This document shows positions 1 through 64,000 of a stretch of 64,000 bases of DNA, in pieces. The translations under genes and the position numbers were made by a program. The notes beneath the pieces are model-generated. The model was not told the origin of the DNA, searched no databases, and saw nothing but the letters and a program-made list of their open reading frames with translations. Source of the DNA: Cenarchaeum sp. (GTDB lineage Archaea; Thermoproteota; Nitrososphaeria; Nitrososphaerales; Nitrosopumilaceae); NCBI GenBank assembly GCA_965206845.1, contig OZ242221.1, positions 960,001-1,024,000 on the forward strand. Reading direction: 5' to 3'. Within the stretch, counting starts at the first letter, position 1. The number at the start of each line of letters is the position of its first letter.

Positions 1-794
1 AGCGTCATGATCTCGTCTATGATCGATGAGACGCGCGCCAGCTTGCTCTCCGATATTGCCTCCCTCATCGAGTCGGACTTTGTGAAGGTGTAGAGCCCGT
101 CCTCGCCGCTGGAGTCCACACCCTCGGTGACCAGAATCCGGTGGCCCTTTCCAAGCCGGGATGCCTGGAGGTGGTTTGCCAGCCTGTTCTTTGTCTGCCC
201 CGGGCCGAATATTATCACGACATCGTTCTTTTTTACCATGCTTGCTAGCGCCACCCTGACCTCGTCAAAGAACCCCTCGATCTTAAACGAGCTCTTGTAC
301 CTCTTTCCGCTGTAACCGGAGTAGATGTTTGGTATGGTGTGCAGATGGGTTCCCTTCAGCCTTCCTATTCCGCAGTCGCTCGTGTCTATTGCAACCAGCA
401 CGAACCCCGCGCCGCCCTGGCTGGACTTGAGCAGGGCCCGGTGCAGGCCGGACCACGTCCTCTTGGTCAGCGTGAAGCTGTCGTTTGGCTTTATCACAAG
501 GGAGTGGTGCGACCTTCGGGGCACGGCCTCATTGTTTGATTCTGCAATCACCCCCTGGATGCGGAGCCTGTCCAGCCGGTAGTCCAGGCCGACCCGCTCC
601 ACGTCCAAGGCTATCCTTATCCTGACCCTCTGGCCGCTGTCGGGGCGGGCGTACTCCCTGTCGAGCTTTATCACCCTGGTGGTGTCTGAGACCACCCGGT
701 CGTCCCTGTCGATTACCCTTCTTAACGTCAGCAGGTCGTCTGGCTCCTCGGCGGTGACCGCCACCGAGCCGTCGCTGATTCTCTTGCAGATCAT
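1..794 (-). CDS. pelA: Pelota mRNA-surveillance/ribosome-rescue protein (3' end outside window)
   Basis: Own translation from ATG at 794: MICKRISDGSVAVTAEEPDDLLTLRRVIDRDDRVVSDTTRVIK...RLRIQGVI...HHSL, eRF1 domain-1/pelota signature; open frame runs off the window so it is absent from the ORF track. Confidence 0.9.
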   Translation of the reverse strand, partial: MICKRISDGSVAVTAEEPDDLLTLRRVIDRDDRVVSDTTRVIKLDREYARPDSGQRVRIRIALDVERVGLDYRLDRLRIQGVIAESNNEAVPRRSHHSLVIKPNDSFTLTKRTWSGLHRALLKSSQGGAGFVLVAIDTSDCGIGRLKGTHLHTIPNIYSGYSGKRYKSSFKIEGFFDEVRVALASMVKKNDVVIIFGPGQTKNRLANHLQASRLGKGHRILVTEGVDSSGEDGLYTFTKSDSMREAISESKLARVSSIIDEIMT

Positions 795-827
795 GGCGCC
801 TCGTGACACGGTGGAGAAAAAAAGGAG

Positions 828-1250
828 TCAGCCAATAATCTTCTTTATGTTTGAGGTCTGCTCCGGGGCCTTCTTCTTCGCGTAGTTTTCCGCCCACTCC
901 GGCGTGATGACTCCGGCCTCGGTCAGGTTGACAAGGGTGTTTGACGATGCCTCGCCGCTTGCCTTGCCGTTGTACCGCCTTATCTGCCGCCATTTCATGC
1001 TGGTGTTGCCGCTCTTTGAGGTATATATGATTCCCAGAACGTCCCTGGCGTTGACAAAGGTAATGTCCCTGATCTTTTTGAGGGTTGCCTTGTCGGCCGC
1101 CTCCACGTATACGGCGCCCAGCTTCTCGTCCCTCTCCGGAAAGACCTCAAAATCCTCCAGATATCTCCTGGGGGCGTAGGAGCTGCATGTGCTGGTCATG
1201 ATAAACTTCCTAAAACTCTCAAGCGAGCATGGGATCTCAATTTGGGTCAT
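828..1250 (-). CDS. Hypothetical protein (thaumarchaeal type)
   Basis: 140-aa ORF with normal composition; TATA-like GATAAATA about 25 bp upstream. Confidence 0.75.
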   Translation of the reverse strand: MTQIEIPCSLESFRKFIMTSTCSSYAPRRYLEDFEVFPERDEKLGAVYVEAADKATLKKIRDITFVNARDVLGIIYTSKSGNTSMKWRQIRRYNGKASGEASSNTLVNLTEAGVITPEWAENYAKKKAPEQTSNIKKIIG

Positions 1251-1282
1251 TACAACTAAAGAGAGTCAGCTATTTATCAAGT

Positions 1283-1530
1283 TTATCAGAACTCTGTGAA
1301 ATACAGTTGGTGGAACTGCCGTTCCCATTCCGCCTAACCACAGATCCTGTCCTTCTGCAAAGACCGAACCCCCCTGACGGAGAACCGAACCTTCCCCGGA
1401 CTGCCAACAAAGCGGAGTCGCTCTAACTTCAGTCTGTACGCGGGCATGTCTCAAAACATGTCGGGTCGCAAAATCGGTGCCAGAACGGAATCGTTCCGGC
1501 ACCGCCTGCGTTTTACGAAGAACCTGATAA
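1283..1530 (-). ncRNA. Highly structured ~248-nt non-coding RNA, family unassigned
   Basis: 5' UUAUCAGG pairs with 3' UCUGAUAA; internal stems CGGUGCCGGAACG/CGUUCUGGCACCG, GACUG/CAGUC, GUCUUU/AAGGAC, GGAAC-GGCA-GUUCC (GNRA); G-U wobbles favour the minus strand; TATA-like TTAAAAAT at ~1550-1557. Confidence 0.75.
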
Positions 1531-1679
1531 TATAATGTACAAATCAGACATTTTTAACTTGGGAATTCCGGTTCTGTGCAGTCCTGGCGATATGGGCACC
1601 AGTCTCCAGACGGCGCGATGCCACATTCTCCGTTCAGGCGCACACACTTTGGGGAACCTGCCTCAGGCGCGATGCAGCC

Positions 1680-2816
1680 TCATGCTCCGGACGATGTGGC
1701 CAGTCCCTTGCAGAGCATGTATGCCGCAGCATAGCCCGGAACCGTCACCTGCTCGCTGTCATACGGTCCAAACGCGTGGCCCTTCAGCCTAAAGGCCACA
1801 GGGCACCTAGCCGTTACCGTAACCGGCCCGTCGTCCAGAACGCAGGCATCCACGTGGGGATCAAAGGAGTCAAGATCCCCGCACGGCACCTTTGCCATTC
1901 CGCTCTTGCCGTTCAGGGAGTCAGGCATCCTGAAGATTCTGTGCACGTCCGTGGTGACCTGCGGGTCGATCCTGGCCCCTATCGTGCCGGCGATCTCCCT
2001 GAGGCTCCTCTGGTAGCTGTCGTACGCATCGCCGTCAATCTGCGAGATGAACCTTTTGCGGCCCGTCTTGTTTACAAAGATCCCCTTGGCCACGCGCCCT
2101 GCCCATCCGGCATCCCCAAGCTCCGGAAGCGTCTTTTGGAGATCCCTCTTTGGCTGCCGCCTTGTCACCCCAAACCTTTCAGGGACGGCGCCGTTGAACC
2201 GTATATAGTCCACCAGCTCGCCCCGTTCCCTGGAGTTCAGCTGCTCAAAGTGCGGGGCGTGTGCGTGGACGTGAAACCCCTCATTCCCGGAAAAATATAC
2301 CCGAATGCTCCCCTCCGGCATGCCAAAGTCACGGACAAGTATGTCCTCCAGCTTTCGCACCTCCTTCTTGGACGCGTCGATGCAGTCCCTGCAGGCAACC
2401 GACTTGGAGTCGAGCTTTGCAGAGCCGCAGGCGCGGCAGGCAGACGCGTCCCGGGATACGGCCATGCAGTCGCCGCACCGGTACACCGTGTGGCCCGCCC
2501 TGCACTCCAGATTAAGATCCTTTGCGTCGATATCAAAGATGAGATCCGCCCCCTTCCAGTCCTTCTCGTTCATCGGCAGGTCCGGAAAGGAGTAGTATGC
2601 GTTGGAGCAGTAGACGTCAGACGGCGAGTTCGATACCAGCATGACGCGCAGGGCGCCGTCGTCCCTCATGGCCAGGTGCCGGTTCATGCCGCCGTTGAAC
2701 CTCTGGTATCCAAACTCGCGCCGCCCCATCTTGTGCGGCACGTGAATCCTGCCGACGTTCTCAAAATAGTACCTCTTGAAGAGCCCCTCTAGGAGCGCCG
2801 CGTCGTCCTCATTCAT
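1680..2816 (-). CDS. priS: DNA primase small (catalytic) subunit
   Basis: REFG, DLIFDID, FSGNEGFHVH, IDPQVTTDVHRIFRMPDSLN motifs; Zn-ribbon insertion. Confidence 0.95.
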   Translation of the reverse strand: MNEDDAALLEGLFKRYYFENVGRIHVPHKMGRREFGYQRFNGGMNRHLAMRDDGALRVMLVSNSPSDVYCSNAYYSFPDLPMNEKDWKGADLIFDIDAKDLNLECRAGHTVYRCGDCMAVSRDASACRACGSAKLDSKSVACRDCIDASKKEVRKLEDILVRDFGMPEGSIRVYFSGNEGFHVHAHAPHFEQLNSRERGELVDYIRFNGAVPERFGVTRRQPKRDLQKTLPELGDAGWAGRVAKGIFVNKTGRKRFISQIDGDAYDSYQRSLREIAGTIGARIDPQVTTDVHRIFRMPDSLNGKSGMAKVPCGDLDSFDPHVDACVLDDGPVTVTARCPVAFRLKGHAFGPYDSEQVTVPGYAAAYMLCKGLATSSGA

Positions 2817-3828
2817 ACAGCGTACGTCTCCTGCCGAACTGTAGCGGGTTTGTTATGCCGCGGCACTCTGCGGTCTCAAAGCACAGATCGTTGCTCTTTA
2901 TCTTGGTGCACGACGGGCAGACGTATCCGGTTGTGCCGTCGCCCCCGCTGGCGATGTGGTTGAGCTGGTACCGCGTTATCTTCTCGTTATAGTCCGGGGC
3001 GCTCTTGAAGAGAGGCACTATCTCATCCACGGGCGTGCCGCGGGAGAGCAGGTATGATGCCAGCATAAACCGTCCCGAATGCGGCAGGTTCTTGCCGTCC
3101 TCCAGCTCCTTGATGGCATGCTTGATGCACGGGGGATAGCCTACAGATACAATCGGCGCGGTGTAGAACCGTTTTGCCAGCTGGGCCAGCCTCCACACCG
3201 GTTCCTCAAAGTTCGGCAGCATGGGGGGCTGGGCGGCAGACTGGATCCTGTCGGCGATGTATCTGTTCAGCTGCTGCCTGATCAGCCTGACCACCTCGTG
3301 CCGGTTCAGAAACACCTTTCCGCCGTCCACCCGCCGGTTGACCAGCTTCCACGGGAGCTCGTGAAAGAACACGGAGCGGCGGACATAGTCCTGGATCGGA
3401 ATCACAAAGTCCCGCCCCCGTCTCTCTATGCTTACTGAGAAGAGATCCTCAATGATCTTTGTGGCCGGATACTCCTTGGTGGTGTCGCGAAGATCCCCGA
3501 GGTCGCTCTCCAGATAGTGCTCTGCCCTGCGCGATTCCGCCATGACAAACTTGTTGACGAGCGCCCCGGATCTTCCCAGCTTCAGCAGAACCGTGGCTAT
3601 CAGAAACGAGAAGACCTCCATATCCAGCGTATACCCCTCAAGGATCTCTGACTTGTCGACGCCCCCGTCGACGGCTAGCTTTATTCTGTCATATGCCTTC
3701 TCGATGATCTTCTTCAGATCGGGATCGGAGCCGAACTTCTCTATGGTAAAGCTGGGATCCTGAAGATGCCTACCGGCATCGGGAAGAAACGGGTACTTTG
3801 CCATCTCGACAGACCCTATGTCGACCAT
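2809..3828 (-). CDS. priL: DNA primase large subunit
   Basis: AKYPFL, YPPCIK, C-terminal Fe-S cysteines, NPLQF; start trimmed to MVDIG. Confidence 0.92.
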   Translation of the reverse strand: MVDIGSVEMAKYPFLPDAGRHLQDPSFTIEKFGSDPDLKKIIEKAYDRIKLAVDGGVDKSEILEGYTLDMEVFSFLIATVLLKLGRSGALVNKFVMAESRRAEHYLESDLGDLRDTTKEYPATKIIEDLFSVSIERRGRDFVIPIQDYVRRSVFFHELPWKLVNRRVDGGKVFLNRHEVVRLIRQQLNRYIADRIQSAAQPPMLPNFEEPVWRLAQLAKRFYTAPIVSVGYPPCIKHAIKELEDGKNLPHSGRFMLASYLLSRGTPVDEIVPLFKSAPDYNEKITRYQLNHIASGGDGTTGYVCPSCTKIKSNDLCFETAECRGITNPLQFGRRRTLYE

Positions 3829-3891
3829 GAATCGGTTTGCCCGCCTGCGCTTAAAAAGCTGGTTTAAATTATCTGGGAGGAATCCAAGGAC

Positions 3892-4731
3892 ATGAAGGTC
3901 GGCTGCCACGTGTCAATCTCGGGCGGGGTGGACAGGGCAGTCGACAACGCAGTCGAGAGGAAGTGCCTTGCATTTCAGATCTTTACCAGAAATCCCCGCG
4001 GCTGGAGGGCAAAGGAGCTGGGCGAGACGGAGATCTCAGAGTACAGGAGAAAGCTCGACGCAAGCGACATCGACCGGCACGCCACATGCGCCCACATGCC
4101 ATACCTGCCCAACCTGGCATCCACAAACAGCGACGCGCACCAGAAATCCGTAGACACACTCGTCGGCGAGGTCCGGCGGTGCGGGGATCTGGGAATCCCG
4201 TACCTGGTCACGCACTTGGGAAGCCATCTGGGCGCCGGCGAGGAGGCCGGCATCAGGCAGCTGGTCATGGCATACACCAAGGCGGCCGGGGTAAGAAACG
4301 ACGTGACCATTCTGCTGGAGAATACAGCGGGGCAGAAGAACTCCGTAGGCTCGGAGTTTGGCCAGCTGGGATCCATCCTGTCGCAGCTGGAGCCGCAGGA
4401 GCGGTTTGGCGTGTGCATCGACACGTGCCATGCCTTTGTTTACGGGTACGACCTGAGAACCCCGGATGCGGTCAGGGAGGCGTTTGCGAGGTTTGATGAC
4501 GCCGTGGGCTTTGAGCGCCTGAAGATCCTGCACCTGAACGATGCCAGGGGGGAGATGGGCTCCAGGCTGGACCGGCACTATCACATAGGCCTCGGGCACA
4601 TAGGCATGGAGGGCATCGGGGCCGTGGCAAGGCTGGCAGGCAAGAAGGGGATACCCATCATACTCGAGACCCCCATAGACGACACCCGGGACGACTTTGA
4701 AAACATCAGGATAGTCAAGGGGTTAACATAA
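3892..4731 (+). CDS. nfo: Endonuclease IV (AP endonuclease)
   Basis: GCHVSISGG, HMPYLPNL, LENTAGQ, CIDTCH, HLND, DRH, ILETP. Confidence 0.95.
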   Translation: MKVGCHVSISGGVDRAVDNAVERKCLAFQIFTRNPRGWRAKELGETEISEYRRKLDASDIDRHATCAHMPYLPNLASTNSDAHQKSVDTLVGEVRRCGDLGIPYLVTHLGSHLGAGEEAGIRQLVMAYTKAAGVRNDVTILLENTAGQKNSVGSEFGQLGSILSQLEPQERFGVCIDTCHAFVYGYDLRTPDAVREAFARFDDAVGFERLKILHLNDARGEMGSRLDRHYHIGLGHIGMEGIGAVARLAGKKGIPIILETPIDDTRDDFENIRIVKGLT

Positions 4732-4757
4732 TTAACCCGCTTGTTGCGGCAAGATTC

Positions 4758-6215
4758 GTGGGATACGACAGCGTGATGAAGCTTGCCTTGGAGAGGGGGT
4801 TCTATTTCCCGAGCTGCGAGATATACAGCGACTCCCAGGCGGGGTTCTGGGAGTACGGCCCCACCGGCCTGAGCCTAAAGAACAAGTTCCTTGAGCTGTG
4901 GCGGAGGGAGCTGGTGAGGCGCGACCAGATGATCGAGATAGACGGCTCCCAGATCATGTCGCGGTCCGTCTTTGAGGCGTCAGGGCACCTGGAGAGCTTT
5001 GCGGATCCCATAGTCAAGTGCACCGGGTGCGGGGCCACCTTCAGGGCGGACAGGATGATCTCCGAGGCCGGAGGGCTGGAGATTCCGGAGAACGCCGGGC
5101 TGGAGGAGTTCGATCAGGCCATACTGCAAAACGGCATCAGGTGCGCCAAGTGCGGCCACGATCTTGGGCCCGCCAGAAGGTTCAACATGATGTTTCGGGT
5201 GGGCATAGGCCCAGACGGCGAGGAGGCATACCTGAGGCCGGAGACATGCCAGTCGATCTTTGTCGACTTTCCCAGGATCTTCAAGACCATGCGGGGCAGG
5301 CTTCCGTTGGGGATAGCCCAGGCCGGCAAGAGCTTCAGAAACGAGATCTCCCCGCGGCAGAGCCTCCTCAGGCTGAGGGAGTTCTACCAGGCAGAGATAG
5401 AGGTGTTCTGCAACCCCGCCAACCTGAACGACCTGAAAAAATTCGCGCGCCTACAGGATACCGTGATCCGCATCCAGACGGGGGCAGAGCCAAAGGCCAT
5501 GACATGCCGGGAGGCCGTGCAGTCTGGTGCCGTACCCAGCGAGTTTGTGGCGTACTATCTGGGAATGCTGGCAGAGTTCTACCAGAAGACCGGAATCGAC
5601 ATGGAGCGGAGCCGCTTCAGGAGGCTGGGCGACAAGGAGAAGGCGTTCTATGCGGAGGCGGCCTTTGACTTTGAGGTGGAGACCACGACGGGGTGGCTGG
5701 AGCTTGTCGCCTGCAACTACAGGTCCGACTACGACCTGGGCTGCCATGCCAGAAAGAGCAAAGAAAAGTTCGAGGTGATGGACGGCGACCAGAAGGTGCT
5801 GCCGCATGTATTTGAGATATCCATGGGAATCGACCGCAGCCTGTACACGATTCTGGAGCACGGCCTGAGGGACGACAGGGAGAACGAGAGGACGGTCCTG
5901 TCCATAGTGCCGTACCTGGCGCCTGTCCACGTGGGGGTTCTGTCGCTGGTAAAGAAGGGGGGGCTTCGGGAGAAGACCGACGAGGTGTTTGACTCCCTGA
6001 AGACAAAGGTCGACGCCTTTCTGGATCACTCGGGCGCCATAGGGAGAAGGTACAGGAGGCTGGACGAGATCGGCGTCCCCTACGCGCTGACGGTGGACCA
6101 CCAGACGCTGGAGGACGGCACCGTCACCATAAGGGAGCGCGACTCGATGGAGCAGAGGCGGATACGGCTTGCCGATGTCACAGGCGAGATCACGGGCCTG
6201 GTCTCCTTTCCCTAG
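4758..6215 (+). CDS. glyS: Glycine--tRNA ligase (alpha2 type)
   Basis: YLRPETCQSIF, FRNEISPRQ, LRLREF, IGRRYRRLDEIG anticodon-binding domain. Confidence 0.95.
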   Translation: MGYDSVMKLALERGFYFPSCEIYSDSQAGFWEYGPTGLSLKNKFLELWRRELVRRDQMIEIDGSQIMSRSVFEASGHLESFADPIVKCTGCGATFRADRMISEAGGLEIPENAGLEEFDQAILQNGIRCAKCGHDLGPARRFNMMFRVGIGPDGEEAYLRPETCQSIFVDFPRIFKTMRGRLPLGIAQAGKSFRNEISPRQSLLRLREFYQAEIEVFCNPANLNDLKKFARLQDTVIRIQTGAEPKAMTCREAVQSGAVPSEFVAYYLGMLAEFYQKTGIDMERSRFRRLGDKEKAFYAEAAFDFEVETTTGWLELVACNYRSDYDLGCHARKSKEKFEVMDGDQKVLPHVFEISMGIDRSLYTILEHGLRDDRENERTVLSIVPYLAPVHVGVLSLVKKGGLREKTDEVFDSLKTKVDAFLDHSGAIGRRYRRLDEIGVPYALTVDHQTLEDGTVTIRERDSMEQRRIRLADVTGEITGLVSFP

Positions 6216-6669
6216 CGTCTGCTAGGGCCTTTCGCATGTTGTCAATGTGCGAGCCGTGCCAATAGAGCTTGCCGCAGCCAGTGCACCTCCAGATGTCGTG
6301 GGCCTCCGATATCCGGGCGGGCACTGCCCCGGATTCTGGCCCGTCGTCCCGCCGCAGGGTGCCGTTGCATACGGTGCACCGGGCGCGGCTGCAGTCGATC
6401 CTCAGATCCCCCAGCCCAAGCCTTGCGGCGATCTCCAGGGTGTGTGCCACTGGATCGCGCCCGGCAGGACATACCGCCAGAATGCCGGCCTTCTGCGCCC
6501 GGCGGTACAGCGCCGCATCCTTTGTGATGAGAACGCGGTTCTCCCTTGCCGCGGTCTCCAGCAGGGCGTCGTCCCCGGCATCTGACTGGTATGTTGCATC
6601 AAACCCCAGAATCCTCAGCTTCCGTGTAGTCCTGCCCAGCATCGCATCGACGGCAAACCGGTGCCCCAA
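6190..6669 (-). CDS. Mut7-C RNase (PIN-like) domain protein with Zn ribbon
   Basis: FAVDAMLG..LRILGFD, RVLITKD, RCTVCNG, CTGCGKLYWHGSH. Confidence 0.88.
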   Translation of the reverse strand: MGHRFAVDAMLGRTTRKLRILGFDATYQSDAGDDALLETAARENRVLITKDAALYRRAQKAGILAVCPAGRDPVAHTLEIAARLGLGDLRIDCSRARCTVCNGTLRRDDGPESGAVPARISEAHDIWRCTGCGKLYWHGSHIDNMRKALADARERRPGP

Positions 6670-6670
6670 C

Positions 6671-8578
6671 CTACTCCCGCCGGTTCACCTTTGTTATGTG
6701 GCTCTTTCCTGCCGGCAGCACCCGGAGAAAGTCATCCACGCTGAACCGTGCCGCCGCGTCCTCGTTGATCTTTATGAACTCGCTCCGTAACCTCTTTGCA
6801 ATGTCGGCAGGCTCCGAGCCGCCGGGCTCGATCACCGCATGCCACAGGGAGTTCTTCCTCACCGCATCGGCCGGCCCGCACTCCAGCAGGTACTCCCCGT
6901 TTCTCTCGAGCATTCCTACGCCAAGCTTCAGGGTCGGCACCCGGACAAAGTTGCGCTGCCCGCCGATGCTAAACGATCCCCTTGGAAGAAACTGCCCGCT
7001 GGGAGCCGCCTTCTTTACCTGGTCTGGCTCCACCCAGTAGGAGCTGGCGCCATACATGGCCTCCCTCCAGGCCCTGCTGAAGCAGACCGTTGCGTGCGCC
7101 ACCTCGTTTATGCTGACAGGCGACGCGCTCTGGCCATCCTTGAGGACAAAGAACGGCGAGCCGAACACCTCTGCGTGGAACACCCTGTCGCCGCTACCTA
7201 TGTGCTTTCGTACGATGGACGAGTTTGAGGACGCGTCCCTGCCCCCCACGGCCAGGTTTCCGTCGGATGTGAAGAACCACCTGTATCTCTCAAACCAGTT
7301 CTTCTTCCTGATGTTGGCATACCCGACGGACTCCTGAACGCCCTGCGCCTGGTTCTTGAGCCGGGCAATCTCCCGCTCCGTCTTTCTCTTTTGCTTCTCT
7401 ATGGTGGGTACCGCAGCGGACTGCTTCTTTGCCTCATCAAACAGCGTCGAGGCTATGGCGGGAAGGGACGAGCTGGGATCAATCCTGATCTTCTCGTCAA
7501 GAATCTTGATTATCGTGGAGCCACGCTCGCTTGCAAGCTGGACATCCAGCCTCTTCAACTCGGCCTCGGCGCGCGGTTCCCTTATGGAGAACGTGCCCTG
7601 TGAGACCAGCGCAAAGAGCAGCCTTGCCACGCCGGATATTGCATCTGACCGCTCCTGTACAAGCCGTATTGCCCCGTTCTGCTCGTTCAGTCTGCTCTCC
7701 AGCTGCGCAATCTTGCCGCTCTCGGTCGCAGTCTTTGCCGACCTTGCCTCCTGGAGTATCTTCTCCGTAAATATGAGATCAAGGCCCCGGTCAAAGCTGG
7801 GCACCGGCTCGAGCTCGTCTGGCACGGCGACCCTGATGGGGCAGGCCTCGGGCCTTGCGCCTCTTATTATGACGGGATCGTGCCTGCCGCTGCCCACCTC
7901 ACCGACGATCCCGCGCACGGCATCAAATATAGCCTCCCGCTGGCGTGCCGCAAGCTCTCTTCCGGGCAGGGTGGAGTCGATTCTGGCGCGCCCAAACACC
8001 TCCTTGATGTATCTGGCTGGCAGCCCCAGGCTTCTTCCCACCCATTTGCCGCAGCCGAGATCGGAGTTCTGAATCTCGTCTATCTGACCTTGGGACAGCT
8101 CGAACACGTTCAGCCCGTTCTGCGGGGGAGGGGCGTACGTCGAGCCCACCCTGAGCGTGCGGTGTCGCACCTCCAGGGAGTGCTGCAGTGCCAGGATCTT
8201 CATCTCCTTGCTGCACAGTATGATGTTTCCGTCGCCGAAGAACTCGGCCACCACCACAAACTCCCTCTCAAAGCCCCCAAACGACAGGTATGCTATTCTC
8301 TCGGTTCCCACCTGCCGGATCCCGGTTATCTTGAGCCTGAGCAGGTCGTCCCTCAGGCGCCGCGTCATCCTGTGGAGCTCGATCTGATCGATCTTCACCT
8401 CGGTGACCCACATGCCAAACGTGGTAAGCATCAGAAAGATGTCCGGCTGGTCCGGGTGGTGCAGCTTGAAGAGGATGCTGTCCCTTGTGATTCCATATAT
8501 GTTGCTCACATAGTATCCCGCGATCTTCTCTGAGATCGAGTCCACCAGATAGCGCAGCTCTATGCCTGCCAGTCCCAT
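6671..8578 (-). CDS. rqcH: NFACT/Rqc2 ribosome quality-control protein
   Basis: EFFGDGNIIL, WFERYRWFFTSDG, GGRDASSN, FHAE, APSGQFLPRGSF; start trimmed to MGLAGIEL with TATA at ~8601-8611. Confidence 0.9.
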   Translation of the reverse strand: MGLAGIELRYLVDSISEKIAGYYVSNIYGITRDSILFKLHHPDQPDIFLMLTTFGMWVTEVKIDQIELHRMTRRLRDDLLRLKITGIRQVGTERIAYLSFGGFEREFVVVAEFFGDGNIILCSKEMKILALQHSLEVRHRTLRVGSTYAPPPQNGLNVFELSQGQIDEIQNSDLGCGKWVGRSLGLPARYIKEVFGRARIDSTLPGRELAARQREAIFDAVRGIVGEVGSGRHDPVIIRGARPEACPIRVAVPDELEPVPSFDRGLDLIFTEKILQEARSAKTATESGKIAQLESRLNEQNGAIRLVQERSDAISGVARLLFALVSQGTFSIREPRAEAELKRLDVQLASERGSTIIKILDEKIRIDPSSSLPAIASTLFDEAKKQSAAVPTIEKQKRKTEREIARLKNQAQGVQESVGYANIRKKNWFERYRWFFTSDGNLAVGGRDASSNSSIVRKHIGSGDRVFHAEVFGSPFFVLKDGQSASPVSINEVAHATVCFSRAWREAMYGASSYWVEPDQVKKAAPSGQFLPRGSFSIGGQRNFVRVPTLKLGVGMLERNGEYLLECGPADAVRKNSLWHAVIEPGGSEPADIAKRLRSEFIKINEDAAARFSVDDFLRVLPAGKSHITKVNRRE

Positions 8579-8859
8579 AAACAGCAACCGACGCACCCGC
8601 ATTATACTTTTACTCATGCTTGATCCGTGTTGGGCCGAAACGCGCACGATACCTGATGGAGAGTTAGGTTGGGCATGGGCCAAACTCTCACATTCCGTCG
8701 TATCTGTCATCATTTGTGCCTAAATCTACACGGAGTGGACAGAGATATCCAGGTAGAACCACTCTCCCAATCAAACTGTAGTGACTTAACCTCTTACCGC
8801 GGCAGCGCGCGACTAAAGATTTTAAACAAGGCGCATTAAACTCACTCTAGAAACTTACA

Positions 8860-9417
8860 TTGGCCAAATTTAAGAAAAAGAGATCCAAACCGACAGGTGG
8901 CCCAGAGGACTCTAAAAAAGAGATAAAAGACACCGCTGCCGACAAGCCGGCAGACGATGCCGACTCGACGCCGCCAACCGAGGAGATAGACGCACTGCCG
9001 CCCGAGAAGATAGACGCACTGCCGCCCGAGAAGACAAGGCTGCCCCCGCCGTTGCGATCCAAAAAAGGCCACATAGTCTCCGTGGCCGAGGCGGCCGAGA
9101 CAAAAAGGAAGATGGATCGGCTCTTCTGGATGCGCGTGGTTCTTTCCGTGATTGCCGGGGCGTCTGCCACATTCCTGTTCGAGTCCATCGAGGATGTAGA
9201 GGAGAAGAGGTGGACCTCCATCGGGTTTATGATAGCGGTGTTCATCGTGTCGGTGATCATTGCCAAGAGCATGAAGATCCGGCTTCCCTCTGGCAGAAAG
9301 AAGCTGATAACAAACGGCCTTGGCAGCTTTGTGTTCCTCTACCTGTTTGTGTGGATTGTCACGTACACGCTTGTGAACTCTGGATCCGGCGGCGGCTTTG
9401 TCACGCCTGTCATATAG
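8860..9417 (+). CDS. Three-TM membrane protein with disordered N-terminus (possibly EMC6/Rab5ip-like)
   Basis: TTG start; charged Pro-rich N-terminus, then LFWMRVVLSVIAG and two further hydrophobic helices. Confidence 0.7.
   Translation: MAKFKKKRSKPTGGPEDSKKEIKDTAADKPADDADSTPPTEEIDALPPEKIDALPPEKTRLPPPLRSKKGHIVSVAEAAETKRKMDRLFWMRVVLSVIAGASATFLFESIEDVEEKRWTSIGFMIAVFIVSVIIAKSMKIRLPSGRKKLITNGLGSFVFLYLFVWIVTYTLVNSGSGGGFVTPVI
8986..9033 (+). repeat. 24-bp in-frame tandem duplication (IDALPPEK x2)
   Basis: atagacgcactgccgcccgagaag occurs twice in tandem. Confidence 0.9.
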
Positions 9418-9423
9418 GGCTAC

Positions 9424-10017
9424 ATGATGTGGGACCACAAGACGCCGGGGATTCCGGACTCGGAGTTTGAGCGGGCCGAACGCGTCCCCATAACAAAGGA
9501 GGAGGTCAGGGCCATCCAGATCAGCAAGGCAAGGCTAAACTCCGGGGATACCGTATATGACGTCGGCTGCGGGAGCGGCTCTGTCAGCGTTGAGGCGGGC
9601 CTGCAGGTGGAGGGGCGCGGCCGGGTCTTTGCCATAGACGTCGATCCCGACGCGGTCACGCTCACAAAGCGGAACCTGGCAAGGTTTGCGGTCGGCAACG
9701 CCTCGGTCATACTGGGCAACGCGCTGGACAAGATTGCAGGCCTGCCTGCCGCGGACAGCATATTTGTCGGCGGTACCGGCGGCGACACGGCAGACATAGT
9801 AACGCTGTGCGAGGAGCGGCTGAAGGCGGGCGGACGGATCGTCATAGGCGTAATCCAGATAGAGACGTTGGCAGCAGTGCTGGGCGTACTGGATCGGCTT
9901 CGGTTCGAGTCGGTTGACGTAACGCAGGTCACGGTGGCAAAGAGCAGGAAGACGTCCACCGGCACGATGATGCTGGCAAGAAACCCGGTTACCATAATCT
10001 CTGCCACCAGGGCATAG
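9424..10017 (+). CDS. cbiT: Cobalt-precorrin-6B C15-methyltransferase (decarboxylating)
   Basis: PITKEEVRA, DVGCGSGSV, IFVGG, ARNPV. Confidence 0.92.
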   Translation: MMWDHKTPGIPDSEFERAERVPITKEEVRAIQISKARLNSGDTVYDVGCGSGSVSVEAGLQVEGRGRVFAIDVDPDAVTLTKRNLARFAVGNASVILGNALDKIAGLPAADSIFVGGTGGDTADIVTLCEERLKAGGRIVIGVIQIETLAAVLGVLDRLRFESVDVTQVTVAKSRKTSTGTMMLARNPVTIISATRA

Positions 10018-10140
10018 CCCCACATCCTGCAGGATCGTGTCCATCCCGGCTGGATGCGGCTCTGCGGCCACCAGGCCCCTGCGTCCGGCAGGCGGCTTCC
10101 ACTCTCTAACTTTTATTAGGAATTGTGACATCGGAGCTGG

Positions 10141-10860
10141 ATGCATGAGCTAGTCGCCGTTGGTTGCGGTCCGGGCGATCCTGACCTGCTGACCGTCAAG
10201 GCGGTAAACGCGATACGGGGCGCCGATGTTATCGCGTGTCCCACAGCCCGGGAGGGAAAGCCGAGCATTGCACTGGCCGCCGTCTCCCCGCTGATAGACC
10301 AAGGCCGGCAGAGGATACTGCAACTCGTCTTTCCCATGACAAAGGACCGGGCAGTGCTGGAGGAGACGTGGAGGAGAAACTCCCAGATCCTTGCCGATGC
10401 CGTCCTGACGGGCCGGAGGGTCGTGTACCTTACCATAGGAGACCCATACCTGTACAGCACGTGGATATACCTGCACCGCGAGCTGAAGGAGAGGCACCCG
10501 AAGATCAGGATATCTGTCATTCCCGGCATCGTCTCGATGTTTACGTTTGCGTCAAAGGTGGGCATCAGCCTAGCGGAGGGCGCCGAGAAGATGTCAGTCA
10601 TTCCCTCGTGCTATAACCTTGATGCTGTCAAAGAGATCGCAAGGAACTCAGACACGCTGGTCTTCCTGAAGGACGGAAGGTACTTTGATCAGGTAGTCAC
10701 GCTGCTGAGGGAGGCGGGTTTTGCCGACAGCTCGATATTTGCAATAGGCCAGGATCTGGGCACCGAGCACGAGATCATCAGAAGGCTCACCCTGGGCGAG
10801 GCCGACACCTCCGCCTTGACTACCAAATACTTCTCCATACTGGTGGTAAAGCGTGCCTAA
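10141..10860 (+). CDS. cbiL: Cobalt-precorrin-2 C20-methyltransferase
   Basis: VGCGPGDPDLLTVKA, FPMTKD, TIGDPYLYST. Confidence 0.9.
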   Translation: MHELVAVGCGPGDPDLLTVKAVNAIRGADVIACPTAREGKPSIALAAVSPLIDQGRQRILQLVFPMTKDRAVLEETWRRNSQILADAVLTGRRVVYLTIGDPYLYSTWIYLHRELKERHPKIRISVIPGIVSMFTFASKVGISLAEGAEKMSVIPSCYNLDAVKEIARNSDTLVFLKDGRYFDQVVTLLREAGFADSSIFAIGQDLGTEHEIIRRLTLGEADTSALTTKYFSILVVKRA

Positions 10861-11626
10861 GGTCTACTTTGTGGGGTGCGGGCCGGGAGACCCGGAGCTG
10901 ATCACCGTAAAGGCAAAGAGGCTGATCCAGCAGGCAGACACGGTGGTGTACTCGGGCTCGCTGGTTCCAGAGCCGATAATGGAGTTCTGCCGTGGCGCAG
11001 ATCTGCACGATGCGTCGGGCCTAGTACGCGAGGAGATATTTGACATACTGCGCGGCAGCGCAAAGAAGGGCAAGCTCGTGGTGCGCCTGCACGACGGCGA
11101 CCCTACGATATACGGCGCCATAAGGGAGCAGATGGACGGCCTCGCAGGCGAGGGCATCGAGTCGGTGATAGTCCCCGGGGTTACGTCGTTTCTTGCATCT
11201 GCTGGCGCCCTAGGGGCCCAGCTCACGCTGCCGGGCGTGACCCAGACCATAATCATCACCCGCGCCGAGAAGCGCACCCGGGTGCCCGAGCGTGAAAGGA
11301 TCTCCGAGCTGGCAAGGCACCAGGCAACCATGGTCTTCTACCTCAGCGTTCACCTCCTCAATGACATTGTGCGGGATGTGATCGGCGGCGGATACACCGA
11401 GTCGACGCCGGCGGCGGTGGTCTACAGGGCCAGCTGGGAAGACCAGAAGGTCATCGTGGGCACCCTGGCGGACATTGCAAAAAAGACGAGGGCGCACAAG
11501 ATTACAAAGACTGCCATCGTGATCATAGGCCAGGTCATCAACCCAGAGTCGTACGAGTACTCCAGGCTCTATGACAAGTCGTTTGGCCACGGCTACCGGA
11601 AGGCAAGACCCGTCACAGAGCGATAG
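10853..11626 (+). CDS. cbiF: Cobalt-precorrin-4 C11-methyltransferase
   Basis: GCGPGDPELIT, RLHDGDPTIYGAIREQM, TQTIIITR, SRLYD. Confidence 0.93.
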   Translation: MPKVYFVGCGPGDPELITVKAKRLIQQADTVVYSGSLVPEPIMEFCRGADLHDASGLVREEIFDILRGSAKKGKLVVRLHDGDPTIYGAIREQMDGLAGEGIESVIVPGVTSFLASAGALGAQLTLPGVTQTIIITRAEKRTRVPERERISELARHQATMVFYLSVHLLNDIVRDVIGGGYTESTPAAVVYRASWEDQKVIVGTLADIAKKTRAHKITKTAIVIIGQVINPESYEYSRLYDKSFGHGYRKARPVTER

Positions 11627-12377
11627 GGTCGGCGCGGCAGTCCATTCCCAGCGCCGCCAGCTTGCGCGAGAACGCCCCTGCGTCCCCGGACGCAAAGATC
11701 CTAAGCGGGCCCTGCGTCGGGGCGCTCCCGACTCTGGCACCGGCCTGCCGGGCCACATCGTCGGCCGGATCAAGAAACCTCACATCGGGAAACTCTGCCT
11801 CCATCATCCCCCTTAGGAACGGCAGGTGGGTGCTTGACAGCGTGGCCGTGTCGATGCCGCCCTGCCCAAGGCGGTCGGCCAGAACCCGCGAGATCTCCCT
11901 CCGGCAGCGCGGCGCATCCAGCACAAAACCGCCCGACTCCACCAGCCGGATCAGGGGGCTGCAGTTGACGGGCAGGACGGAGATCCCCTCCGGCAGGCGG
12001 CACCCCTCTATGTACCGGCGCAGCTCCGGGCCTGCGGCGACTGATTCGGTTGTGAGGACCGCAACGTTGCCGGTCCCGGTCATACCGGCCGCCCGGCTCA
12101 GTGGCGGATGCACCCCCAGCGTCCTGTCATCAAGGATCTCCGGAAGCAGCAGGGACGGCGTGTTGGAGCCCACTATTACAAGATCCGGCTTGAAGAGTCT
12201 CCGCAGGCCCGCTATGGTTCCCGTGATGATCCGCCCAAGCTCCGCACGGGTCTTGGTTCCGTATGGAAAGCTGTCGGTATCCGCATAGTATATGATCTCC
12301 GAGCGGAGCGTCCGTCGAAGGGGCCCGATAACGGACAGGGAGCCAAGTCCCGAATCAAAGATCGCTATTCTGGGCAT
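11613..12377 (-). CDS. murI: Glutamate racemase-family protein (catalytic Cys replaced by Ser)
   Basis: IAIFDSGLG, FPYGTK, GSNTPS, LSSTHLP; real start MPRIAIF at 12377. Confidence 0.82.
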   Translation of the reverse strand: MPRIAIFDSGLGSLSVIGPLRRTLRSEIIYYADTDSFPYGTKTRAELGRIITGTIAGLRRLFKPDLVIVGSNTPSLLLPEILDDRTLGVHPPLSRAAGMTGTGNVAVLTTESVAAGPELRRYIEGCRLPEGISVLPVNCSPLIRLVESGGFVLDAPRCRREISRVLADRLGQGGIDTATLSSTHLPFLRGMMEAEFPDVRFLDPADDVARQAGARVGSAPTQGPLRIFASGDAGAFSRKLAALGMDCRADPIAL

Positions 12378-12385
12378 AATCACAA

Positions 12386-14566
12386 GGGAATTATATACAT
12401 TAGTGTACAGCACCCATGCCTTTTTCTGGCGCTCTTGCATTGCCTCCCACGCTTGGCTCTCGCGTGCTGTTTGCGGAACGCGCGGGAGCAATCCCGCGCC
12501 GGCTTCTCGCGCCTTCAGACGACCATCCCGGCCGCCCTGCCGTCGCTTTCACGGCAATATTATACGCGGCATTTACGTCCGCGTTGACGTCATTGTCACA
12601 GTTGTAATTGGTGCACCGGAACCTGTCCTGCGATATGCGGGATTCCTTGTCACTGTGGCCGCACCTGTGGCATGTTATGCTGGTGCCCTTGGGGTCCACC
12701 ATTACCACGATCACGCCGGCATTGGCGCACGCGCCCTTGATCAATCGTTGGAACGTGCCGGGCCTTGAGTAGGCCATCTCCCTGTTTAGTCCCGTCTTGG
12801 CGGAGCTTCCCCTTCCCTTGGCGCCCGCGGTCATGTTCACGAGGTTGAGATCCTCCATGGCCACCGTTCCGGCGCCGTCCGCTATCCTCTTGGAGGCGTG
12901 TCGCTCCCAGTTCGTCTGGCGGTTGGCAATCTTTTCCCTCTTTTTCCGGATCTTCCTGTGCAGCTCCTTGTAGCTTCTTGACTTGGTCTTCCTCGGCTTG
13001 TCCCTGTTGCGGCCGCTCGTGTTGTTGCTGCAGCCGCTGCCGCCAGTGCCGTTCCCACCGTCCGCGCTCTTGCTCCCGCCGTCGGAACCTTCCTTGGAAT
13101 CCTGTTTGGTGCGCCTGTTGCCGCGCCCCCCGCGCTTCTGAGAGAGCTCCGAGTACATCTTCGATATGTCGTCGTCCTTTGCCCTCCTGCAGTCATTTGG
13201 GAGGTCGTGGAACTTGTGGCTGCCGGTGCCAAGGTCGACGGTGGCGACGCCGTGGACTATGCCCATGTCGATGCCCCTTATGACCGCGGACTCGGACGGC
13301 TCCGGCGCCTTTATCCTGATCTGGATGTGGAGCCGGTACGTCCTGTTGTGATTCTTAGTGCGCTTCGTGGTCCTCTTGGTCGTCTCGACGAGCTGGAAGG
13401 AGCGCATGTCAAGGTCCTTAACGTCGCCGTGCACCCTCACCATGCCTATGCCGGGAAGGTGCAGCATGCCGTTGCCCTTGTAGACGGGCTTCTCAAAGAC
13501 CGAGAGTGACTTCGCTTCCCCCTTCATGCTGAACAGGGAATCCCTGTGGGTCCATTTGTTCCTCTTGTTGCTCCACTTGTTTGAGGGTAAATTTACAGCG
13601 GTGTCGATGTCCTTGACGCCCTCCTTTTCCCGGTCCCGCCTGGCCAGGTACTTCCACAATGACTTGTTGCGGCGCTTTTTGCCGTTTGATATTACGAACT
13701 TTTGAACGGCGTCCAGGCCCAGCAGGAGCCCCGCCCTCTGCACCATGCAGCTGCAGGCCTCCTTGCGTCCAGCGGCCAGCGCCTCCTTGTCATGGACCAG
13801 CCACCCGTTTGCGTCCCTCCATTTGGTGAGCATCTTGTTGAGGTCGAACTTGGTTGTCCTCGGGTCGTTGAGCTTCTCCCTGACGGCCATGTTGAACGCC
13901 CACCTCTGCGGGTCCATGTGGCGCGATATGAGATCCGACAGCTCCGCCGACTGGTCAAAGTCCACCTTTATGTTGCGTATCATGGCGCCATCCATTAGGC
14001 GCCTTGACCACTTTTTTGGCGCCGGCTCGGTTGCGGCTGCCGTTGCATCCGCCTGCTCCGTTGCCACTGCTGCCGCCTCCGCCATGATGGGTTTCATTAC
14101 GCATTCAATATGCCATGCGCATAAAAACACCGCGACAACACTATCATTAGTGTGCAGACCATGCTGACCGTCCGCACTGTCATATCCATCGTTTCCGCCG
14201 CGCCTGTCCGCGCGGTTCCGGCCGCCACGGTGCGGCGCCGGCACCCGCTGGAACGGCCATCATGGCGGAAGGCCCGAAAAGGACGGGTTTTGGCCGCTTT
14301 TGAATGCAGTTCCCGCCTTGCAATGCCGGACCGGTCCGGGACGGCGCCTTAAATACGGATCCGGCATTTGCCCGCGTGAAAGGCGCGACCAGACCGCCGC
14401 CTTCCTGGGCTTTTGCCTGCCTCGGGATGCCTGCCGGCGCCGGAAAACCCGGGACAGCCATCGGCCAGTCATGAACCGGGAAGACCGGTCTGCGGACCGC
14501 ATTATCGGCCTGGACGGGAGGCCCCGGACATGCGGCGGCGGCTGTTCACTTAACTATATAATTCCC
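12386..14566 (-). mobile_element. TnpB-only element with TIRs and 8-bp TSD (copy 1, 2181 bp)
   Basis: Ends GGGAATTATATAcattAGTGtACAGC / GGGAATTATATAgttaAGTGaACAGC (inverted); AATCACAA directly repeated at 12378-12385 and 14567-14574. Confidence 0.92.
12400..14097 (-). CDS. tnpB: TnpB-like RNA-guided endonuclease, ~565 aa
   Basis: RuvC-I GIDMG, RuvC-II MEDLNL, TSITCHRC..FRC..C zinc finger, RuvC-III NADVNAAYNI; start MKPIM aligned with copy 2, TATA-like TTTTTATG ~25 bp upstream. Confidence 0.92.
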   Translation of the reverse strand: MKPIMAEAAAVATEQADATAAATEPAPKKWSRRLMDGAMIRNIKVDFDQSAELSDLISRHMDPQRWAFNMAVREKLNDPRTTKFDLNKMLTKWRDANGWLVHDKEALAAGRKEACSCMVQRAGLLLGLDAVQKFVISNGKKRRNKSLWKYLARRDREKEGVKDIDTAVNLPSNKWSNKRNKWTHRDSLFSMKGEAKSLSVFEKPVYKGNGMLHLPGIGMVRVHGDVKDLDMRSFQLVETTKRTTKRTKNHNRTYRLHIQIRIKAPEPSESAVIRGIDMGIVHGVATVDLGTGSHKFHDLPNDCRRAKDDDISKMYSELSQKRGGRGNRRTKQDSKEGSDGGSKSADGGNGTGGSGCSNNTSGRNRDKPRKTKSRSYKELHRKIRKKREKIANRQTNWERHASKRIADGAGTVAMEDLNLVNMTAGAKGRGSSAKTGLNREMAYSRPGTFQRLIKGACANAGVIVVMVDPKGTSITCHRCGHSDKESRISQDRFRCTNYNCDNDVNADVNAAYNIAVKATAGRPGWSSEGARSRRGIAPARSANSTREPSVGGNARAPEKGMGAVH

Positions 14567-14661
14567 AATCACAACACATTCTGGTTTTGTTAGCTAAATT
14601 TAGTCTAGGGTTGATCTAAATATACCCCTCTCATTAAGAGTGCAATACTAGACTGCCAATT

Positions 14662-15309
14662 ATGCCAAGCTTTGATAAGAACTGGGCCCGGCAGGACGCT
14701 CCAAGCGTGACTGAGAAACTACGTGGCGCAGTTACAGCCGAAGGCGCACTCAAGCCCAGGATTCAGGGAGCTGTAAACAAACTTCAGGTTCAGATATCCA
14801 AGATGGATTCGATGCTGGGAAAGCTGCGGGAGAGAGACTCGAGGCTGTTTCAGAGAATCGTCGTTGCCATGCAGCAGCACGACACCGGCGCAAGCAGGGT
14901 GCTCTCAAACGAACTGGCCGAGATCCGCAAGGTTTCAAGAATGCTAGGCAACGCAAGGATGTCGCTGGAGCAGGTTCAACTGCGATTGACGACCATTCAC
15001 GACCTAGGTGATGCCATGGTCGCGATAGGACCCGCGATGTCCACCATGAAGGGACTGAAGGCGTCTGTTGGCAAGTTCATGCCAGAGGCCGACTCGGAGC
15101 TTCAGGACATGACGCAGACCCTCAACGGCCTGATGTCAGACTCGCTGTCCGGAGAGGCGTTCAGCGGCATCGGATCAGAGGTCTCCACAGAAGAGACGGA
15201 CAAGATCCTGCAGGAAGCATCAGCCGTTGTAGAGCAGAAGATCGGGGACAAGTTTCCATCTGTTCCCTTCCACGGGCTTTCGTCAGAGGTTTCTACCAGT
15301 CTTGAGTAG
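14662..15309 (+). CDS. ESCRT-III / CdvB-family (Snf7) protein
   Basis: Coiled-coil, NELAEIRKV, LEQVQLRL.TI..LGD, ETDKILQEAS. Confidence 0.88.
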   Translation: MPSFDKNWARQDAPSVTEKLRGAVTAEGALKPRIQGAVNKLQVQISKMDSMLGKLRERDSRLFQRIVVAMQQHDTGASRVLSNELAEIRKVSRMLGNARMSLEQVQLRLTTIHDLGDAMVAIGPAMSTMKGLKASVGKFMPEADSELQDMTQTLNGLMSDSLSGEAFSGIGSEVSTEETDKILQEASAVVEQKIGDKFPSVPFHGLSSEVSTSLE

Positions 15310-15339
15310 TGCCGTGACGAAAGAACTGTATTTTTTTAA

Positions 15340-16503
15340 TTAAGACCAGATCTTCTCCTTGAAGGTAAACCGCTTGTTCAGGATAAAGTTGCCAAAGGAC
15401 GCGGCCGCAACCGCCGGTATCAGCGCGATGGGATAGCTCATCGAGGAGCTCTCCACCAGGGCAAAGACGGCGCCCAGCTGAACCAGCGCCCCCAGGGAGC
15501 TGACCCCTATGAACTTGGCGTACTGCGCCACCGTCCTTGCGGGGGCAAAGTTTCTGTCCTCAAACGTCCAGAACTTGTTGAGCACAAAATTGCTGGTCAT
15601 TGAAGCGAGTATTCCCAGTATATTTGCGTGGATGTACCACAAATCATTGGAGCCGCCGGCAAGCAGCAGGGACATGAGGTAGTTGATCCCGAGTCCCGAG
15701 GCGCCCACCGTGTAGAACCTGGCCGCCTTTGAGAGAAAGCGCGCCGATGTCTTGGGCTTTGATCTCGAGCCCCGCCTGCCGTTCCTGTACAGCCTCCAGA
15801 CGGATCTGAGATAGTCGACGGCCACCTTCAGGTCCAGCTTGCTGGAGCCAAACTGCCTGTCGCGGAACGTGTAGGGGATCTCCTTGATGGACGCTCCCCT
15901 GGCCTTGACCAGGATCTCAAGCAGCATCTTGTATCCCATTGCGTCAAACTTTAGATCCCTGATGAGGCTCTTCTTGAAGGCAAAGAACCCCGACATGGGA
16001 TCCTCGGTCCGTATCCCGAGCCCCTTCTGGGCAATCTTTGCGGCCACCTTGCTTTGGATCTTTCTCTTTATCGGCCAGTTCTTGATCGCGCTGCCCGGGA
16101 TGTACCTGGAGGCGATCACGATGTCAAACTTGGACCGCCTTATCAGATCCACCATTCTGGGAATTATCTGCGGCGGGTGGGAAAAGTCGCTGTCCATGAC
16201 CACTATGATGTCGCCTGACGCGTGCTGGATTCCGTTGAGTATGGCCGAGCTCAGGCCCTTCTTTATCTTCCTGTGCACCACGTCCACGGTGTAGTCTGTC
16301 AGGCGCCTGACGTTCCTGATGTAGTCGTCTACCATGCGCCCCGTGCCGTCCGGCGAGTTGTCGTCCACCACTATCGTCTCGGTTCTTGCGTTCCCGGGGC
16401 GGTTCTCGCCTATGGATCTGAGAACGCCCAGAACATTCATCGACTCGTTGTACGTGGAGAGTATTATCGATACCTGGGCGTTGCGGGGGTTTTTCAGCGT
16501 CAC
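15340..16503 (-). CDS. GT2 polyprenol-phosphate mannosyltransferase-like enzyme with C-terminal GtrA domain
   Basis: TYNE, VVDDNSPDGT, VMDSDFSHPP, DPMSGFF, GSSKL; GtrA TM segment; GTG start at 16503 chosen. Confidence 0.88.
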   Translation of the reverse strand: MTLKNPRNAQVSIILSTYNESMNVLGVLRSIGENRPGNARTETIVVDDNSPDGTGRMVDDYIRNVRRLTDYTVDVVHRKIKKGLSSAILNGIQHASGDIIVVMDSDFSHPPQIIPRMVDLIRRSKFDIVIASRYIPGSAIKNWPIKRKIQSKVAAKIAQKGLGIRTEDPMSGFFAFKKSLIRDLKFDAMGYKMLLEILVKARGASIKEIPYTFRDRQFGSSKLDLKVAVDYLRSVWRLYRNGRRGSRSKPKTSARFLSKAARFYTVGASGLGINYLMSLLLAGGSNDLWYIHANILGILASMTSNFVLNKFWTFEDRNFAPARTVAQYAKFIGVSSLGALVQLGAVFALVESSSMSYPIALIPAVAAASFGNFILNKRFTFKEKIWS

Positions 16504-16524
16504 TTTACAGTCGATGTTTGTGGG

Positions 16525-16547
16525 GGGAATTATATATTTAAGTTCAC
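16525..16547. repeat. Orphan copy of the GGGAATTATATA element end
   Basis: gggaattatatatttaagttcac resembles copy-1 end gggaattatatagttaagtgaac; no partner end found. Confidence 0.5.
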
Positions 16548-17241
16548 AAAACGGGTGAACTGCGTGGCGACCGTTCGGGTTACCCACTCCATAGCAGGCA
16601 TCAGCCTGAGGCACGAATTCTGGCATATGCGGCGGATCGCACAAGTGTGAAATCCTACTTATGCAGTAACTGGCGAGTCCCGTGATAATCTCTGGCCAGT
16701 CGGGGGCACGGCATAGAGGCAGGACACAAGGTGATCGAGAAATCAAGAGCGGAGGCATCTAACAAGATGTCAAATCAGGTACGTTCTGCTTTCTGTATTT
16801 ATTGCGGATGTTCAACCTATGGGTACCGGATGGTGCAACCCGGCATGGCGTGTAGACCGGGGATGGAAGACTTGTCGTAACGTAGGACGGCCTCGTGGAA
16901 GATAATTCTGGGCGTGATGTGTGGCAGCCGGCCGGAACCGTCACCCCAATACAGGCAGCCGGGGAGCGCATTTGCGCTAACCTGATGCACAACGCACTGA
17001 CAAACTCTTCGTGAAACACAGGTAGCCGAATGGCCACCTCCCCGTCTCGCATGTGCCGCAGATCTCGTCCCTCTGCAACGATCGCATCCCTCCTGACGGA
17101 GAACCAGATCTTCCCCGGGATGCCCAACCCGGTAAGGGCTGACTGCGGGTATTGCCAGTGCGGCAGAGTATGCGCGTGGTCCTGCGCCCCCCGGCCGGCG
17201 GCAGGAAACTTTTATTGTCCTGCGGAATCTCCCGTATCTAG

Positions 17242-18279
17242 TTGAAGATCTGGTTTGACATCCTGACGCCAAAGCAGATACTGTTCTTTGAATCCATGAT
17301 GGATCGGCTGGAAGGCGAGCACACAGTACTGTGCACCACAAGAAACTACAGGGAGCTGAACGGGCTTGTCAAGATCAGGAGAAGAAGGGTGCAAAGCGTG
17401 GGAAGGCACGGGGGGGCCGCAAGGGACGCAAAGCTGATGGCCGGCATTAACAGGATATCGGAGCTGACCCCCATAATCGAGGAGTTCTCCCCCGACGTGA
17501 CCGTCAGCTTCTGCTCGCCGGACGCGGCAAGGGTGTCATTCATGCTGCAGATCCCCCACATTGGCTTCTCGGAGGCCCCGCACCACAATGCGGGATCACG
17601 GCTGTCGATACCCCTGCTGGAGAGACTGCTGATTCCCTCATACATACCCAAAAAGAGCTTTACAATATTTGGAATAGACCCGGAGAAGATACTGCAGTAC
17701 AACGCGCTGGACGTGTATATGATCGTACAAAACAAGGTCGTGGAGACGATGCCGCCGATATCCAAGAAACCCCACGAAAAGATAATCCTGTTCCGCACCT
17801 ACGAGACGCAGGCGGCATACGTGAACAAGTCCGTGGACGTGGTCTCGCTGGTCACCGATGTGGCAAGGATGATGCCTGACTGCAGGCTTGTCGTCCTGGG
17901 CAGGTATGCAGATGAGATCAGGCACCTTCAGGCGTCGCTGGGCAGCGACATAACGGTGATCGACAGGGTGGTTGACAGCCGCAGCATACTCTTGCTTGCC
18001 GACGTGTTCATTGGATCCGGGGGGACCATGACTGCCGAGGCCGCAATGCGCGGCGTTCCGACCATATCGTACAATGCGGTGCCGTACGCAACCGAGAGGT
18101 ACCTGGTGAGGCACGGGCTGGTAAAGAGGGCCGAGGATGCCCCCGGGCTGGTAAGGGCCGCAAGGCGGTTTCTCGAGTCTGACAACGGAGCCTACCTGGA
18201 AAAGAACAGGCGGTTTCTTGCGGGCATGGAGGATCCATACAACCTTCTTGAAGAGGTCCTGCGCTCGCTTGGCGCGTGA
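17242..18279 (+). CDS. DUF354 GT-B-like protein
   Basis: KIWFDILTPKQ, GRHGG, FCSPDAARV, FIGSGGTMTAEAA. Confidence 0.85.
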   Translation: MKIWFDILTPKQILFFESMMDRLEGEHTVLCTTRNYRELNGLVKIRRRRVQSVGRHGGAARDAKLMAGINRISELTPIIEEFSPDVTVSFCSPDAARVSFMLQIPHIGFSEAPHHNAGSRLSIPLLERLLIPSYIPKKSFTIFGIDPEKILQYNALDVYMIVQNKVVETMPPISKKPHEKIILFRTYETQAAYVNKSVDVVSLVTDVARMMPDCRLVVLGRYADEIRHLQASLGSDITVIDRVVDSRSILLLADVFIGSGGTMTAEAAMRGVPTISYNAVPYATERYLVRHGLVKRAEDAPGLVRAARRFLESDNGAYLEKNRRFLAGMEDPYNLLEEVLRSLGA

Positions 18280-18345
18280 CGGCTGCCCGAGCCGTGGCAC
18301 ACCAGCCCACTCAAAGATTAAAAACAGACCGGATCCGAACCACAG

Positions 18346-18921
18346 GTGGTGGACAAGGACGGCCTTACCGACGAAGACGGGACGGCGCTCGTGGGGCTGG
18401 CAAGGAGGGCGGTGTCCGACCATCTCCTGGGAAGGCAGACGGTTCCAGACGATGCCCTGAAGTCAAGGTTCTCCTTTCGGGCAGGCGTGTTTGTTACCCT
18501 CAACAGCGGGGGCAGCCTGCGGGGCTGCATCGGTTTTGTCGCACCCCGCAAGAGGCTGTACGGCGCCCTGGTCGAGGCGGCCGTTGCTGCCGCCACCCGG
18601 GATCCGCGGTTTCTGCCTGTTCAGAGCGGCCAGCTGGGCCGCATCAAATTCGAGGTTACCGTCCTCTCCGAGCCCCAGAAGATGGCCGTCTCCAACCCGA
18701 ACCAGTACCTGTCGGGGATCCGCATAGGGATGGACGGACTGCTCATAAGGCGCAACTCAAGTTCGGGCCTGCTCCTGCCACAGGTGCCGGCGGAGTACGG
18801 GTGGTCCCCGCAGGAGTTCCTGGAGCATGCCTGCGAGAAGGCCGGGCTTCCCAGGGACTCGTGGAGGGACGAATCCACCGAGGTCCTGAGGTTTGGGGGG
18901 ACGGTCTTCAGGGAGGGCTGA
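18346..18921 (+). CDS. AMMECR1-family protein
   Basis: GVFVTL, LRGCIG, AATRDPRF, GLLLPQV, CEKAGL. Confidence 0.92.
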   Translation: MVDKDGLTDEDGTALVGLARRAVSDHLLGRQTVPDDALKSRFSFRAGVFVTLNSGGSLRGCIGFVAPRKRLYGALVEAAVAAATRDPRFLPVQSGQLGRIKFEVTVLSEPQKMAVSNPNQYLSGIRIGMDGLLIRRNSSSGLLLPQVPAEYGWSPQEFLEHACEKAGLPRDSWRDESTEVLRFGGTVFREG

Positions 18922-18943
18922 TCCCGCCGGGAGGCGCCGGCGC

Positions 18944-19306
18944 CTAGCCCAGAAAGAACTCGGCGCCGTCCTGCATGGCGTCAAGCTCCGCCTGGCCCAT
19001 GGTTATCAGCGGAATGTTGGCAAGCGCGCATCCGGAGGCCACCGTCGGGTCTGCCTTCAGGCAGATCATGGCCCTGGGGGCTGCGCCTGCGGACTTGAGC
19101 GAGTATATGGTGTATGCGCCCACGCTGCTGCCGGCCCCGTGGGGAAACACCAGGATCGAGTCGCGGACGGATCTGCCGTGTAGCTCGTGGCTCGGATCCC
19201 GGATCGTCCCGGTTTTGTTGTCCACGGCGCCCAGAAAGTTGATGGGCTGCCGGGTCTTCATTATCCTCCCCCGGGCCCTGCCCCGGACTATCGTCCTCAC
19301 GACCAA
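18944..19306 (-). CDS. Aconitase X small subunit (DUF126), likely phosphomevalonate dehydratase small subunit
   Basis: INFLGAVD, HELHGRS, FPHGAGSSVG; adjacent to large subunit; start approximate. Confidence 0.85.
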   Translation of the reverse strand: MVVRTIVRGRARGRIMKTRQPINFLGAVDNKTGTIRDPSHELHGRSVRDSILVFPHGAGSSVGAYTIYSLKSAGAAPRAMICLKADPTVASGCALANIPLITMGQAELDAMQDGAEFFLG

Positions 19307-20454
19307 CCGGTCTCGTCCTCCACAATCTCTGAGAGCGGCTTGAGGTTCACGTCCACGCCGTTTGATCTCTTGAGATAGTACGCCCCCTTGACGCTGTTGG
19401 TGGTCACCGAGTCGACCTCTCCCTTGTCTATCAGGGGCGTGAGGCATGTGCAGCAGTCAGAGAGTATCTCGCACCCGGCGCGCCGGATCTGCGATGCGTA
19501 TCCCAGCCTCTGGGCCTGCTCCTGCACCAACCTGGGGCAGAACACCATGCACCTCTTCTTGAAGCGCCTCCCGCCCAGCATTGACGACAGGCCGGCCATC
19601 TCCTCCAGGCCCAGCTGCGGGCTGCCCAGGGTCACCATGTCGCCGCGGTCTGCGGTGTTCAGCTCGTCATACACGCCGCGGAGCTCCTCCTTGCCAAAGT
19701 CAACCTCCTCTGCACCGCTGCCGCCGCCCAGGCTGAACCTGCCGCAGGTGCCAGAAGTGCCCATGCCACCGCACAGCGACTTGCAGCTGCGCCGGTCCGG
19801 GCTGCCTGCGCCGGATATGGCCACCGACTGGTCTGCCACCTTGCCCGCAAAAAATCCCAGCATTCCAAAGTCAAGCTCGTCGGGCTCTGGGATCCCCATC
19901 CTTATGGTGATGTCAGGCTCGCTGTCCCTTCTGAGTGACGAGTAGGGGCTCTTGCCCGTTATGGCGCTGGCCAGCGCCGAGAACGCGCTCTCCTTGTTTG
20001 TGCGCAGACCGGCAACCGAGTTGGCGTATATGGCCGCATTGCTCTCGGCAAAGGACACCTGCGTCCCGGCCCCGGGCAGCTTGAGGATCTCGTACGGGAT
20101 GCACGAGAACGTGGGCATGACACCCATCCGCTCGTATGACCTCCTGATGCTCTCCTGCCCCCGGATGAAATCCTCGTCCAGGCCGTAGCCTGACACGCTG
20201 TCGGCGTCGTATCCCATGGGGTTCAGCGACGTCCTCACCTTTACGCGCGCAGTCCTGCTGAACTCGGCAAGAAACCGCTCCCCGGCATCTCCAATGGTGT
20301 TGTAGTTTACGCCCGACAGGTGGGCCCACTCGATCTTGACCAGCCTCTCGGCATCCGCTGCCTCGCCTGTGGCGACAAGAATCCGGTACGCCGTCTCCAT
20401 GGAGCTGCCGTGCTCGCCACGCAGGGCGGCCTCCTCGTCCCTTGTCAGCTCCAT
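19297..20454 (-). CDS. Aconitase X large subunit (DUF521), likely phosphomevalonate dehydratase large subunit
   Basis: MELTRDEE, AHLSGVNY, FSCIPY, AESNA..ANSV.G.RTN, GSPQ, DCCTC, TNSVKGAYY. Confidence 0.88.
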   Translation of the reverse strand: MELTRDEEAALRGEHGSSMETAYRILVATGEAADAERLVKIEWAHLSGVNYNTIGDAGERFLAEFSRTARVKVRTSLNPMGYDADSVSGYGLDEDFIRGQESIRRSYERMGVMPTFSCIPYEILKLPGAGTQVSFAESNAAIYANSVAGLRTNKESAFSALASAITGKSPYSSLRRDSEPDITIRMGIPEPDELDFGMLGFFAGKVADQSVAISGAGSPDRRSCKSLCGGMGTSGTCGRFSLGGGSGAEEVDFGKEELRGVYDELNTADRGDMVTLGSPQLGLEEMAGLSSMLGGRRFKKRCMVFCPRLVQEQAQRLGYASQIRRAGCEILSDCCTCLTPLIDKGEVDSVTTNSVKGAYYLKRSNGVDVNLKPLSEIVEDETGWS

Positions 20455-20503
20455 TGGGTGGTATTCCTGCTGGCAGATATAAGAGTGCCCCGCACCACAG
20501 CTG

Positions 20504-21163
20504 ATGAGAAAGATACTGGACGGGATGATCTCCACCATGAATGCCGTCCAGCCGCCCAGAATGACGGCCCTTCGCCGGCTGCACGAGGCAGAGTCCGGGG
20601 GGCCGTTTAGCATTCTCATCGGCACCATACTCTCCGCCAGGACAAAGGACGAGCGCACCACGGAGGTGGTGGGGCGGCTCTTTGCCCGGTACAAGACGGC
20701 CGAGGCCCTGGCGGGAGCCAGGCTGGAGGACGTCGAGGAGATAATCCACTCCATCGGCTTTTACCGCGTCAAGGCAAGGAGGATAATCGAGGTCGCGTCC
20801 ATAATCCACTCCCAGTTTGGGGGCCAGGTTCCTGACGACATAGACGCGCTGGTGGGGCTGCCCGGCGTGGGAAGAAAGACCGCAAACTGCGTCCTAGTGT
20901 ATGCCTTTGGCAAGCCGGCCATTCCGGTGGACATACATGTGCACCGGATCTCAAACAGGCTGGGCATAGTGGACACCCGGGCGCCCGAGGAGACAGAGGC
21001 CGCATTGATGAGGAAGATCCCCAAGAAGTACTGGCTTGAGATCAACGACACCTTTGTCATGTACGGCCAGAACATCTGCAAGCCCATAACGCCCATGTGC
21101 GACGTCTGCAGGATCAGGGGCTCGTGCCGGTACTACAAAACTAGGCGGAGCGCTTCTTCGTGA
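20504..21163 (+). CDS. nth: Endonuclease III
   Basis: ILSARTKD, HhH LPGVGRKTAN, VDIHVHR, C-x6-C-x2-C-x5-C Fe-S motif. Confidence 0.95.
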   Translation: MRKILDGMISTMNAVQPPRMTALRRLHEAESGGPFSILIGTILSARTKDERTTEVVGRLFARYKTAEALAGARLEDVEEIIHSIGFYRVKARRIIEVASIIHSQFGGQVPDDIDALVGLPGVGRKTANCVLVYAFGKPAIPVDIHVHRISNRLGIVDTRAPEETEAALMRKIPKKYWLEINDTFVMYGQNICKPITPMCDVCRIRGSCRYYKTRRSASS

Positions 21164-21815
21164 GGAACAGGCCGCCCGCCAGGGCGCCTATGATTGCAGT
21201 CACGATAAACGGGAACAGCGCGAAGGTGTTCTGGGACGGGTCGCCCGAGAGGAACTCGATCGTTATGTTGCCGGAGTTTATTGCCGGCGGGTCGGTGGAT
21301 CCCTCCTTTCCGTGCACCGAGTACGAGCCTACCGCAAACACCCCCACGTCCAGGTTGGACACCACGATCCTGTCGCCGTTGTTGACGGTGAGGCCGGCCC
21401 TGTCCGTATACGACATGATGACCTTGCTCAGTTGGGACCATCCGCGCTCAAGGGTGCTGTGCACCACCACATATCCCTCCTCGTCGGGGATCTGCACCGC
21501 CAGCCAGAACTTCCTCTCCGGCAGGCTCCCCATTCCCACCTCGACGAACTTCTCCGGCATGACTTGGTCATAGATCCGCAGGACCGCGTTGCCGTCGGGG
21601 TTCTCGTAGATCAGATCATTGTCGATGGTCACCTGCCAGCTTATCGCGTGGATCTGGTCCAGCGGGATGACCACGGCCTCCCTGATAACCCGGTTAAAGT
21701 CGTCGGGCGGCACGCTGATGGTGTCAATCTGCAGCGACGGGTTCTTTGGCTCCTGCGCGTATGCAGGCAGGGACGCGCTCAGGACAACAAGTGCAAGTAC
21801 GACTGCAGCTCTCAC
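21141..21815 (-). CDS. Exported protein with C-terminal membrane anchor
   Basis: Signal peptide (AYA), C-terminal TM followed by KKR. Confidence 0.75.
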   Translation of the reverse strand: MRAAVVLALVVLSASLPAYAQEPKNPSLQIDTISVPPDDFNRVIREAVVIPLDQIHAISWQVTIDNDLIYENPDGNAVLRIYDQVMPEKFVEVGMGSLPERKFWLAVQIPDEEGYVVVHSTLERGWSQLSKVIMSYTDRAGLTVNNGDRIVVSNLDVGVFAVGSYSVHGKEGSTDPPAINSGNITIEFLSGDPSQNTFALFPFIVTAIIGALAGGLFLTKKRSA

Positions 21816-21845
21816 AGTGGCAAGACGGCTCCAGCGAATAAATAC

Positions 21846-22979
21846 CTAATCGACGAACGGCGCCGGATGGTCCAGTATTATCTTGGATACCTGGGGCCGC
21901 AGAATGAACTCGCTTGGGGCCTTGCCTTCCTGGATCATCGCCCTCATCTTTGTGCCGCTGATCTGCTCCCGATCTTCTGCACCGTGCGGGCATGCCCTTG
22001 GGTTTGTGAACGTGATGCACTTGCGGCAGTAAAAGAACGCCGGGAAGAATATCGGGGCGATCTCAAGATCCGGATAGTCGTCAAAGATCTTGTGCGCCGC
22101 AAAGGGGTCATAGTAGCTGCCCACCCCTGCATGGTCACGCCCTATTATGATGTGGGTGCACCCGTAGTTCTGCCTCATTATGGCGTGGTGGATGGCCTCC
22201 CGTGGGCCTGCATACCTCATCTCCGTATGGAGTGTGGCCAGCCGGCACCTGTTCTCCGGATAGTAGTTCTGTATCATGCTCTCATAACACCTGACGATCA
22301 CGTCGTCCACAAAATCTCCCGACTTCTTTCTGCCTATGAGCGGGTTTACAAACACGCCGTCCCGGGTGGTGATGGCCGTCTTCTGCAGCATCTCGTGCGC
22401 CACATGCGGCGGGTTCCTTGTCTGAAACGCGACTATGGTCTTCCAGCCTGCCTCCACAAACGCCTGCCTGGTCTGGGTCGGTGTCATGCGGTACCTCCTG
22501 ATCCCGGTCTCCTGGGGTCGCGAGACGAGTTCTATCCTGCCGCCCACCAGGTACTCGTTCATGGCGGCCGTCCTGGCGACTCCCGGATGGGCCGCGTCGT
22601 CGGTTCCATACACCCCCACAGATACCGCCTTTTTGTCAAACCCAAACACCTCCTCCACATGCATTACGGCAATCCCCAGTCCGTCGGGATCCGTCAGCAG
22701 CACGTCGCCGGCGTCGCGGGCCCGGTCTGCCGTTGCGCGGTCAAGATCAAGCACCATGGGAATGGTCCACGGCGTGCCGTCTGTCAGCCTGCCGCGGGCT
22801 ATCACACCCTCAAAGTCCTGCTGTCCCAGAAAGCCCTCCAGGGGGCTGAAGATCCCGTCTGCTATATTCTCCACATCGTTTGCCAGATCCGCAGATATCG
22901 GCACGGAGGGCATGCCCGTGGTGTCCCTGTCGGTGATCCTGCTCACAAGCCTGCCACCGTGTGGTCTTATTCCTGTCAT
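21846..22979 (-). CDS. sat: Sulfate adenylyltransferase
   Basis: [39 protein letters not shown]. Confidence 0.95.
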
Positions 22980-22980
22980 C

Positions 22981-23697
22981 TCACTTCTTGTAGTCCATGT
23001 GCAGGCCACACTCCTTATGTGTGTCGTGCTCCCACCACCACCTGCCTGACCTGGCATCCTGGCCGGCCTCCACGGCCCTGGTACAGGGGGCGCACCCTAT
23101 GCTGGGGTACCCGGCATCCAGCAGCTTGTTGTAGGGAACGTCGTTTGCCCTTATGTACCCCCACAGCCGGTCCCAGGTCCAGTCCACCAGCGGGTTTATC
23201 TTCAGTATGTTGTTGTGCTGGGTGTCCACCTCGAAGATCTTGGCGTCCCTCCTGGTCTCGGTCTGGTCCTGCCGCAGTCCGGTGATCCACCCGTCCAGCG
23301 TTCCAAGCATCCTGTTTATGGGGTGCACCTTGCGGATGCCGCAGCAGAGCCTTCTGTTCTCCACGCTCTCATAGAACAGGTTCAGCCCCTTCTTGCGGAC
23401 CATCTCCTCGACCTCGTCCGTGTCGGGAAACATCACCTCTAGGTTGATGCCGTACCTCTTCCTTACCGCATCCATGACGTCATAGGTCTCCTGCGGCAGC
23501 CTGCCCGTATCCAGGGTAAAGAACCGGAACCGGGGGTTTATCTTTATCATCATGTCCACTATGACTGCGTCCTCTGCGCCAAAGCTGGATGCCTTTGCCA
23601 CCCGCGGGTGCAGTTGATCAGACGCCCACTGCAGGGCTTCTTGCGCCGTATGGATCCTGGCGTTGAGCTCGTTTACCTGTTCCTGACTGAATTCCAC
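22981..23697 (-). CDS. cysH: APS/PAPS reductase (APS-type Cys motifs)
   Basis: [38 protein letters not shown]. Confidence 0.93.
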
Positions 23698-23918
23698 TGT
23701 CTCGGAGTGGGTCGTTTTGTTTAATAATTATTGCGAGGGCCCATCCGCCGCCGTGCCCAGGCGGCTCCATTCTGGTGCCTGCGTGCGGTGCCCGCGAGGG
23801 GTGCCCCAAAGGCCCATGCGGGATCCGGAACCTGCAGCAGGGTCCGGGTGCCCCAAGACGGCGGGCGCGGCCCTGCATCCGTCCTAAATTATAAGTTGGT
23901 TCATGGTAAGAATGCAGG

Positions 23919-25037
23919 ATGAGTGGAGATTCCTGCGTGGTGGTCTTTCCGTCTGCCTTTGCGCAAGGCCTGCTGCCCCTGCTGGCGGCCAACGTAAGGA
24001 GGATTCTGGAGATAAAGGGACAGAAGTTTGACTCGATCAGGAGGGACGGCCCGGTCATCGTGGTGGACGCTCAGGATCCGGTCTTTGCGTCCTCGGCGGC
24101 GGCGCTGCTCTCCGGGGTAAGGAGGGTGGCCATCGCAAGGCGTGTGGAGAAGGATCCCGACGTGCTGGTGCCAGCGATGGCAGAGGTCGGCTCCAACCTG
24201 CTTCTCAGCACGGACAGGTTTCTCGTGAAGGTGGAGGGCTCCGCAAAGGGGTTCATCCCGGACGACCTGGAGATCGCCGCCACCTCGGCCATAATCGGCA
24301 GTGGCCGGCCCAATGGGGGGCCCGGCACCGGAAGCTCGTATGACCGGCTGCTCTACACGTTTCTTGCGCGGAACAGCGCGTACGTCTGCATATTCTCAGA
24401 CGAGTGCACGGGAGGGATGCCCTACGGATCCCAGAGGCAAGAGGCCGTCTGCTGCATATTTGACGAGCTGTCCGCCGTCTCCTGTCTTGAGACCCTGCGG
24501 CAGGGCTACCGGGTCAGGATGGCCGTCTGCTATCAAAAGCCCCGGGAGCTGATGAACCTGGCAAAGATGATCAACCAAATTATACCGCGGATGGTCAGCC
24601 GGGATGTGGAACTGAACTTCTTCCGGGTGAGACCCGGCGCCGCCGGCTATCTGGGATATGCGGCCGCATCCCTGGATGCCTCGTTGCTCCTCGCCACGGA
24701 GTGTGGCGCGGATCACGTCTCCCTGCCGGTCTCACCGCTGATCCACCCGCCGGGCTTTGTGGACGAGTGCATACTTGATACGGTGGGACGGGGCCTCACG
24801 CCGGTGATTCCCCTGGGGGGAATGACCGACGATCTCTTCCGGGCGGCCGGCCAGATCGGCCTGGAGAAGCACCTGTCCCGCATAGAGAAGCTGGCAGGCC
24901 TGAAGGCCGGCAGATCCAAGGGCTACAGCAGAAGGGACGCGCCGCCGTTACCGCCCGAATCCAGGCAGAGGGTTCTGTTGCAGCCAGGCCCCAACAATGT
25001 CCACGACATCCTTGATTCGCTACAGGCAGATGCATGA
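23919..25037 (+). CDS. THUMP/ThiI-like protein with degenerate PP-loop
   Basis: ThiI-like architecture (GVRRVAIA, FLVKV, GGMPYGSQ) but no SGGxDS motif. Confidence 0.6.
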   Translation: MSGDSCVVVFPSAFAQGLLPLLAANVRRILEIKGQKFDSIRRDGPVIVVDAQDPVFASSAAALLSGVRRVAIARRVEKDPDVLVPAMAEVGSNLLLSTDRFLVKVEGSAKGFIPDDLEIAATSAIIGSGRPNGGPGTGSSYDRLLYTFLARNSAYVCIFSDECTGGMPYGSQRQEAVCCIFDELSAVSCLETLRQGYRVRMAVCYQKPRELMNLAKMINQIIPRMVSRDVELNFFRVRPGAAGYLGYAAASLDASLLLATECGADHVSLPVSPLIHPPGFVDECILDTVGRGLTPVIPLGGMTDDLFRAAGQIGLEKHLSRIEKLAGLKAGRSKGYSRRDAPPLPPESRQRVLLQPGPNNVHDILDSLQADA

Positions 25038-25044
25038 CCGTACC

Positions 25045-26267
25045 ATGAAGAAGATAGGACAGTTCATCTATCCGTGGGGAAACGGCCACTACACCAGAAT
25101 GATGCGGCTCAACGAGGTCCTGGCCGATCACATACGCGAGGATATCCAGATCCACATCTCGACCAAGCCGCCCATATATGAGAAGATCCTGGCCCACTCC
25201 CGGTACCGGGCGCACAACATACTGATGCCGACCCCCATCGACGGCCGGTTCGGTCCCAGCGTCTGGCGGTCCCTGCTGAACCTGCTTCTGCCGGTGGAGG
25301 GGAACCCGCCCCTGGTAAGGCAGATCGCCTGCTACCTCAGGGAGGAGGGCAGGCTCTACAACCGCGAGCACTTTGATATTGTGATCAATGACGGCGACAT
25401 GGGCTCAAACATCATCGCCAGCAGGCGAAACGTGCCCAGCCTCTTTGTGACAAACCAGTTCAAGCCAAGGCTCTGGAGATCCAGGTTCTACTTTTATCCC
25501 GCGGTGAGCTACGTTGCAAGGCAGATCGCCCGGGCGTCCCAGATACTGGTGGCCGACTCGGCGCCGCCCTACACCATGTGCGAGTACAACCTGAACCTCC
25601 CCGACAGCCTAAAGGGCCGGGTCTCCTACGTGGGGCACTTTACGGGCAGGCATGTGCCCAGGGGGGAGCCCACAGACCTGGAGAGGCTGATCGCGGATGC
25701 GGAGTTTGGATACTGGATGAGAACGGGCAACAGGTCCACCAATGACGGCACCGGATCCCGATACCGGCAGATATTTGCCATGCCGGAGATGGCAGGCGAG
25801 CGCCGCATAGTCTCCCACGCCAGGGACGACCCCGCAATCGATTGCGTTACGGGGAGGGACAAAAGGAGGTACTCCGTATCCGAGGCGCTGGAGAGGAAGG
25901 TGGACTGGATTCAGATAGACATCGGGTTTCTCTCCGAGCAGGAGAAGGAGTCGGTGCTGGAGCGGTGCCTGTATGCCGTGATAAACGGCTCGCATACGGT
26001 AATGGGGGAGATCCTGGGCGGCAAGTCAAAACCGGTGATTGGAATCCCCATATACGACGAGCACACAAACCAGCTGAGATGGGCCCAGGAGCGAAACCTG
26101 GGCATACTGGCAAGAAACGCCAGGCAGGCGGTGGAGGGGATCCGGCGGATCAGATCCAGCTACGCCACGTTCCAGGAGGCCCTGGCGGCTTTGCGGCCAA
26201 CTTTGACGGCGAGGGGGCGCGCAACACGGCCCGGATCGCCGCGCAGGTCCTTGAAAGCAAGAAATAG
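25045..26267 (+). CDS. GT-B (GT28-like) glycosyltransferase, apparent single-base frameshift at ~26184
   Basis: GNGHYTR, INGSHT.MGE, KPVIGIP..DEH..Q; natural-looking C-terminus GGFAANFDGEGARNTARIAAQVLESKK lies in another frame. Confidence 0.75.
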
Positions 26268-26497
26268 CGCCGCGCCACAGGTACCGTGCCCGGCACGCAA
26301 CACTTCGATGGGCTAGCTGACCTTAGGGGATGAAGACACAATGCGCGTGCCGGGCTCCTCGATACTGGGGGGCTGGCCCGCCTGTGCCGTGAGGCCCCCG
26401 CTCAGAAGGGCTCCCACACCCGGTTCGGGGCGGCGGGCGTCCAGACGCTACGTCCACATCAGAACGCTTTTATGGAAAATATAAATTTGATAATAAG

Positions 26498-26803
26498 ATG
26501 CCTAACTGCCCCGAATGCACCGCTAGAGAGAAAAAGAAGATCCAGGCGAGATACGAGGCAGAGACGCTCCTGGAGGATCGGAACAGGGATGACCTGATCA
26601 AGATGTTTGATCAGATCGAGCTGTTCATGAAGTTTGAGTCAAGGACAAAGCACTTTGTCTGTCCCAAGTGCGGCCTTTACGCAACCCGGGAACAGGTGGG
26701 TGACATCAGGGCAAAGCTCAACCAGCGCGAGTACACCAAGGAAGACAAGCAGTACGACTATCAGCAGTGGTGGCAGAAGAGCAAGAGCGAGAAGCAGGAG
26801 TAA
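26498..26803 (+). CDS. Small Zn-finger hypothetical protein
   Basis: CPEC and CPKC motifs; TATA TATAAA upstream. Confidence 0.8.
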   Translation: MPNCPECTAREKKKIQARYEAETLLEDRNRDDLIKMFDQIELFMKFESRTKHFVCPKCGLYATREQVGDIRAKLNQREYTKEDKQYDYQQWWQKSKSEKQE

Positions 26804-26809
26804 CGCCAC

Positions 26810-27175
26810 ATGGCCAAAGACGAGATCCCGGGCTGGATTCAGGACGAGATACGCAGCGCCAAGTTTGAGGAGCCGGAGCAGATGACTCGCACCGGATACA
26901 TACTGGACATCTTTGATGAGGACAACAAGATCGACGCGCAGTTCTACGATCCCGTAGCAGACGGCAGGCACATAATAACGCTGGACGTGCCTGGAGAGAT
27001 CGGAACCGGCACCCTGGAGAAGGGGGTGGTCTACGAGTTCAAGCTTGACTCGTGCATGGCGCCGCTGTCCGAAAAGGCGGCGCAGTTTCTCAAGGTCGAG
27101 AAGGGCATAGAGATGAATGCCATATACCAGTTCACGCTCAGGGACGCGGCTCTTCTGGAGCAGGACTCGGGCTAG
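26810..27175 (+). CDS. Hypothetical protein
   Basis: 121-aa acidic ORF, operonic with upstream gene. Confidence 0.75.
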   Translation: MAKDEIPGWIQDEIRSAKFEEPEQMTRTGYILDIFDEDNKIDAQFYDPVADGRHIITLDVPGEIGTGTLEKGVVYEFKLDSCMAPLSEKAAQFLKVEKGIEMNAIYQFTLRDAALLEQDSG

Positions 27176-27959
27176 ACTCTGCGGAGCCGATGCCGCGAAA
27201 CGACGAGCCCAGCATCGGGTTTATCAGGTACGGCAGGGTCTGCTTGAGCCATACCACGCCGCGAACCGTCGACGGCACGACTATCTCCAGGCGCGAGGAC
27301 GCGGATGCCTTGACTATCGCCCGGGCGACCCTCTTGGAGCTTATCGCGTAGGGCTTGCGCCGCATCTTTCCAAACGAGGAATGGTCAAAAAAGTTTGTCC
27401 GTACCGTGATCGGGCTCACAACCGTGACACCAACGCCGGTCTCGTGGAGCTCGTGCTTGAGCCCCTCAGAGAAGCCAAGCATCGCAAACTTTGAGGCGCA
27501 GTACGGCGCCATGCCGGGCAGCCCGACGCTTGCCGCAACGGATGCGACGTTTACTATGTGGCCACGGTTCCGCTTGATCATACCGGGAAGAAAGCCCTTC
27601 GTGCAGTAGACCATGCCAAAGTAGTTCGTCCTCATCTGACCCTCGATCTCCCCGACGCTCAGCTGGGAGACAGTGCCGTACACGGCATAGCCTGCATTGT
27701 TTACCAGAACGTCGACCTGGCCGAACCTGTCCAGGACCTGCCGCGCCATCTCCGAGACCTGGCCGCTGTCAGACACGTCGCATGTCATGGCCTCGGTCTT
27801 GCCGATCCCTGCAAGCTCTTCTCGCGCCCGCTCGAGCCTGTCTGCATTCCGGGATACCATGACCACGCGGGCTCCCCTGTCTGCAAACTCAAAGGCCGCT
27901 GCCGCGCCTATTCCGCTGGACGCGCCCGTGATTACCACTATCTTGTCCCTAAGATTCAC
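27138..27959 (-). CDS. Short-chain dehydrogenase/reductase
   Basis: TGASSGIG, LVNNAG, YCASK. Confidence 0.93.
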   Translation of the reverse strand: MNLRDKIVVITGASSGIGAAAAFEFADRGARVVMVSRNADRLERAREELAGIGKTEAMTCDVSDSGQVSEMARQVLDRFGQVDVLVNNAGYAVYGTVSQLSVGEIEGQMRTNYFGMVYCTKGFLPGMIKRNRGHIVNVASVAASVGLPGMAPYCASKFAMLGFSEGLKHELHETGVGVTVVSPITVRTNFFDHSSFGKMRRKPYAISSKRVARAIVKASASSRLEIVVPSTVRGVVWLKQTLPYLINPMLGSSFRGIGSAESSPSPAPEEPRP

Positions 27960-28980
27960 TGTGTTTACTGGTGCCGGTCTTGGTATATTTGCCTAGTGCG
28001 AAGCGGAAGAGCATGACCCAGGTGACGACAATCGGGAGGTAGTATGTGGCGATCCGCCAGGCGATCACCGCGTTCCACTCCAGCGCCTCTTCTAGCACGT
28101 CAAAGTTGAAGGGATCCAGGTTGTTGATGTACGCCACTATGCCAAACTCGGTCAGGCCGGATCCGCCCACGGTGATGGGCAGGTTCCCGATGGCGTTGGC
28201 CCCCATCACCGCCATGATCGAGTCAAACGGCTCGATGGATATGCCGATCCCCGATGCGATTATCATAAACGAGATGCCGTAGAAGAACCAGGATGCCAGG
28301 GACAGCATGAATGCGTTTACAAACAGCTTCTTGGACTTGGCCGTTCCCATGTTCTCCCTGGATATGGTGCACACCTCGTCCATCCAGTGGTTGGTCTGGG
28401 TGACATATCTCTGGCCGCGCTCCTTCGCAAATCTTGCGACGAGCCGCGCAATGCCCCCGGGAACTTGGAAGGTGCGCTTTGATGACATGAAGAAGAGTAG
28501 CACCCACATGGACGTAACCGCTATGCTGGTTGCAAGTATTATGGTGGCCACTATGTACGCCCCGCTGGCGAGCGCGACGATCCCCGCAATCATGGAGAGC
28601 ACGCCCCCGGCCAGCACCTCGGTCACTATGTCAAGTATGGCAACCCACACGGCCTTGGGCGGCGGGACGCCCTTCTTGTGCAGCCAGTATATCACGACAA
28701 ACTCGGCCCCTATGAACATGGGGGTCGTGAACTTGATGAACTCGCTTCCAATCCTGATGCCGGCTATCCTCCAGATCGAGTCTATGCGGCCCACCTGGTG
28801 TCTTATTATGTAGGAGAGCTTGATGCCCTGCAGGCCCAGCTTTGCCATCATCGCCAGCGCCGCCAGGGCAAAGGGAACCGCCCCCACCGCCAGCACGTCC
28901 TCCAGGCGCACGTCAAACCGGATGATGATTACTACGATTGGGATCATGCTGGCCAGAATGGCCACGGGCCTCCAGTTCAC
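27949..28980 (-). CDS. UPF0104 / lysylphosphatidylglycerol-synthase-TM flippase-like protein
   Basis: Multi-TM, TTP.FIGAE, LPITVGGSGLTEFG, WRIATYYLP. Confidence 0.85.
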   Translation of the reverse strand: MNWRPVAILASMIPIVVIIIRFDVRLEDVLAVGAVPFALAALAMMAKLGLQGIKLSYIIRHQVGRIDSIWRIAGIRIGSEFIKFTTPMFIGAEFVVIYWLHKKGVPPPKAVWVAILDIVTEVLAGGVLSMIAGIVALASGAYIVATIILATSIAVTSMWVLLFFMSSKRTFQVPGGIARLVARFAKERGQRYVTQTNHWMDEVCTISRENMGTAKSKKLFVNAFMLSLASWFFYGISFMIIASGIGISIEPFDSIMAVMGANAIGNLPITVGGSGLTEFGIVAYINNLDPFNFDVLEEALEWNAVIAWRIATYYLPIVVTWVMLFRFALGKYTKTGTSKHSES

Positions 28981-29036
28981 TCTCTGATTCGTTATCAGTT
29001 CAAATATAAGCCAATAATTGCCGACAGCAAAGAGGT

Positions 29037-29795
29037 GTGAAGCTGGTTCTTCTTGAGGGTACGGCGGGCTCTGGTAAGTCCCTTCTTGCCTCGCGGCTGA
29101 GCGACTACTATGCGAAGAATGGCGCCTTTGCCGCCACCCTCAACCTGGATCCCGGCGTGGAGGAGCTTCCCTATACCTGCGATGTGGACGTGCGTGATAT
29201 GGTCAGCACCGCATCGGTGATGCGGGACTACGGGCTGGGGCCCAACGGCGCCGTGGTAATGGCAAACGACATCATCGCATCCAGGCTGGACCAGCTGCAG
29301 GAGGAGATAGATACGATAAACCCCGAGTACCTGATAGTGGATACGCCGGGCCAGATCGAGCTGTTCGCGTACCGCATCAGCGGCCCCCTGCTGGTTCGGG
29401 AGCTGACGGCCGACCAGAAGACCGGGATATTCCTGTACGACGGGGCCCTCGTCAACACCCCGGCAAACTTTGTCTCCATTGCGCTGTTGGCCACCTCCAT
29501 CCGGCTGAGGCTGGGAATCCCGGCGGTCAACGCGGTCACAAAGACCGATCTCATCGGTGACCGGCTGGGGGAGGTCATGAGGTGGGCCTCTGACCTGTCG
29601 GCCCTGGAGGCTGCCATCGCGCAGACGTCTGACGGCGAGGCCTACTCCCTTGCGACGGGAATTCTTCGGGGACTGGATATGGGGGGCTTTGCCCAGGGAC
29701 TGGTGCCCATATCCAACGTTACGGGGGAGGGGATGCCGGAGCTGGAGGCGTCCCTGAACAGAATCATTAATCTTGGAGAGGAGGCAGGGAATTAG
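29037..29795 (+). CDS. GPN-loop GTPase
   Basis: GTAGSGKS, NLDPG, GLGPNGA, DTPGQIELF. Confidence 0.93.
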   Translation: MKLVLLEGTAGSGKSLLASRLSDYYAKNGAFAATLNLDPGVEELPYTCDVDVRDMVSTASVMRDYGLGPNGAVVMANDIIASRLDQLQEEIDTINPEYLIVDTPGQIELFAYRISGPLLVRELTADQKTGIFLYDGALVNTPANFVSIALLATSIRLRLGIPAVNAVTKTDLIGDRLGEVMRWASDLSALEAAIAQTSDGEAYSLATGILRGLDMGGFAQGLVPISNVTGEGMPELEASLNRIINLGEEAGN

Positions 29796-29797
29796 GC

Positions 29798-30712
29798 ATG
29801 GCCGGAATCTCGGTGAGGGCCCCCTCGTCCACCGCAAACCTGGGGCCTGGCTTTGACGTGTTTGGGCTGGCGCTAGATGCCTACTTTGACGAGGTCACCC
29901 TGGAGAGGACGGGAGGTGGAATCAGCATACTCTCCGAGGGCGGCATCCCTACGGATCCCGACAGGAACACTGCCGGCATAGTCGCAAGGGTCATGATGGA
30001 GCGGTTTGGGATCACCGGCGGGGTGGAGATCAGGATCAGAAAGGGCGTTCCCGTGGGCTTTGGCATGGGCAGCAGCGCGGCCTCGGCGGCGGCTGCCGCG
30101 GTGGCCTTTGACGGGCTGTTTGATCTGGGGCTGGACGGTGACACGCTGGTGGAGTGCGCCGGGGCCGGCGAGCGGGCCAGCGCGGGAGCCGTCCACTATG
30201 ACAACGTGGCGGCCTCGGTTCTGGGCGGTTTTGTCATAGTGAGGACCGGGCCCCTGAGCGTGATCCGGGTGGATCCGCCGGAGGATCTTGTGCTTTGCGT
30301 GGCGATTCCAGAGATGGACGTGCCGCCAAAAAAAACGCAGGTCTCCCGGGGCGCGGTTCCCGAAAGGATAGCCATGGCAGATAGCGTGCGAAACCTCGCA
30401 AATGCCGCCGCCATGGTGGCTGGGTTTCTCAGAGGGGAGCCGGAGGTGATAGGATCCGCGATACAGGATGTGATAGTGGAGCCTGCCAGAAAGCACATGA
30501 TTCCGGGCTTTGACCGGGTCAAGGGCGATGCCCTTGGGGCCGGTGCCCTGGGAGTGACCATCAGCGGAGCGGGCCCCTCTGTGATCGCACTCCTGGCAGG
30601 ATCGGCTGACAGCGGCGCCGTGGCAGATGCCATGAGGGGCGGCTTTTCATCGGCGGGCCTGGGATGCCGCACCGTGATCTGCGGGCCCAGCGGCGGGGCC
30701 AGGCCGGTATAG
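29798..30712 (+). CDS. thrB: Homoserine kinase
   Basis: PSSTANLGPGFD, GMGSSAAS, HYDNVA, ISGAGPS. Confidence 0.95.
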   Translation: MAGISVRAPSSTANLGPGFDVFGLALDAYFDEVTLERTGGGISILSEGGIPTDPDRNTAGIVARVMMERFGITGGVEIRIRKGVPVGFGMGSSAASAAAAAVAFDGLFDLGLDGDTLVECAGAGERASAGAVHYDNVAASVLGGFVIVRTGPLSVIRVDPPEDLVLCVAIPEMDVPPKKTQVSRGAVPERIAMADSVRNLANAAAMVAGFLRGEPEVIGSAIQDVIVEPARKHMIPGFDRVKGDALGAGALGVTISGAGPSVIALLAGSADSGAVADAMRGGFSSAGLGCRTVICGPSGGARPV

Positions 30713-30723
30713 CGGCGATGCGC

Positions 30724-31419
30724 ATGGAAAAGGCAGTAGTCATATTCAGCGGTGGTGCAGACTCGGTCTGCAGCGCGGCGCACCTTGGCTCGACATACGA
30801 CCTCTACGGAATCACCTTCTCCTACGGACAGAGGGCGGGCCGGGAGGTGGAGGTGGCGAGGACGTTTGCGGATGCGCTCGACTTCAGGCAGCACAAGATC
30901 GTGGACATCGGCTTCATGAAGGATCTCTACGCGGGAACAAACGTGCTGACCGACGCAGACAGGCAGGTTCCCGAGGAGTTTGACTACACCATCGTGGTTC
31001 CGATTCGCAATGCTGTGTTTTTGACCATCGCCTCGACGTGGGCATACACCCTCAACGCCCCGCTGGTGGCATACGGCGCCCACACCGGAGACGAAAACTA
31101 TCCGGACTGCCGGCCATCCTTTGCCCGCATGCTGGAGGCGGCGCTGAACCACGGGGAGGCAGACGGAATCCGGTCACGGGTACGCCGGAGGATAGAGATC
31201 TGGAGCCCCTTCCAGCAGGGACTCTCAAAGAGCGATCTGCTCGGTATGGGGCACGAGATACTGGGAGACAGGATCTTTGAGACATGGAGCTGCTATCTGG
31301 GCGGCAAGGTTCACTGTGGGCGGTGTGAGTCGTGCATGAACAGAAGGAACTCGTTTGCCACTGCCGGAATACAGGACAGAACCCCGTATGCCCAGCCTAT
31401 CCGAGAATCTTCTTCTTGA
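30724..31419 (+). CDS. queC: 7-cyano-7-deazaguanine synthase
   Basis: FSGGADS, YGQR, VPIRNAVF, YPDCR, TWSCY, HCGRCESC. Confidence 0.93.
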   Translation: MEKAVVIFSGGADSVCSAAHLGSTYDLYGITFSYGQRAGREVEVARTFADALDFRQHKIVDIGFMKDLYAGTNVLTDADRQVPEEFDYTIVVPIRNAVFLTIASTWAYTLNAPLVAYGAHTGDENYPDCRPSFARMLEAALNHGEADGIRSRVRRRIEIWSPFQQGLSKSDLLGMGHEILGDRIFETWSCYLGGKVHCGRCESCMNRRNSFATAGIQDRTPYAQPIRESSS

Positions 31420-31741
31420 GGACAAGTCCCCGGATAATCAGGTACCAGCCGCCAAAGATTGCGCCCATGATGCTGTAGAAGATCCAGTTGGACATTGATA
31501 TTATGGGCGCCGTGATCTCGCTGCCCAGCGCCACGAACTCGTCAGAGTGTATGTTGATTGCCTCCCACGACTCGAGCACGTTGGAGTATCCCAGGGACCA
31601 GGCCACGCCGCCAAGGATGTAGTCTGAGATCTCGCGGGCCAGCAGCAGGGATACCGCCAGGACTATTCCAAACTCGATGACGTACCATGTCCAGCCGGGC
31701 CACGACTCCTTTGGAATGTGAACGTTGTTGTGTGCTCCCAC
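31397..31741 (-). CDS. Two-TM hypothetical membrane protein
   Basis: Hydrophobic helices at both ends. Confidence 0.7.
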   Translation of the reverse strand: MGAHNNVHIPKESWPGWTWYVIEFGIVLAVSLLLAREISDYILGGVAWSLGYSNVLESWEAINIHSDEFVALGSEITAPIISMSNWIFYSIMGAIFGGWYLIIRGLVLKKKILG

Positions 31742-31792
31742 AAGCTCACTCAGACGACACTCTGTATTTATTTTTTGAGAAAGCGGATGCCG

Positions 31793-32344
31793 CTAGATGT
31801 CTTCGGCGGGCCTGCGTATCATGGCCACGATGGCCTCCTTCTCCTCCCTGCTCTCATATATGCCCCGGAACACCGATGTGGCCATCCGTGCGTCGTTTCT
31901 GACGCCCCTCATCTTCATGCATAGGTGCTCTGCCTCCACAAGGACCGCAACCCCCTTGACGCCCTGGGCCTGCATCTCGTTGGCGATGCTCCGGGTCATC
32001 CTCTCCTGGATCTGAAGGCGCCTGGAGTACTTTTCCACCAGCCGCACCATCTTGGATATCCCAAAGACCCGCCCGTTGGGCGAGTATGCAATGTGGACCT
32101 TGCCAAAGAACGGCAGCATGTGGTGCTCACACATGGAGTAGAACTGGATTCCCTTTGCTACTACCGTGTCCGAGTCCTCGGAGAACTGGACTGACAGCTC
32201 GGAGTTCGAGTCATAGCCGCCAAAGATCTCACTGTACATATCGGCAATGCGTCGCGGCGTCTCCCGCAGTCCCTCCCTGGTGGGATCCTCGCCTATCTCA
32301 ATTATCAGCTCGCGTACAAGCTTCTGCACCCGTTCCCAATCCAT
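31793..32344 (-). CDS. folE: GTP cyclohydrolase I
   Basis: [41 protein letters not shown]; alternative GTG start at 32356. Confidence 0.95.
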
Positions 32345-32389
32345 CACTGTTCCCACAGCGATTCCACTAATATTTGAAGCTAAAGGGAA

Positions 32390-34042
32390 TTATATACAAA
32401 AGTACACAGTACCTTTGCCTTTTGCTGGCGCTCTTGCAATCCCCCCCACGCTTGGCTCTCGCGTGTTGTCTGGGGAACGCCCGGGAGCAATCCCGCGCTG
32501 GTGTCTCGCGTCTTTGGACGACCTTCCCGGCCGCCCTGCCGCCTTGGCTGTTGCCTTGGAGGCAATGTTATACGCGGCATTGATGTCCGCGTTGACGTCA
32601 TTCTCACATCTGTCATTGGTGCACCGGAACTCACCCCGCGACACCCTGGATTCCTTGTCGGTGCGGCCGCACCTGTGGCATGTGATGCTGGTGCCCTTGG
32701 GGTCCACCATTACCACGATCACGCCGGCATTGGCGCACGCGCCCTTGATCAATCGTTGGAACGTCCCGGGCCTTGAGTAGGCCATCTCCCTGTTTAGCCC
32801 CGTCTTGGCGGAGCTTCCCTTGCCCTTGGACTTGGCTGTCATGTTGTTGAGGCTGAGGTCCTCCATGGCCACCGTTCCCGCGCCGTCCGCTATCCTCTTG
32901 GACGCGTGCCTTTCCCAGTTGGTCTGGCGGTTGGCAATCTTTTCCCTCTTTTTCCGGATCTTCCTGTGCAGCTCCTTGTAGCTTCTTGACTTGGTCTTCC
33001 TCGGCTTGTCCCTGTTGCGGCCGCTCGTGTTGTTCCCGCCGTTAGTGGTTTTGCTTCCACTGTCAGCATCTTCCTTACTGTCCTGTTTGGTGCGCCTGTT
33101 GCCGCGCCCCCCTCGCTTCCTTGAGATCTCGGAATACATCTTGGATATGTCGTCGTTCTTCGCCCTCCTGCAGTCCTTTGGGAGGTCGTGGAACCTGTGG
33201 CGGCCGGTATCGAGGTCCGCCGTGGCGGCGCCGTGCACTATGCCCATGTCCACGCCCCTGACGACCGTGGATTCGGACGGCTCCGGGGCCTTGGTTTCAA
33301 CCTGGATGTGGAGCCTGTACGTCCTGTGGCGGTCTTTGGTGCGTTTCGTGGTCTTCTTCGTCGTCTCGACGAGCTGGAAGGAGAGCATGTCAAGATCCTC
33401 CACATCGCCGTGCACCCTTACGGTGCCTATGCCGGGGAGCATCACCGTGTTGTCGCCCTTGTAGACGGGCTTCTCGAAGACCGAGAGGGACCGCTGCTCC
33501 CCCTTCCTCTTGAACAGGGAATCCCTGTGGCGCCACTTGTTCCTCTTGTTGCTCCACTTGTTCGACGGCAAATTTACAGCAGTGTCAATATCCGGTATCC
33601 CCTCCTTTTCCCGGTCGAGCCTAGCCAGGTACTTCCATAATGACTTGTTGCGGCGCTTTTTGCCGTTTGATATTACGAACTTTTGAACGGCATCCAGGCC
33701 CAGCAGGAGCCCCGCCCTCTGCGCAAGGAAGCCGCCCTCTATCCATTCCTTCCCATGTCTCCATCCGGTGAGCATCTTGTTGAGGTCAAACTTGGTTGTC
33801 CTCGGGTCGTCCAGCTTCTCCCGCACCGCCATGTTGAACGCCCACCGCTGCTGGTCCATTCGGCAGGATATGAGATCCGACAGCTCCGCCGACTGGTCAA
33901 AGTCCACCTTTATGTTGCGTATCATGATGCCCTCCATTGGGCGCCTTGACCACTTTTTTGGAGCCGGCTCGGTTGCGGCTGCGGTTGCGTCCGCCTGCTC
34001 CGTTGCTGTTGCTGCTACTACCTCTGCCATGACGGATTTCAT
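32390..34042 (-). CDS. tnpB: TnpB-like RNA-guided endonuclease, 550 aa
   Basis: GVDMG, MEDL, TSITCHRC..FRC..C, NADINAAYNI; stop codon lies inside the TIR. Confidence 0.93.
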   Translation of the reverse strand: MKSVMAEVVAATATEQADATAAATEPAPKKWSRRPMEGIMIRNIKVDFDQSAELSDLISCRMDQQRWAFNMAVREKLDDPRTTKFDLNKMLTGWRHGKEWIEGGFLAQRAGLLLGLDAVQKFVISNGKKRRNKSLWKYLARLDREKEGIPDIDTAVNLPSNKWSNKRNKWRHRDSLFKRKGEQRSLSVFEKPVYKGDNTVMLPGIGTVRVHGDVEDLDMLSFQLVETTKKTTKRTKDRHRTYRLHIQVETKAPEPSESTVVRGVDMGIVHGAATADLDTGRHRFHDLPKDCRRAKNDDISKMYSEISRKRGGRGNRRTKQDSKEDADSGSKTTNGGNNTSGRNRDKPRKTKSRSYKELHRKIRKKREKIANRQTNWERHASKRIADGAGTVAMEDLSLNNMTAKSKGKGSSAKTGLNREMAYSRPGTFQRLIKGACANAGVIVVMVDPKGTSITCHRCGRTDKESRVSRGEFRCTNDRCENDVNADINAAYNIASKATAKAAGRPGRSSKDARHQRGIAPGRSPDNTREPSVGGIARAPAKGKGTVYFCI

Positions 34043-34064
34043 TACGCATTCAATATGTCATACG

Positions 34065-34072
34065 TATAAAAA
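34065..34072 (-). promoter_or_regulatory. TATA box of tnpB (leaderless transcript)
   Basis: TTTTTATA 23-30 bp upstream of ATG; equivalent motif at the same spacing in copies 1 and 3. Confidence 0.65.
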
Positions 34073-34292
34073 CACCGCGACAACACCATGCAGACCATGC
34101 AAACAGTCCGCACCGCCGCGACCATTATTTCCGCCGCGCTTGCCTGTGCTGTTCCTCCAGCCACTGGCGCCGCGCCGGCATCTGGCAGGAATGGCGCGCC
34201 GGAAGGAAAGCCGGAAAATGATGAAAGCATTGTGTACTTTTGTATATAATTCCCAAGCTAAACGGTCGCAGCCGCGGATGCCCGGCCGGGCT

Positions 34293-35006
34293 TTACGGCG
34301 CCCCTATGAACTTGTGCATCTGAGGCACTATGCGAACATCCCTGTAGTGGGGCCACACCGCATCGTACAGCTCCATGAGCAGGTCAAGGCCGGGACTGCC
34401 GGCCCCGTATACCGGCTGAATGACAAAACCGGAGATGTCGCCTGCCGCGATGACGCCGAATACCTGCCCTGCCAGCTCCGCCATGTCCTCCCCGGTGGTG
34501 CGGGAGCTGACGACGACCTTGATGTACGTGTCTTTCTTTGATGTTACAGACAGCCTCAGGCACTCGAGGGCGTTCTTGACAAGATCCGGATAGTGCCCGT
34601 CATCTACAAAACCCGAGTCCCGGGTCTTGAACTCGATCTTTACCAGATCGATACTGGGCAGCACACGGGAGAATCTCGCCGAGTCAAAGCACGCCGACTC
34701 GAGGTAGACGGGTATGCCCTTTGACCTGACATACTCTGCCATCTCCGCCACCGCGTCAGGCTGCATCAGGGGATCGCCGCCGGTGAAATTCACCTTGTAG
34801 GTGTTCTGCTGCAGGTTCTGCCCGATGAGCCTGCAGGCCTCTGCCACAGGGTACTCGGTCCCGGAGTTGGACGGGAGCGCCTCTGCGGTATCGCAGTAAA
34901 AGCACGAAAACGGACACCCGGCCAGCCTGACGAACATGGTCTTTGTCCCGTACAGTATGCCCTCCCCCTCTATGGAGGTGAATATCTCAAACAGCCTTAC
35001 CTTCAA
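34293..35006 (-). CDS. queE: 7-carboxy-7-deazaguanine synthase (radical SAM)
   Basis: EIFTSIEGEG, GCPFSCFYCDT, FTGGDP, PQMHK. Confidence 0.93.
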   Translation of the reverse strand: MKVRLFEIFTSIEGEGILYGTKTMFVRLAGCPFSCFYCDTAEALPSNSGTEYPVAEACRLIGQNLQQNTYKVNFTGGDPLMQPDAVAEMAEYVRSKGIPVYLESACFDSARFSRVLPSIDLVKIEFKTRDSGFVDDGHYPDLVKNALECLRLSVTSKKDTYIKVVVSSRTTGEDMAELAGQVFGVIAAGDISGFVIQPVYGAGSPGLDLLMELYDAVWPHYRDVRIVPQMHKFIGAP

Positions 35007-35149
35007 CAGTTATGTGGGCCTGTCCTGTCTATTTATTCGGCGCATCTACTCCCGGTGACGGGCCGATACCGCCGGGGCTCCACTGTGAAGCAACCTCCAA
35101 GATCGGTACAGGCCAGCCGGTTCCCGTCCCCGGGCCGCAAAAACCGGAG

Positions 35150-35344
35150 TCAGTGCATTACGGGCTCTTTTGTGTAAAAGAGGCCTGCGATGAAGAAGAC
35201 CACGCCAAGAATGCCGATCAGACTTCCCACAAACTCCAGGGTGCCGGTGAACTCGGGCTCCAGGGTAGGCCAGTAGGCTGCCATCAGCGCGCCCACCACG
35301 ATCATCGGAATTCCAACACCGGCAGTGATCGCTCTGGACGCCAT
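35150..35344 (-). CDS. Small two-TM membrane protein
   Basis: MASRAITAGVGIP...GLFYTKEP; TATA-like sequence ~25 bp upstream. Confidence 0.7.
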   Translation of the reverse strand: MASRAITAGVGIPMIVVGALMAAYWPTLEPEFTGTLEFVGSLIGILGVVFFIAGLFYTKEPVMH

Positions 35345-35639
35345 GGCGTAAATCACCTGTAAAATGTATAATAGTTTTTGCGTCGTGGCGCTGCGGGGGT
35401 GTTGGGCCTGTCTGGATATTTTTGTCCACTTTGTGTAAATTTATGTGCAGGTGATGACGGATGCGGCCGAATGCAAGTCTGACCCGTGTTCGGTCCTGCC
35501 CATGGATCCGGCAATGTCTGGAAGGCGGGATCCATGGCGCAGGGCCGGATCGGCCGTCCGCCTCCGGATCCGGCCCGGGCGCGTTCGCGCCGGATCCAGA
35601 CGGTCGCACAGCCTAATGGCGTGTTGCATAATTCCTCCC

Positions 35640-35779
35640 AAGATGTGATTCGTAATTAGCACGCAGGCACATTAGAGCACGATCTTTGGCATAATCATAC
35701 GAAAGTTGCATGCTTTGGAGCACACATCTGTAAGATTATGGGCATCGAAGGCCCGATTCTTAATTGCGGATCATGTCTC
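35640..35779 (+). mobile_element. 140-bp MITE, copy A
   Basis: Near-identical to 48274-48413 and (inverted) 49301-49440; imperfect 19-bp TIR (G)AGATGTGATTCGTAATTA / TAATTGCGGATCATGTCTC. Confidence 0.88.
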
Positions 35780-36394
35780 GGGACGCAGTCGTCCTGCAGC
35801 GCAAGTTCCGGCACAAGTTTGTCAACCCCGAGGGCATGCACGTCTTCTCGGTGATACAGAGCTTCAACAGGACATGCCGCAAGCTGGGACTCGTCCCCTG
35901 GATGTGCGTGGAAAAGATTGCGGAGAACCCGAACTACAACATATTCGAGGCCGGACCTGAGATGGCACGCGCGCCGGCGCCTCCGGCGGATGCGCCCGAG
36001 TCAGACACATTCTACGCGGAACAGGCCCTCGTCGCGCACCCGGCGGTCGGTGAAAGTGTAGCCGAGACGGAACGGCCCCCGGTCGGGGCACCCGCCGCAC
36101 CGCCGGATCAGTCACCTGCTACGTCCCACACGCCGGCCGGAGACAGGGCCGATACGGAAGCAGACCCGCACGGGTTCGTGCCCCCGCTGGCGGCAGGCCT
36201 GCGGCCGGGCAGCCGCGCCGCAATGACCCGCGTCCCATCTCTGCCTCGCGCCATAACCGATCCCGATCATGTGCCGTTTTACGGCAAGCCGCCGCCGGCA
36301 GTATCTGCCTGACGCTGCAAGATGACACCTGGTTGGCACGGCTAGCCGGAGGGGGACAAGTGCTTGGACCTGAGGATGTACCCTGAACAGTAAC
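35780..36394 (+). pseudogene. IS66-family transposase C-terminal remnant with right end
   Basis: RDAVVLQRKFRHKFVNPEGMHVFSVIQSFNRTCRKLGLVP resembles the IS66 C-terminal R..V..RK....S..G....S...TCR..G..P motif; ends CCTGAACAGTAAC. Confidence 0.7.
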
Positions 36395-36402
36395 CAAAAT
36401 TC

Positions 36403-36495
36403 GTAAGCGTTCACGTCCCCTCTTGTTCCGTGCCTGTAGACAGGTCGACGTGGGCTGTAGTTAGGCGTGGATTAAGGGAGGACGTGAACACTTAC
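36403..36495. mobile_element. 93-bp IS66-type MITE
   Basis: 22-bp imperfect TIR GTAAGCGTTCACGTCCCCTCTT / AAGGGAGGACGTGAACACTTAC; 8-bp TSD CAAAATTC at 36395-36402 and 36496-36503. Confidence 0.88.
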
Positions 36496-36531
36496 CAAAA
36501 TTCTATATTGCAATCCCATCTATCTTATGAT

Positions 36532-38169
36532 GTGGCTGCAAAAAAGGAATGGCGCGTAAAACCCAGCAAGGAGATGATACGGAGCACGTCCAATCCCCGC
36601 ATATACAAGAGCGGACAGTCCTATTACGCAGACGGAAAGGTGATATCGGCCTATATCGACGGGAACGCTCTGATGGCGGTCGTGTCGGGGGGGATGGAAT
36701 ACGACGTGATGATCATAAGTAAGGGTGACCAGTTCACTGCAAACTGCACCTGCCAGTTCAACAGTTACCTCTACTACGAAGCGTGCGAGCACACAATCGC
36801 CGTCCTGATGCACCTGACCGAGCACTTTGAGGAGATGCTGAGCGAAGCGGAATCCAGGAAGTCCACGATAGCCAACATGATCACCTTGGTGGCTCCGGGC
36901 AAGGCGCTAAAGTTTCTGGCGGATCTCATGGTGCACGACGGGGATGCACGGCAGGAGTTTGTCAAGAAGTTCAAGCTGGAGCATGTGCGTCCTATGGTAG
37001 ACCACAAGTCCGAGGTGGACCGGATGTACTATTACGCGGCAGAGTCAGACGGAAGTGTGCGCGAGGCACTGGACTTTGAGCGCTACTTTGCCAGGGCCAG
37101 GGAGAATCGGGACGGCGGCGGGGCCGCCGAGGCGACAAAGATGTACCGGGGGCTGTCAGAAGCGATATCCGGACATATGGGCACGGTGGACGACTCGAGC
37201 GGATACTACACGGACTGCTTCATAGAGGCACTGGAGAGCATGGCCGAGTCGATAGTCCGGGAGGATCTGCCGGCAGACAAAAAACGCGAGCACATTTTGT
37301 ATCTTTTTAAGAAGTTCATGGATGGGACGCCTGCAGAACTCGCCCAGCACTACCGCGGCGCTCTGGAGGCTGTGTGCATCGCAGACGATGACGCAGCGTG
37401 CCTGCGCGACATGATAAAGCCACGCCTGCGGAACGCCGGCAGTGGCAAGTCGGACAACACGACGGATCTTGTGCGCATGCAGGCCCACATTCTCGAGGGG
37501 CTGGGCCGGACAGCAGAACTCGAGACGCTTCTGGAGAAGTTCCACAGCCTGGACAGAGGGCTGTGCGTCATGTACCTTGACATGCTAAAGCACGCCGATC
37601 AGGACAAGGCCCGACAGGCGGCCCGGGATGCCACAGGTGCGTTTCCGGGCGATGTGCGTATAATGGGTGCGGCCCTGGAGCTCTATCCCAAGGCAGGTCC
37701 AGACTACGTCCCGGCGCTCAGAGATCTGTTTGCGGCAACGGGCGACTGGCGGTACTTTTTCAAGCTCGGGGAGGTGTCCACGGACTGGCATGCCGAGGTG
37801 GCAACCACTGCCAGCAACCTTTTGAGGAAGGGCGCCCCCGGCACGGCCGTCGACGCCTACCTGAAGGGGGGCATGGCCGGAGACGCCATGGATCTGCTTG
37901 AGTCGCTGGGGGATGTCGAGCTCTTCGCCGCGTACCGCACAAAGCTGGCCAAGGGCTATCCGGATAGGTACATTGCCGCGTACGGTGAGCATGCCAGGCG
38001 ATTTGCCAAGAGCAGAACCGGAAGGGATCACTACGAGCGCGTCCGCAAGCACCTCGCCAGCATAAAGGCAATTCCAGGCAGCGGCGACAGGTACGAGGGG
38101 CTGATGCGCCACATCAGGCTGGACAACCATAACAAGCGTGTCCTGCTGAAGATCATGGAGGATCTGTAG
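36532..38169 (+). CDS. SWIM zinc-finger protein with helical C-terminal region
   Basis: CTC-x10-CEH SWIM motif; start uncertain (GTG 36532 or ATG 36574) because the ORF-track start lies inside the MITE. Confidence 0.82.
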   Translation: MAAKKEWRVKPSKEMIRSTSNPRIYKSGQSYYADGKVISAYIDGNALMAVVSGGMEYDVMIISKGDQFTANCTCQFNSYLYYEACEHTIAVLMHLTEHFEEMLSEAESRKSTIANMITLVAPGKALKFLADLMVHDGDARQEFVKKFKLEHVRPMVDHKSEVDRMYYYAAESDGSVREALDFERYFARARENRDGGGAAEATKMYRGLSEAISGHMGTVDDSSGYYTDCFIEALESMAESIVREDLPADKKREHILYLFKKFMDGTPAELAQHYRGALEAVCIADDDAACLRDMIKPRLRNAGSGKSDNTTDLVRMQAHILEGLGRTAELETLLEKFHSLDRGLCVMYLDMLKHADQDKARQAARDATGAFPGDVRIMGAALELYPKAGPDYVPALRDLFAATGDWRYFFKLGEVSTDWHAEVATTASNLLRKGAPGTAVDAYLKGGMAGDAMDLLESLGDVELFAAYRTKLAKGYPDRYIAAYGEHARRFAKSRTGRDHYERVRKHLASIKAIPGSGDRYEGLMRHIRLDNHNKRVLLKIMEDL

Positions 38170-41100
38170 CGCGCGCCGGTTGCGGCTGGTCGGCCTCGTA
38201 CCCCGATGCGTTGCCGACGGCAGCCAGTCTGCCTGCCGGATCCCTTATCGCACTCGGCTTGCTGCCGCCATCACGCAGCAGGTACAGGTAGCAGTCGCCA
38301 CGGAGCGTCTTTGCCCGGAACCACTCGTTGAATGTAAACGTCACCGGTTCGTCTCCGGTTACCGACTTTGCCAGGATGTATCGAGTGGCTTCCCCCCGGC
38401 CCACAGATCTGATGTCAAAACCGCAGCCCGTCCCAGATACGTTCTCAGGACTCCTGCCGGATCTGCGCTCAAACTCCATGGATCTGTCCAGGGCGAGCCG
38501 CTTCAGGCGCGCGGCATCGGCCGGGCCGGGCAGCACCCTGGCAACGCCCACCACAGACACCCCGCCAATGCTCAAGTCCGCGTCCTGCCTCATCCGCATG
38601 CCCATGTCCCTTCTGGCCAGCCTGTACTTCCTACGGCTCTCCCTCTTGTTCCTGATGGCGAGATCCACATTGGTGCCCTTTCGCTTCTTTGTCAGCAACT
38701 CCACCATGTCGTCCCCTATCCTCTCCAGATGCGAGTCTAGCGACCGCATTCCATACTTTTGCACCAGCACTGCATGCCTGTCCCGCTCTGCAGCAAGATC
38801 CTTCGCATAGTCTGCCAGCAGCTCAGCCGACTTGGCAACTGCCATACCCTTGATCTTCTCCAGGTCCGTCTCCAGATCGTGCTCGGCGTGGCGCCTGTCA
38901 AGATCCAGCACCACCGACGGGGAGACCGGCCGGGTGCCTCCCCTCCCGTCAACAAAACAGGCGAGCATCTGCCTGCCAGCCAGTCTCTGGGATCCGTCGA
39001 ACACCTTGCCCTCGCAGAACACCAGATGGCCGTCCATCCCACCGGTCGGATCTACAAACACGGCTCCGCCCAGCGCGGCATCAGAGTACTTTTGCTCCGC
39101 CCAGTCAAGCGCCGCGTCAAACGCCGGATGCCCAAAGGTTATCAGCTCGGTTCCCGGGTTTGCCATCCTGATCCTCTTGTCAAAGGTGGCCACGGGGTAC
39201 GAGGACGGCACCGGCTCGCCGCTCCTTGCCTGCGCCATCCCGAGTATGTCCTCGGGCAGCTCGATGGATACCAGGTCGTCGTCCCCGACTATCCGGCCCC
39301 CGGCCGCATCCATTATTCTCTGGAACAGATCCCTTGTGTACTCGGGCACCAGCTGCTTCTCTCGCGCCTTCTCCCGCACGCCCTTGAGCATGGTATAGTC
39401 CATGTACTTGGTGGCCAGGCCGTCCTTCATGTAGTCGATTATGCGGTCGTTGTTCGTTGCGATGGACTCCTTCAGATCCGCGATTATGTCCGACTGCCTC
39501 CTCGCGCGGACCGTCGCGTCCAGCAGCATCTGTGCGAGGCTCTTTCCCTGGACGATCTCGCTTATGACGTCAAACACCTTGTCGCTTCCCATGGCCTCCT
39601 TTATCTCGTCTAGCTTCTCAAACAGCGTCTGCATTATCTTGCCCTCACGCGTGTCGGCGGCCACCAGGTTGAAGACGGACACCGGAAACTTTTGGCCGTA
39701 TCGGTGTACCCTGCCCATCCTCTGCTCCAGTCTGTTGGGATTCCATGGCAGGTCATAGTTTATCATCAGGTGGCAGAACTGGAGGTTGATTCCCTCGCCT
39801 GCCGCCTCGGTGGCGACCATCACGCGGGTCCTGTCACGGAAGACACTCTCGGCGTCCTTCCTCTCGTCGGCTGGCATGGCCCCGTGTATGGTGTTTACCG
39901 AGTAGCCCCATCGCCGTATGTTCTCCACCAGGTGGTCCAGCGTGTCCTTGGACTCGGTGAACACCAGTATCTTTTCCTCCGGGTGTCCCTTGTCCATCTC
40001 TTCCATGGTCTTTTTCAGCTGGCTCAATTTTGCCTCGGATCCCTTCCTGACGATCTTCTCGGCCTTTGCTATCAACCCGTCCAGGATGCCGATCTCTTCC
40101 CTGAGCTCCCTCCTGTTTTTGGCCACGGTGATCAGCTCCCATCTCTTCTCCTCGTCCCATTGGTCCTTTTCTGCCACCCCGTCCGCATAGTCGGGGGCGC
40201 CCGCCGGCATGCCCCTTTGTGCGGCATCCATCTTTAGCGCGTCGCTCTCAAGCTGCTTCAGCCTGTGCCTTCTTCTCTTGAGCGACTCTGACAGCGCAAA
40301 CGTGCTGGATGCGAACCGGCGCTGGAGGATTATGAGTGCAAACGTGATGTTGTGGCGCTTGATGGACTGGGTGGCCAGGTTGTACTGCTCGCTGATGTAC
40401 TTGGACATGGCGTTGTACAGGCTCTTTTCGGGACGCGACAGCTGCACGTCTGGCGTCTCCACACTGCGCGGTGCAAAGAGCGGCCTGCCGTCAAAGTCCT
40501 TCATGTCCTCCTTGGTGCGCCTCAGGAACAGCGGATTGTCCTGGTTCTTTATCGACTCATCCATCATTGCGTCCGTGGCAAAGTAGCCCGGCTCCAACAG
40601 GTCCAGGAGCAGCCTGAAGTTCTGGGTGTCCCCCTTGTGTGGTGTCGCGGTCAGGAACAGAATGTGCCTGCTCATTGCGGAGAGCATCTCGCCCAGCTTG
40701 TAGCGCTTGGTCTTGGCGGTGCTGCTGCCGTACGAGTACGCGCTCATCTTGTGCGCCTCGTCCACTATTATCAGGTCAAACCGTATGTCCCTCATCGAGC
40801 CCATCACGTCGTCCTGTTTTGCAAAGTCGATGGATGTAATCAGCTGGCCGCCGTCCCAGGCCCCCATTCCCTCGCTGGCTCCAAAATAACTGCGATCCAC
40901 CACCGTAAAGTCCTCATCGAGCTTGTCCCGGAGCTCCCACCTCCACTGCTCCTTCAGCTGTCCGGGAACCACTATCAGGACGCGCCGTACCTCATTTCTC
41001 ATCTTCATCTCCTTGATTACCAGCCCTGCCATGATCGTCTTTCCGGCTCCGGGATCGTGCGCCAGCATGAACCGTATCCTGGATTTTTTAAGCACATGCT

Positions 41101-41398
41101 CGTACACGGCCTCTATCTGGTGTGGCAGGGGATCCACCTTGGAGACACTCACCGCGAGGATCGGATCGTATGCGAAGGCGTACCTGAACCTTTTGGCTTC
41201 CAGCGCCAGAAACGCTTGCCCGGAATCGGCAGGCTTGTGCATCGGGATCGTGGAGCTCTTGCGGCGCCCCCCTGCACTCTTGGCACGGCTTATTCCTGCC
41301 TCACCTGCACTGGGCACATCATTCTGGCAATGGGTCTCCTGATTGCCAATTAAAGTATAGCGTCTGCTAGTCGGTACATACTCACGCCCATGATGCAC
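38153..41398 (-). CDS. SNF2/RapA-like helicase with C-terminal DUF3883-like domain
   Basis: LPHQ, LAHDPGAGKT, DEAH, LTATP, GEGINLQ, PWNPNRLEQRMGRVHRYGQ; C-terminal GFDIRS...FTFNEW...YLY; start uncertain. Confidence 0.9.
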   Translation of the reverse strand: MHHGREYVPTSRRYTLIGNQETHCQNDVPSAGEAGISRAKSAGGRRKSSTIPMHKPADSGQAFLALEAKRFRYAFAYDPILAVSVSKVDPLPHQIEAVYEHVLKKSRIRFMLAHDPGAGKTIMAGLVIKEMKMRNEVRRVLIVVPGQLKEQWRWELRDKLDEDFTVVDRSYFGASEGMGAWDGGQLITSIDFAKQDDVMGSMRDIRFDLIIVDEAHKMSAYSYGSSTAKTKRYKLGEMLSAMSRHILFLTATPHKGDTQNFRLLLDLLEPGYFATDAMMDESIKNQDNPLFLRRTKEDMKDFDGRPLFAPRSVETPDVQLSRPEKSLYNAMSKYISEQYNLATQSIKRHNITFALIILQRRFASSTFALSESLKRRRHRLKQLESDALKMDAAQRGMPAGAPDYADGVAEKDQWDEEKRWELITVAKNRRELREEIGILDGLIAKAEKIVRKGSEAKLSQLKKTMEEMDKGHPEEKILVFTESKDTLDHLVENIRRWGYSVNTIHGAMPADERKDAESVFRDRTRVMVATEAAGEGINLQFCHLMINYDLPWNPNRLEQRMGRVHRYGQKFPVSVFNLVAADTREGKIMQTLFEKLDEIKEAMGSDKVFDVISEIVQGKSLAQMLLDATVRARRQSDIIADLKESIATNNDRIIDYMKDGLATKYMDYTMLKGVREKAREKQLVPEYTRDLFQRIMDAAGGRIVGDDDLVSIELPEDILGMAQARSGEPVPSSYPVATFDKRIRMANPGTELITFGHPAFDAALDWAEQKYSDAALGGAVFVDPTGGMDGHLVFCEGKVFDGSQRLAGRQMLACFVDGRGGTRPVSPSVVLDLDRRHAEHDLETDLEKIKGMAVAKSAELLADYAKDLAAERDRHAVLVQKYGMRSLDSHLERIGDDMVELLTKKRKGTNVDLAIRNKRESRRKYRLARRDMGMRMRQDADLSIGGVSVVGVARVLPGPADAARLKRLALDRSMEFERRSGRSPENVSGTGCGFDIRSVGRGEATRYILAKSVTGDEPVTFTFNEWFRAKTLRGDCYLYLLRDGGSKPSAIRDPAGRLAAVGNASGYEADQPQPARATDPP

Positions 41399-41516
41399 CT
41401 AGTCGTAAAAACACGCGGCAGTGTGCAAAACTATGCCTAGCTTTGATCCGGACCTGAGGAGTACCGTCGCAGCCTAAACAAGATTTATAACCAAACCGAC
41501 GAGTATGAGAGCTTGA

Positions 41517-42122
41517 ATGTCTGAGCAGGGTAGCCAGAGTACTGGCGGTCTTTCTAGACGCGACTTTCTCAAGCTGATGGGCGCCGCAGGAACCGGGCTG
41601 GCGTTTGCGCCGTTCGTCCCCTGGGGCAACTTTATGCCAAACCCGTCGTCTGCATCCCTGGAGAAGGTTCCAGTGGAGCTGCCGGACGGCACGCAGGCAA
41701 ACGCCAACACGTATCCGGTAAACTACGCAGAGGTGATCACATACCCCAGGACCGGAGACCGCGCTCTGGACGCGGAGGCGTTCCGCAAATGGCAGTTTAT
41801 CCGACTGCCTGCGGAGCTGGGCGGCGAACAGGTGGCAACATCCTCATTCCGTGCATACAGCATGGTGTGCCTGCACCTGTGGTGCCTGTGGAAGTACTGG
41901 CCCGAGGAGGGACGAAAGAGAGGCGAATGCCCGTGTCACGGCAGCATGTATGATGCCAGAACCGGCACCGCGTTTGCCGGACCGGCCTCGCTGCAGGCCC
42001 CGCCGTCAAACACCCTGCCGCAGCTTGACTTTGAGATGGATTCAGAGAAGCTGTTGTGGATCACACCGCCCACCTGGGGCATAAACACGAACGGAGTTAT
42101 TGGTTATGGCCGCCTTATCTAG
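41517..42122 (+). CDS. Rieske [2Fe-2S] protein of complex III, Tat-exported
   Basis: SRRDFLK Tat motif, CLHLWC and CPCHGS. Confidence 0.93.
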   Translation: MSEQGSQSTGGLSRRDFLKLMGAAGTGLAFAPFVPWGNFMPNPSSASLEKVPVELPDGTQANANTYPVNYAEVITYPRTGDRALDAEAFRKWQFIRLPAELGGEQVATSSFRAYSMVCLHLWCLWKYWPEEGRKRGECPCHGSMYDARTGTAFAGPASLQAPPSNTLPQLDFEMDSEKLLWITPPTWGINTNGVIGYGRLI

Positions 42123-43680
42123 ACGTACCGGCGGAGTAGGATTCTTTCACTGGGTCTGGGACGGCCTGGATCGAACCATATTCACCGCCATCAAGTTCTC
42201 ATTTCCTGCAAGATTCGTGAGCCCCTTTGGATTCCTTGGGATGCTTACGTTCATCACGTTTGTTATCTTGGGCATCTCCGGGGCCCTGCTCATGTTCTAC
42301 TACCAGCCCATTCTGGACAGGGCCTGGGACAGCGTCCAGTTCATCAACGACGACGTCCCCTTTGGCTTCCACATCAGGAACATACACTATCACGGGTCCA
42401 ATGCCATGGTGCTCCTGGCCATACTGCACATGTACTACCAGTACTTCAGCGGCAGGTACAAGATCAGAAATGAGATACTTTGGGTTACCGGCGTCATACT
42501 GGGAACGGTCACCATACTGGAGGCCTTTACAGGATACGATGTCATATTCAGCGAGCGTGCAGAGCTGGCCATCAGCATTGCCGCGTCCCTGACCAACTCG
42601 ATACCCATCGTGGGGCCTACCATACGGGAATCCATGTTCGGAAACGGGTTCTCGGACTTTGTCCTGCGGTTCTACGCGCAGCATGTGTTCATACTGCCGG
42701 TGGTGATGCTGGGGCTGATGGCGGTGCACTTTCCGCGGTTTCTGGTGTTTGACGTGCCTATGGTCATGGCGATATCTGGCGCAATACTCATCACGGGAGG
42801 TGTGTTTCCCATCGACCTTGGATTCAAGTTCGAGCCGGAGGTGCCTCCGGGCATTACGGTGCCCGAGTGGTACCTGACGGGGCTTTACGCATTCCTGAGG
42901 ACGCAGTATGACAAGTTCGTGACCGGGGTGTTGTGGCCGGGCCTGTTCATAGGGTCGTTGCTGCTGATCCCCTTCATAGACAGGTACAAAAGGTTCTCGT
43001 GGAAGGATCGCCCCATCATTACCGCATGGGGAATCACGGGCATCGCCCAGATAATGGTGACAACCTACTGGGGATTCTACATACCCTCAGATGTCACGCG
43101 GCCCCTGGTGGAGAGGCTGGTCATAGATCCCGTGTACCTGTACACAGTGATGATCCTGCTGGTGCCGCTGGGCTTTGGGTTCAGCTACATGATGATCCAC
43201 ATGGCTAGGGAGGCCGAGCGAAAGGCGAAGATGGCCAAGTCCAAGGGACCCAAGAAGGTAGCTGCCATAGATCTCTCCGAGAGGTGGCTCAACTGGACCA
43301 TCGTGGCACTGATCGCGTTCCAGGTATTCCTGAACATATCTGCGTACAACGCGGTGCTTACGGGGATGAACAACCTGTCGTTGTTCTTTGTGGGGCTGAT
43401 ACTGATCGTGTTTGCGGGATTCTTCCACGTCTACCGGTACGCGCTCAACCAGGCAAAGAAGATGCCTCCGCCGCCGCCCAAGATTACAAGGAAGCAGAGG
43501 CCAAAGGCCATCTCAGAGCCGCAGGCGGGAGCCCCGGGGCTGCCGTTGAGGAGGCCCGCCGCGGCGCCCGCCAAAGAGCAGAACGCCCCGCAGGCCGTGT
43601 CGACACCGCAGATACAGGCAAGCCCACCAGGCACGGACAGGGACACGGCAATCGGCCAGTCCGACATCCCCAGGCCCTGA
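42106..43680 (+). CDS. petB: Cytochrome b (complex III)
   Basis: Heme-ligand His (RNIHYHG, LH, QH), PEWY motif, multi-TM. Confidence 0.92.
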   Translation: MAALSRRTGGVGFFHWVWDGLDRTIFTAIKFSFPARFVSPFGFLGMLTFITFVILGISGALLMFYYQPILDRAWDSVQFINDDVPFGFHIRNIHYHGSNAMVLLAILHMYYQYFSGRYKIRNEILWVTGVILGTVTILEAFTGYDVIFSERAELAISIAASLTNSIPIVGPTIRESMFGNGFSDFVLRFYAQHVFILPVVMLGLMAVHFPRFLVFDVPMVMAISGAILITGGVFPIDLGFKFEPEVPPGITVPEWYLTGLYAFLRTQYDKFVTGVLWPGLFIGSLLLIPFIDRYKRFSWKDRPIITAWGITGIAQIMVTTYWGFYIPSDVTRPLVERLVIDPVYLYTVMILLVPLGFGFSYMMIHMAREAERKAKMAKSKGPKKVAAIDLSERWLNWTIVALIAFQVFLNISAYNAVLTGMNNLSLFFVGLILIVFAGFFHVYRYALNQAKKMPPPPPKITRKQRPKAISEPQAGAPGLPLRRPAAAPAKEQNAPQAVSTPQIQASPPGTDRDTAIGQSDIPRP

Positions 43681-43827
43681 ACGGCCATTCCGGCCCGCAC
43701 AGTAAGAGTCAGGCCGCCCAACGGGGTTTGGGCGCAAGGCCGGCACTTGACGGCCAACCCGATCCATACGTGACGCCATCCCCACAAAAATCAAGCTTTA
43801 TAATACTTTGACGAATGGGCAAATACG

Positions 43828-44292
43828 TTGAGCAGTACAACCACGGCCAACGCCTACGGCATAGGGATAATGACCATGATCGTGGGACTTACTGCAGTCG
43901 TAGTCTTCTACCAGTCGTTTTATCTCCCCGAGTCGCTGCTGAAGCCGTCCGTGGACGAGCACATCCTGAACCCTACACGGACCCTGCAGATATCCATCAT
44001 TCAGGGCTCCTCAAGCCCCGACCAGCAGGACAACTACCAGCCAAAGGTGGTAGGCATACAGCTGGGGATAGACAACCACGTGATCTGGATCAATGATGAC
44101 GACACTGCGCACACCGTGACCCCGGATCACTCTGTCGCAGACGCGTACAGCGGGGAGTTCGGCTCCATCGGCGTGATCAGGGTGGGCGAGACGTACGAGT
44201 TTCTGTTTACGGACTCGGTGACGATTCCCTACCACTGTACCCCGCATCCCTGGATGACAGGCATGCTGGATATCACAAAACAGAGATTCTAG
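43828..44292 (+). CDS. Membrane-anchored plastocyanin-like blue copper protein
   Basis: N-terminal TM, WIN.D..AHTVT, YHCTPHPWM. Confidence 0.88.
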   Translation: MSSTTTANAYGIGIMTMIVGLTAVVVFYQSFYLPESLLKPSVDEHILNPTRTLQISIIQGSSSPDQQDNYQPKVVGIQLGIDNHVIWINDDDTAHTVTPDHSVADAYSGEFGSIGVIRVGETYEFLFTDSVTIPYHCTPHPWMTGMLDITKQRF

Positions 44293-44336
44293 GCTGCACC
44301 GTTGTGCCTGGTTTGACGCAGCAGCCCTGCGCCGTC

Positions 44337-44684
44337 CTACAGGTACCTTGCAAATATGATGTCGCTGGCGACCTCTTTGTGCTGCTCGATAATCGTCACG
44401 CGGAACTTGACCTCGTGCTCCCCCCTGGGCTCAAAGTCGATGCATGCGGCAAACTCGATCCTGTTGTCGGGCATGTGATCCCTGTTCACAAACAGCCTTG
44501 CCGTGTGCTGGGACACCTTCCTGCCGTTGTATGATATGTAGTGGATGAGCTCATTCGAGTCCAGGATCTGGACGTTTATCATCACGCCGTCGTACCTGCC
44601 GGGAAAGCCTACCGTTACCGTGCCCCTGATCTCATCGCCCCGGTGAACGTCTGTCTCTGCCAGACGTATCACTATGTCCTTCAC
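44337..44684 (-). CDS. Hypothetical protein
   Basis: Beta-rich ORF; GTG start chosen because the longer ORF overlaps the tRNA. Confidence 0.65.
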   Translation of the reverse strand: MKDIVIRLAETDVHRGDEIRGTVTVGFPGRYDGVMINVQILDSNELIHYISYNGRKVSQHTARLFVNRDHMPDNRIEFAACIDFEPRGEHEVKFRVTIIEQHKEVASDIIFARYL

Positions 44685-44752
44685 TGGGTATGGTGCTGCA
44701 TGATCACATAAATTTGTAGGCTGGCCGGCTCCGGGCGGCGCAGGAAAGAAGG

Positions 44753-44827
44753 CAGGCCCGAAGGGCTTCGATCCCTCGACCACTGGATTAGAAGTCCAAC
44801 ACTCTATCCAAACTGAGCTACGGGCCT
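44753..44827 (-). tRNA. tRNA-Arg(TCT)
   Basis: AGGCCCG acceptor stem, anticodon loop CT-TCT-AA, T-arm GGATCGAAGCC, no intron. Confidence 0.95.
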
Positions 44828-44864
44828 ACTTGCAGCTCGTACCGGCAAATGTTATTTTAATTGT

Positions 44865-45695
44865 TCACCACGTCCTGTGCTCGTCCTCCCGCTGCATCTT
44901 GAAGAGAAACTGCTGCGCGTATCCCGCATGCGGGCCAAAGTACTCCACCAGCCTCCGGCGCGTCTCGGCGTAGCGCCTGGGCGTGAGCTGGCCGTCCGGG
45001 GCAAGGTCGGGGTAGTGCCTGGATATGGCCCGAAGCATCCACCTGTCCAGGGGAAACGCGTCCATCTTCTCCAGCGAGAACAGCATGGCGCAGTCGGCCA
45101 CCTTCTCCCCCACGCCGGGCACCTGCAGCAGGGCGTCTTTTGCCGCGGCATAGTCGGCGCGCCTCAACTGCTCCAGATCGAGCCGACCGTCCTGCACCAT
45201 CCTGGCCGCCTCCCTCACGTATCCGGCCCGGTACCCCAGTCCGCACCTTAGCAGCTCGTCGCCTGATGCCTGCGCCAGCTCCTGGGCCCCCGGAAACAGG
45301 GCAAACTCCCTGCCGTCAAGCTCGCACCTGCCACCAAACACGGCGCAGAGCCGCCGTAACGTTCCCCGGATGTTCTGTATGTTGGAGTTAGATGAGGTTA
45401 TGAACGATATCAGGCACTGAAAGGGCTCCTGCCTCAGGAGCCGCAGGCCCGCGAACCGCTCCGTTGCCCCCCTCATTGCGCCGTCCTTGGAGATCTCGTC
45501 CAGTATGCGGGGATAGTCGTCTGACATCCGGAAGAGGTCGCATCCGGGGCCCGTGTGGAGTACCCTGAACGGCTCCGGGCTCACCCTGATGACGTCGGAT
45601 CCGCTGACGCCGTACCATAGGCCCCCAGACTCTGTCCACAGGAATACCTGGCCGCTGTTGATGCTGGCATCCACGTCGACCCTGTCCGCCGGCAC
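44865..45695 (-). CDS. 8-oxoguanine DNA glycosylase (Ogg1-like HhH-GPD)
   Basis: SGQVFLW, GLRLLRQEP, GLGYRA, PGVGEKVADC, FPLD, AGYAQQFLF. Confidence 0.9.
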   Translation of the reverse strand: MPADRVDVDASINSGQVFLWTESGGLWYGVSGSDVIRVSPEPFRVLHTGPGCDLFRMSDDYPRILDEISKDGAMRGATERFAGLRLLRQEPFQCLISFITSSNSNIQNIRGTLRRLCAVFGGRCELDGREFALFPGAQELAQASGDELLRCGLGYRAGYVREAARMVQDGRLDLEQLRRADYAAAKDALLQVPGVGEKVADCAMLFSLEKMDAFPLDRWMLRAISRHYPDLAPDGQLTPRRYAETRRRLVEYFGPHAGYAQQFLFKMQREDEHRTW

Positions 45696-45696
45696 C

Positions 45697-46962
45697 CTAT
45701 ACCTCTACCACTTCGTTCAGTTTTCCCGAATGGGCCTGCAGGCCAAACCTTTCATGGATCTCCTGTGCAAACGTACTGCAGGATTCGGCGTCGCCGTGAA
45801 TCGTAACAACCTTGGGATCTCCCTTTATTCCCTTGATAAGGTCAAACAGGCCGTTGCGATCCGAGTGTCCGGAGAACTCGAACTGTTTTACCTGGGCCCT
45901 TACGGCCATGGTCTTGCCCCGGGTGGACACGTTTCCCGTATCCAGCAGCATCCTTCCCGGCGTGCCCTCGCCCTGATATGACACCAATGCTATCCCGTTT
46001 CTCTCGTCAAAGGCCATGTTCTGCAGGTAGAACACCGCGTTGCCGCCCACCAGCATTCCGGCAGGCGATATCACGACGCACGGCTCGTCCAGTGCCCGTT
46101 TGCGCTGGCCGTGGTGCCTGATCGACGTTGCATGCCTTACGGCATCGGAAAAGATGTCCGGATCCCTCTGGAATTCCGGGTGCCGGAGGATTATGTCATT
46201 TACCTTCAGCGCCATCCCGTCCATTACGACCCTGTGCTTGAAGTTTCCACTCCTCAGCACGCAGGCAATCTCCTGTGATCGCTCCACCGAGAATGACGGA
46301 ACAAAGAGCACGCCCTTCCTGTCCATCACCTCGTTTGCAAACTCCAAAAGCCCCTTCTCGGACTCGGCCCTCGGCACCTGGGCCTTTTGCGAGTACGTGC
46401 TCTCGGTGATCAGCAGATCAATGTCTCCGATGTCAAGATCCGCCCCGCGGAGCATTCGCGACCCCTGGATGTTGATGTCCCCGGTGTAGAAGAGCTTCTT
46501 GCCCCCGGACTCGACTAGCGCGGTGCTGCCTCCGACCACATGGCCTGACTCCCTCAGCTCAAAGGTGGCCTTGCCCCGGGACACCTTCTGGCGGTAGTCG
46601 ACCGGCTTGTGGTTTCTCATCATCTTGTTGACCTCCATAATATCAAAGGTGTGCGCGTTCTTCTCGATCTTGAGCATGTCCTCTATGAGCAGGCGGGACA
46701 GCTCCATGGTGGGCTGGGTGCTGTACACCCCGGCGCTGCCGCTCACAAACAGCGACGGCACGTTGCCCGAGTGATCCAGGTGCGCGTGCGTTATTATGAC
46801 AGAGTCCACGTCCTTGGGCTTTACGTGGAGCGGATACTGCGGCGGCTTGCCCCGCCTCCCAAACATGACGCCATAGTCCAGCAGCAGGTTGGTTCCATCG
46901 GCATCCACCAGAAATCCTGACCGGCCAACCTCTTCGGCGGCCCCCAGTATTCTCACCTTCAA
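45697..46962 (-). CDS. Beta-CASP metallo-beta-lactamase ribonuclease
   Basis: EVGRS, THAHLDHSG, GH..GG, YTGD, ESTY, FSGH, IHGD. Confidence 0.9.
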   Translation of the reverse strand: MKVRILGAAEEVGRSGFLVDADGTNLLLDYGVMFGRRGKPPQYPLHVKPKDVDSVIITHAHLDHSGNVPSLFVSGSAGVYSTQPTMELSRLLIEDMLKIEKNAHTFDIMEVNKMMRNHKPVDYRQKVSRGKATFELRESGHVVGGSTALVESGGKKLFYTGDINIQGSRMLRGADLDIGDIDLLITESTYSQKAQVPRAESEKGLLEFANEVMDRKGVLFVPSFSVERSQEIACVLRSGNFKHRVVMDGMALKVNDIILRHPEFQRDPDIFSDAVRHATSIRHHGQRKRALDEPCVVISPAGMLVGGNAVFYLQNMAFDERNGIALVSYQGEGTPGRMLLDTGNVSTRGKTMAVRAQVKQFEFSGHSDRNGLFDLIKGIKGDPKVVTIHGDAESCSTFAQEIHERFGLQAHSGKLNEVVEV

Positions 46963-47118
46963 GAATTTTTGTCGATGCAGGCCCCTTAAAGTCTTATTGA
47001 TGCCAGGCTGGGCACGTATCCCGGCTCGGCACAGGCCAGGTCCGTGCCTGCAGGACGCGATCCGCCCCCAAAAAATTCTGGTAAACCTTTAAATCATCAC
47101 AGACGAAAACTCCAACCG

Positions 47119-47721
47119 TTGACCGTCGTTACCAAGTCAATCGATATCAAAGCTTCCATAGATTCCGTGTTTACATACTTTGCCAGACCCGAGCATGTCT
47201 CGGATCAGCTGAAGACCGACATGGTGGGAATGACCGTGGTTCCCATGGACATCAAGGAAGGCATGGGCGTGGGAACGACCTTCAGAATCATCGGCAACTT
47301 TGGCGGCAAGCGCCTGGAGTGGGACTGCGAGACCGTCGAGTTTGAGAAGGAGGAGAGGATATCCGCAAAGCAGATAGACGGCCCGTTCAAGAGATGGATA
47401 ATCGTCAACGAGTTTGAGGCAAGGGGCGACAACCTGACCCGGGTTACCATGACCGTGGACTATGAGATGCCCTTTGGACCGCTGGGAAGCATCATGGACA
47501 AGGCCAAGTTTGCAAAGTCCGCCGAGCGGGGCATGGAGACCGCACTCTACAACGTCCGTGGCCTGCTGGAGGGCAACGGCTCGATTCCGGTATACATCAC
47601 CTTGGACGCATACAGGAAGCTCCTGGCCGAGAAGAAGAAGATGAACAACCTGCCGGTCTCCACGGTACTTACCGCCATTCTGGAAAGGTATGACGCGATC
47701 GAGACCACGATCAAGAACTGA
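47119..47721 (+). CDS. SRPBCC/cyclase-domain protein
   Basis: START-like pattern (VFTYF..P, GVGTTF, QIDGPF, DYEMPFGPLG); TTG start after TTTAAA box. Confidence 0.8.
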   Translation: MTVVTKSIDIKASIDSVFTYFARPEHVSDQLKTDMVGMTVVPMDIKEGMGVGTTFRIIGNFGGKRLEWDCETVEFEKEERISAKQIDGPFKRWIIVNEFEARGDNLTRVTMTVDYEMPFGPLGSIMDKAKFAKSAERGMETALYNVRGLLEGNGSIPVYITLDAYRKLLAEKKKMNNLPVSTVLTAILERYDAIETTIKN

Positions 47722-47920
47722 CATAATAGCTTAGGTCGCCGCCTGATCGGATCCACTGGATATTTCTGACCGTTTTGTGCAGGTTTGGGCATAAATTACG
47801 GCAAATACGATAAAATTTGCAGGCCTGGCCATGCCCAATCCGACGCCCCACAGGCGTGACGGGCGCGGCTTGGCTGCAATCCCAACTTTAATAAAAAAAC
47901 GATTTCTGCTGTCCTACAGT

Positions 47921-47994
47921 GGGTCTATGGCTCAGCCAGGTAGAGCACCGGACTCTTAATCCGGCTGTCGGGGGTTCGAATCCCTCTAGACCCG
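47921..47994 (+). tRNA. tRNA-Lys(CTT)
   Basis: GGGTCTA/TAGACCC acceptor stem, CT-CTT-AA loop, GGTTCGAATCC. Confidence 0.95.
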
Positions 47995-48017
47995 CCCACC
48001 ATACGCCAACTAAAATA

Positions 48018-48273
48018 GGGAATTATATACTTCGGTAGGCATAACCGGGGAATTACATACAAAAGTAACCAAAATTCCTGCCTTTTTGGCGCTCCCTTTC
48101 GCGCGCCGTCCTTGTTAGATGCCGGCGCGTCATCCGTGGCGGCCGTAATCGCACGGACAAGCATAACGGGATGGATGGCCATGACAGTGCGGACTGTCCG
48201 CATGGTCTGCATGGTATTGTCGCGGCGCTTTTATGCGATGTGAAATATTGCATGTGGTAATGAAATCAATCAT
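48018..48273 (+). mobile_element. Truncated 5' end of the TnpB/TIR element (copy 3)
   Basis: GGGAATTATATAC at 48018 and GGGAATTACATACAAAAGTA at 48048, leader homologous to copies 1/2, ATG AAA TCA ATC ATG (MKSIM) at 48260, then cut by the 140-bp MITE. Confidence 0.88.
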
Positions 48274-48413
48274 GAGATGTGATTCGTAATTAGCACGCAG
48301 GCATATTAGAGCACGATCTTTGGCATAATCATACGAAAGTTGCATGCTTTGGAGCACACATCTGTAAGATTATGGGCATCGAAGGCCCGATTCTTAATTG
48401 CGGATCATGTCTC
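48274..48413 (+). mobile_element. 140-bp MITE, copy B
   Basis: Near-identical to copy A. Confidence 0.9.
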
Positions 48414-49300
48414 TGAAGCCGAATAGTGCCTTTTCACACAGGATCAAGGGGAAATCACTGCAGGCGCTCGGGGACCACCGGGAGGCGGTAGCGGGCCTTG
48501 ATGAGTCGATAAGGCTGGATCCTAGGAACGCCCCTGCGCACGCGGCCAAGGGGAAATCGCTGCAGGAGCTCGGGAAGTACCGGGAGGCGGTAGCGTGCCT
48601 TGATGTAGCAGTTGGGCTGAACCCGGAATACTCCTTTGCGCATGCGACCAAGGGAATATCGCTGCAGGCTCTCGGAAGACGCCGGGAGGCGGTAGCGTGC
48701 TTTGATGAGACACTAAGGCTGGATCCGAAGAATGCCTTTGCATACGGAACCAAGGGAAGATCGCTACAGGAGCTTGGGAGATACGAGGAGTCGTTGACGT
48801 GCCTTGACAGGGCGGTAGATCTGAGCCCGAACTACCCCTTTGCGCACGTGGCCAAGGGAATATCACTGCAGGCGCTCGGAAGACACCGGGAGGCGATGGC
48901 GTGCCTTGATGAGGCAATTGGGCTGAAGCCGGACTACTTTGCGCATGCGACCAAGGAGAGACTGCTGCAGGGGCTCGGGAAGACGCCGGAAGGCGATAGC
49001 GTGCCCTGACGGGTCGATAAGGCTGGATCCGGCGAATGCCCATGCATGTGGGGCCAAAGTGCGTGTCGCTGTAGAGGCCTGGAAGCACCGGGAGGCGATA
49101 GCGTGCCTTGGTGAGGCAATGGCGCCTGATCCATCTTGTGCCTTTGTGCATGGGGCGTGCGAAGGCGGGTTTTCCGGCCTTGGCCCCGGAACAAGGCACT
49201 GCCTCGTGGACACGATGGCGCTGCTGCCGACGTGCCAAGGCGATCCCGGTGTTGTTGGGGGTGCCAAACTGGGACTGCACGGTGCCGCCCTCATACTGCT
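48414..49300 (+). pseudogene. TPR-repeat protein fragment
   Basis: About seven 34-aa (102-bp) repeats KG.SLQ.LG...EA.AC.D.A..L.P; 5' end missing, frameshift near 48977, decayed 3' units. Confidence 0.85.
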
Positions 49301-49440
49301 GAGATGTGATCCGCAATTAAGAATCGAACCTTCGATGCCCATAATCTTACAGATATGTGTTCCAAAGCATGCAACTTTCGTATGATTATGCCAAAGATCG
49401 TGCTCTAATGTGCTTGCGTGCTAATTACGAATCACATCTC
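49301..49440 (-). mobile_element. 140-bp MITE, copy C (inverted)
   Basis: Reverse complement of copies A/B with a few substitutions; ends GAGATGTGAT / ATCACATCTC. Confidence 0.9.
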
Positions 49441-49632
49441 TGGACAGGATCATCAGCGAGGCCGCGCACGGGCACGGCAAGCCTGCTTGTCTCAGAATAT
49501 TACAGGACGTTTGCAGACATGTGCAATGCAATCATCACGTACTACAGAACCGTGAGGTTTAAGCTGGACATAGTCAGATACGCCAGCGGAAATCCAAAAT
49601 TATTCTGTACAAAACTTATGATCGGCGCTATA
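49441..49632 (+). pseudogene. Probable IS630-family transposase C-terminal remnant and right end
   Basis: LLVSEYYRTFADMCNAIITYYRTVRFKLDIVRY resembles archaeal IS630 C-termini; putative end ...ATGATCGGCGCTATA ending in TA. Confidence 0.55.
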
Positions 49633-49855
49633 GATACACCAGTGTGCTCAAAAAATCTTTTGTTCGAAGGATTCTTCTCGAAATTCGGGCGCCGACCAGC
49701 GCGTCCGTTCTGCATGACCAATCCGAATTGTGTCGAGCAATTTCATACGAACGCAATGGGGGCCAAAGCAGTCCGATCACCTCGAGCTCATAACCTGACA
49801 AGTCGCTGAATCCCATGAAGATTGCAGGCGCCTCGCTTTTTGAAGCGGTATGCGG

Positions 49856-51274
49856 CTAGCCGCCCTTTGGCCCGTCCAGTCCTGCCTGCTGCCTTGCGGT
49901 CCTGCTGTATAGCGCCCTCCACAGGAAGAGCATGGTCAGGCCTGAGTCGACTGCAATTCCATAAAAGAAGAGCCACATGACGCCCTCGAATGTCGGCACC
50001 CATGTACCGGCCGTGTAGAGAGCGAACGCGGCTAGGTAGACCGTGCCGTTTGTAATGATCGACTGGAATGCCATGTATCTCGTCTTCCCGATGCCGTAAA
50101 AGACGCTGTCCGTCACGGTATTGAACGAAAAGAGCACGTAGGGGAGAAGCAATATCCCAAACGCCACTACGGCCAGCCTGAGCGTGTCCGCATCGCCGGT
50201 CAGGGAGCCTGCGATGTCCCCAAAGAAGGAGAGCACCGGGAGCCAGACGGCTGCCACCATCAGGGCCGTGATAAGCATGGATGCGAGCCAGAGCCTTCTG
50301 ACGCGCCGCAGGTCTCCGGACGCGTTGGCCACTAGCGCCTTTGCGGACTCGGCAAACGCCAAGACCGGCACGAGCATAAAGCTCCACATTATCTGGATGA
50401 ATACGTAGTAGCCACCAATCTCGTCGGCGCCTATCGAGTTTACAATCCCGATTATCATGACAAAGTAGGCTGCGTTGCGGATCGCGCTGTCGGTTCCGCT
50501 CCACATCCCGACGCGCAGGTACGTGCGCAGGCCAGAAAACGACGGCGGCACCACGAGCGATCTCAGCTGTACGCGCTTGGTACGAAACAGCAACACGAGC
50601 CCGAAGAGGAAGAGCGCGAGGCTCGCCAGCAATGTAGACCATGCCACGCCGATGACATCTGCCTGGAGCGAGAGCTCGCCGCTGCCAAAGAAGAGCATGT
50701 CCAACCCGAAGAGCAGGGCCACGTTGACAAACGCCATGATTAAGACCAGACGGCGCATCCCAAGCGACTCGAAGAGTACCACGATGGCGACTGCAAGCAC
50801 TGTAAACGGAAGGCTGAAGACGCTGATCTCCAGGTACTGCTGCGTCTGCTCCCGAATCCCCTCCGGCGTGCCTATGATCTCGACGAACGCGTCAGTGAAC
50901 ATGAAGACACCCGCCGAGTAGGCCAGCGACGCGACAAAGATGACAAAGAGGACGGTCTTCGCCCTGTCGATCTGCACAGCAGCGCCGCTACGTATCTGCG
51001 ATCCAAGGAAGAAAAAGATCGCTAGAACCGTGGCCTCCTGAAAGACCTCTATTACAAGCCCGACAAACTGCCACTGCGACACGATCGCAAGGCTTCCAGG
51101 ATCTGGCAGCTCGGTTCCGATTATGCCCGTACGGTAGATCTGATATATGTTCGGCAGGCCCAAAAACAGCAGGATGAAAAAATAGAGTCTCCAGTTCCAC
51201 TCCGTCAGGTAGCTGCGAAGGAGGCCCACGCCACCGGCCTTGTCGCTACCCACGCAAGATGCTCCCGGTGTCAA
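49856..51274 (-). CDS. MATE-family multidrug/toxin efflux transporter
   Basis: About 12 TM in two halves, VIGVAWSTL, DSVFYGIGKTRY; true start probably slightly downstream. Confidence 0.8.
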   Translation of the reverse strand: MTPGASCVGSDKAGGVGLLRSYLTEWNWRLYFFILLFLGLPNIYQIYRTGIIGTELPDPGSLAIVSQWQFVGLVIEVFQEATVLAIFFFLGSQIRSGAAVQIDRAKTVLFVIFVASLAYSAGVFMFTDAFVEIIGTPEGIREQTQQYLEISVFSLPFTVLAVAIVVLFESLGMRRLVLIMAFVNVALLFGLDMLFFGSGELSLQADVIGVAWSTLLASLALFLFGLVLLFRTKRVQLRSLVVPPSFSGLRTYLRVGMWSGTDSAIRNAAYFVMIIGIVNSIGADEIGGYYVFIQIMWSFMLVPVLAFAESAKALVANASGDLRRVRRLWLASMLITALMVAAVWLPVLSFFGDIAGSLTGDADTLRLAVVAFGILLLPYVLFSFNTVTDSVFYGIGKTRYMAFQSIITNGTVYLAAFALYTAGTWVPTFEGVMWLFFYGIAVDSGLTMLFLWRALYSRTARQQAGLDGPKGG

Positions 51275-52750
51275 GAGTCGTTGGATGCCGTGTTGTCGCT
51301 CCCGGACTAGCCGACCGCAACACGGCAGCTCGCCCGGAACGCATTTCCCGCATCCGTCTCTCGCAGTACAGGAATGCAGGAAAAACAGACCGCCGCGAGC
51401 AGGATTCCTTGACGCAGGGGCACACGACAGCTTGTGGAGTTCCAGCTACACGCATCTTATCTAACGTCATACCATATCGCCTCTTTGCCATTAACTGTTT
51501 GTCCACGAGTGGACGAAACGACTTGACCCGGCAGGGATCGGATCGGCTCACGGGCGTGTTTTCCTGTGGCGGCATGTCAGAACTCTGTGGTGCTGACGAC
51601 TCGTCCGCCACGAATACGCGACAGCTGGCAGGAGCCGGGCCTACCCATACCCTGCCAAGTCCGCGGGCCCATACACTGCCGCCCTGCCCTTGATTTTCAT
51701 GGGTTTTCCGGCCCCATACACGCGGACTGTTCCCCATACTCAAACGGCGCCATCATACATTCCCGCAGCCTCCATACACATCCGCAATCCCCATGCATCC
51801 CAATTCCCCCATATTGGCCTCATGCCCGCCGAGACCGGCGCGGGTTTGCGGTAGGCCTGCACAGGCAAGTCCGGTGGCAGGCACTGAGCGGCGCACCTAT
51901 AGTCACACAAGTCCCGTCACTGCGCCGGCGTCGCGGCATCGGGCTGCCCGGCGTTGCATGCCCGCCTGGGGGCGGGCCCCTACGTCTCCTGCGGCCCGGG
52001 GAGCAGATCCCCTGGGAACGTTGGGGCTACGAACCCCGTGGCGCTGTGACACCAAAGGCATCGCAGCTTTACCTTTTCGGGTATCTCTCGCAGGGTGTCA
52101 CTGGTCTCTTGCGGTGTTGTGCGAGTCATCCGATGTGTCCAGCTTCTTCAGCTCGCTGTTCACCACGTCTTGCTCGCGGTTCATCACACCATGATTGTAA
52201 TAGATGAGGCAGTCCCGTAGCCATTCGTACATGGTTGTCGTCCATTAGGTTAGCCTAATAAATGTGGCGGCCGCCGGCATGCCCCGGCGTCCTGCGACGA
52301 GGGCACGCCGCCGGCGTGATCACATGACTGTGGATCAACGGGGCTTGCCGCGTGGGAGTGCGCTGCTCAGTGCCTGCAGCCGAGCTTGCCGGTGCGGGCC
52401 TACTGAAGCTCACGTTGGTCCCGGCGGGATCCGGTTCAAGCCACTCGTCTTATTAGCGAAGGTGTGGGAAGGTACTGTTAAAAATTTAGGATCTAATTTT
52501 CAAGTTTAGGAACAGATCAAGCATTCTAGATCTCTTGTTTTTAGCAGTGCCCTAATCAGCATTAATTTCCAAGGAACCTCACAGTTTGCATATATTGATA
52601 AAGACAGCCCAAGGTTGAACGGTGCAAGTCAGAGCGGGGGGAAGGGTCTGAAATAAGCCGACTATGCCATGTGGATTCCTCCAGACCGCTATCTTATGGC
52701 CTGTCCGGATGTGCAGGCCCATGGCCAAACGCAGGAGCCGGCCTCGTGCC

Positions 52751-53299
52751 CTAGATCTTCCTTACCAGCGTGAACCTGGCCTTTCCTGGCTCGATCTCCT
52801 CGTGCATGTCGACGTTGCTGATCACCTTTACCTTGTAGTCCAGCCACCGCGCAAAGGCATCCCGCAGCCGCAAGCCGCCCGCCGACTCGCCGTCCCTTCC
52901 GTACATCTCGCAGTTGACCACGTACTTTCTGGATACCCGAAACATCTCCGAGATCGCCCCGTCGACCTCGTCATCCTCCAGATAGTTCAGCAGCCTGTGC
53001 GTAAAGACAAAGTCAAAGGACGAGTCCCCGTATGGCATGTCCATGGCGGAGGCCTCCTCAAACTCCCAGTCCGGAAACCTCTTCCTGGCCTTCCCCACCG
53101 CGTACTCGCTCAGGTCCACCCCGCAGACCTGCGCGCGGGGATTGAAGAGCCGCAGGTCGCCCCCTGCGGAGCAGCCAACCTCCAGGGCGTTCTCTGCGCG
53201 CAGGGAGACTGCCAGATCCCGGATGAACTTGCAGAACTCCTCGCTGTTTGGCGGATCGCCCCCGTCGGCATGCCTGCGCCAGAAACCGGCATCAAACAC
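52751..53299 (-). CDS. Class I SAM-dependent methyltransferase
   Basis: LEVGCSAG, GVDLS, MPYGDSSFDFVF, EMFRV; start approximate. Confidence 0.88.
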   Translation of the reverse strand: MFDAGFWRRHADGGDPPNSEEFCKFIRDLAVSLRAENALEVGCSAGGDLRLFNPRAQVCGVDLSEYAVGKARKRFPDWEFEEASAMDMPYGDSSFDFVFTHRLLNYLEDDEVDGAISEMFRVSRKYVVNCEMYGRDGESAGGLRLRDAFARWLDYKVKVISNVDMHEEIEPGKARFTLVRKI

Positions 53300-53304
53300 G
53301 ATAC

Positions 53305-53493
53305 CTACACCGCCCGGTGCCTGCATCGGCAGGGGATCGCCTTGGCATCAAAGGTACAGTCGTGCGGTCCGTCGGTTCTGCTGCCCACCATGATCTCTTG
53401 CATGCACTCGCCGTGCCGCCCCTTCTTGCAAAACCAACAGATCTCAGAATTCCTGCCGGGACTGCACCAGTCAGCTGTCGCTTTGTCGGCCAT
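53305..53493 (-). CDS. Small Cys-rich hypothetical protein
   Basis: 62 aa with CWFC, H.EC, C.C.H; operonic between ilvE and the methyltransferase. Confidence 0.6.
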   Translation of the reverse strand: MADKATADWCSPGRNSEICWFCKKGRHGECMQEIMVGSRTDGPHDCTFDAKAIPCRCRHRAV

Positions 53494-53511
53494 ACAGGTA
53501 GAGATTTTGCA

Positions 53512-54426
53512 TTAGATGTATTTAAGCCAAGTCAGGAACTTCTCGTTCCTGCCAGTTGCCGCATCGATGTATGCCTTCTGCAGCCTCCGGGTCTGGCTGC
53601 CCATCTGGCCGTCGCCGATCCTCACGCGGTCTATCATGGCCACCGACTTGACCTCTGCTGCCGTTCCCACCATGAACACCTCGTCGGCCGTGTACAGGTC
53701 TTCCCGGTCTATCTCCCTCTCCGTTACGCGGCCGCCGTCCGCCTCTATGATCTGGATTACGCTGTCCCTGGTGATTCCCTCTAGAATTCCCGACCCTGAC
53801 GGCGGCGTGAGGATGCTGTCGCCCCTGACGAGGAAGATGTTCTCCGCGCTGCCCTCGGTTACCTTGCCGTCGCGGTTGAGCATTATGGCCTCGTCGTATC
53901 CGCAGTCTATGGCCTCGAGCCTGGCCAGTGCCGCGTTTGCATAGTTTGAGGCGGCCTTTGCCTTTACGGGTTGCACCCTCGAGTCTATCCTTACCCAGCT
54001 TGATACCTTGCATTTTGCCCCGGTGAATTTGCCCGCCACCGACTCGCCCATGTTCCACTCCCAGCAGGCGATGGACACGTCGACCTTGTTCTTTGTGGGG
54101 GTGAGGCCCATCTCGCCGTATCCGTAGTAGGCGATGGGTCTGATGTAGCACTCGTGCAGTCCTGACTTCCTTACGGTCTGTATGATGGCCCCGGTGATCT
54201 CATCCTTGGAGTAGGGCATCTCCATCGAGTATATCTTGGCCGAGTTAAACAGCCTGTCCACATGCTCGCCCAGCCTGAATATGGCGGGCCCCTTCTCCGT
54301 GCTGTAGCACCGCAGGCCCTCAAACACGGCAGTGGAGTAGTGCAGGGCGTGCGTCAGCACATGCACCTTGGCGTCCTTGAACGGAACCAGGTTGCCGTTC
54401 ATCCATATGCTGCCCTCCTCCTTCAT
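53512..54426 (-). CDS. ilvE: Branched-chain amino acid aminotransferase
   Basis: HALHYSTAVFEG, YIRP, KAKAASNY, EGSAENIF, LEGITR, GTAAEV. Confidence 0.95.
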   Translation of the reverse strand: MKEEGSIWMNGNLVPFKDAKVHVLTHALHYSTAVFEGLRCYSTEKGPAIFRLGEHVDRLFNSAKIYSMEMPYSKDEITGAIIQTVRKSGLHECYIRPIAYYGYGEMGLTPTKNKVDVSIACWEWNMGESVAGKFTGAKCKVSSWVRIDSRVQPVKAKAASNYANAALARLEAIDCGYDEAIMLNRDGKVTEGSAENIFLVRGDSILTPPSGSGILEGITRDSVIQIIEADGGRVTEREIDREDLYTADEVFMVGTAAEVKSVAMIDRVRIGDGQMGSQTRRLQKAYIDAATGRNEKFLTWLKYI

Positions 54427-54699
54427 ACGGGTTTGGGCTTATCAAAGTAATTTAAGAGTTAAAGCGCGCCAGCCGGTGCGCCAGCTGCCGCATGGTCCTA
54501 TGCCTGGCCGGTCCTGCCTGGTTATTTCTGGCTGTTTCGTCCAGGTCTGGGAGTAAACGGCGACCGATACGACAGGATGTGGGGGACTGCTTATGCCCGA
54601 CGCATCTCCCTGCAAGCATGGCCGAAGCGATCCGGACTTTTTGCCTTCACAAAATTGAAACCCTTAAATAGAAAACTCTGATCCTTCAATTCAATTGTA

Positions 54700-54960
54700 A
54701 TGAAAGGCTGGTTCGTTCTTCTAGTGTTGGCGATCTTGGTAATCATACCTGCTGCCAATTATGTATATGCGGCCGGCGACGAGCCGGGCGAGTACCTGGA
54801 TCGGCGTGTGGAGATATGGAATCTGTTCTTTCGCATGATGACGGTGGCGTTTACCATCGGTGCGGTGGTGTCAGGCACCATAATCTGGCTGATCCTCCGC
54901 TTTAGGGAGTCAAACCCGAAGGCCAAGCCAACCCCATACGAAGAGGCCGGAGAGTGGTAG
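54700..54960 (+). CDS. Small membrane subunit resembling the N-terminal TM part of heme-copper oxidase subunit II
   Basis: Signal-like N-terminus, IWNLF..M..VAF.IG.VV...IIWLILRFR. Confidence 0.65.
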   Translation: MKGWFVLLVLAILVIIPAANYVYAAGDEPGEYLDRRVEIWNLFFRMMTVAFTIGAVVSGTIIWLILRFRESNPKAKPTPYEEAGEW

Positions 54961-54963
54961 CAT

Positions 54964-55395
54964 ATGGGACAGCACTCCAACTGGCCTGAATGGATATACA
55001 TCGGCGTAGTGGTGGCCCTGCTGGTGTGGGTAGGCGCCGAGGCCTGGAATGTGGAGAGGATAGTGGAGCACATACCCGAAGACGCCGAGACGATCAAGGT
55101 CCTGGGACAGCAGTGGTTCTGGACCTTTGAGCACGAAGACGGCACCACGGAGATCGGCCAGCTGCATCTGGAGGCGGGCAAGGCCTACCGGTTTGAGGTG
55201 ACATCCAAGGACGTGATTCACAGCTTCAACATACACGACTATGTGGTGCTGCTGGACGCGGTTCCGGGCAGGACAAACATTGTGTGGTTCTCGCCCACAG
55301 AGGCAGGCGAGTACGACATCCAGTGCAGGGAGTACTGCGGGCTGATACACTACAACATGCGCGGCAAGCTCATAGTGGAGGATCCGACGGCATGA
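54964..55395 (+). CDS. coxB: Heme-copper oxidase subunit II (CuA domain)
   Basis: GQQWFW.F, DVIHSF, CREYCGLIHYNM. Confidence 0.92.
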   Translation: MGQHSNWPEWIYIGVVVALLVWVGAEAWNVERIVEHIPEDAETIKVLGQQWFWTFEHEDGTTEIGQLHLEAGKAYRFEVTSKDVIHSFNIHDYVVLLDAVPGRTNIVWFSPTEAGEYDIQCREYCGLIHYNMRGKLIVEDPTA

Positions 55396-55444
55396 TAACG
55401 CTTTTATCCATTTTGAAAAACGGTTCACAGGGGAATAGTCTCAC

Positions 55445-56971
55445 ATGGTACTAGAACTGCGGAATCCCAGACCGATCTGGCAGATCATGTTCTCCACGCA
55501 CCACACCGACGTGGGCCTCCTGTACCTGATCACCTCCCTGGCGTTCCTGTTCCTGGGCGGCGCCCTGGCCATAGCAATCCGGCTGGAGCTCTTCCTTCCC
55601 GGATCCCAGTTTATTGCAGACTCGATGACGTTCAACCGCATATTTACCGTGCACGGCACCACGATGATCTTTCTCTTCATACTCCCCTCGGCGTCGGCCG
55701 TGGGCAACTACTTTGTCCCGATAATGGTGAGGTACAAGGACATGGCGTATCCAAAACTCAACGCCATCGCCTTCTGGATGATCCCGCCAGCCGGAGCCCT
55801 CATCTGGCTGGGCTTTGCGGACTTTACGTGGTACGCAACGCCCCCCTACTCGATAATCAGCGCACCCGGACCGGCAGCCGACATGTGGATCTTCGGGCTG
55901 AAGATACTGGGGGTCTCCTCCATACTGGGAGCCATCAACTTCATCGTCACCATAATGAAGTGCAAGCACCCCGACATGTCCCTGGGCCAGGTGCCGTTGC
56001 TTGCCTGGGCGTTTCTGTCATCATCACTCATCATCCTGGTTGCCCTGCCGACCTTTGCTGCCGCCCTTGTGATGCTGCTCACAGACAGGCTCGGAGTCAG
56101 CGGTTTCTTCAACCCCGCCATGGGGGGCGACCCCATAGCCTATGCGCACCTCTTCTGGTTCACGTTCCACCCCGAGGTGTACGTGCTGGTAATTCCTGCC
56201 ATAGGCATGATGTACGAGATAATACCCCGTTTCTCAAGAAAGCCCATCTTCAGCGCCAGCTCCGGCATCTTTGCCTTTGTGCTGCTGGCCATAGTGGGAT
56301 TCTCGTCCTGGGCGCACCACATGTACGCCACGGGCATGTCGTTCACCGAAAAGACAGTATTCATGGTGGGCACGCTAGCGGCGGTTCCGGCATCTGCCAT
56401 GCATGTCTTTAACTTCTTGGCCACCATGTGGAACGGCCGGATCAAGTTTGCCACGCCCATGATGTGGTCCGTGGGCGGAATCGCGCTCTTCTTCTCTGCG
56501 GGAGCGGGCGGCGTGGTGAACAGCGCAATGCCGCTGGACTTTGTGACGCACGACTCGTACTGGGTGGTGGGACACTTCCACCTGTTCGTGATGGGCACCA
56601 TCGCCTTTGGCACCATAGGCTACATCTACTACATGTTCCCGTATGTGACCGGCAGGATGTACAACGAGAAGATGGGGGTTGCCCACTTTGTCATGGCGTT
56701 TATCGGCACTGTTCTGGTGTTCTTCACGCAGCATGTCTTGGGGCTCTTTGGAATGCCCAGAAGGGTATACGACTATCCGCCGATACCGGAGTGGATTGCC
56801 ATGAACCAGATTGCCACGGTGGGCGCGATGCTCATCGGCGTCAGCATGGCCCTGTTCCTGGGCAACATGATATACAGCACCGCCAAGGGCAAGATAGCCA
56901 ACATGGACGACCCGTTCGGGCTTGGAGGCAAGTACTATTATCCATACCAGCGGAAGAACCCGCAACACTAG
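55445..56971 (+). CDS. coxA: Heme-copper oxidase subunit I
   Basis: FTVHG, WFTFHPEVY, WAHHMY, HDSYWVVGHFH, GMPRR. Confidence 0.96.
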   Translation: MVLELRNPRPIWQIMFSTHHTDVGLLYLITSLAFLFLGGALAIAIRLELFLPGSQFIADSMTFNRIFTVHGTTMIFLFILPSASAVGNYFVPIMVRYKDMAYPKLNAIAFWMIPPAGALIWLGFADFTWYATPPYSIISAPGPAADMWIFGLKILGVSSILGAINFIVTIMKCKHPDMSLGQVPLLAWAFLSSSLIILVALPTFAAALVMLLTDRLGVSGFFNPAMGGDPIAYAHLFWFTFHPEVYVLVIPAIGMMYEIIPRFSRKPIFSASSGIFAFVLLAIVGFSSWAHHMYATGMSFTEKTVFMVGTLAAVPASAMHVFNFLATMWNGRIKFATPMMWSVGGIALFFSAGAGGVVNSAMPLDFVTHDSYWVVGHFHLFVMGTIAFGTIGYIYYMFPYVTGRMYNEKMGVAHFVMAFIGTVLVFFTQHVLGLFGMPRRVYDYPPIPEWIAMNQIATVGAMLIGVSMALFLGNMIYSTAKGKIANMDDPFGLGGKYYYPYQRKNPQH

Positions 56972-56980
56972 GAGACGGGA

Positions 56981-57928
56981 ATGAGCCAGGTACAACAAGA
57001 ACCAATCTACCGAACCTCTTCGGAGAGAACCGTCAAGATGATGGTCATAATGCTGGGCATATGTATCGCCGGAGGCGCCATATTCTTTGGAATGTGGGAC
57101 TACTGGATATCGCAGCTGCCTGCCGTGGTGACGCAGGGGATCTCAGATAGCCCGCCACCCGCCATACCGTCCGGCGATGACATCCCGGTGTCCCTGAATT
57201 TTGTCGAGTCAGACGATCTGCTGACCCTTGGATTCAACGCCATAACGGGCGAGCCTGATGCCAACCCGATCATCAGTGCCAAGGTGGGCGATCGCATCAT
57301 ATTTGACGTAACCAACGCCGGCAGGTCCTTTCACTCGTTTGGCGTGACGTCCGACGAGGAGGGCATTAGCGGAATTTTCACCGGCACGGACGTGGCATCG
57401 CCCCTGGCACCGCTGTTGCCAGGCGAGGGCGGCGTATCGGAGTTTGTGCCTACCGCGGAGGGCATCTACTACTACATCTGCACCGTTGCAGGCCACCGGG
57501 AGCAGGGAATGGTGGGAATGATCGAGGTGGGACCCGCCGAGATCAGCGTCGCCGCGGCCCCCACGGGAGTGTCCCACGACTTCAGCCTCGACATGCTCGA
57601 GTCATCTGACCTGCTCACCATGGGGTTTGATGCCGTGCGCGGGGAGCCCGGCTCCAACCCGGAGATTGTCGTTAACTCCGGCGACGAGGTCACAATCACG
57701 ATCACCAACTCGGGAAGATCCTTCCACTCCTTTGGAATTACGGTGGATCCCGACGACATTACCAACACACTGTGGGGTTCGGAGATCGCCTCTTCGCTCA
57801 GCCCGCTGTTGCCGGGCGAGTCTGACACTACCACCTTTACGGCGGGAGCCCCGGGAAGATACTACTACGTCTGCACCGTGGCCGGGCACTCGCAGCAGGG
57901 AATGCAGGGCTCGTTCACAGTGAACTAG
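56981..57928 (+). CDS. Membrane-anchored protein with two blue-copper (cupredoxin) domains
   Basis: Internal duplication N.GRSFHSFG ... YYY.CTVAGH..QGM. Confidence 0.88.
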   Translation: MSQVQQEPIYRTSSERTVKMMVIMLGICIAGGAIFFGMWDYWISQLPAVVTQGISDSPPPAIPSGDDIPVSLNFVESDDLLTLGFNAITGEPDANPIISAKVGDRIIFDVTNAGRSFHSFGVTSDEEGISGIFTGTDVASPLAPLLPGEGGVSEFVPTAEGIYYYICTVAGHREQGMVGMIEVGPAEISVAAAPTGVSHDFSLDMLESSDLLTMGFDAVRGEPGSNPEIVVNSGDEVTITITNSGRSFHSFGITVDPDDITNTLWGSEIASSLSPLLPGESDTTTFTAGAPGRYYYVCTVAGHSQQGMQGSFTVN

Positions 57929-57929
57929 G

Positions 57930-58373
57930 TTGGCCCTGCAGTATCTAGCCCTGACAACGCTGATAGTCCTGTACTCGCTGATCTTCATCGGCGGATACGT
58001 GTCTGCGGCGGGCCTGGGCCTGACATGCCCGGACTGGCCGCTGTGCCCAAACGGCATACTTCCCGACGGCGAGTACTTTGTCGAGTGGGTGCACAGGCTG
58101 GTCGCCGCAACCACCGGGGCGCTGGTCATAGCCACCATGGTGGGAAGCTGGATCTCCAGTGACACCAACACAAAGATCCGGGTCACCAGTGCCCTGGCGT
58201 CTGCCTTCGTGGTGACGCAGATCACGCTGGGCGCCATCGTAATCGACACAAAGCTGCACGCAGTCCTGGTGGCGGTCCATCTGGGCATAGGCGTACTGCT
58301 GTTTGCCATGGTGCTGCTGACGGCCATCTTTGCGTTCAGGTTGGGCAAGCCGACGGTCGAGACTAGGATCTGA
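57930..58373 (+). CDS. ctaA: Heme A synthase (short CtaA/COX15 type)
   Basis: GLTCPDWPLC, EWVHR, Q..LG, VH. Confidence 0.88.
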   Translation: MALQYLALTTLIVLYSLIFIGGYVSAAGLGLTCPDWPLCPNGILPDGEYFVEWVHRLVAATTGALVIATMVGSWISSDTNTKIRVTSALASAFVVTQITLGAIVIDTKLHAVLVAVHLGIGVLLFAMVLLTAIFAFRLGKPTVETRI

Positions 58374-58872
58374 ACTTGGATCTTATGTATCTGGGAACGT
58401 AGACGTAGCCCATCACTATGGCAAATATCGACGCGCCGATGGTGATGCTGAAGATGAAGATGTACCCAAAGGGGCTCTGCGTGCTTATGTTGAAGGTGTA
58501 TGTGAGAATCCCGCGCTCGCCCACATTGTACAGGTCCACCTTTGCTATGTGGTTGCCGGGGCTGTCAAAGGCAAAGACCGTCTCAAAGTGGGAGCTCTCC
58601 ACGGACGTGGGCGCCACCGCGTATATCTGATCGTCGTTGAGGAAGATCCTCACGCCGATGGTCATCCTGTCCACCTCCTCAAAGTCGCCGTCGGTTACCC
58701 GCAGCAGTATCTGCGAGTCCTCGCCTATCTGGGGAAACTCGGGCAGCGTGGCAATCTGAACCCGGTATCCGCCAAAGAACTCCTCTGCGGAGTTGAAGAG
58801 CGAGTGGCCCCACACCGCCTGCACCGGCGCAGACAGGAGCAGAACCATACCTATTACCAGAACCAGCTTCAT
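58363..58872 (-). CDS. Exported membrane-anchored hypothetical protein
   Basis: Signal peptide then H at mature N-terminus, C-terminal TM. Confidence 0.7.
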   Translation of the reverse strand: MKLVLVIGMVLLLSAPVQAVWGHSLFNSAEEFFGGYRVQIATLPEFPQIGEDSQILLRVTDGDFEEVDRMTIGVRIFLNDDQIYAVAPTSVESSHFETVFAFDSPGNHIAKVDLYNVGERGILTYTFNISTQSPFGYIFIFSITIGASIFAIVMGYVYVPRYIRSKFRS

Positions 58873-59013
58873 CCGGATATGTGTTAAATCTGCTTGAATA
58901 TAATGGTAAACCGTTTTTGTGTGTCCGGCAGGCCCGTCCGGAGGACCCGCGGTGCCGTCCGGCCGGAACCGATAGATCTGTTTAATTCCTGCATGGCGCA
59001 TCAGACTCTGCAG

Positions 59014-59751
59014 ATGATCTCTACCGGACTCGAGGAGGTTGACAGGGTTCTACAGGGGGGGCTGAGGGGCGGAATCGTCGACGTCTACGGAGCCCCGGCC
59101 ACGGGCAAGACCCAGCTGGCCCTCCAGGTGGCAAAGAACTGCATCTCGTCTGGGGGCACGGTTCTCTTTCAGGACACGACGGGAGAGTTCCGGCCCGAGA
59201 GGCTGCTTGAGATGCTTGATGCCGGCGGCTTGGATCACGGCCTGCTGGAGAGTGTGGCCGTATCGCGGGTCACCAACTCCGTAGAGCAGCAGAGGGCGCT
59301 TGAGATCATGGATCCGGCGGACTACTCCCTGCTGATAATCGACGACATCACGGATCTGTTCTCGTTTGACTACTTTAGAGGCCCGCAGGTGGTCGAGAAG
59401 AACCGCCTCTTCGTGAGGTATATGATGAGGCTCTCCCGCCTGTCACTGGAGAACGACCTGTCGCTCCTGGTCACAAACACCGTCCGAAGCATAAAATTTC
59501 AGGAGCAGGAGACCATGGCAAGGGCCATGGACCTGTTTACGCACGTAAAGATACACCTGTCAGCAGACGTCCAGGATCGCAGAACCGGGGACGGGCCCCG
59601 CTACATACCGAAGACTGCGCGCCGCGGCACGGTCATGCTTCCGTGGGTGCGCTCGGAGTTCTGCTACAACATATCTGCAGCGGGACTGGAGCACGATGCG
59701 CGTCCTGCCGGGGATCATATCGACCCGCCGGGATCTACCGGCGTTCCTTGA
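59014..59751 (+). CDS. RecA/RadA-paralogue ATPase (RadB-like)
   Basis: ISTG...VD..L.GG, GAPATGKT, DTTGEFRPER, IIDD, LVTN. Confidence 0.82.
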   Translation: MISTGLEEVDRVLQGGLRGGIVDVYGAPATGKTQLALQVAKNCISSGGTVLFQDTTGEFRPERLLEMLDAGGLDHGLLESVAVSRVTNSVEQQRALEIMDPADYSLLIIDDITDLFSFDYFRGPQVVEKNRLFVRYMMRLSRLSLENDLSLLVTNTVRSIKFQEQETMARAMDLFTHVKIHLSADVQDRRTGDGPRYIPKTARRGTVMLPWVRSEFCYNISAAGLEHDARPAGDHIDPPGSTGVP

Positions 59752-60466
59752 TTCGGGCGCGGCCAGTCTTGCGTGCCGCAATGCTTCCCACCTTGGCTCC
59801 CGGCGGCGCGTTCCGTGACACGGTGGAGCTCTGGCCCACATGCTGGTGCCTGCCGCCCCCGTGCGGATGGACGTATGCCGCCTGGGCAACACCGCGCACA
59901 ATGGGGTACTTTCTTCCCCTGGAGCGAAACTTTCTCCACTTGTTGCCGGCGCTCATCAGTGGCCTCTCGCCGGCACCACCGCCGGCCAGCGTGCCGATCA
60001 TGGCGCGGTTCCTTGGCTTTAGCGTGGTAAGGCGGCCTGACGGGAGCCTCAGCATGACACCCTCGTCCTCGTGGGAGAAGACGGTTGCGCTGGTACCTGC
60101 GGACTTGACTATCGTGCCGCCATCAAGATAATGCTTCTCCACGTTGCACACCACGGTGCCGTCTGGAATGTTCTGAACGCTGATTACGTTTCCTTTTTGA
60201 ATCTCTGACTTTAGTCCAAAGTTTATCGAAGAGCCCACGGCGGTTCCCAGGACTGCGGGGACAAAGGAGACCGTGCCATCCTCGAACCGGATCTTTGAGA
60301 GCGGCGCGTCGCGTCCCTGCTCATGAATCAGGTCGATCACCTCGCCCACGCGCTGCTCGCCCAGCGTAAACTTCGGATACCTGGCCTTGGCAACCTTTCC
60401 GGTGGCGTTTGCCCTGAACTGCATGCCTCCACGGCCACGTCGCCTGACCAGCGGTCTCTTGCCCAT
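59735..60466 (-). CDS. rpl2: 50S ribosomal protein L2
   Basis: MGKR...RRRGRG, VRGVAQ...HPHGGG.HQH, PPGAKVGSIAARKTG. Confidence 0.97.
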   Translation of the reverse strand: MGKRPLVRRRGRGGMQFRANATGKVAKARYPKFTLGEQRVGEVIDLIHEQGRDAPLSKIRFEDGTVSFVPAVLGTAVGSSINFGLKSEIQKGNVISVQNIPDGTVVCNVEKHYLDGGTIVKSAGTSATVFSHEDEGVMLRLPSGRLTTLKPRNRAMIGTLAGGGAGERPLMSAGNKWRKFRSRGRKYPIVRGVAQAAYVHPHGGGRHQHVGQSSTVSRNAPPGAKVGSIAARKTGRARIKERR

Positions 60467-60845
60467 CTAGCCAACACGCCTTGGGATAGAGATTTTAAGC
60501 TTGTGATCTACCGGGTCTTGCCCAAAAATTCTCCAAAAATCCGCATAACTGGGCCTGTCAGGGGCCGCCGGACGTGGCAGTGGCGGACTTGACCAAACGC
60601 GAGGCCCACCCGGCAACCGGTAGAATGCGCAGTCCGAGGCACGCTAGTGTCGTCACAGATCTCGATATGCACCAGCATGGCGTCCCGCATGGGGGCAAGC
60701 CGCTTTCCGGGCCACAGGTTATTCGGTTTGTACATACTCAGATCCCGCTCGATGCTAGGCATGGTTTTGCATAGTGTCGCGTATTTTTGTGCCTAGACAA
60801 ACTGCCGACCTAAGCATATACATTCGGTTTTTCATAAAGGTATAA

Positions 60846-63056
<2,211 letters not shown>

Positions 63057-63356
63057 CTGAGCACTCCTGATAACGTATGGCCAAGACAGCCCGTCTGTCA
63101 CTCCTACCGCAAAATGCCGCATCCTGCCGGATCTCTGCTGTGTGGCGCGTGGATCCTGGCGAACCGCTTCATTGAGAAGAGCGGCCCGGCCCAAGGAAAG
63201 GCAGGAGACGGCCCTCTCTGGGCTCAAGAAGTTCCTTGTGGAGCCCTTGGCCGGATCCGCCCTGGTATGGGCGCCCGCCAAAGAAACGCCCACCGGACGC
63301 TCAATGCCGTATAATTTCTCTTTATGTTTATTAACTCACCAGTTTAAGAAAAATTG

Positions 63357-64000
63357 TTGGAGTACAAGATTCCAAGCGTGTTTGCTCTTGCAGTAATTGT
63401 AGCTAGCACCATGGGTGTCGGCGCGTATGCGCAGGACGGCGCCTCCGACTCTGGACTGTCCGGGGAGATCAGTCTTGGCCTGATCTCGCCGCTTACGGGT
63501 GACGTGGCCCAGTACGGGGAGGAGAACCTGGCTGCCACAGAGCTTGCCGTAGCTGACTTTAATGAGTATCTTGCCGGCAAGGATGCCGGCTGGTCAATTA
63601 GTGTGATAGTCGAGGACTCGGAGACGCTTCCCACAGCGGCGCTGGAAAGGCTGCAATCGCTGCACGCCAGGGACATAAGCGTCGTACTCGGGCCCTGGTC
63701 CAGCGCATCCCTGCAGAACGTAAAGGGATACGCCGATTCCAACGGGATGCTGCTCTTCAGCTGCTGCTCCACATCGCCGCTCATTGCCATCTCTGGAGAT
63801 TCCGTCTTTAGGATGTCGCCGGACGACTCCAAGCAGGGTACCGCAATAGGCAAGATCTTTGAGGATGCCGGGCTGGAAGTGATGGTGCCGGTGTGGCGCG
63901 AGGACGCATGGGGAGTGGGACTCCAGGATGCTTCACGGGGGTCGTTTGAGTCCCGGGGTGGCATAGTCGACGACGGACTGGGTTACAGCCCCGAGACCAG
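63357..64000 (+). CDS. ABC transporter substrate-binding protein, branched-chain amino acid type (partial)
   Basis: Own translation: signal peptide, ISLGLISPLTGDVAQYG, EDSET.P, VVLGPWSS, CCSTSPLIAI.GDSVFRMSPDD; runs off window. Confidence 0.85.
   Translation, partial: MEYKIPSVFALAVIVASTMGVGAYAQDGASDSGLSGEISLGLISPLTGDVAQYGEENLAATELAVADFNEYLAGKDAGWSISVIVEDSETLPTAALERLQSLHARDISVVLGPWSSASLQNVKGYADSNGMLLFSCCSTSPLIAISGDSVFRMSPDDSKQGTAIGKIFEDAGLEVMVPVWREDAWGVGLQDASRGSFESRGGIVDDGLGYSPET

Follow-up and report, generated by a model that had tools for sequence, protein, structure and literature searches.

A tnpB element with IS1595-type ends and a putative omegaRNA beside the murI start codon in an archaeal genome

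The 64,000-nt stretch of DNA analyzed in this study (the window) contains a 2181-bp mobile element at positions 12386-14566, which has tnpB as its sole gene and is separated from the start codon of a murI-like gene by nothing more than its own target site duplication (TSD). Since the same terminal inverted repeat (TIR) bounds elements with an IS1595-family transposase in a related genus, and one IS1595 transposase gene with a related terminus is present in this genome, we read the element as a transposase-less IS1595-type shell. The reading as a whole, in which the shell carries TnpB and an omegaRNA as cargo, would be moved in trans and retained by means of a TAM, and leaves murI to read-through transcription, is in our judgment probable.

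The TSD, AATCACAA, is found at 12378-12385 on the murI side (the right end of the element) and at 14567-14574 on the cdvB side (the left end). Both copies were read directly from the letters and, by script, match perfectly (8/8). An inverted-repeat search placed the TIRs at 12386-12411 for the right end (the 3’ side of tnpB, where the repeat holds the tnpB stop codon) and at 14541-14566 for the left end (the 5’ side). With arms of 26 nt that are imperfect (22/26 positions, or 85%, complementary), they form the longest inverted repeat of the region. Their terminal 12-mer GGGAATTATATA occurs eight times in the window with at most one mismatch, against 0.06 expected, and none of 100 shuffles reached eight occurrences. 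The tnpB coding sequence lies on the minus strand (12400-14097, 565 aa plus stop codon) and is supported by guided_TnpB, Cas12f1-like_TNB and RuvC alignments. It is preceded by a non-coding 5’ region (14098-14540, minus strand), delimited from the tnpB start positions across copies, whose length differs among them, with tnpB starting 196-928 nt from the left end. Within this region a TATA-like box, TTTTTATG (14120-14127, minus strand), was read from the letters in a block that is conserved in other copies. Its center lies some 26 nt before the tnpB ATG, and the box would be the promoter of a leaderless tnpB mRNA.

Fifteen diverged copies with such TIRs (24-40 nt long) are present in this 1.65-Mb genome, no two of them at the same site. 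The reading frame of tnpB is open in 12 of them (542-589 aa) and broken in three, and the two flanking 8-mers agree at 8/8 positions in ten copies, at 7/8 in two, and at 6/8, 5/8 and 1/8 in one copy each. The window holds a second full copy (32377-34262 with its TSDs, minus strand; element 32385-34254) with a perfect 24-nt TIR and the TSD AAGCTAAA. The original prediction had described the element at murI as a diverged paralogue at a separate locus, with a 26-nt imperfect TIR and a different TSD, and this description was confirmed. Its claim that tnpB and the TIRs had moved as a unit at least twice was borne out but understated, given at least 15 TIR-bounded copies. Both tnpB frames of the window are open as it stated (565 and 550 aa), with the catalytic D-E-D kept and, across the 12 intact copies, with indels in frame. 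It had also proposed purifying selection on the nuclease, and a dN/dS check (NG86 method), in which the 12 intact copies were compared in all 66 combinations, agrees: the median is 0.285 (range 0.22-0.37), not near 1, and the two window copies give 0.31 (dN 0.103, dS 0.337). No near-identical paralogues were found, the closest pair with the murI-locus copy standing at dS 0.34, and whole-gene dS between copies is about 0.66.

The gene product matches the NCBIfam model guided_TnpB (NF040570) over residues 157-515 with 106.9 bits (cut-off 100) and the Pfam model Cas12f1-like_TNB with 58.3 bits (E 8e-16, cut-off 26.3). In a profile comparison, solved Cas12f and TnpB chains align to the stretch comprising RuvC-II, the zinc ribbon and RuvC-III (E 5e-13), and these alignments cover two of the catalytic residues, the E in MEDL and the D in NADxNAA, as well as the CxxC...CxxxxC that separates them. 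The third catalytic residue is the D of an xDMG motif, which we take to be RuvC-I. It lies outside the structural alignments, though it is as invariant as the others: the D-E-D residues and the zinc ribbon are unchanged in 12/12 intact copies and in 14/14 database homologues. With a curated model above its cut-off, a RuvC D-E-D triad and a zinc ribbon, the protein classifies as a TnpB of the OMEGA class with predicted nuclease activity. An AlphaFold2 model built on a 14-sequence alignment was unusable (mean pLDDT 37, pTM 0.20). The element belongs neither to IS200/IS605 nor to IS607, as it has a 26-nt TIR, an 8-bp TSD and no tnpA, and its protein scores far below the cut-offs of the NCBIfam models IS200_TnpB (41 bits, cut-off 425) and IS607_TnpB (47 bits, cut-off 350).

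The termini lead to the IS1595 family. In a genome of another genus of the same family (G170), the identical terminal 12-mer and perfect 8-bp TSDs bound five element types, encoding only an IS1595 transposase (L113, 2046 bp), a transposase with an MTase-HNH gene (L112 and L111), the MTase only (L114) or tnpB only (L115). Four of the elements (L111, L112, L113 and L116) carry PF12762 transposases, and there the identity of the 12-mer extends to 13 nt or more. The G170 transposases match the Pfam model DDE_Tnp_IS1595 with E-values of 1e-34 to 1e-38. All four genomes of genus g18 that were searched contain both the 12-mer (4-28 copies, against 0-1 for a reversed-pattern control) and IS1595 transposase genes (2-13 matches), and genome G001 contains neither. 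The genome analyzed here has one intact IS1595 transposase gene, located elsewhere (313 aa; NF033547, 160 bits, cut-off 75), whose product is 58% identical to the G170 one. The 5’ terminus of this locus, aligned tip to tip with the TIR of a tnpB element, agrees with it at 18/23 positions (5 mismatches). A second end was looked for at the same locus and not found. Eight bp is the usual duplication of IS1595 elements (ISfinder), and 8-bp TSDs matching at all positions flank both the transposase-carrying elements of G170 and ten of the 15 copies in this genome. By its shared termini and its TSD, the element is thus a non-autonomous derivative of the IS1595 family that encodes no transposase itself. 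Neither a transposase (DDE_Tnp_IS1595) nor tnpA was found within any of the 15 copies. Most likely, an IS1595-family transposase would move the element in trans, its staggered DDE-type cut giving rise to the 8-bp target duplication. The transposase of this genome is a candidate mover of the tnpB elements, with a terminus that is related and not identical to theirs.

The second part of the cargo is a putative omegaRNA scaffold at 12397-12583 (minus strand), for which RNAalifold predicted eight helices and 50 pairs from the 15 copies. It covers the last ~200 nt of tnpB up to the TIR and extends into the repeat. Compensatory changes were found in 11 pairs. Of the scaffold cells, 97.3% are paired, compared with 35-49% when the partners are slid, and 44 cells show a double change, compared with 15.7 ± 2.9 in shuffles (0/500 as high). 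The coding tail over the scaffold has a dN/dS of about 1.0 with a dS of 0.21 (0.66 for the whole gene). A search against Rfam gave no family at E ≤ 1. One RNA-library contig lies over the scaffold (12470-12582, depth 70, run X3), and the bin 12432-12535 reaches a depth of 207 in the same run, where differences in depth between contigs are only a hint. These features describe a structured guide-RNA scaffold that overlaps the tnpB 3’ end and ends at the transposon end, a putative omegaRNA. The substitution patterns in gene and scaffold show selection to keep both the predicted TnpB nuclease and its RNA functional.

When the copies are oriented along tnpB, the base directly 5’ of the left-end TSD (position -1), a TAM-like position, is G in 15/15 copies of this genome (at the murI locus 14575, minus strand, a C on the plus strand). 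The first TSD base (+1) is T in 12 copies and C in three, and the mirror position is G in only 5/15. The probability of an invariant G by chance is 0.286^15, or about 7e-9, and a one-sided Fisher test of 15/15 versus 5/15 gives about 1e-4. The 8-bp TSD varies and is thus no fixed TAM in itself; what stays constant is the base before the TSD together with the first TSD base. This one-sided motif (G, then T/C) beside the TSD is newly found here and, judged by position and orientation, looks like a TAM. A TAM of one or two bases is unusually short for TnpB. The G recurs at an unoccupied site: in another strain (L122; 98.7% identical in the flank) the right end of a copy abuts the base corresponding to window position 16878, and in this genome, where that site is empty, the base before the 8-mer is again G. 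Outside this genome, -1 is G in 6/10 tnpB elements examined, A in three and T in one, with TnpBs 27-48% identical to that of the murI locus. This count leaves out L077, which is truncated and lacks a TSD, and L056, whose TSD is out of register, and scores L070 as G despite an imperfect TSD register. The G rule may therefore be lineage-specific, or weaker than it appears. A single-protein search of genome contigs for related TnpB loci gave no match, and an alignment-based search returned ten loci with only L122 close (67%). None of 400 other genomes of the family has a close TnpB homologue (E ≤ 1e-60), so the sample for -1 is not enlargeable within the lineage.

The orientation-specific G and pyrimidine could instead reflect which targets the transposition machinery prefers, or a composition effect, with TnpB being only a passenger. 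We consider this unlikely. The bias is one-sided, 15/15 against 5/15 at the mirror position, and is also found in two copies (e992 and e411) whose TIRs are identical to each other over at least 24 nt; with perfectly identical TIRs, an asymmetry of the ends cannot orient it. In addition, seven elements with the same TIR and no tnpB have a G at 2/14 edges. What speaks for a target preference is that the TSDs are AT-rich in a genome of 57% GC, meaning that the transposase clearly has some preference, and that only 6/10 tnpB elements outside this genome have the G.

We favor a role of the motif in retention of the element. By analogy with TnpB of IS605, the omegaRNA would continue past the right TIR, and the flanking DNA, here the TSD followed by the start of murI, would provide its guide. 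The complex would then cleave unoccupied alleles of its locus, provided that a short TAM (G, then T/C) immediately precedes the duplication. In the occupied allele this G is missing, as the right end of the element finishes in ...CCC. Only insertions with a correctly oriented motif would escape loss, which would explain why all 15 surviving copies carry it. That this TnpB lineage needs no more of a TAM than one G, aided by the +1 pyrimidine, and retains or homes a cut-and-paste DDE transposon with otherwise random targets, with the murI start as guide and murI dependent on read-through, is a tentative proposal which we would not expect to hold in every part. If true, the arrangement would parallel Fanzor in DDE transposons, but in a prokaryote, and would tie a host gene, murI, to the element.

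The murI-like gene (11613-12377, minus strand; a 254-aa Asp/Glu racemase) lies on the tnpB strand directly downstream of tnpB. It was assigned from its ORF, from TIGR00067 (glutamate racemase; E 3e-18 and 66 bits, under the cut-off of 146.65) and from homologues in 18 relatives; Pfam Asp_Glu_race gives 20.1 bits, under the cut-off of 31. The product begins with MPRIAIFDSG and its start codon is the reverse complement of 12375-12377, so that the TSD does start, as originally predicted, at the base adjoining the murI ATG. At the other end of the element lies a cdvB1/B2-like ESCRT-III gene (14662-15309, plus strand; NCBIfam CdvB1/B2, E 1.5e-44, below the cut-off), the divergent neighbor of murI before the insertion. 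In all 18 relatives with a full-length murI homologue, the two genes are divergent neighbors about 85-190 bp apart, and in 13 of these 18 a TAAATTTAG box is found at most 60 nt upstream of murI. In this genome the element stands between murI and the box, which is left on the cdvB side. The short spacer of the relatives and the position of the box bear out the earlier claim that murI has been cut off from its native upstream region. The copy has inserted between the TAAATTTAG box and the murI ATG.

In the empty-site comparison suggested with that claim, the murI-cdvB synteny is complete (18/18) and one contig of run X3 represents an empty site; the TSD in this contig is without one A. The DNA runs X10-X14 contain this stretch, with 0.9 of its words present. 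The contig matches 12202-12378 and continues with a 14-nt loose end, TCACAACACATTCC, which corresponds to the rest of a single TSD followed by seven of the first eight bases of the cdvB-side flank. Its depth is low (5.3). It represents the empty-site allele of the murI locus in a population variant that is ~99% identical. Among the relatives no empty site is found at the nucleotide level, murI of the closest genome being only 55% identical in amino acids, and a murI search of metagenome contigs returned only two matches of 32% identity and no further empty sites. The synteny in 18/18 relatives and the X3 contig identify the insertion as derived. The case for recent activity rests on the intact TSDs and on this one low-depth contig with its 14-nt loose end.

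This bears on a further explanation, which we find improbable, namely that the copies are immobile relics in which tnpB was conserved formerly or was recruited by the host, with no more transposition or homing. Ten of 15 TSDs are perfect despite a dS of ~0.66, a combination that fits single-copy lineages moving by cut-and-paste, and it can be set against the lack of paralogues closer than dS ~0.3 and the three broken copies, which fit relics. Likewise, the only IS1595 transposase locus is one-ended and no close TnpB homologue (E ≤ 1e-60) exists in the 400 other family genomes, but an empty-site allele occurs in the ~99%-identical variant, and the L122 strain has a copy where this genome has none. 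The catalytic residues are intact, and RNA scaffold and TIRs are constrained at the nucleotide level in the manner of a mobile unit rather than a domesticated gene. It is highly improbable that the staggered cuts and the movement of the element are the work of TnpB itself, an RNase H-fold RuvC nuclease, without a separate transposase: no copy contains a transposase gene and the protein is ~150 aa longer than a typical TnpB, but the same TIR and 8-bp TSD flank IS1595-transposase elements without tnpB, TIR and IS1595 transposase co-occur in five genomes and are both absent from G001, and published work has tnpB dispensable for transposition (PMC13565253).

The RNA evidence consists of assembled metatranscriptome contigs, which possibly include DNA and carry no strand, ends or reliable depth ranking. 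Such contigs cover murI in 4/4 runs and tnpB in 4/4 runs. A 704-nt contig (X2) spans 11767-12470, reaching from murI across the TSD and the TIR to 85 nt into the element, and 13992-14700 is without a contig in the four runs, a gap that is not interpretable. Because the insertion lies between the TAAATTTAG box and the murI ATG, murI is probably, if tentatively, now transcribed as read-through of the same-strand tnpB/omegaRNA transcript. We also considered a TATA-like part of the TIR as murI promoter and rejected it, since it lies, reading outward, 13-20 nt from the ATG, which is too close for a transcript containing the ATG. For the host, the insertion is an ordinary but clean case of an insertion sequence uncoupling a gene from a conserved promoter box, probably giving read-through transcription.

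The usual carriers of TnpB are IS200/IS605 and IS607 elements, in which the fixed insertion motif doubles as TAM and excision is scarless. An IS1595-type shell, with variable sites and an 8-bp duplication, poses the puzzle of how a TAM is recognized and homing achieved without a fixed target, a question that a 2026 review also raises in its account of TnpB (PMC13565253). The one-sided G in 15/15 copies would be a concrete, testable answer to this question, and the protein is a candidate very-short-TAM TnpB, of interest for genome editing.

DDE-associated TnpBs have been published: the main text of Altae-Tran et al. (2023, PNAS; PMC10691335) describes branches DDE-1 to DDE-6, together with solo TnpBs that share their ends. 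They share with the element described here the position of tnpB between inverted terminal repeats, with solo copies presumed to be trans-mobilized, and the short distance from the tnpB 3’ end to the transposon end, which is at most 250 bp there, the stop codon being inside the TIR here (PMC10691335). The partner family differs, being IS1595 here. The name ‘IS1595’ is absent from that main text, though it may be in the supplements (PMC10691335), and the passages of the 2026 review on DDE partners of TnpB give ISL2, IS630 and IS1031 (PMC13565253). IS1595 is thus not named as a partner in these portions of the two texts. The tnpB-only members of IS200/IS605 (IS1341-type), as far as described in the sections consulted (PMC3119063, PMC4810608), resemble the element in having tnpB as sole gene, many diverged copies per genome with little close similarity and an omegaRNA overlapping the tnpB 3’ end; they have no TIRs or TSDs, but subterminal hairpins and insertion 3’ of a fixed 4-5-nt site. 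The type of element at the murI locus differs from them by TIRs of 24-40 nt and 8-bp TSDs.

Fanzor1 was reportedly found in eukaryotic DDE transposons by Bao and Jurka in 2013. The likeness, as far as the review treats it, consists in a TnpB-type RNA-guided nuclease within a cut-and-paste transposon with TIRs and TSDs, a guide RNA scaffold at the transposon end and a target in the flanking DNA beside the TSD (PMC13565253). The host here is archaeal, and the TSD is 8 bp and variable. IS1595-family insertion sequences (NF033547, PF12762/PF12760) share the terminal sequence and the 8-bp TSD and also carry passenger genes, e.g., MTase-HNH in G170; unlike them, the element here lacks a transposase and has TnpB and a structured RNA as cargo.

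The host is a sponge-associated archaeon. The original prediction was silent on the IS1595 family of the ends, on the omegaRNA scaffold and on the orientation-specific G beside the TSD. A DDE gene inside one copy (e870) was considered as the missing transposase and rejected, as it belongs to an unrelated 1210-bp IS5-like insertion sequence. The latter has its own TIR and 9-bp TSDs and is present in seven copies with 93.7-100% amino acid identity, and its nesting in e870 is accompanied by the loss of the 5’ half of tnpB.

The tnpB element beside murI occupies window positions 12386-14566 (2181 bp), in a single-contig genome of 1.65 Mb with a GC content of 57%, of which the window covers bases 960001-1024000. 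Its terminal inverted repeats (TIRs; 12386-12411 and 14541-14566) are 26 nt long and 85% complementary, and form the longest inverted repeat in the region. The target site duplication (TSD) AATCACAA abuts the TIRs on either side (12378-12385 and 14567-14574). The terminal 12-mer GGGAATTATATA occurs eight times in the window with at most one mismatch, versus 0.06 occurrences expected. The TIRs enclose a minus-strand tnpB open reading frame (12400-14097, including the stop codon) of 565 aa. The encoded protein scores 106.9 bits with the NCBIfam model guided_TnpB, above its cut-off of 100, contains a Pfam TNB domain and aligns with solved Cas12f and TnpB chains over its RuvC-II, zinc-ribbon and RuvC-III stretch. 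A TTTTTATG box about 26 nt upstream of the tnpB ATG has the spacing that would be expected if a leaderless tnpB mRNA were made from an archaeal promoter. murI is also on the minus strand and starts at 12377, giving the order tnpB, right TIR, 8-bp TSD and murI ATG. The original prediction of a TIR-bounded tnpB element with a TSD next to the murI start codon was thus recovered in every detail, from the 26-nt TIR and AATCACAA on both sides to the start of murI.

A search of 30 relatives recovered murI in 18 of them, in every case as the divergent neighbor of cdvB (a cdvB1/B2-like ESCRT-III gene) with about 85-190 bp between both starts. In the genome under study, this spacer would measure 95 bp if the element and one TSD copy are removed. 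Thirteen of these 18 relatives have a TAAATTTAG box no more than 60 nt from the murI start on its upstream side. In the genome under study, the box lies beyond the element, towards cdvB and 20 nt past the TSD, indicating that the element landed between the conserved box and the murI ATG. The focal copy thus sits between murI and this conserved upstream box, and the proposed separation of murI from its native upstream region agrees with the short divergent spacer kept by all 18 relatives. The murI-cdvB spacer contains a conserved palindromic CTAAATTTAG(CTAACAAA) box (window 14591-14610 and loci L032-L047). Its exact core is shared by 13/18 relatives and the genome under study, and the box probably serves the divergent gene pair as a common promoter or regulatory element.

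Parts of the stretch are contained in four sponge metatranscriptome runs. In one of them (X3), a contig with a depth of 5.3 matches positions 12202-12378 with two mismatching letters in 177 and then runs on as TCACAACACATTCC. In this extension, the remainder of a single TSD (lacking one A) precedes seven of the first eight flank bases at the cdvB side. Coming from one low-depth contig, this is weak evidence that a near-identical population has an allele with the site empty. The empty site sought at murI was thus recovered in part, with this single, slightly shortened TSD, but not at the nucleotide level in relatives, as the murI of the nearest genome has only 55% aa identity. We regard the insertion as derived, and as probably polymorphic. 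On a near-identical strain contig (L122; 98.7% identity in the flank), a family copy, being a full tnpB element, is inserted at window 16877/16878, a site that is unoccupied in the genome under study; its right end (the tnpB 3' side) abuts 16878. A solo TIR of the left-end type (tnpB 5' side; GGGAATTATATATTTAAGTTCAC...) without a partner is present at window 16525-16877.

Fifteen elements bounded by this TIR were identified in the genome, all at different sites and including a second copy in the window (32385-34254, TSD AAGCTAAA), which agrees with the proposal that tnpB and its TIRs moved as a unit at least twice. The 8-bp TSD matches at 8/8 positions in ten copies, 7/8 in two, 6/8 in one and 5/8 in one, and is absent (1/8) in one. 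The latter is a full copy outside the window (genome 1075256-1077418) with an intact tnpB, and its unrelated flanking 8-mers suggest recombination between copies or a rearrangement. A full open tnpB (542-589 aa) is encoded by 12 copies; in all of these the D-E-D motifs and the four cysteines of the zinc ribbon are intact, and the indels are in frame. In two copies tnpB is frameshifted, and in one its 5' half is lost to a nested, unrelated IS5-like element of 1210 bp. Over all 66 pairs of the open copies, which are non-independent, the median Nei-Gojobori dN/dS is 0.285 (range 0.22-0.37; median dS 0.66); the two window copies give 0.31, and no pair approaches 1. Purifying selection on the predicted nuclease, as originally suspected, is supported by these values. 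The IS5-like insertion sequence itself occurs outside the window in seven copies (93.7-100% aa identity), one of them at genome 870717-871926, with its own TIR (GGGGTTGGTGCG...) and 9-bp TSDs; the copy replacing the tnpB 5' half has no TSD. Two nested element ends adjoin a tRNA gene ending near window position 47995: at 48018-48274, a 30-nt remnant of one left-end type precedes a long-TIR left end that retains the promoter and initial codons of tnpB and breaks off after about 230 bp.

No transposase was found within any of the 15 genomic copies. The genome encodes one intact IS1595-family transposase of 313 aa (genome 27527-28465; PF12762, E-value 1e-34; NF033547, 160 bits versus a cut-off of 75). 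Counted from the tip and in the same register, the upstream terminus of this gene shares 18 of 23 positions with the TIR of the tnpB elements; a second end of the locus was looked for and not found. The decisive evidence for the IS1595 identity of the ends comes, at the sequence level, from a genome of another genus of the same family (G170). There, exactly the same terminal 12-mer delimits, in each case with perfect 8-bp TSDs, either an IS1595 transposase alone (2046 bp) or a transposase and an MTase-HNH gene, and 12-mer ends also bound the MTase alone and tnpB alone. The transposases of both genomes share 58% identity over their full length. In addition, the 12-mer and IS1595 transposase genes co-occur in G170 and three other genomes (G135, G132, and G018), while genome G001 has neither. 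Given these common ends and this co-occurrence, the element is an IS1595-type shell with TnpB and its RNA as predicted cargo. We classify it as a transposase-less IS1595-type transposon with a selected TnpB and a putative omegaRNA module, most likely moved in trans. The same IS1595-type shell is found at three G170 loci (L111, L112, and L114), where its cargo is a fusion of an N6/N4 DNA methyltransferase and an HNH nuclease, either alone or together with the transposase, and one of the methyltransferase-HNH copies carries a nested IS630-type (DDE_3) gene. The TIRs in general, including those of another G170 locus (L113), contain a TATA-like TTATATA. At L113 the transposase ATG is about 35 nt inside the tip, and a leaderless transposase mRNA may therefore be made from a promoter within the TIR.

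IS200/IS605, ISC, and IS607 elements are described, in the relevant passages of three sources, as having neither TIRs nor TSDs (PMC4810608, PMC3119063, PMC13565253). The element analyzed here has both and falls outside those families. Six TnpB branches associated with DDE transposases and inverted terminal repeats, as well as solo TnpBs between the same ends, have been reported (Altae-Tran et al., 2023; PMC10691335), hence this kind of element is already known. The name ‘IS1595’ is absent from the main text of that paper, the supplements of which may contain it, and the DDE partners of TnpB named in a passage of a 2026 review are ISL2, IS630, and IS1031 (PMC13565253). Nine papers containing both ‘IS1595’ and ‘TnpB’ treat no association between them, as judged by title and abstract. 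We should note that a single insertion is ordinary, and that the family is a new form of a published kind.

In the last 62 columns of the protein alignment, dN/dS is about 1.0 with dS down to 0.21, which argues for a constraint on the nucleotides and not on the protein. The final 240 nt of all 15 copies were aligned, and RNAalifold predicted eight helices with 50 pairs, 11 of which show compensatory double changes. The predicted structure (12397-12583, minus strand) stops 11 nt short of the element tip, and 97.3% of its cells pair versus 35-49% with partners slid by one to three columns. Double changes occur in 44 cells versus 15.7 ± 2.9 in shuffles, with none of 500 shuffles as high. In IS605-type elements, the omegaRNA scaffold of TnpB occupies this same place at the 3' end of the element. 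An Rfam search gave no family match. Outside the window, a MITE-like element of 369 bp (genome 1178387-1178755), in which two TIRs of the right-end type enclose the omegaRNA-scaffold region, could be an RNA-only satellite using TnpB in trans.

The part deserving an experiment is a one-sided G/Y motif beside the TSD. When oriented on the tnpB strand, all 15 copies have a G directly 5' of the left-end TSD, and the TSD itself starts with T in 12 copies and with C in three. By our own arithmetic, 15/15 G has a chance probability of about 7e-9 given a genomic G content of 28.6%. If the target preference were symmetric, the mirror position should reveal it; G is found there in 5/15 copies (one-sided Fisher test, about 1e-4, also our own arithmetic). 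The ends cannot orient the G, since the bias is also present in copies with both TIRs identical over at least 24 nt. Same-TIR elements lacking tnpB (n = 7) have G at 2/14 edges, and G also occupies the position 5' of the TSD in the empty site inferred for the L122 insertion. Among more distant tnpB elements of other genomes, excluding two incomplete ones, the base is G in six out of ten, A in three and T in one. The position corresponds exactly to that of the TAM of IS605-type TnpB, 5' of the sequence following the right end. The right TIR terminates in CCC, so the occupied junction is without the G. The most economical account of the motif, which we put forward tentatively as quite possible, has three steps: the flank (TSD and sequence beyond) would serve as omegaRNA guide, the complex would cut the restored empty site only when the G is present, and insertions without the G would be lost over time.

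Both tnpB and murI are covered by RNA-library contigs in all four metatranscriptome runs. A 704-nt contig of run X2 (11767-12470) joins murI, the TSD, the TIR and 85 nt of the element. Exactly over 12470-12582, an X3 contig has a depth of 70 versus 3-8 for other X3 contigs, although libraries of this kind may include DNA and regions cannot be ranked by the depth of their contigs. These contigs hint at co-transcription of murI with the 3' part of the element and at accumulation of the scaffold RNA. One X3 contig (depth 5.7) misses two bases at window 12597, within the tnpB 3' region, and may represent a frameshifted tnpB variant or an assembly error.

Follow-up and report, generated by a model that had tools for sequence, protein, structure and literature searches.

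The 64,000-nucleotide stretch of Cenarchaeum sp. DNA analysed here (the window) carries at positions 32385-34254 an element that is probably a non-autonomous IS1595-family cassette moved in trans, the cargo of which is a working OMEGA module composed of a TnpB protein and an RNA of approximately 140 nt. This reading is carried by the observed anatomy of the element, its membership of a multi-copy family, insertion with duplication exactly at its ends, the sharing of those ends with IS1595 elements, selection on the encoded protein, and covariation within the RNA-like region. The cassette would correspond to a 'mobile insertion cassette' of an IS1595-family group, with GGGAATTATATAC ends, an 8-bp duplication and no transposase; since it bears IS1595-type ends and encodes no transposase, its mobilisation in trans would fall to a DDE transposase of the IS1595 family, for which the one intact IS1595 gene of the host genome is a candidate source. 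The OMEGA module, in turn, would consist of a TnpB predicted to be catalytically intact and an RNA that spans the 3'-terminal part of the ORF and the inner half of the right end. The features on which the argument draws are as follows.

32365-32384, minus strand: candidate guide-encoding flank (duplication plus 12 nt), should the RNA extend beyond the element; proposed from TnpB biology
32377-32384: target-site duplication AAGCTAAA, tnpB-3' side; a single AAGCTGAC is found here in the same-genus relative G001
32385-32408: terminal inverted repeat, tnpB-3' end (RE), perfect over 24 nt and 45 nt long at 80%
32390-34042, minus strand: tnpB ORF, 550 aa, identified by ORF, Pfam, NCBIfam and a 45-relative alignment
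32396-32536, minus strand: structured omegaRNA-like region with 7 helices, 45 pairs and covariation
34043-34230, minus strand: non-coding left-end region 5' of tnpB, a type A left end that mirrors the right end
34231-34254: terminal inverted repeat, tnpB-5' end (LE), exact reverse complement of the RE 24-mer
34255-34262: target-site duplication, tnpB-5' side, an 8-bp direct repeat
34263, minus strand: candidate TAM base G (C on the plus strand), just outside the duplication, in 16/16 two-ended elements
12386-14566, minus strand: second family copy in the window, 2181 bp, with duplication AATCACAA and a TnpB 83% identical
16878-16885: empty site with a single TAACGTAG, occupied by a tnpB cassette in the near-identical relative L077

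The inverted ends consist of GGGAATTATATACAAAAGTACACA and its exact reverse complement, and the repeat extends at 80% identity over 32385-32429 and 34210-34254. An earlier note on this DNA had described a perfect 24-bp repeat and a perfect 8-bp direct repeat bounding 1870 bp, and these coordinates are confirmed. The single long ORF with a family match in the element is tnpB, while a combined ORF and Pfam search of the 1870 bp found no DDE_Tnp_IS1595 transposase gene, and a 53-aa ORF at 34088-34249 has no Pfam family match; lacking a transposase gene of its own, the element is thus a cassette and not an IS. Its neighbours, as assigned by Pfam, are the GTP cyclohydrolase I gene folE (31793-32356) and a radical-SAM QueE-like gene (34293-35006). 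Conservation among 22 copies ends precisely at the outermost base of the RE repeat.

Within the host genome, a single contig of 1.65 Mb that is 99.99% complete, a search allowing up to 3 mismatches finds the 24-mer 15 times, as compared with 0 times for a reversed control, and 15 two-ended copies of 1829-2644 bp are present. An 8-bp duplication surrounds 12 of these 15 (10 exact, 2 at 7/8), and the flanks of the copies are unrelated, indicating that the insertions are independent. Because the copies diverge by 17-47% in protein, there is no sign of recent copying within the genome; the sole polymorphic insertion seen reaches no more than 89% identity with any copy in the host genome. Comparison of occupied with empty sites, as suggested by the earlier note, agrees with the boundaries given above. 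Firstly, the folE-queE spacer of G001 is unoccupied and holds one AAGCTGAC. Secondly, L077, the flanks of which are 98-99% identical to the host genome, carries its cassette with duplication TAACGTAG at the site that holds a single TAACGTAG in the window, and filled and empty sites differ by exactly the element plus one 8-mer. In searches further afield for close relatives, genome contigs gave 1 locus, none of 400 genomes from the class or 400 from the phylum yielded a match at E<=1e-40, the host genome (G000) aside, metagenome contigs gave no match with a protein query and distant TnpBs only with an alignment query, and phage records gave matches below 60% identity only.

Directly outside the duplication, on the side upstream of tnpB, a G is found in all 16 two-ended elements, whereas the mirror position on the opposite flank is C in 5/16. 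Two exceptions are a left-end remnant at genome position 1008018, which has A, and one relic in the sister genus g18, which is off by one base. To the extent that sequence comparison can suggest it, this one-sided G, newly described here, may be a TAM; a one-base TAM is unusual for TnpB. It is quite possible, if short of probable, that the G instead reflects a target preference of the transposase or an artefact of shared history, with no relation to TnpB. DDE transposases do show target preferences, the duplication is itself AT-rich and partly palindromic (position 1 is Y in 16/16 cases and position 8 is R in 11/16), and both IS1595 ends in the host genome also have G at the corresponding place. 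Such a preference would not readily account for the missing C enrichment at the mirror position, nor for the 7 copies with long symmetric ends, in which the G is still restricted to the tnpB-upstream side; moreover, only 3/10 transposase-bearing ends are flanked by G, and the unrelated flanks argue for independent insertions.

Were the G tied to TnpB, the protein and its RNA could make the cassette a homing element in a cut-and-paste shell, with the duplication and flank as guide and the left-flank G as TAM, a proposal that we advance tentatively. The RNA would run beyond the end of the element, such that its guide would derive from the duplicated 8-mer and the adjoining flank, and TnpB would cleave those copies of the site that are empty and have G before the 8-mer. 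Occupied copies would escape cleavage, as they have C at that place and their left junction would match the guide over 8 nt only, and repair from the occupied chromosome copy would restore or spread the cassette. If true, TAM and target would be joined only in the empty allele, leaving the occupied allele immune, and the candidate one-base TAM position would offer a simple self/non-self rule. The same proposal would account for the ability of OMEGA systems, and by analogy Fanzors, to work with target-duplicating transposons, and for the persistence of 15 cassettes beside one transposase gene.

Characterization of the protein bears on whether tnpB has any role at all. The 550-aa product scores as a prokaryotic TnpB by profile comparison (NCBIfam NF040570 guided_TnpB, 122 bits, the cut-off being 100; Pfam PF07282, 57 bits, the cut-off being 26.3; Cas12f1-like_TNB, 2.1e-15; OrfB_IS605, weak). 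As first noted on reading the ORF, the RuvC D/E/D triad and the zinc finger (CxxC...CxxxxC) are intact: across 45 relatives D265, E394 and C455 are invariant, and D486, C458, C474 and C479 are each conserved in at least 90%. A frame of at least 548 aa is retained in 12/15 copies, and tnpB is under purifying selection, with a dN/dS of about 0.2 (0.18-0.25 at dS ~0.7; 427 core codons, 12 copies). The selected part of the protein stops near residue 496 (about 32555), after which the ORF tail reads through the RNA region to a stop codon within the inverted repeat.

In the 3' region, conservation of synonymous sites exceeds that of the tnpB core by a factor of 2.5, with a dN/dS of 1.1. Over the last ~140 nt (32396-32536, minus strand), 7 helices comprising 45 pairs leave 95.2% of cells paired compared with 36-50% in slid controls, the structure having been derived from the same alignment that was used for scoring; compensatory changes occur at 11 pairs, and the final hairpin (32396-32418) lies partly within the inner half of the inverted repeat. 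These data point to a covarying, RNA-like structure under nucleotide-level constraint, the RNA itself being predicted. RNA-library contigs of relatives are deepest over 32385-32600, and two of them extend 15 and 18 nt beyond the element end, a weak hint; the four runs consist of contigs of relatives, which give no RNA ends, strand or level, the depth sums collapsed copies, DNA carry-over is possible, and parts without run cover carry no meaning. Rfam gave no match, and a right-end RNA-region pattern gave 9 chance matches in viral contigs, none with TnpB or the cassette ends.

Taken together, these observations make it improbable that tnpB is an inert, decaying passenger in the same shell with no role in spread. 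Decay does occur, as 3/15 copies are broken (c129k carries a TGA, c870k a nested IS and c1332k a frameshift) and the tnpB relics of g18 are riddled with stops, and a 2026 review argues that OMEGA would bring little gain to DDE cut-and-paste elements (PMC13565253). A passenger without function would, however, be expected neither to keep its catalytic residues and a low dN/dS nor to be followed by a covarying region constrained at the nucleotide level, and the one-sided G follows the orientation of tnpB.

As regards the shell, the element end, GGGAATTAT, fits the ggnnatTAT pattern given in the earlier note. We take GGnnATTAT ends with an 8-bp repeat to denote the ISNwi1 group of IS1595 in the ISfinder scheme. 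In public viral contigs, near full-length IS1595-family transposase genes lie between GGGAATTATATAC ends that are paired at distances of 1.6-2.0 kb. An IS1595 transposase match is present at 20 of the 80 retrieved viral loci that bear the end motif. In 10 contigs the match falls between inverted copies of the motif, and for 9 of these (L172, L174, L177, L181, L192, L200, L211, L237 and L242) the gene was confirmed to lie between two such ends, the tenth, L213, the end and gene coordinates of which equal those of L192, standing outside the confirmed nine. Exact 8-bp duplications surround four of these transposase-bearing elements (L172, L174, L177 and L242) as well as 4 miniature relatives; no duplication was found for L200, L211 and L237, nor within the flanks inspected for L181 and L192. 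The L174 ORF, the sole viral ORF run against Pfam, matches DDE_Tnp_IS1595 at 3.4e-43. The viral relatives carry methylase-like and PAPS-reductase-like genes.

Searching the host genome for cassette ends and for an IS1595 transposase, as the earlier note had advised, returned both. An intact IS1595 gene lies at genome positions 27524-28453 (NCBIfam IS1595, 160 bits); its adjoining end, GGGGCTTATATC..., resembles the cassette end without being identical to it, and its protein is 36-39% identical to the viral transposases. A decayed IS1595 gene lies ~60 nt inside a GGGAATTATATAC end at genome position 1467226. Similarly, g18 has transposase genes ~60 nt inside the same GGGAATTATATAC end, its tnpB relics bear the same ends (one repeat is 24/24 identical), and one decayed g18 element contains both a transposase gene and tnpB. 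For the IS1595 elements of G000, G018 and G016, an inverted-repeat search did not find the second ends, as contigs stop too early. In contig C133 of G016, an inverted end that matches is present at a distance of 11.6 kb and shares a 7-nt flank, but the interval contains housekeeping-like genes.

The same GGGAATTATATAC ends with 8-bp duplications around IS1595 genes of viral contigs, such ends beside IS1595 genes in the host genome and g18, and the lack of a Y1 or serine TnpA in the host genome support the claim of the earlier note that this is an IS1595-like non-autonomous element moved in trans. Two other transposase genes were considered as mobilisers and rejected: the IS66 transposase between the left end and tnpB in L077 belongs to a nested IS that is bounded by GTAAC ends and by a separate duplication, TTCGGTAG, and the 348-aa ORF in c870k belongs to a nested DDE_Tnp_1 IS with unrelated ends (GGGGTTGGTGCG).

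That a resident IS66-family element, an IS4/IS5-type DDE_Tnp_1 element, or TnpB itself through its RNase-H-like RuvC fold is the mover seems very improbable. The host genome offers just one intact IS1595 gene for 15 cassettes, IS66-family elements were here observed to make 8-bp duplications as well, and the DDE_Tnp_1 IS, with 7 near-identical copies, is evidently active; nevertheless, both of these elements begin with their own unrelated sequences (GTAAC and GGGGTTGGTGCG) and occur as nested insertions inside cassettes with their own duplications, three data sets show the cassette ends around IS1595 genes, and no TnpB is known to transpose DNA. Least tenable, and already contradicted, is the reading as a standard IS200/IS605 (IS1341-type) or IS607 element that a TnpA mobilises, with incidental inverted ends and duplication, for although tnpB is classic cargo there and the right-end hairpin recalls IS605 ends, neither of the canonical partners, Y1_Tnp and Resolvase, was found in the complete single-contig genome, twelve independent 8-bp duplications and a filled/empty pair differing by exactly the element and one 8-mer are present, and PMC4810608 and PMC13565253 describe those families as having neither duplication nor inverted ends.

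An IS1595-family cassette with an OMEGA cargo thus remains the favoured reading. Cas12 descends from TnpB, a protein usually associated with transposases whose excision leaves no scar. The earlier note had left room for the arrangement being undescribed, a suggestion that does not hold for the arrangement as a kind: prokaryotic TnpBs in DDE transposons, though rare, have in principle been known since 2023, when TnpB branches DDE-1 to DDE-6 were associated with DDE transposases and solo TnpBs between the same ends were presumed to be mobilised in trans (Altae-Tran et al., 2023, PNAS; PMC10691335). The family named in the main text of that study for DDE-6 is IS630, and IS1595 has 0 occurrences there; the TnpB-linked DDE families given in the 2026 review are ISL2, IS630 and IS1031 (PMC13565253), and no paper on a TnpB-IS1595 association was found by title or abstract. 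On sequence grounds, IS1595 may be added to the DDE families seen with TnpB, and the one-sided G is new here. As far as PMC10691335 describes them, the DDE-associated TnpBs likewise place a prokaryotic TnpB within an inverted-terminal-repeat transposon, with the tnpB 3' end at most 250 bp from the transposon end; the present element differs in having no transposase, in an ORF and RNA region that enter the end repeat, and in its one-sided flank base.

Several other known systems resemble the cassette in part. IS1595-family elements with passenger genes are termed 'transporter IS' (Siguier et al., 2009, as cited in PMC3129680), and these and the mobile insertion cassettes (MICs) share with it GGnnATTAT inverted ends, an 8-bp duplication and varied cargo. 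Here, in contrast, the cargo is an RNA-guided nuclease with its own putative RNA, and, unlike the passenger IS, the cassette has no transposase and outnumbers intact IS1595 transposase genes in the host genome 15 to 1. The IS1341 group of IS200/IS605 is alike in having tnpB as sole gene, a structured RNA (putative here) overlapping the 3' end of the gene, a right-end hairpin, and in-genome copies that are highly diverged, as reported for haloarchaea (PMC3119063). Its members lack inverted ends and a duplication, use a target site of 4-5 nt and depend on a Y1 TnpA for movement, whereas the cassette has inverted ends and an 8-bp duplication in a genome without a Y1 gene. Fanzors in eukaryotic TIR transposons, as portrayed in PMC10711439 and bioRxiv 10.1101/2023.08.09.552727, are also TnpB-family nucleases carried by non-autonomous cut-and-paste elements that bear inverted ends and duplications, and their autonomous partner is often not found (PMC10711439); here, however, the host is archaeal and the protein scores as a prokaryotic TnpB.

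How TnpB serves a target-duplicating DDE transposon is a question raised in the 2026 review (PMC13565253), and it bears equally on eukaryotic Fanzors. For this question the host genome provides a compact natural test set of 16 independent oriented insertions, an empty/filled pair, a candidate trans-acting transposase, an RNA-like 3' region of defined structure and a candidate one-base TAM, and the 550-aa archaeal TnpB enlarges the known range of compact nucleases.

The focal element, a 1870-bp cassette, has the following parts and flanks in window coordinates.

32385-32408 and 34231-34254: perfect 24-nt inverted repeat bounding the element (45 nt at 80% identity when extended)
32377-32384 and 34255-34262: perfect 8-bp direct repeat flanking it, AAGCTAAA
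32390-34042, minus strand: single long ORF, 550 aa
Neighbours: folE and a QueE-like radical-SAM gene

The earlier note had reported a TnpB-like ORF, a 24-bp inverted repeat and an 8-bp direct repeat here, and all three are confirmed. Specifically, the ORF exceeds the cut-off of NCBIfam guided_TnpB (122 bits; cut-off 100) and matches Pfam Cas12f1-like_TNB at 2.1e-15, while an alignment of 45 relatives shows D265 and E394 to be invariant, D486 to be present in 90% or more, and all four cysteines of the zinc finger to be retained; by profile and residues, the ORF is identified as a TnpB. The host genome consists of a single 1.65-Mb contig, and its full-length match to the archaeal SSU rRNA model (1455 bits) identifies the host as an archaeon.

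Genome-wide, the 24-mer end occurs 15 times at up to three mismatches (reversed control, 0), the TnpB protein matches 25 places, and pairing of ends yields 15 two-ended elements of 1829-2644 bp as well as remnants. Duplications around these 15 are exact over 8 bp in ten, match at 7/8 in two and at 6/8 in one, and are lacking in two. The first 12-13 nt, GGGAATTATATAC, are common to all 15; conservation of the right end, 3' of tnpB, spans ~150 nt, and the left ends, on the tnpB-upstream side, fall into three types that diverge past nucleotide 12. The outer base of the repeat is the exact limit of conservation in the 22 copies compared, and 12 of the 15 cassettes have kept a frame open for 548 aa or more. 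Also seen were a solo left-end-like repeat (GGGAATTATATATTTAAGTTCAC) at window 16525 and, at window 48018-48300, a remnant (at 48018) that joins a type B left end directly to a second end; the left end of the broken cassette copy c1332k has the same junction.

Comparison with related genomes shows sites in both empty and filled state. L077, a contig of 31 kb taken from a public collection of genomes, has flanks 98-99% identical to this genome and carries a cassette between two copies of TAACGTAG, of which the window has just one, at 16878-16885, where both flanks abut. Similarly, folE and queE lie 81 nt apart in G001, a genome of the same genus, with one AAGCTGAC behind a conserved CACTAATATTT; this spacer is unoccupied and the junctions fall at the repeat/duplication boundaries, in agreement with the limits that the earlier note had assigned to the element. 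Judged by these comparisons, cassette insertion is real and recent. Protein divergence among cassette copies within the genome is 17-47%, despite mostly intact duplications, and the L077 cassette, the sole polymorphic insertion seen, shares no more than 89% identity with any copy in this genome. Together these data suggest that the cassettes arrived from a population pool rather than by copying within the genome.

As to the mobilising enzyme, the IS66-family element in the L077 cassette and the DDE_Tnp_1 element in the broken copy c870k were rejected, each being a nested insertion with its own unrelated ends and duplication. Neither a Y1 transposase nor a serine recombinase was found in the single-contig genome, in keeping with the premise that no canonical partner of tnpB is present. 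The genome has one intact IS1595-family transposase gene (27524-28453; Pfam DDE_Tnp_IS1595 8e-34; NCBIfam IS1595 160 bits), which lies behind GGGGCTTATATCGCTGAGTACACA, an end resembling that of the cassette; the other end of this element was searched for and not found. At genome 1467226 there is an exact GGGAATTATATAC end with a second, decayed IS1595 gene ~60 nt inward of it. In G018, a genome of another genus in the same family, IS1595 genes lie ~60 nt inside the same end as cassettes (L066, L068), tnpB relics bear cassette-type ends (L042 with a 24/24 identical repeat), and a decayed element, L076, holds an IS1595 gene and then the 3' half of tnpB between cassette-type ends. The unpublished genome G125 contributes to none of the conclusions drawn here.

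The clearest evidence for a link to IS1595 comes from public viral contigs, where exact matches to the cassette end motif number more than 126. Among the 80 loci examined, 20 showed an IS1595 transposase match and one a TnpB match, and ten contigs have the IS1595 match enclosed by inverted motif copies 1.6-2.0 kb apart. Ends and flanks were inspected in nine of these ten (L213, with coordinates identical to L192, was left out): exact 8-bp duplications surround the elements of L172, L174, L177 and L242, are absent in L200, L211 and L237, and do not appear in the flanks inspected for L181 and L192. The L174 ORF, the sole viral ORF run against Pfam, matches DDE_Tnp_IS1595 at 3.4e-43, the remaining viral assignments being tblastn matches at 36-39% identity. 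Viral contigs also contain miniature elements of 263-736 bp with cassette-type ends and exact duplications, and the second genes of their transposase-bearing elements are varied, including C5-methylase-like and PAPS-reductase-like genes. Because such ends and duplications are shared with elements built around IS1595 genes, the cassette ends define a cargo-carrying IS1595 group, presumably ISNwi1, and the focal element is, by its ends, a tnpB-bearing, transposase-less cassette of that group. The viral, G018 and in-genome IS1595 genes at the same ends thus support the earlier note's reading of a tnpB cassette with IS1595-type ends.

Selection was estimated from the 12 long-frame copies, the broken copies c129k, c870k and c1332k being left out.

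Codons 40-260: dN/dS 0.25 (dS about 0.7; pS 0.46)
RuvC/zinc-finger codons: dN/dS 0.18 (dS about 0.7; pS 0.48)
Tail, codons 500-548: dN/dS 1.1 (pS 0.18)

The few synonymous differences in the tail (0.18 versus 0.46-0.48), together with its dN/dS of 1.1, argue that the end of tnpB is constrained as nucleic acid and not selected as protein. RNAalifold, applied to 17 right ends, predicts seven helices with 45 pairs at window 32396-32536. Scored on the same sequences from which it was derived, this structure is paired in 95.2% of cells versus 36-50% with slid partners, with compensatory changes in 11 pairs and 51 cells changed on both sides versus 17 +/- 3 in shuffles (observed value reached by 0/500). 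Part of the last predicted hairpin (32396-32418) falls in the inner half of the inverted repeat, and an Rfam search of the region returned no match. Among four public runs, used as contigs (X4 and X6 recorded as RNA, X1 and X2 only tentatively taken as RNA), three have their deepest cover over 32385-32600, in contigs that give no ends, strand or level, in which copies may collapse and whose source may be DNA. Contigs of relatives overrun the element end in two cases, from two studies, by 15 and 18 nt; cover and overrun are only a weak hint of an RNA here.

Flanks were compared, oriented by tnpB, for 16 two-ended elements (the 15 of this genome and that of L077). On the tnpB-upstream side, the base bordering the duplication is G in 16/16 (1.9e-9 for one position at the genomic G frequency of 0.285), and the duplication itself starts with T (13 elements) or C in every case. 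At the mirror position in the downstream flank, only 5/16 have C, and the upstream G is therefore not a palindromic target preference. Seven of the copies, with long symmetric ends, likewise show the G. It is also present in two of three left-end remnants in this genome (A at genome 1008018), in two of three cases in G018 (the third off by one base, beside an A run) and in the single viral tnpB cassette; transposase-bearing ends have it in 3/10. We infer that the one-sided G is a candidate TAM or part of one; a single-base TAM would be unusual. At the right junction a C occupies the position corresponding to the candidate TAM G, the left junction would match the putative guide over 8 nt only, and G and full target would be joined only at an empty site.

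With its inverted ends and 8-bp duplication, the focal element differs from IS200/IS605 and IS607, which lack inverted ends and make no duplication (PMC4810608, PMC13565253, PMC3119063). The claim of a wholly new kind of element does not hold, since DDE-associated and solo TnpBs with inverted repeats were published in 2023: Altae-Tran et al. (2023) describe six DDE-associated branches, each bearing inverted terminal repeats, with the 3' end of tnpB at most 250 bp from the transposon end, as well as solo TnpBs between the same ends (PMC10691335). Passenger genes in IS copies, and cassettes that lack a transposase, are likewise established concepts (PMC3129680). The DDE families named with TnpB in these papers are IS630 (PMC10691335) and, in a 2026 review, ISL2, IS630 and IS1031 (PMC13565253); that of the focal cassette is another. 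IS1595 does not occur in the main text of PMC10691335, and a literature search for a paper linking IS1595 to TnpB found none. Within that known kind, the focal cassette is marked by a DDE family other than those named in print, by being transposase-less, multi-copy and under selection, by an RNA-like region that extends into its end repeat, and by a candidate TAM outside the duplication.

Several further observations concern the cassettes and their surroundings. TTATATA within the end repeats (e.g., window 32385-32397 and 34242-34254) is archaeal TATA box-like, and each cassette end might carry a promoter. The viral contigs L174, L177, L211, L237 and L188 have IS1595-group elements in which a second gene, 265-318 aa long, is C5-methylase-like in one, PAPS-reductase-like in another and without family in two; a 708-bp cassette has an N6/N4-methylase fragment. 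L162 (G016:C133; 176-11827) has inverted GGGGATTATATA ends at a distance of 11.6 kb, both bordered on the outside by the 7 nt ATGATTT. They enclose an IS1595 pseudogene at one end together with thermosome, symporter, TPR, arginase-family and NicO-like genes, and the whole could be either a large cargo transposon or the product of a rearrangement.

The IS66-family IS in the left end of the L077 cassette (238-2225; element coordinates 23-2010) encodes a 443-aa transposase and has ends GTAACAGTTCGGTCTCATGAAGC and duplication TTCGGTAG; this genome holds fragments only (500712-501574, 445727-446119, 499311-499513). The DDE_Tnp_1 IS (genome 870713-871926 and six more copies, outside the window; 348-aa transposase, ends GGGGTTGGTGCGTAATTC), whose copy in c870k replaces the 5' half of tnpB, is probably active, because its seven copies share 94-100% protein identity. 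A ~145-bp miniature repeat has at least 35 genome copies at 92-99% identity (window 35641-35784, 48274-48412 and 49299-49441, and more than 30 other places), one just past queE and another within the L077 cassette. A ~230-bp repeat occurs five times outside the window at 93-97% (genome 1111261-1111504, 1117375-1117604, 523996-524226, 1345389-1345617, 1515095-1515323); one copy interrupts the L077 tnpB, and two, 6 kb apart, bracket a distant IS66-like gene. Lastly, at genome 14640-18990, beyond the window, one 45-nt stretch is present in seven copies spaced 723-729 bp apart, as would be expected of ~726-bp units in tandem.

Follow-up and report, generated by a model that had tools for sequence, protein, structure and literature searches.

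A probable omegaRNA scaffold ending at the terminal inverted repeat of a TnpB-only transposon with IS1595-type ends

A tnpB gene that runs into the inverted repeat of its own transposon raises two questions: whether the conserved DNA at this end specifies an omegaRNA scaffold, and where the guide of such an RNA would begin. Both arise at a minus-strand tnpB (copy 2) and at a related element (copy 1) in the window, i.e., the whole 64,000-nucleotide stretch of DNA that was analysed. The copy-2 reading frame (P0001, 550 aa, minus strand, 32390..34042) matched Pfam PF07282 at 2.1e-15 and scored 24.6 bits against PF01385, under the cut-off of 30.5 bits. The RuvC residues D265, E394 and D486 and the zinc-finger cysteines C455, C458, C474 and C479 were unchanged in 11 intact copies. 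Judged from this D-E-D triad and C4 zinc finger, the protein is a member of the TnpB nuclease family (Cas12f1-like TNB / OrfB_IS605). A protein database yielded 152 matches at E <= 1e-20, with 53-100% identity among the 120 matches listed. A TnpB search of 201 genomes of the host family gave matches in eleven genomes; outside the present genome (G000), these 201 genomes held no close relative of the long TnpB, the matches being at <=45% identity over part of the protein. A metagenome scan with the TnpB alignment returned 41 stretches that fitted the pattern and no relative among them, a metagenome scan with the scaffold DNA pattern returned 0 matches, and a scan of genome contigs returned a single locus.

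The element that carries copy 2 spans 32385..34254 (1870 nt) and has inverted ends, with tnpB as the sole long sense-strand frame, filling the element. Inverted-repeat and target-site duplication (TSD) analysis placed the terminal inverted repeats (TIRs) at 32385..32429 (right; 45 nt, 80% complementary) and 34210..34254 (left). The sequence-only reading had put the copy-2 stop codon inside the TIR, and the TAA does lie there, 5 nt inside the element end. The TSD, TTTAGCTT, is 8 bp long and perfect; its left copy (34262-34255) and the invariant G at 34263 together occupy 34255..34263 on the minus strand, the G being the candidate position of a target-adjacent motif (TAM). Copy 1 (12386..14566, minus strand, 2181 nt) has its true left end at window position 14566, and with this end its TSD, TTGTGATT, is perfect as well (left TSD 14567-14574, G at 14575); its outer left end is of a different sequence type, GGGAATTATATAGTTAAGTGAAC. 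The right flanks, re-read as TTTAGCTTCAAATATT for copy 2 and TTGTGATTATGCCCAG for copy 1, match those given before, and both copies hold the conserved strings that had been described as common to them. Mean column identity between the two aligned copies is 88%. The genome contains 16 copies of the family with complete 3' ends, at 75-100% identity, and the family elements examined have TIRs of 12-45 nt and TSDs of 8 bp. At the orthologous site upstream of folE in a genome of the same genus (G006), the site is empty and has a single TSD-like copy.

These features identify the element as a non-autonomous cut-and-paste transposon with IS1595-type ends and tnpB as its only gene. The two marks by which IS1595 membership was judged, an 8-bp TSD and a tip common to IS1595 DDE elements, were both found: DDE-bearing IS1595-family elements in sister genomes have both the TIR tip GGGAATTAT and AT-rich TSDs of 8 bp. 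Thus, L147 and L151, which carry PF12762, have the tip GGGAATTATA and perfect TSDs, L144 and L152 have the same tip, and TSDs of DDE-only IS1595 elements are also AT-rich (ATAATTTT, ATTTTTTT, CAATTTTA). The likeness to the IS1595 family, with ISNwi1-like ends, lies in tip and duplication, whereas tnpB takes the place of the transposase; the ISfinder consensus for ISNwi1 ends we take to be 'ggnnatTAT'. The TnpB-only IS1341 group of IS200/IS605 does not accommodate an element with TIRs and 8-bp TSDs. No DDE transposase gene occurs inside the element, which is therefore a non-autonomous derivative or a cargo cassette, and the single PF12762 gene of the genome lies elsewhere. A TIR motif search around that gene gave one recognisable end, found by a looser search only. 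The genome contains no intact cognate transposon, so the system is possibly a fossil in this host. One relative of 4167 nt (L032) holds an IS66-family DDE gene (PF03050, 4.9e-26); an IS66 partnership, with the TnpB-only copies as deletion derivatives, was rejected because this gene sits in a nested IS, which has a TIR (GTAACAG..) and a TSD (TTCGGTAG) of its own.

The predicted omegaRNA scaffold of copy 2 (about 215 nt, minus strand, 32385..32599) begins in the RuvC-III codons, shares the final ~55 codons with the open frame and stops at the terminal base of the right TIR; that of copy 1 (12386..12592, minus strand) lacks 9 nt of the variable linker that separates the H2 strands. Some 170 nt after the RuvC-III codons had been read as conserved; the conservation holds, and the stretch is about 215 nt long and starts inside those codons. 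RNAalifold applied to the 16 copies (-62.9 kcal/mol, with compensatory changes at 9 pairs) gave eight helices on the minus strand, namely H1 (32591-32585/32578-32573), H2 (32564-32561/32540-32537), H3 (32536-32529/32523-32516), H4 (32512-32508/32431-32427), H5 (32496-32491/32486-32481), H6 (32477-32474/32446-32443), H7 (32465-32461/32451-32447) and H8, inside the right TIR (32418-32410/32404-32396), followed by an unpaired tail (32395-32385). The single-sequence fold of copy 2 (-84.7 kcal/mol, z -3.36) was equalled in stability by 0 of 200 shuffles.

Covariation across copies, which had been put forward as the check on this structure, was evident on the tnpB strand over the stretch between the RuvC-III codons and the tip of the TIR. 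Thus, at the 47 pairs of the eight helices, 97.9% of 748 cells were paired in the 16 copies compared with 91.6 +/- 0.6 in shuffles, a count that includes four copies (c491, c1188, c129 and c755) in which the frame is shifted or extended. Cells with double-sided changes numbered 46 compared with 16.0 +/- 3.2, and the covariation score was 0.226 compared with 0.112; none of these three values was reached in 500 shuffles, counts that overstate significance, since the 16 copies are related and come from a single genome. Two of the five measures did not rise above shuffles, i.e., pairs changed on both sides (10 compared with 8.0, reached by 63/500) and further pair types (29 compared with 27.3, reached by 107/500). 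Slid controls were 35-50% paired and had 1-5 double-change cells. G-U pairs at 86/102 and 89/99 in all 16 copies, and at 202/225 in 14, would read A-C on the opposite strand, and the fold therefore belongs to the tnpB strand. In H1, which lies within the RuvC-III codons, 6 of the 16 copies carry C-G in place of a G-C pair, owing to two synonymous changes at Ala codons, and the pair was broken in none.

Coding constraint behaves differently in this region. Mean pairwise variability at the three codon positions was 0.17/0.14/0.35 in upstream tnpB and 0.15/0.17/0.12 over its final 157 nt, so that the third-position variability is lost downstream of RuvC-III. The tail may be a translated part of TnpB in those copies (10/16) whose frame is uninterrupted up to the TAA within the TIR. 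The structured region is confined to the right end and exceeds the TIR in length by about 170 nt. A covariance model (R1) matched 28 of 28 TnpB 3' ends in relatives' loci, scores that are inflated there by about 50 positions of coding sequence and include weakest matches of E 0.001-0.004 under a rough calibration. In the G099 group the strands of H4 changed from GGCGC/GCGCC to GACGG/CCGTC, and the same structural modules are kept in genera with a different tail peptide. Rfam gave no family match, only two chance-level matches on the opposite strand (E 4.8 and 8.7).

From these observations the conserved stretch is very probably a TnpB omegaRNA scaffold that ends at the TIR tip, and its full description, a scaffold of about 215 nt on the tnpB strand, from the RuvC-III codons to the last TIR base, within a non-autonomous element with IS1595 ends, is considered likely. 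Were there no functional RNA, the conservation would reflect a C-terminal coding tail of TnpB together with DNA sites or hairpins at the right end for the transposase, and the frame that stays open to the TIR in the copies noted above, as well as the position of H8 inside the TIR and its mirror image at the left end of copy 2, would fit this. It is very improbable in view of the missing third-position excess in the tail, the compensatory changes in helices outside the TIR, the right-end-specific extension beyond TIR length, the frequent G-U pairs and the persistence of the modules where the tail peptide differs. Equally improbable is that the structure is a 3' UTR-like element of the tnpB mRNA, with a role in stability, termination or translational control; what has been demonstrated is indeed structure at the 3' end of a message, but known TnpB guide RNAs, as described in passages of PMC10691335 and PMC10711439, share its position, its length, its overlap with the RuvC-III codons and its end at the transposon boundary, and 11 copies have all nuclease residues intact.

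The loop of H3 in copy 2 reads GGGAA (32524..32528, minus strand) and is the candidate pseudoknot partner of the UUCCC tip (32389-32385). A GGGAW/GGAAU/GGAGU motif was present in the H3 loop of 16/16 own copies and at 20/28 relatives' loci, with nearly invariant bases and almost no covariation; the single case of matched change was L059, in which an upstream GGGAC pairs with an altered tip, GUCCC. With GGGAU, the loop sequence of many own copies, the number of pairs falls from 5 to 4. Pairing of loop and tip is thus put forward as a candidate. A guide taken from the right flank would follow established TnpB biology, as set out in passages of PMC10691335 and PMC10711439, and would fit a candidate pseudoknot in which the final 5 nt of the TIR take part. 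The guide predicted on this basis is TTTAGCTTCAAATATTAGTG for copy 2 (32365..32384, minus strand), with the right TSD copy (32377-32384) as its first 8 nt and an assumed length, and TTGTGATTATGCCCAGAATA for copy 1 (12366..12385, minus strand), which likewise opens with the 8 nt of the right TSD copy.

The sequence-only reading had found no obvious TAM in the opposite flanks; in 15 of 15 own copies the base directly 5' of the left TSD is G. The same base was noted in L032 (1/1) and in clade A of G099 (12/12) and of G064 (4/5), which with the own copies makes 32/33 in three related TnpB clades (binomial P ~4e-18 against 26% G in neighbouring flank positions), the clades being grouped by TnpB identity but drawn after the flanks had been seen. 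In TnpB clades outside these three that share the TIR tip, G was present at -1 in 5/19, and in DDE-only IS1595 elements in 4/9, including both copies of the G099 element. The base after the right TSD was C in only 5/16 own copies; the G has no mirror-image counterpart there, and a symmetric target preference is thereby ruled out. Within the TSD, position +1 is T in 27/33 and positions +2, +3 and +4 are A or T in 28, 30 and 27 of 33, whereas position +8 (A16 C4 G5 T8) is not conserved. Two earlier suggestions did not survive these counts. A TT-N4-TT pattern in the TSDs is not general, since the TSDs of other copies include TGATCAAC, TAACGAAG and CGTAACCG, and an excision footprint as the source of the TAM is disfavoured because the last TSD base, which would hold the TAM position in a footprint, varies. 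The invariant G may instead be a short DNA signal, i.e., a TAM, for TnpB. A one-base TAM would be unusual for TnpB.

Taken together, these parts suggest how the system might work. Transcription of tnpB would read through the right end into the flank, TnpB would bind the structured 3' part, in which the TIR tip UUCCC would pair some 135 nt upstream, with the GGGAW loop of H3, and the next ~16-20 nt, which open with the right TSD copy, would form the guide. Its DNA target would be the unoccupied allele, which presents the TSD and right flank with G in front. The filled site would be spared at the right junction, where the base before the TSD is the final C of the TIR, and at the left junction, where just 8 nt match the guide; cutting of empty alleles would lead to copying in of the element by recombination (homing or retention). 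We tentatively propose that TnpB has in this way been adapted to a DDE transposon, such that the TIR tip bound by the transposase is also the pseudoknot strand that closes the scaffold, the variable 8-bp TSD is the guide seed, and a single G in empty sites as opposed to the terminal C in filled ones is a minimal TAM. Under this minimal-TAM reading, insertions would persist mainly where G is present, hence the near-invariance of G in three TnpB clades.

Two other readings accept the omegaRNA and dispute the guide start or the meaning of the G. If the TAM comprised the G and the first TSD bases (about 5'-G-T-W-W-W), the guide would start inside or after the duplication, as in IS607 TnpBs and Fanzors. 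The bias at TSD positions +1 to +4 points this way, as do ISXfa1, in which the right-flanking base belongs to the scaffold (in passages of PMC10711439), and eukaryotic transposons with TIRs and TSDs, which build the TSD into the scaffold (in passages of PMC13565253). The AT-richness of the TSD may, however, come from the transposase alone, because the TSDs of DDE-only IS1595 elements are also AT-rich; a variable 8-bp TSD is not a fixed part of a scaffold, and a candidate pseudoknot that takes up the last 5 nt of the TIR would end the scaffold at the element boundary, as in IS200/IS605. A later guide start is therefore regarded as unlikely. Similarly doubtful is that the G reflects a target-site or orientation preference of the IS1595-type transposase unrelated to TnpB recognition. 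In IS605 and IS607 elements it is the transposase that determines the target motif, and the TAM matches it (PMC13565253, in part), and the G that 4/9 same-tip DDE-only IS1595 elements have on the upstream side of the transposase gene leaves room for a partial preference, but the G is one-sided and follows the TnpB/omegaRNA clade (32/33 vs 5/19) and not the common TIR tip. Transposase preference and the TAM are compatible readings, because TAMs usually equal the target motif of the transposon.

Comparison with known systems sets the predicted scaffold and guide beside those of IS200/IS605 TnpBs of the ISDra2 type. As passages of PMC10711439 describe in part, their omegaRNA (reRNA) is likewise a sense-strand RNA that overlaps the tnpB 3' end, its scaffold ends at the right boundary with the guide taken from the flank, as predicted here, and a multi-helix scaffold of about 200 nt forms a pseudoknot with its last bases, for which there is a candidate here. 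IS200/IS605 elements are, in passages of PMC13565253, defined by asymmetric ends, subterminal hairpins and insertion 3' of a fixed 4-5-nt motif, without TIRs and without TSDs, whereas the present element has both and the 3' end of its scaffold is the TIR itself. Their TAM is a T-rich motif of 4-5 nt as opposed to the candidate single G. In the reRNA of ISXfa1 (IS607), U-130 pairs with A-3, a geometry that the candidate pseudoknot (about -135 with -1 to -5) matches, and the TAM is G-rich (GGG) and tied to insertion chemistry, compared with the candidate G (PMC10711439, in part); ISXfa1 includes one right-flanking base in its scaffold and has no TIR or TSD, whereas here the flank opens with a variable 8-bp duplication.

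Fanzor1 and Fanzor2* elements resemble the present one in that a nuclease of the TnpB family resides in a DDE cut-and-paste transposon and its guide RNA overlaps the right TIR, and their TAM often agrees with the insertion site (passages of PMC10530073 and PMC13565253). In Fanzor elements the TSD is short and fixed (TA, TTAA), its 5' copy being the TAM and its 3' copy a part of the scaffold; the present TSD, in a prokaryotic host, fits neither of these roles because it is 8 bp long and variable. The DDE-associated and solo TnpBs of Altae-Tran et al. 2023 (PMC10691335, in part) also have inverted terminal repeats, with the TnpB 3' end <250 bp from the transposon end, and the solo TnpBs are presumed there to be mobilised in trans. 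TnpB between ends of this sort is a kind already reported computationally in 2023 (PMC10691335). The main text of that paper names IS630 only, for DDE-6, and mentions neither IS1595 nor IS66, an IS1595-linked branch being possible in its supplements; its passages on DDE-associated TnpB elements give no omegaRNA structure, guide start or TAM. ISL2, IS630 and IS1031 are listed as DDE partners in a 2026 review (PMC13565253, in part), which also states that OMEGA systems beyond IS200/IS605 and IS607 need mechanistic work and that inflexible target recognition may underlie the rarity of TnpB-DDE pairings.

The present locus offers a concrete case for experiment, with a scaffold of about 215 nt, a predicted pseudoknot at the TIR tip, a guide that would include the variable target duplication and a one-base candidate TAM that rests on 32/33 independent insertions. 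To our knowledge, the working mode of RNA-guided TnpB with DDE cut-and-paste transposons in prokaryotes is largely unstudied. If the TAM proves to be a single G, this TnpB would also deserve attention for genome editing, as a compact enzyme with little restriction on its targets.

Sequences from four runs, available as contigs (X4, X6, X7 and X1; three recorded as RNA, X1 presumed so) in which DNA is possibly present, covered the locus as scattered pieces of 43-241 nt at 93-100% identity. No contig of the four runs spans the right end into the flank; one X7 contig of 976 nt stops in the flank, at 32253-32337. Two contigs of 59-61 nt from run X6 lie within the predicted scaffold at 32472-32532. 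Two more elements of the family are represented in the window by nested left-end fragments (48018..48260, plus strand), which hold no tnpB body or omegaRNA and adjoin tRNA-Lys.

The TnpB-only element termed copy 2 spans window positions 32385-34254 (1870 nt) and is bounded by 45-nt terminal inverted repeats (TIRs) with 80% complementarity and by a perfect 8-bp target duplication (TSD), TTTAGCTT. Its tnpB gene, a 550-aa open frame on the minus strand (32390..34042), matched the Cas12f1-like TNB domain of Pfam (PF07282, 2.1e-15), and its match to OrfB_IS605 was sub-threshold (24.6 bits vs a cut-off of 30.5). As observed in the sequence-only reading and confirmed here, the TAA stop codon lies within the TIR, 5 nt inside the right element end, and the strings quoted as conserved between copies 1 and 2 were present in both on alignment. 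Copy 1 ends at 12386 and, once its true left end was set at 14566 (giving a length of 2181 nt), had a perfect duplication, TTGTGATT. The host genome, a single contig of 1.65 Mb with 57% G+C, contained 16 element copies with complete 3' ends (75-100% identity) as well as fragments. Full-length tnpB frames of 542-589 aa were kept in 11 copies, all of them with an invariant RuvC D-E-D triad and four invariant cysteines of the zinc finger. A protein database yielded 152 TnpB homologues, and further copies were not found in two metagenome scans.

The proposal that the 3' end of tnpB encodes an omegaRNA, the TnpB guide RNA, was well supported by comparative evidence, and the last ~215 nt of the element very probably form its scaffold. 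RNAalifold analysis of these nucleotides in the 16 copies (alignment A3) predicted 47 pairs in 8 helices (-62.9 kcal/mol) with compensatory changes at 9 pairs. Paired cells made up 97.9% of 748 compared with 91.6 +/- 0.6 in column shuffles, cells changed on both sides numbered 46 compared with 16.0 +/- 3.2, and the covariation score was 0.226 compared with 0.112, values reached by 0 of 500 shuffles in each case, although such counts overstate significance because the 16 copies are kin. In a control in which partners were slid by 1-3 columns, pairing was 35-50% and double changes were limited to 1-5 cells. Neither the number of pairs with any double change (10 vs 8.0; 63/500) nor that of extra pair types (29 vs 27.3; 107/500) was above shuffles. 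Helix 1 lies within the RuvC-III codons (N-A-D-I-N-A-A). Two synonymous changes in alanine codons turn its G-C into C-G in 6 of 16 copies, and no copy has lost the pairing. Numerous positions pair as G-U in most or all of the 16 copies, which restricts the fold to the tnpB strand. The covariance check over all copies suggested earlier revealed a covarying, strand-specific structure. The single-sequence fold of copy 2 (-84.7 kcal/mol, z -3.36) was not equalled in stability by any of 200 shuffles, and an Rfam search gave no match.

Mean pairwise variability at the three codon positions was 0.17/0.14/0.35 in upstream tnpB and 0.15/0.17/0.12 over the final 157 nt of the open frame. This lack of a third-position excess argues that the tnpB tail evolves as RNA and not as protein, even though 10 of 16 copies have a frame that is open as far as the TAA. 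Near-identical pieces were noted among contigs of public sponge metatranscriptome runs as scattered fragments of 43-241 nt, none of which bridged the right element end. A covariance model built from A3 (R1) matched the tnpB 3' end at 28 of 28 loci from related genomes, with scores from 247 down to 13.7 bits, E-values that are rough and about 50 model positions that are coding sequence. The parts kept in relatives were helix 1, helix 3 (GGGCGGC-N-GGGAW-N-GTCGTCC) and the long-range helix 4, whose arms in one genus group were GACGG/CCGTC instead of GGCGC/GCGCC, while the central scaffold domain was replaced.

The loop of helix 3 was GGGAA or GGGAU in all 16 copies and GGGAW, GGAAU or GGAGU at 20 of the 28 relatives' loci, with stems wholly different between clades. 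This motif is complementary to UUCCC or AUUCC, the final bases of the inverted repeat. From this we infer a candidate pseudoknot between loop and TIR tip, which stays a candidate because the bases concerned hardly vary. Its geometry (about -135 with -1 to -5, the last scaffold bases) resembles that of the pseudoknot reported in ISXfa1 reRNA between U-130 and A-3 (PMC10711439). At one related locus, L059, the tip GUCCC paired with an upstream GGGAC in the minimum-energy fold, a fold no better than shuffles (z -0.71). If the pseudoknot is right, the element boundary would mark the end of the scaffold, and the duplicated target would form the first part of the guide.

The sequence-only reading had found no TAM-like feature common to the opposite flanks. 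Read on the tnpB strand, however, the base 5' of the left TSD (-1) was G in all 15 own copies with a left end (c755 lacks one), in the relative at L032 (1/1) and in the main TnpB clades of the related genomes G099 (12/12) and G064 (4/5), a total of 32/33 (binomial P about 4e-18), as opposed to a G share of 26% over positions -12 to -2, none of which stood out. On the right side there was no mirror-image preference, with C following the duplication in 5 of 16 own copies. Other TnpB clades of the same genomes with the same end tip, GGGAATTAT, had G at -1 in only 5/19 cases, the clade groups being defined by TnpB identity to the query (at least 78% vs 29-35%) and drawn after the flanks were seen. 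With the tip shared, the G thus tracks the TnpB/omegaRNA lineage rather than the end sequence, which is the behaviour a TAM would have.

The G may instead reflect an orientation-dependent preference of the cognate transposase; among transposase-only IS1595 elements, 4/9 had G on the side lying upstream of the transposase gene, after exclusion of six loci (L143, L148, L149, L154, L160 and L161) that showed no forward tip on that side. The TAM may also be longer and take in the first, AT-rich positions of the duplication, where +1 was T in 27 of 33 cases and +2, +3 and +4 were A or T in 28, 30 and 27. The TT-N4-TT pattern read earlier from two duplications was refuted by those of other copies, and supply of the TAM by an excision footprint is disfavoured because position +8 is not conserved. 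We consider a guide starting at the duplication, and G as the TAM, to have roughly even chances of being correct. With G as TAM, the target (TSD plus right flank) would be preceded by G at an empty site and by the final C of the inverted repeat at a filled one, and the two would be told apart by this one base. In a distinct TnpB clade of G064 (L085-L090; tip GGGAATTATCGG), duplications were GC-rich (8 bp) and G was at -1 in 0/6, and target preference therefore differs from that of the clades studied.

Membership of the IS200/IS605 type was ruled out by the TIRs and TSDs, since elements of that type are described as having neither inverted repeats nor duplications (PMC13565253). The tip GGGAATTAT and 8-bp TSD were common to sister-genome insertion sequences with IS1595-family DDE transposases (L147 and L151 with perfect TSDs; L144 and L152 with the same tip). 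The only IS1595 transposase gene of the own genome (L031, genome 26126-29539; 309 aa, intact, PF12762, 1.3e-34) had just one end that could be recognised, GGGGCTTATATCGCTGAGTACAC, located 35-55 nt before the transposase start; a second end was looked for at this gene and not found. The TnpB elements of this genome are therefore non-autonomous and may now be immobile. Immediately downstream, L031 also contains MITE-like inverted pairs (GGGCTCTG...) of a different type. In G006, of the same genus, the orthologous site upstream of folE was unoccupied, with a single TSD-like copy.

DDE-transposase-associated TnpBs with inverted terminal repeats and 3' ends at most 250 bp from the transposon end, including solo TnpBs between the same ends, appear in a computational report that shares these features with our elements, whereas its main text names only IS630 and the link here is to IS1595 (PMC10691335); a 2026 review lists ISL2, IS630 and IS1031 (PMC13565253). 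Among the papers listed by full-text literature searches for TnpB with IS1595 or IS66, none described such a pairing, as judged by titles and abstract openings. What appears to be new is the covarying scaffold of a TnpB between IS1595-type ends, its candidate closure by the TIR tip, the clade-specific G at -1 and a variable 8-bp duplication that would have to lie in the predicted guide.

An IS66-family transposase as partner was rejected. The element at L032 (216-4382; 4167 nt, TnpB 74% identical, on another contig, titled Dehalococcoidia MAG) contains such a gene (443-aa DDE), and this gene belongs to an IS nested in the element's left end, with its own ends (GTAACAG..) and duplication (TTCGGTAG), and is therefore not a partner. 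The accessory 'TnpB' of IS66 is a protein unrelated to the TnpB nuclease. The tnpB frame at L032 is broken between ~3907 and 4000, and this IS66-type element was also seen in G064, where its duplications are 8 bp long. Three ~140-nt repeats in the window (35641-35779, 48275-48413 and 49301-49444; 93-99% alike, one inverted) correspond to the leader preceding the L032 IS66-type gene (~518-650), and two of them flank about seven 102-nt units repeated in tandem (48413-49160).

Left ends of copy 1 (12386-14566) and other genome copies were of three sequence types beyond a shared 12-nt tip (..CAAAAGTACAC, ..GTTAAGTGAAC and ..CTTCGGTAGGCAT), and copy 1 kept a decayed inner left end ~290 nt inside the outer one, a pattern suggesting nesting of elements into one another's ends followed by movement with the outer end. 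The region 47920-48260 holds tRNA-Lys(CTT), at 47920-47998, and immediately after it the left-end fragments, nested, of two TnpB elements. The inner fragment and the copy at genome position 1333850 have the same flank and therefore do not represent independent insertions. A tRNA-Leu(CAA) gene is carried as cargo by a 2131-nt IS1595-family IS of G099 that is present in two copies (L147 and L151, 266-2396 in each), encodes a transposase of 316 aa and has perfect duplications of 8 bp.
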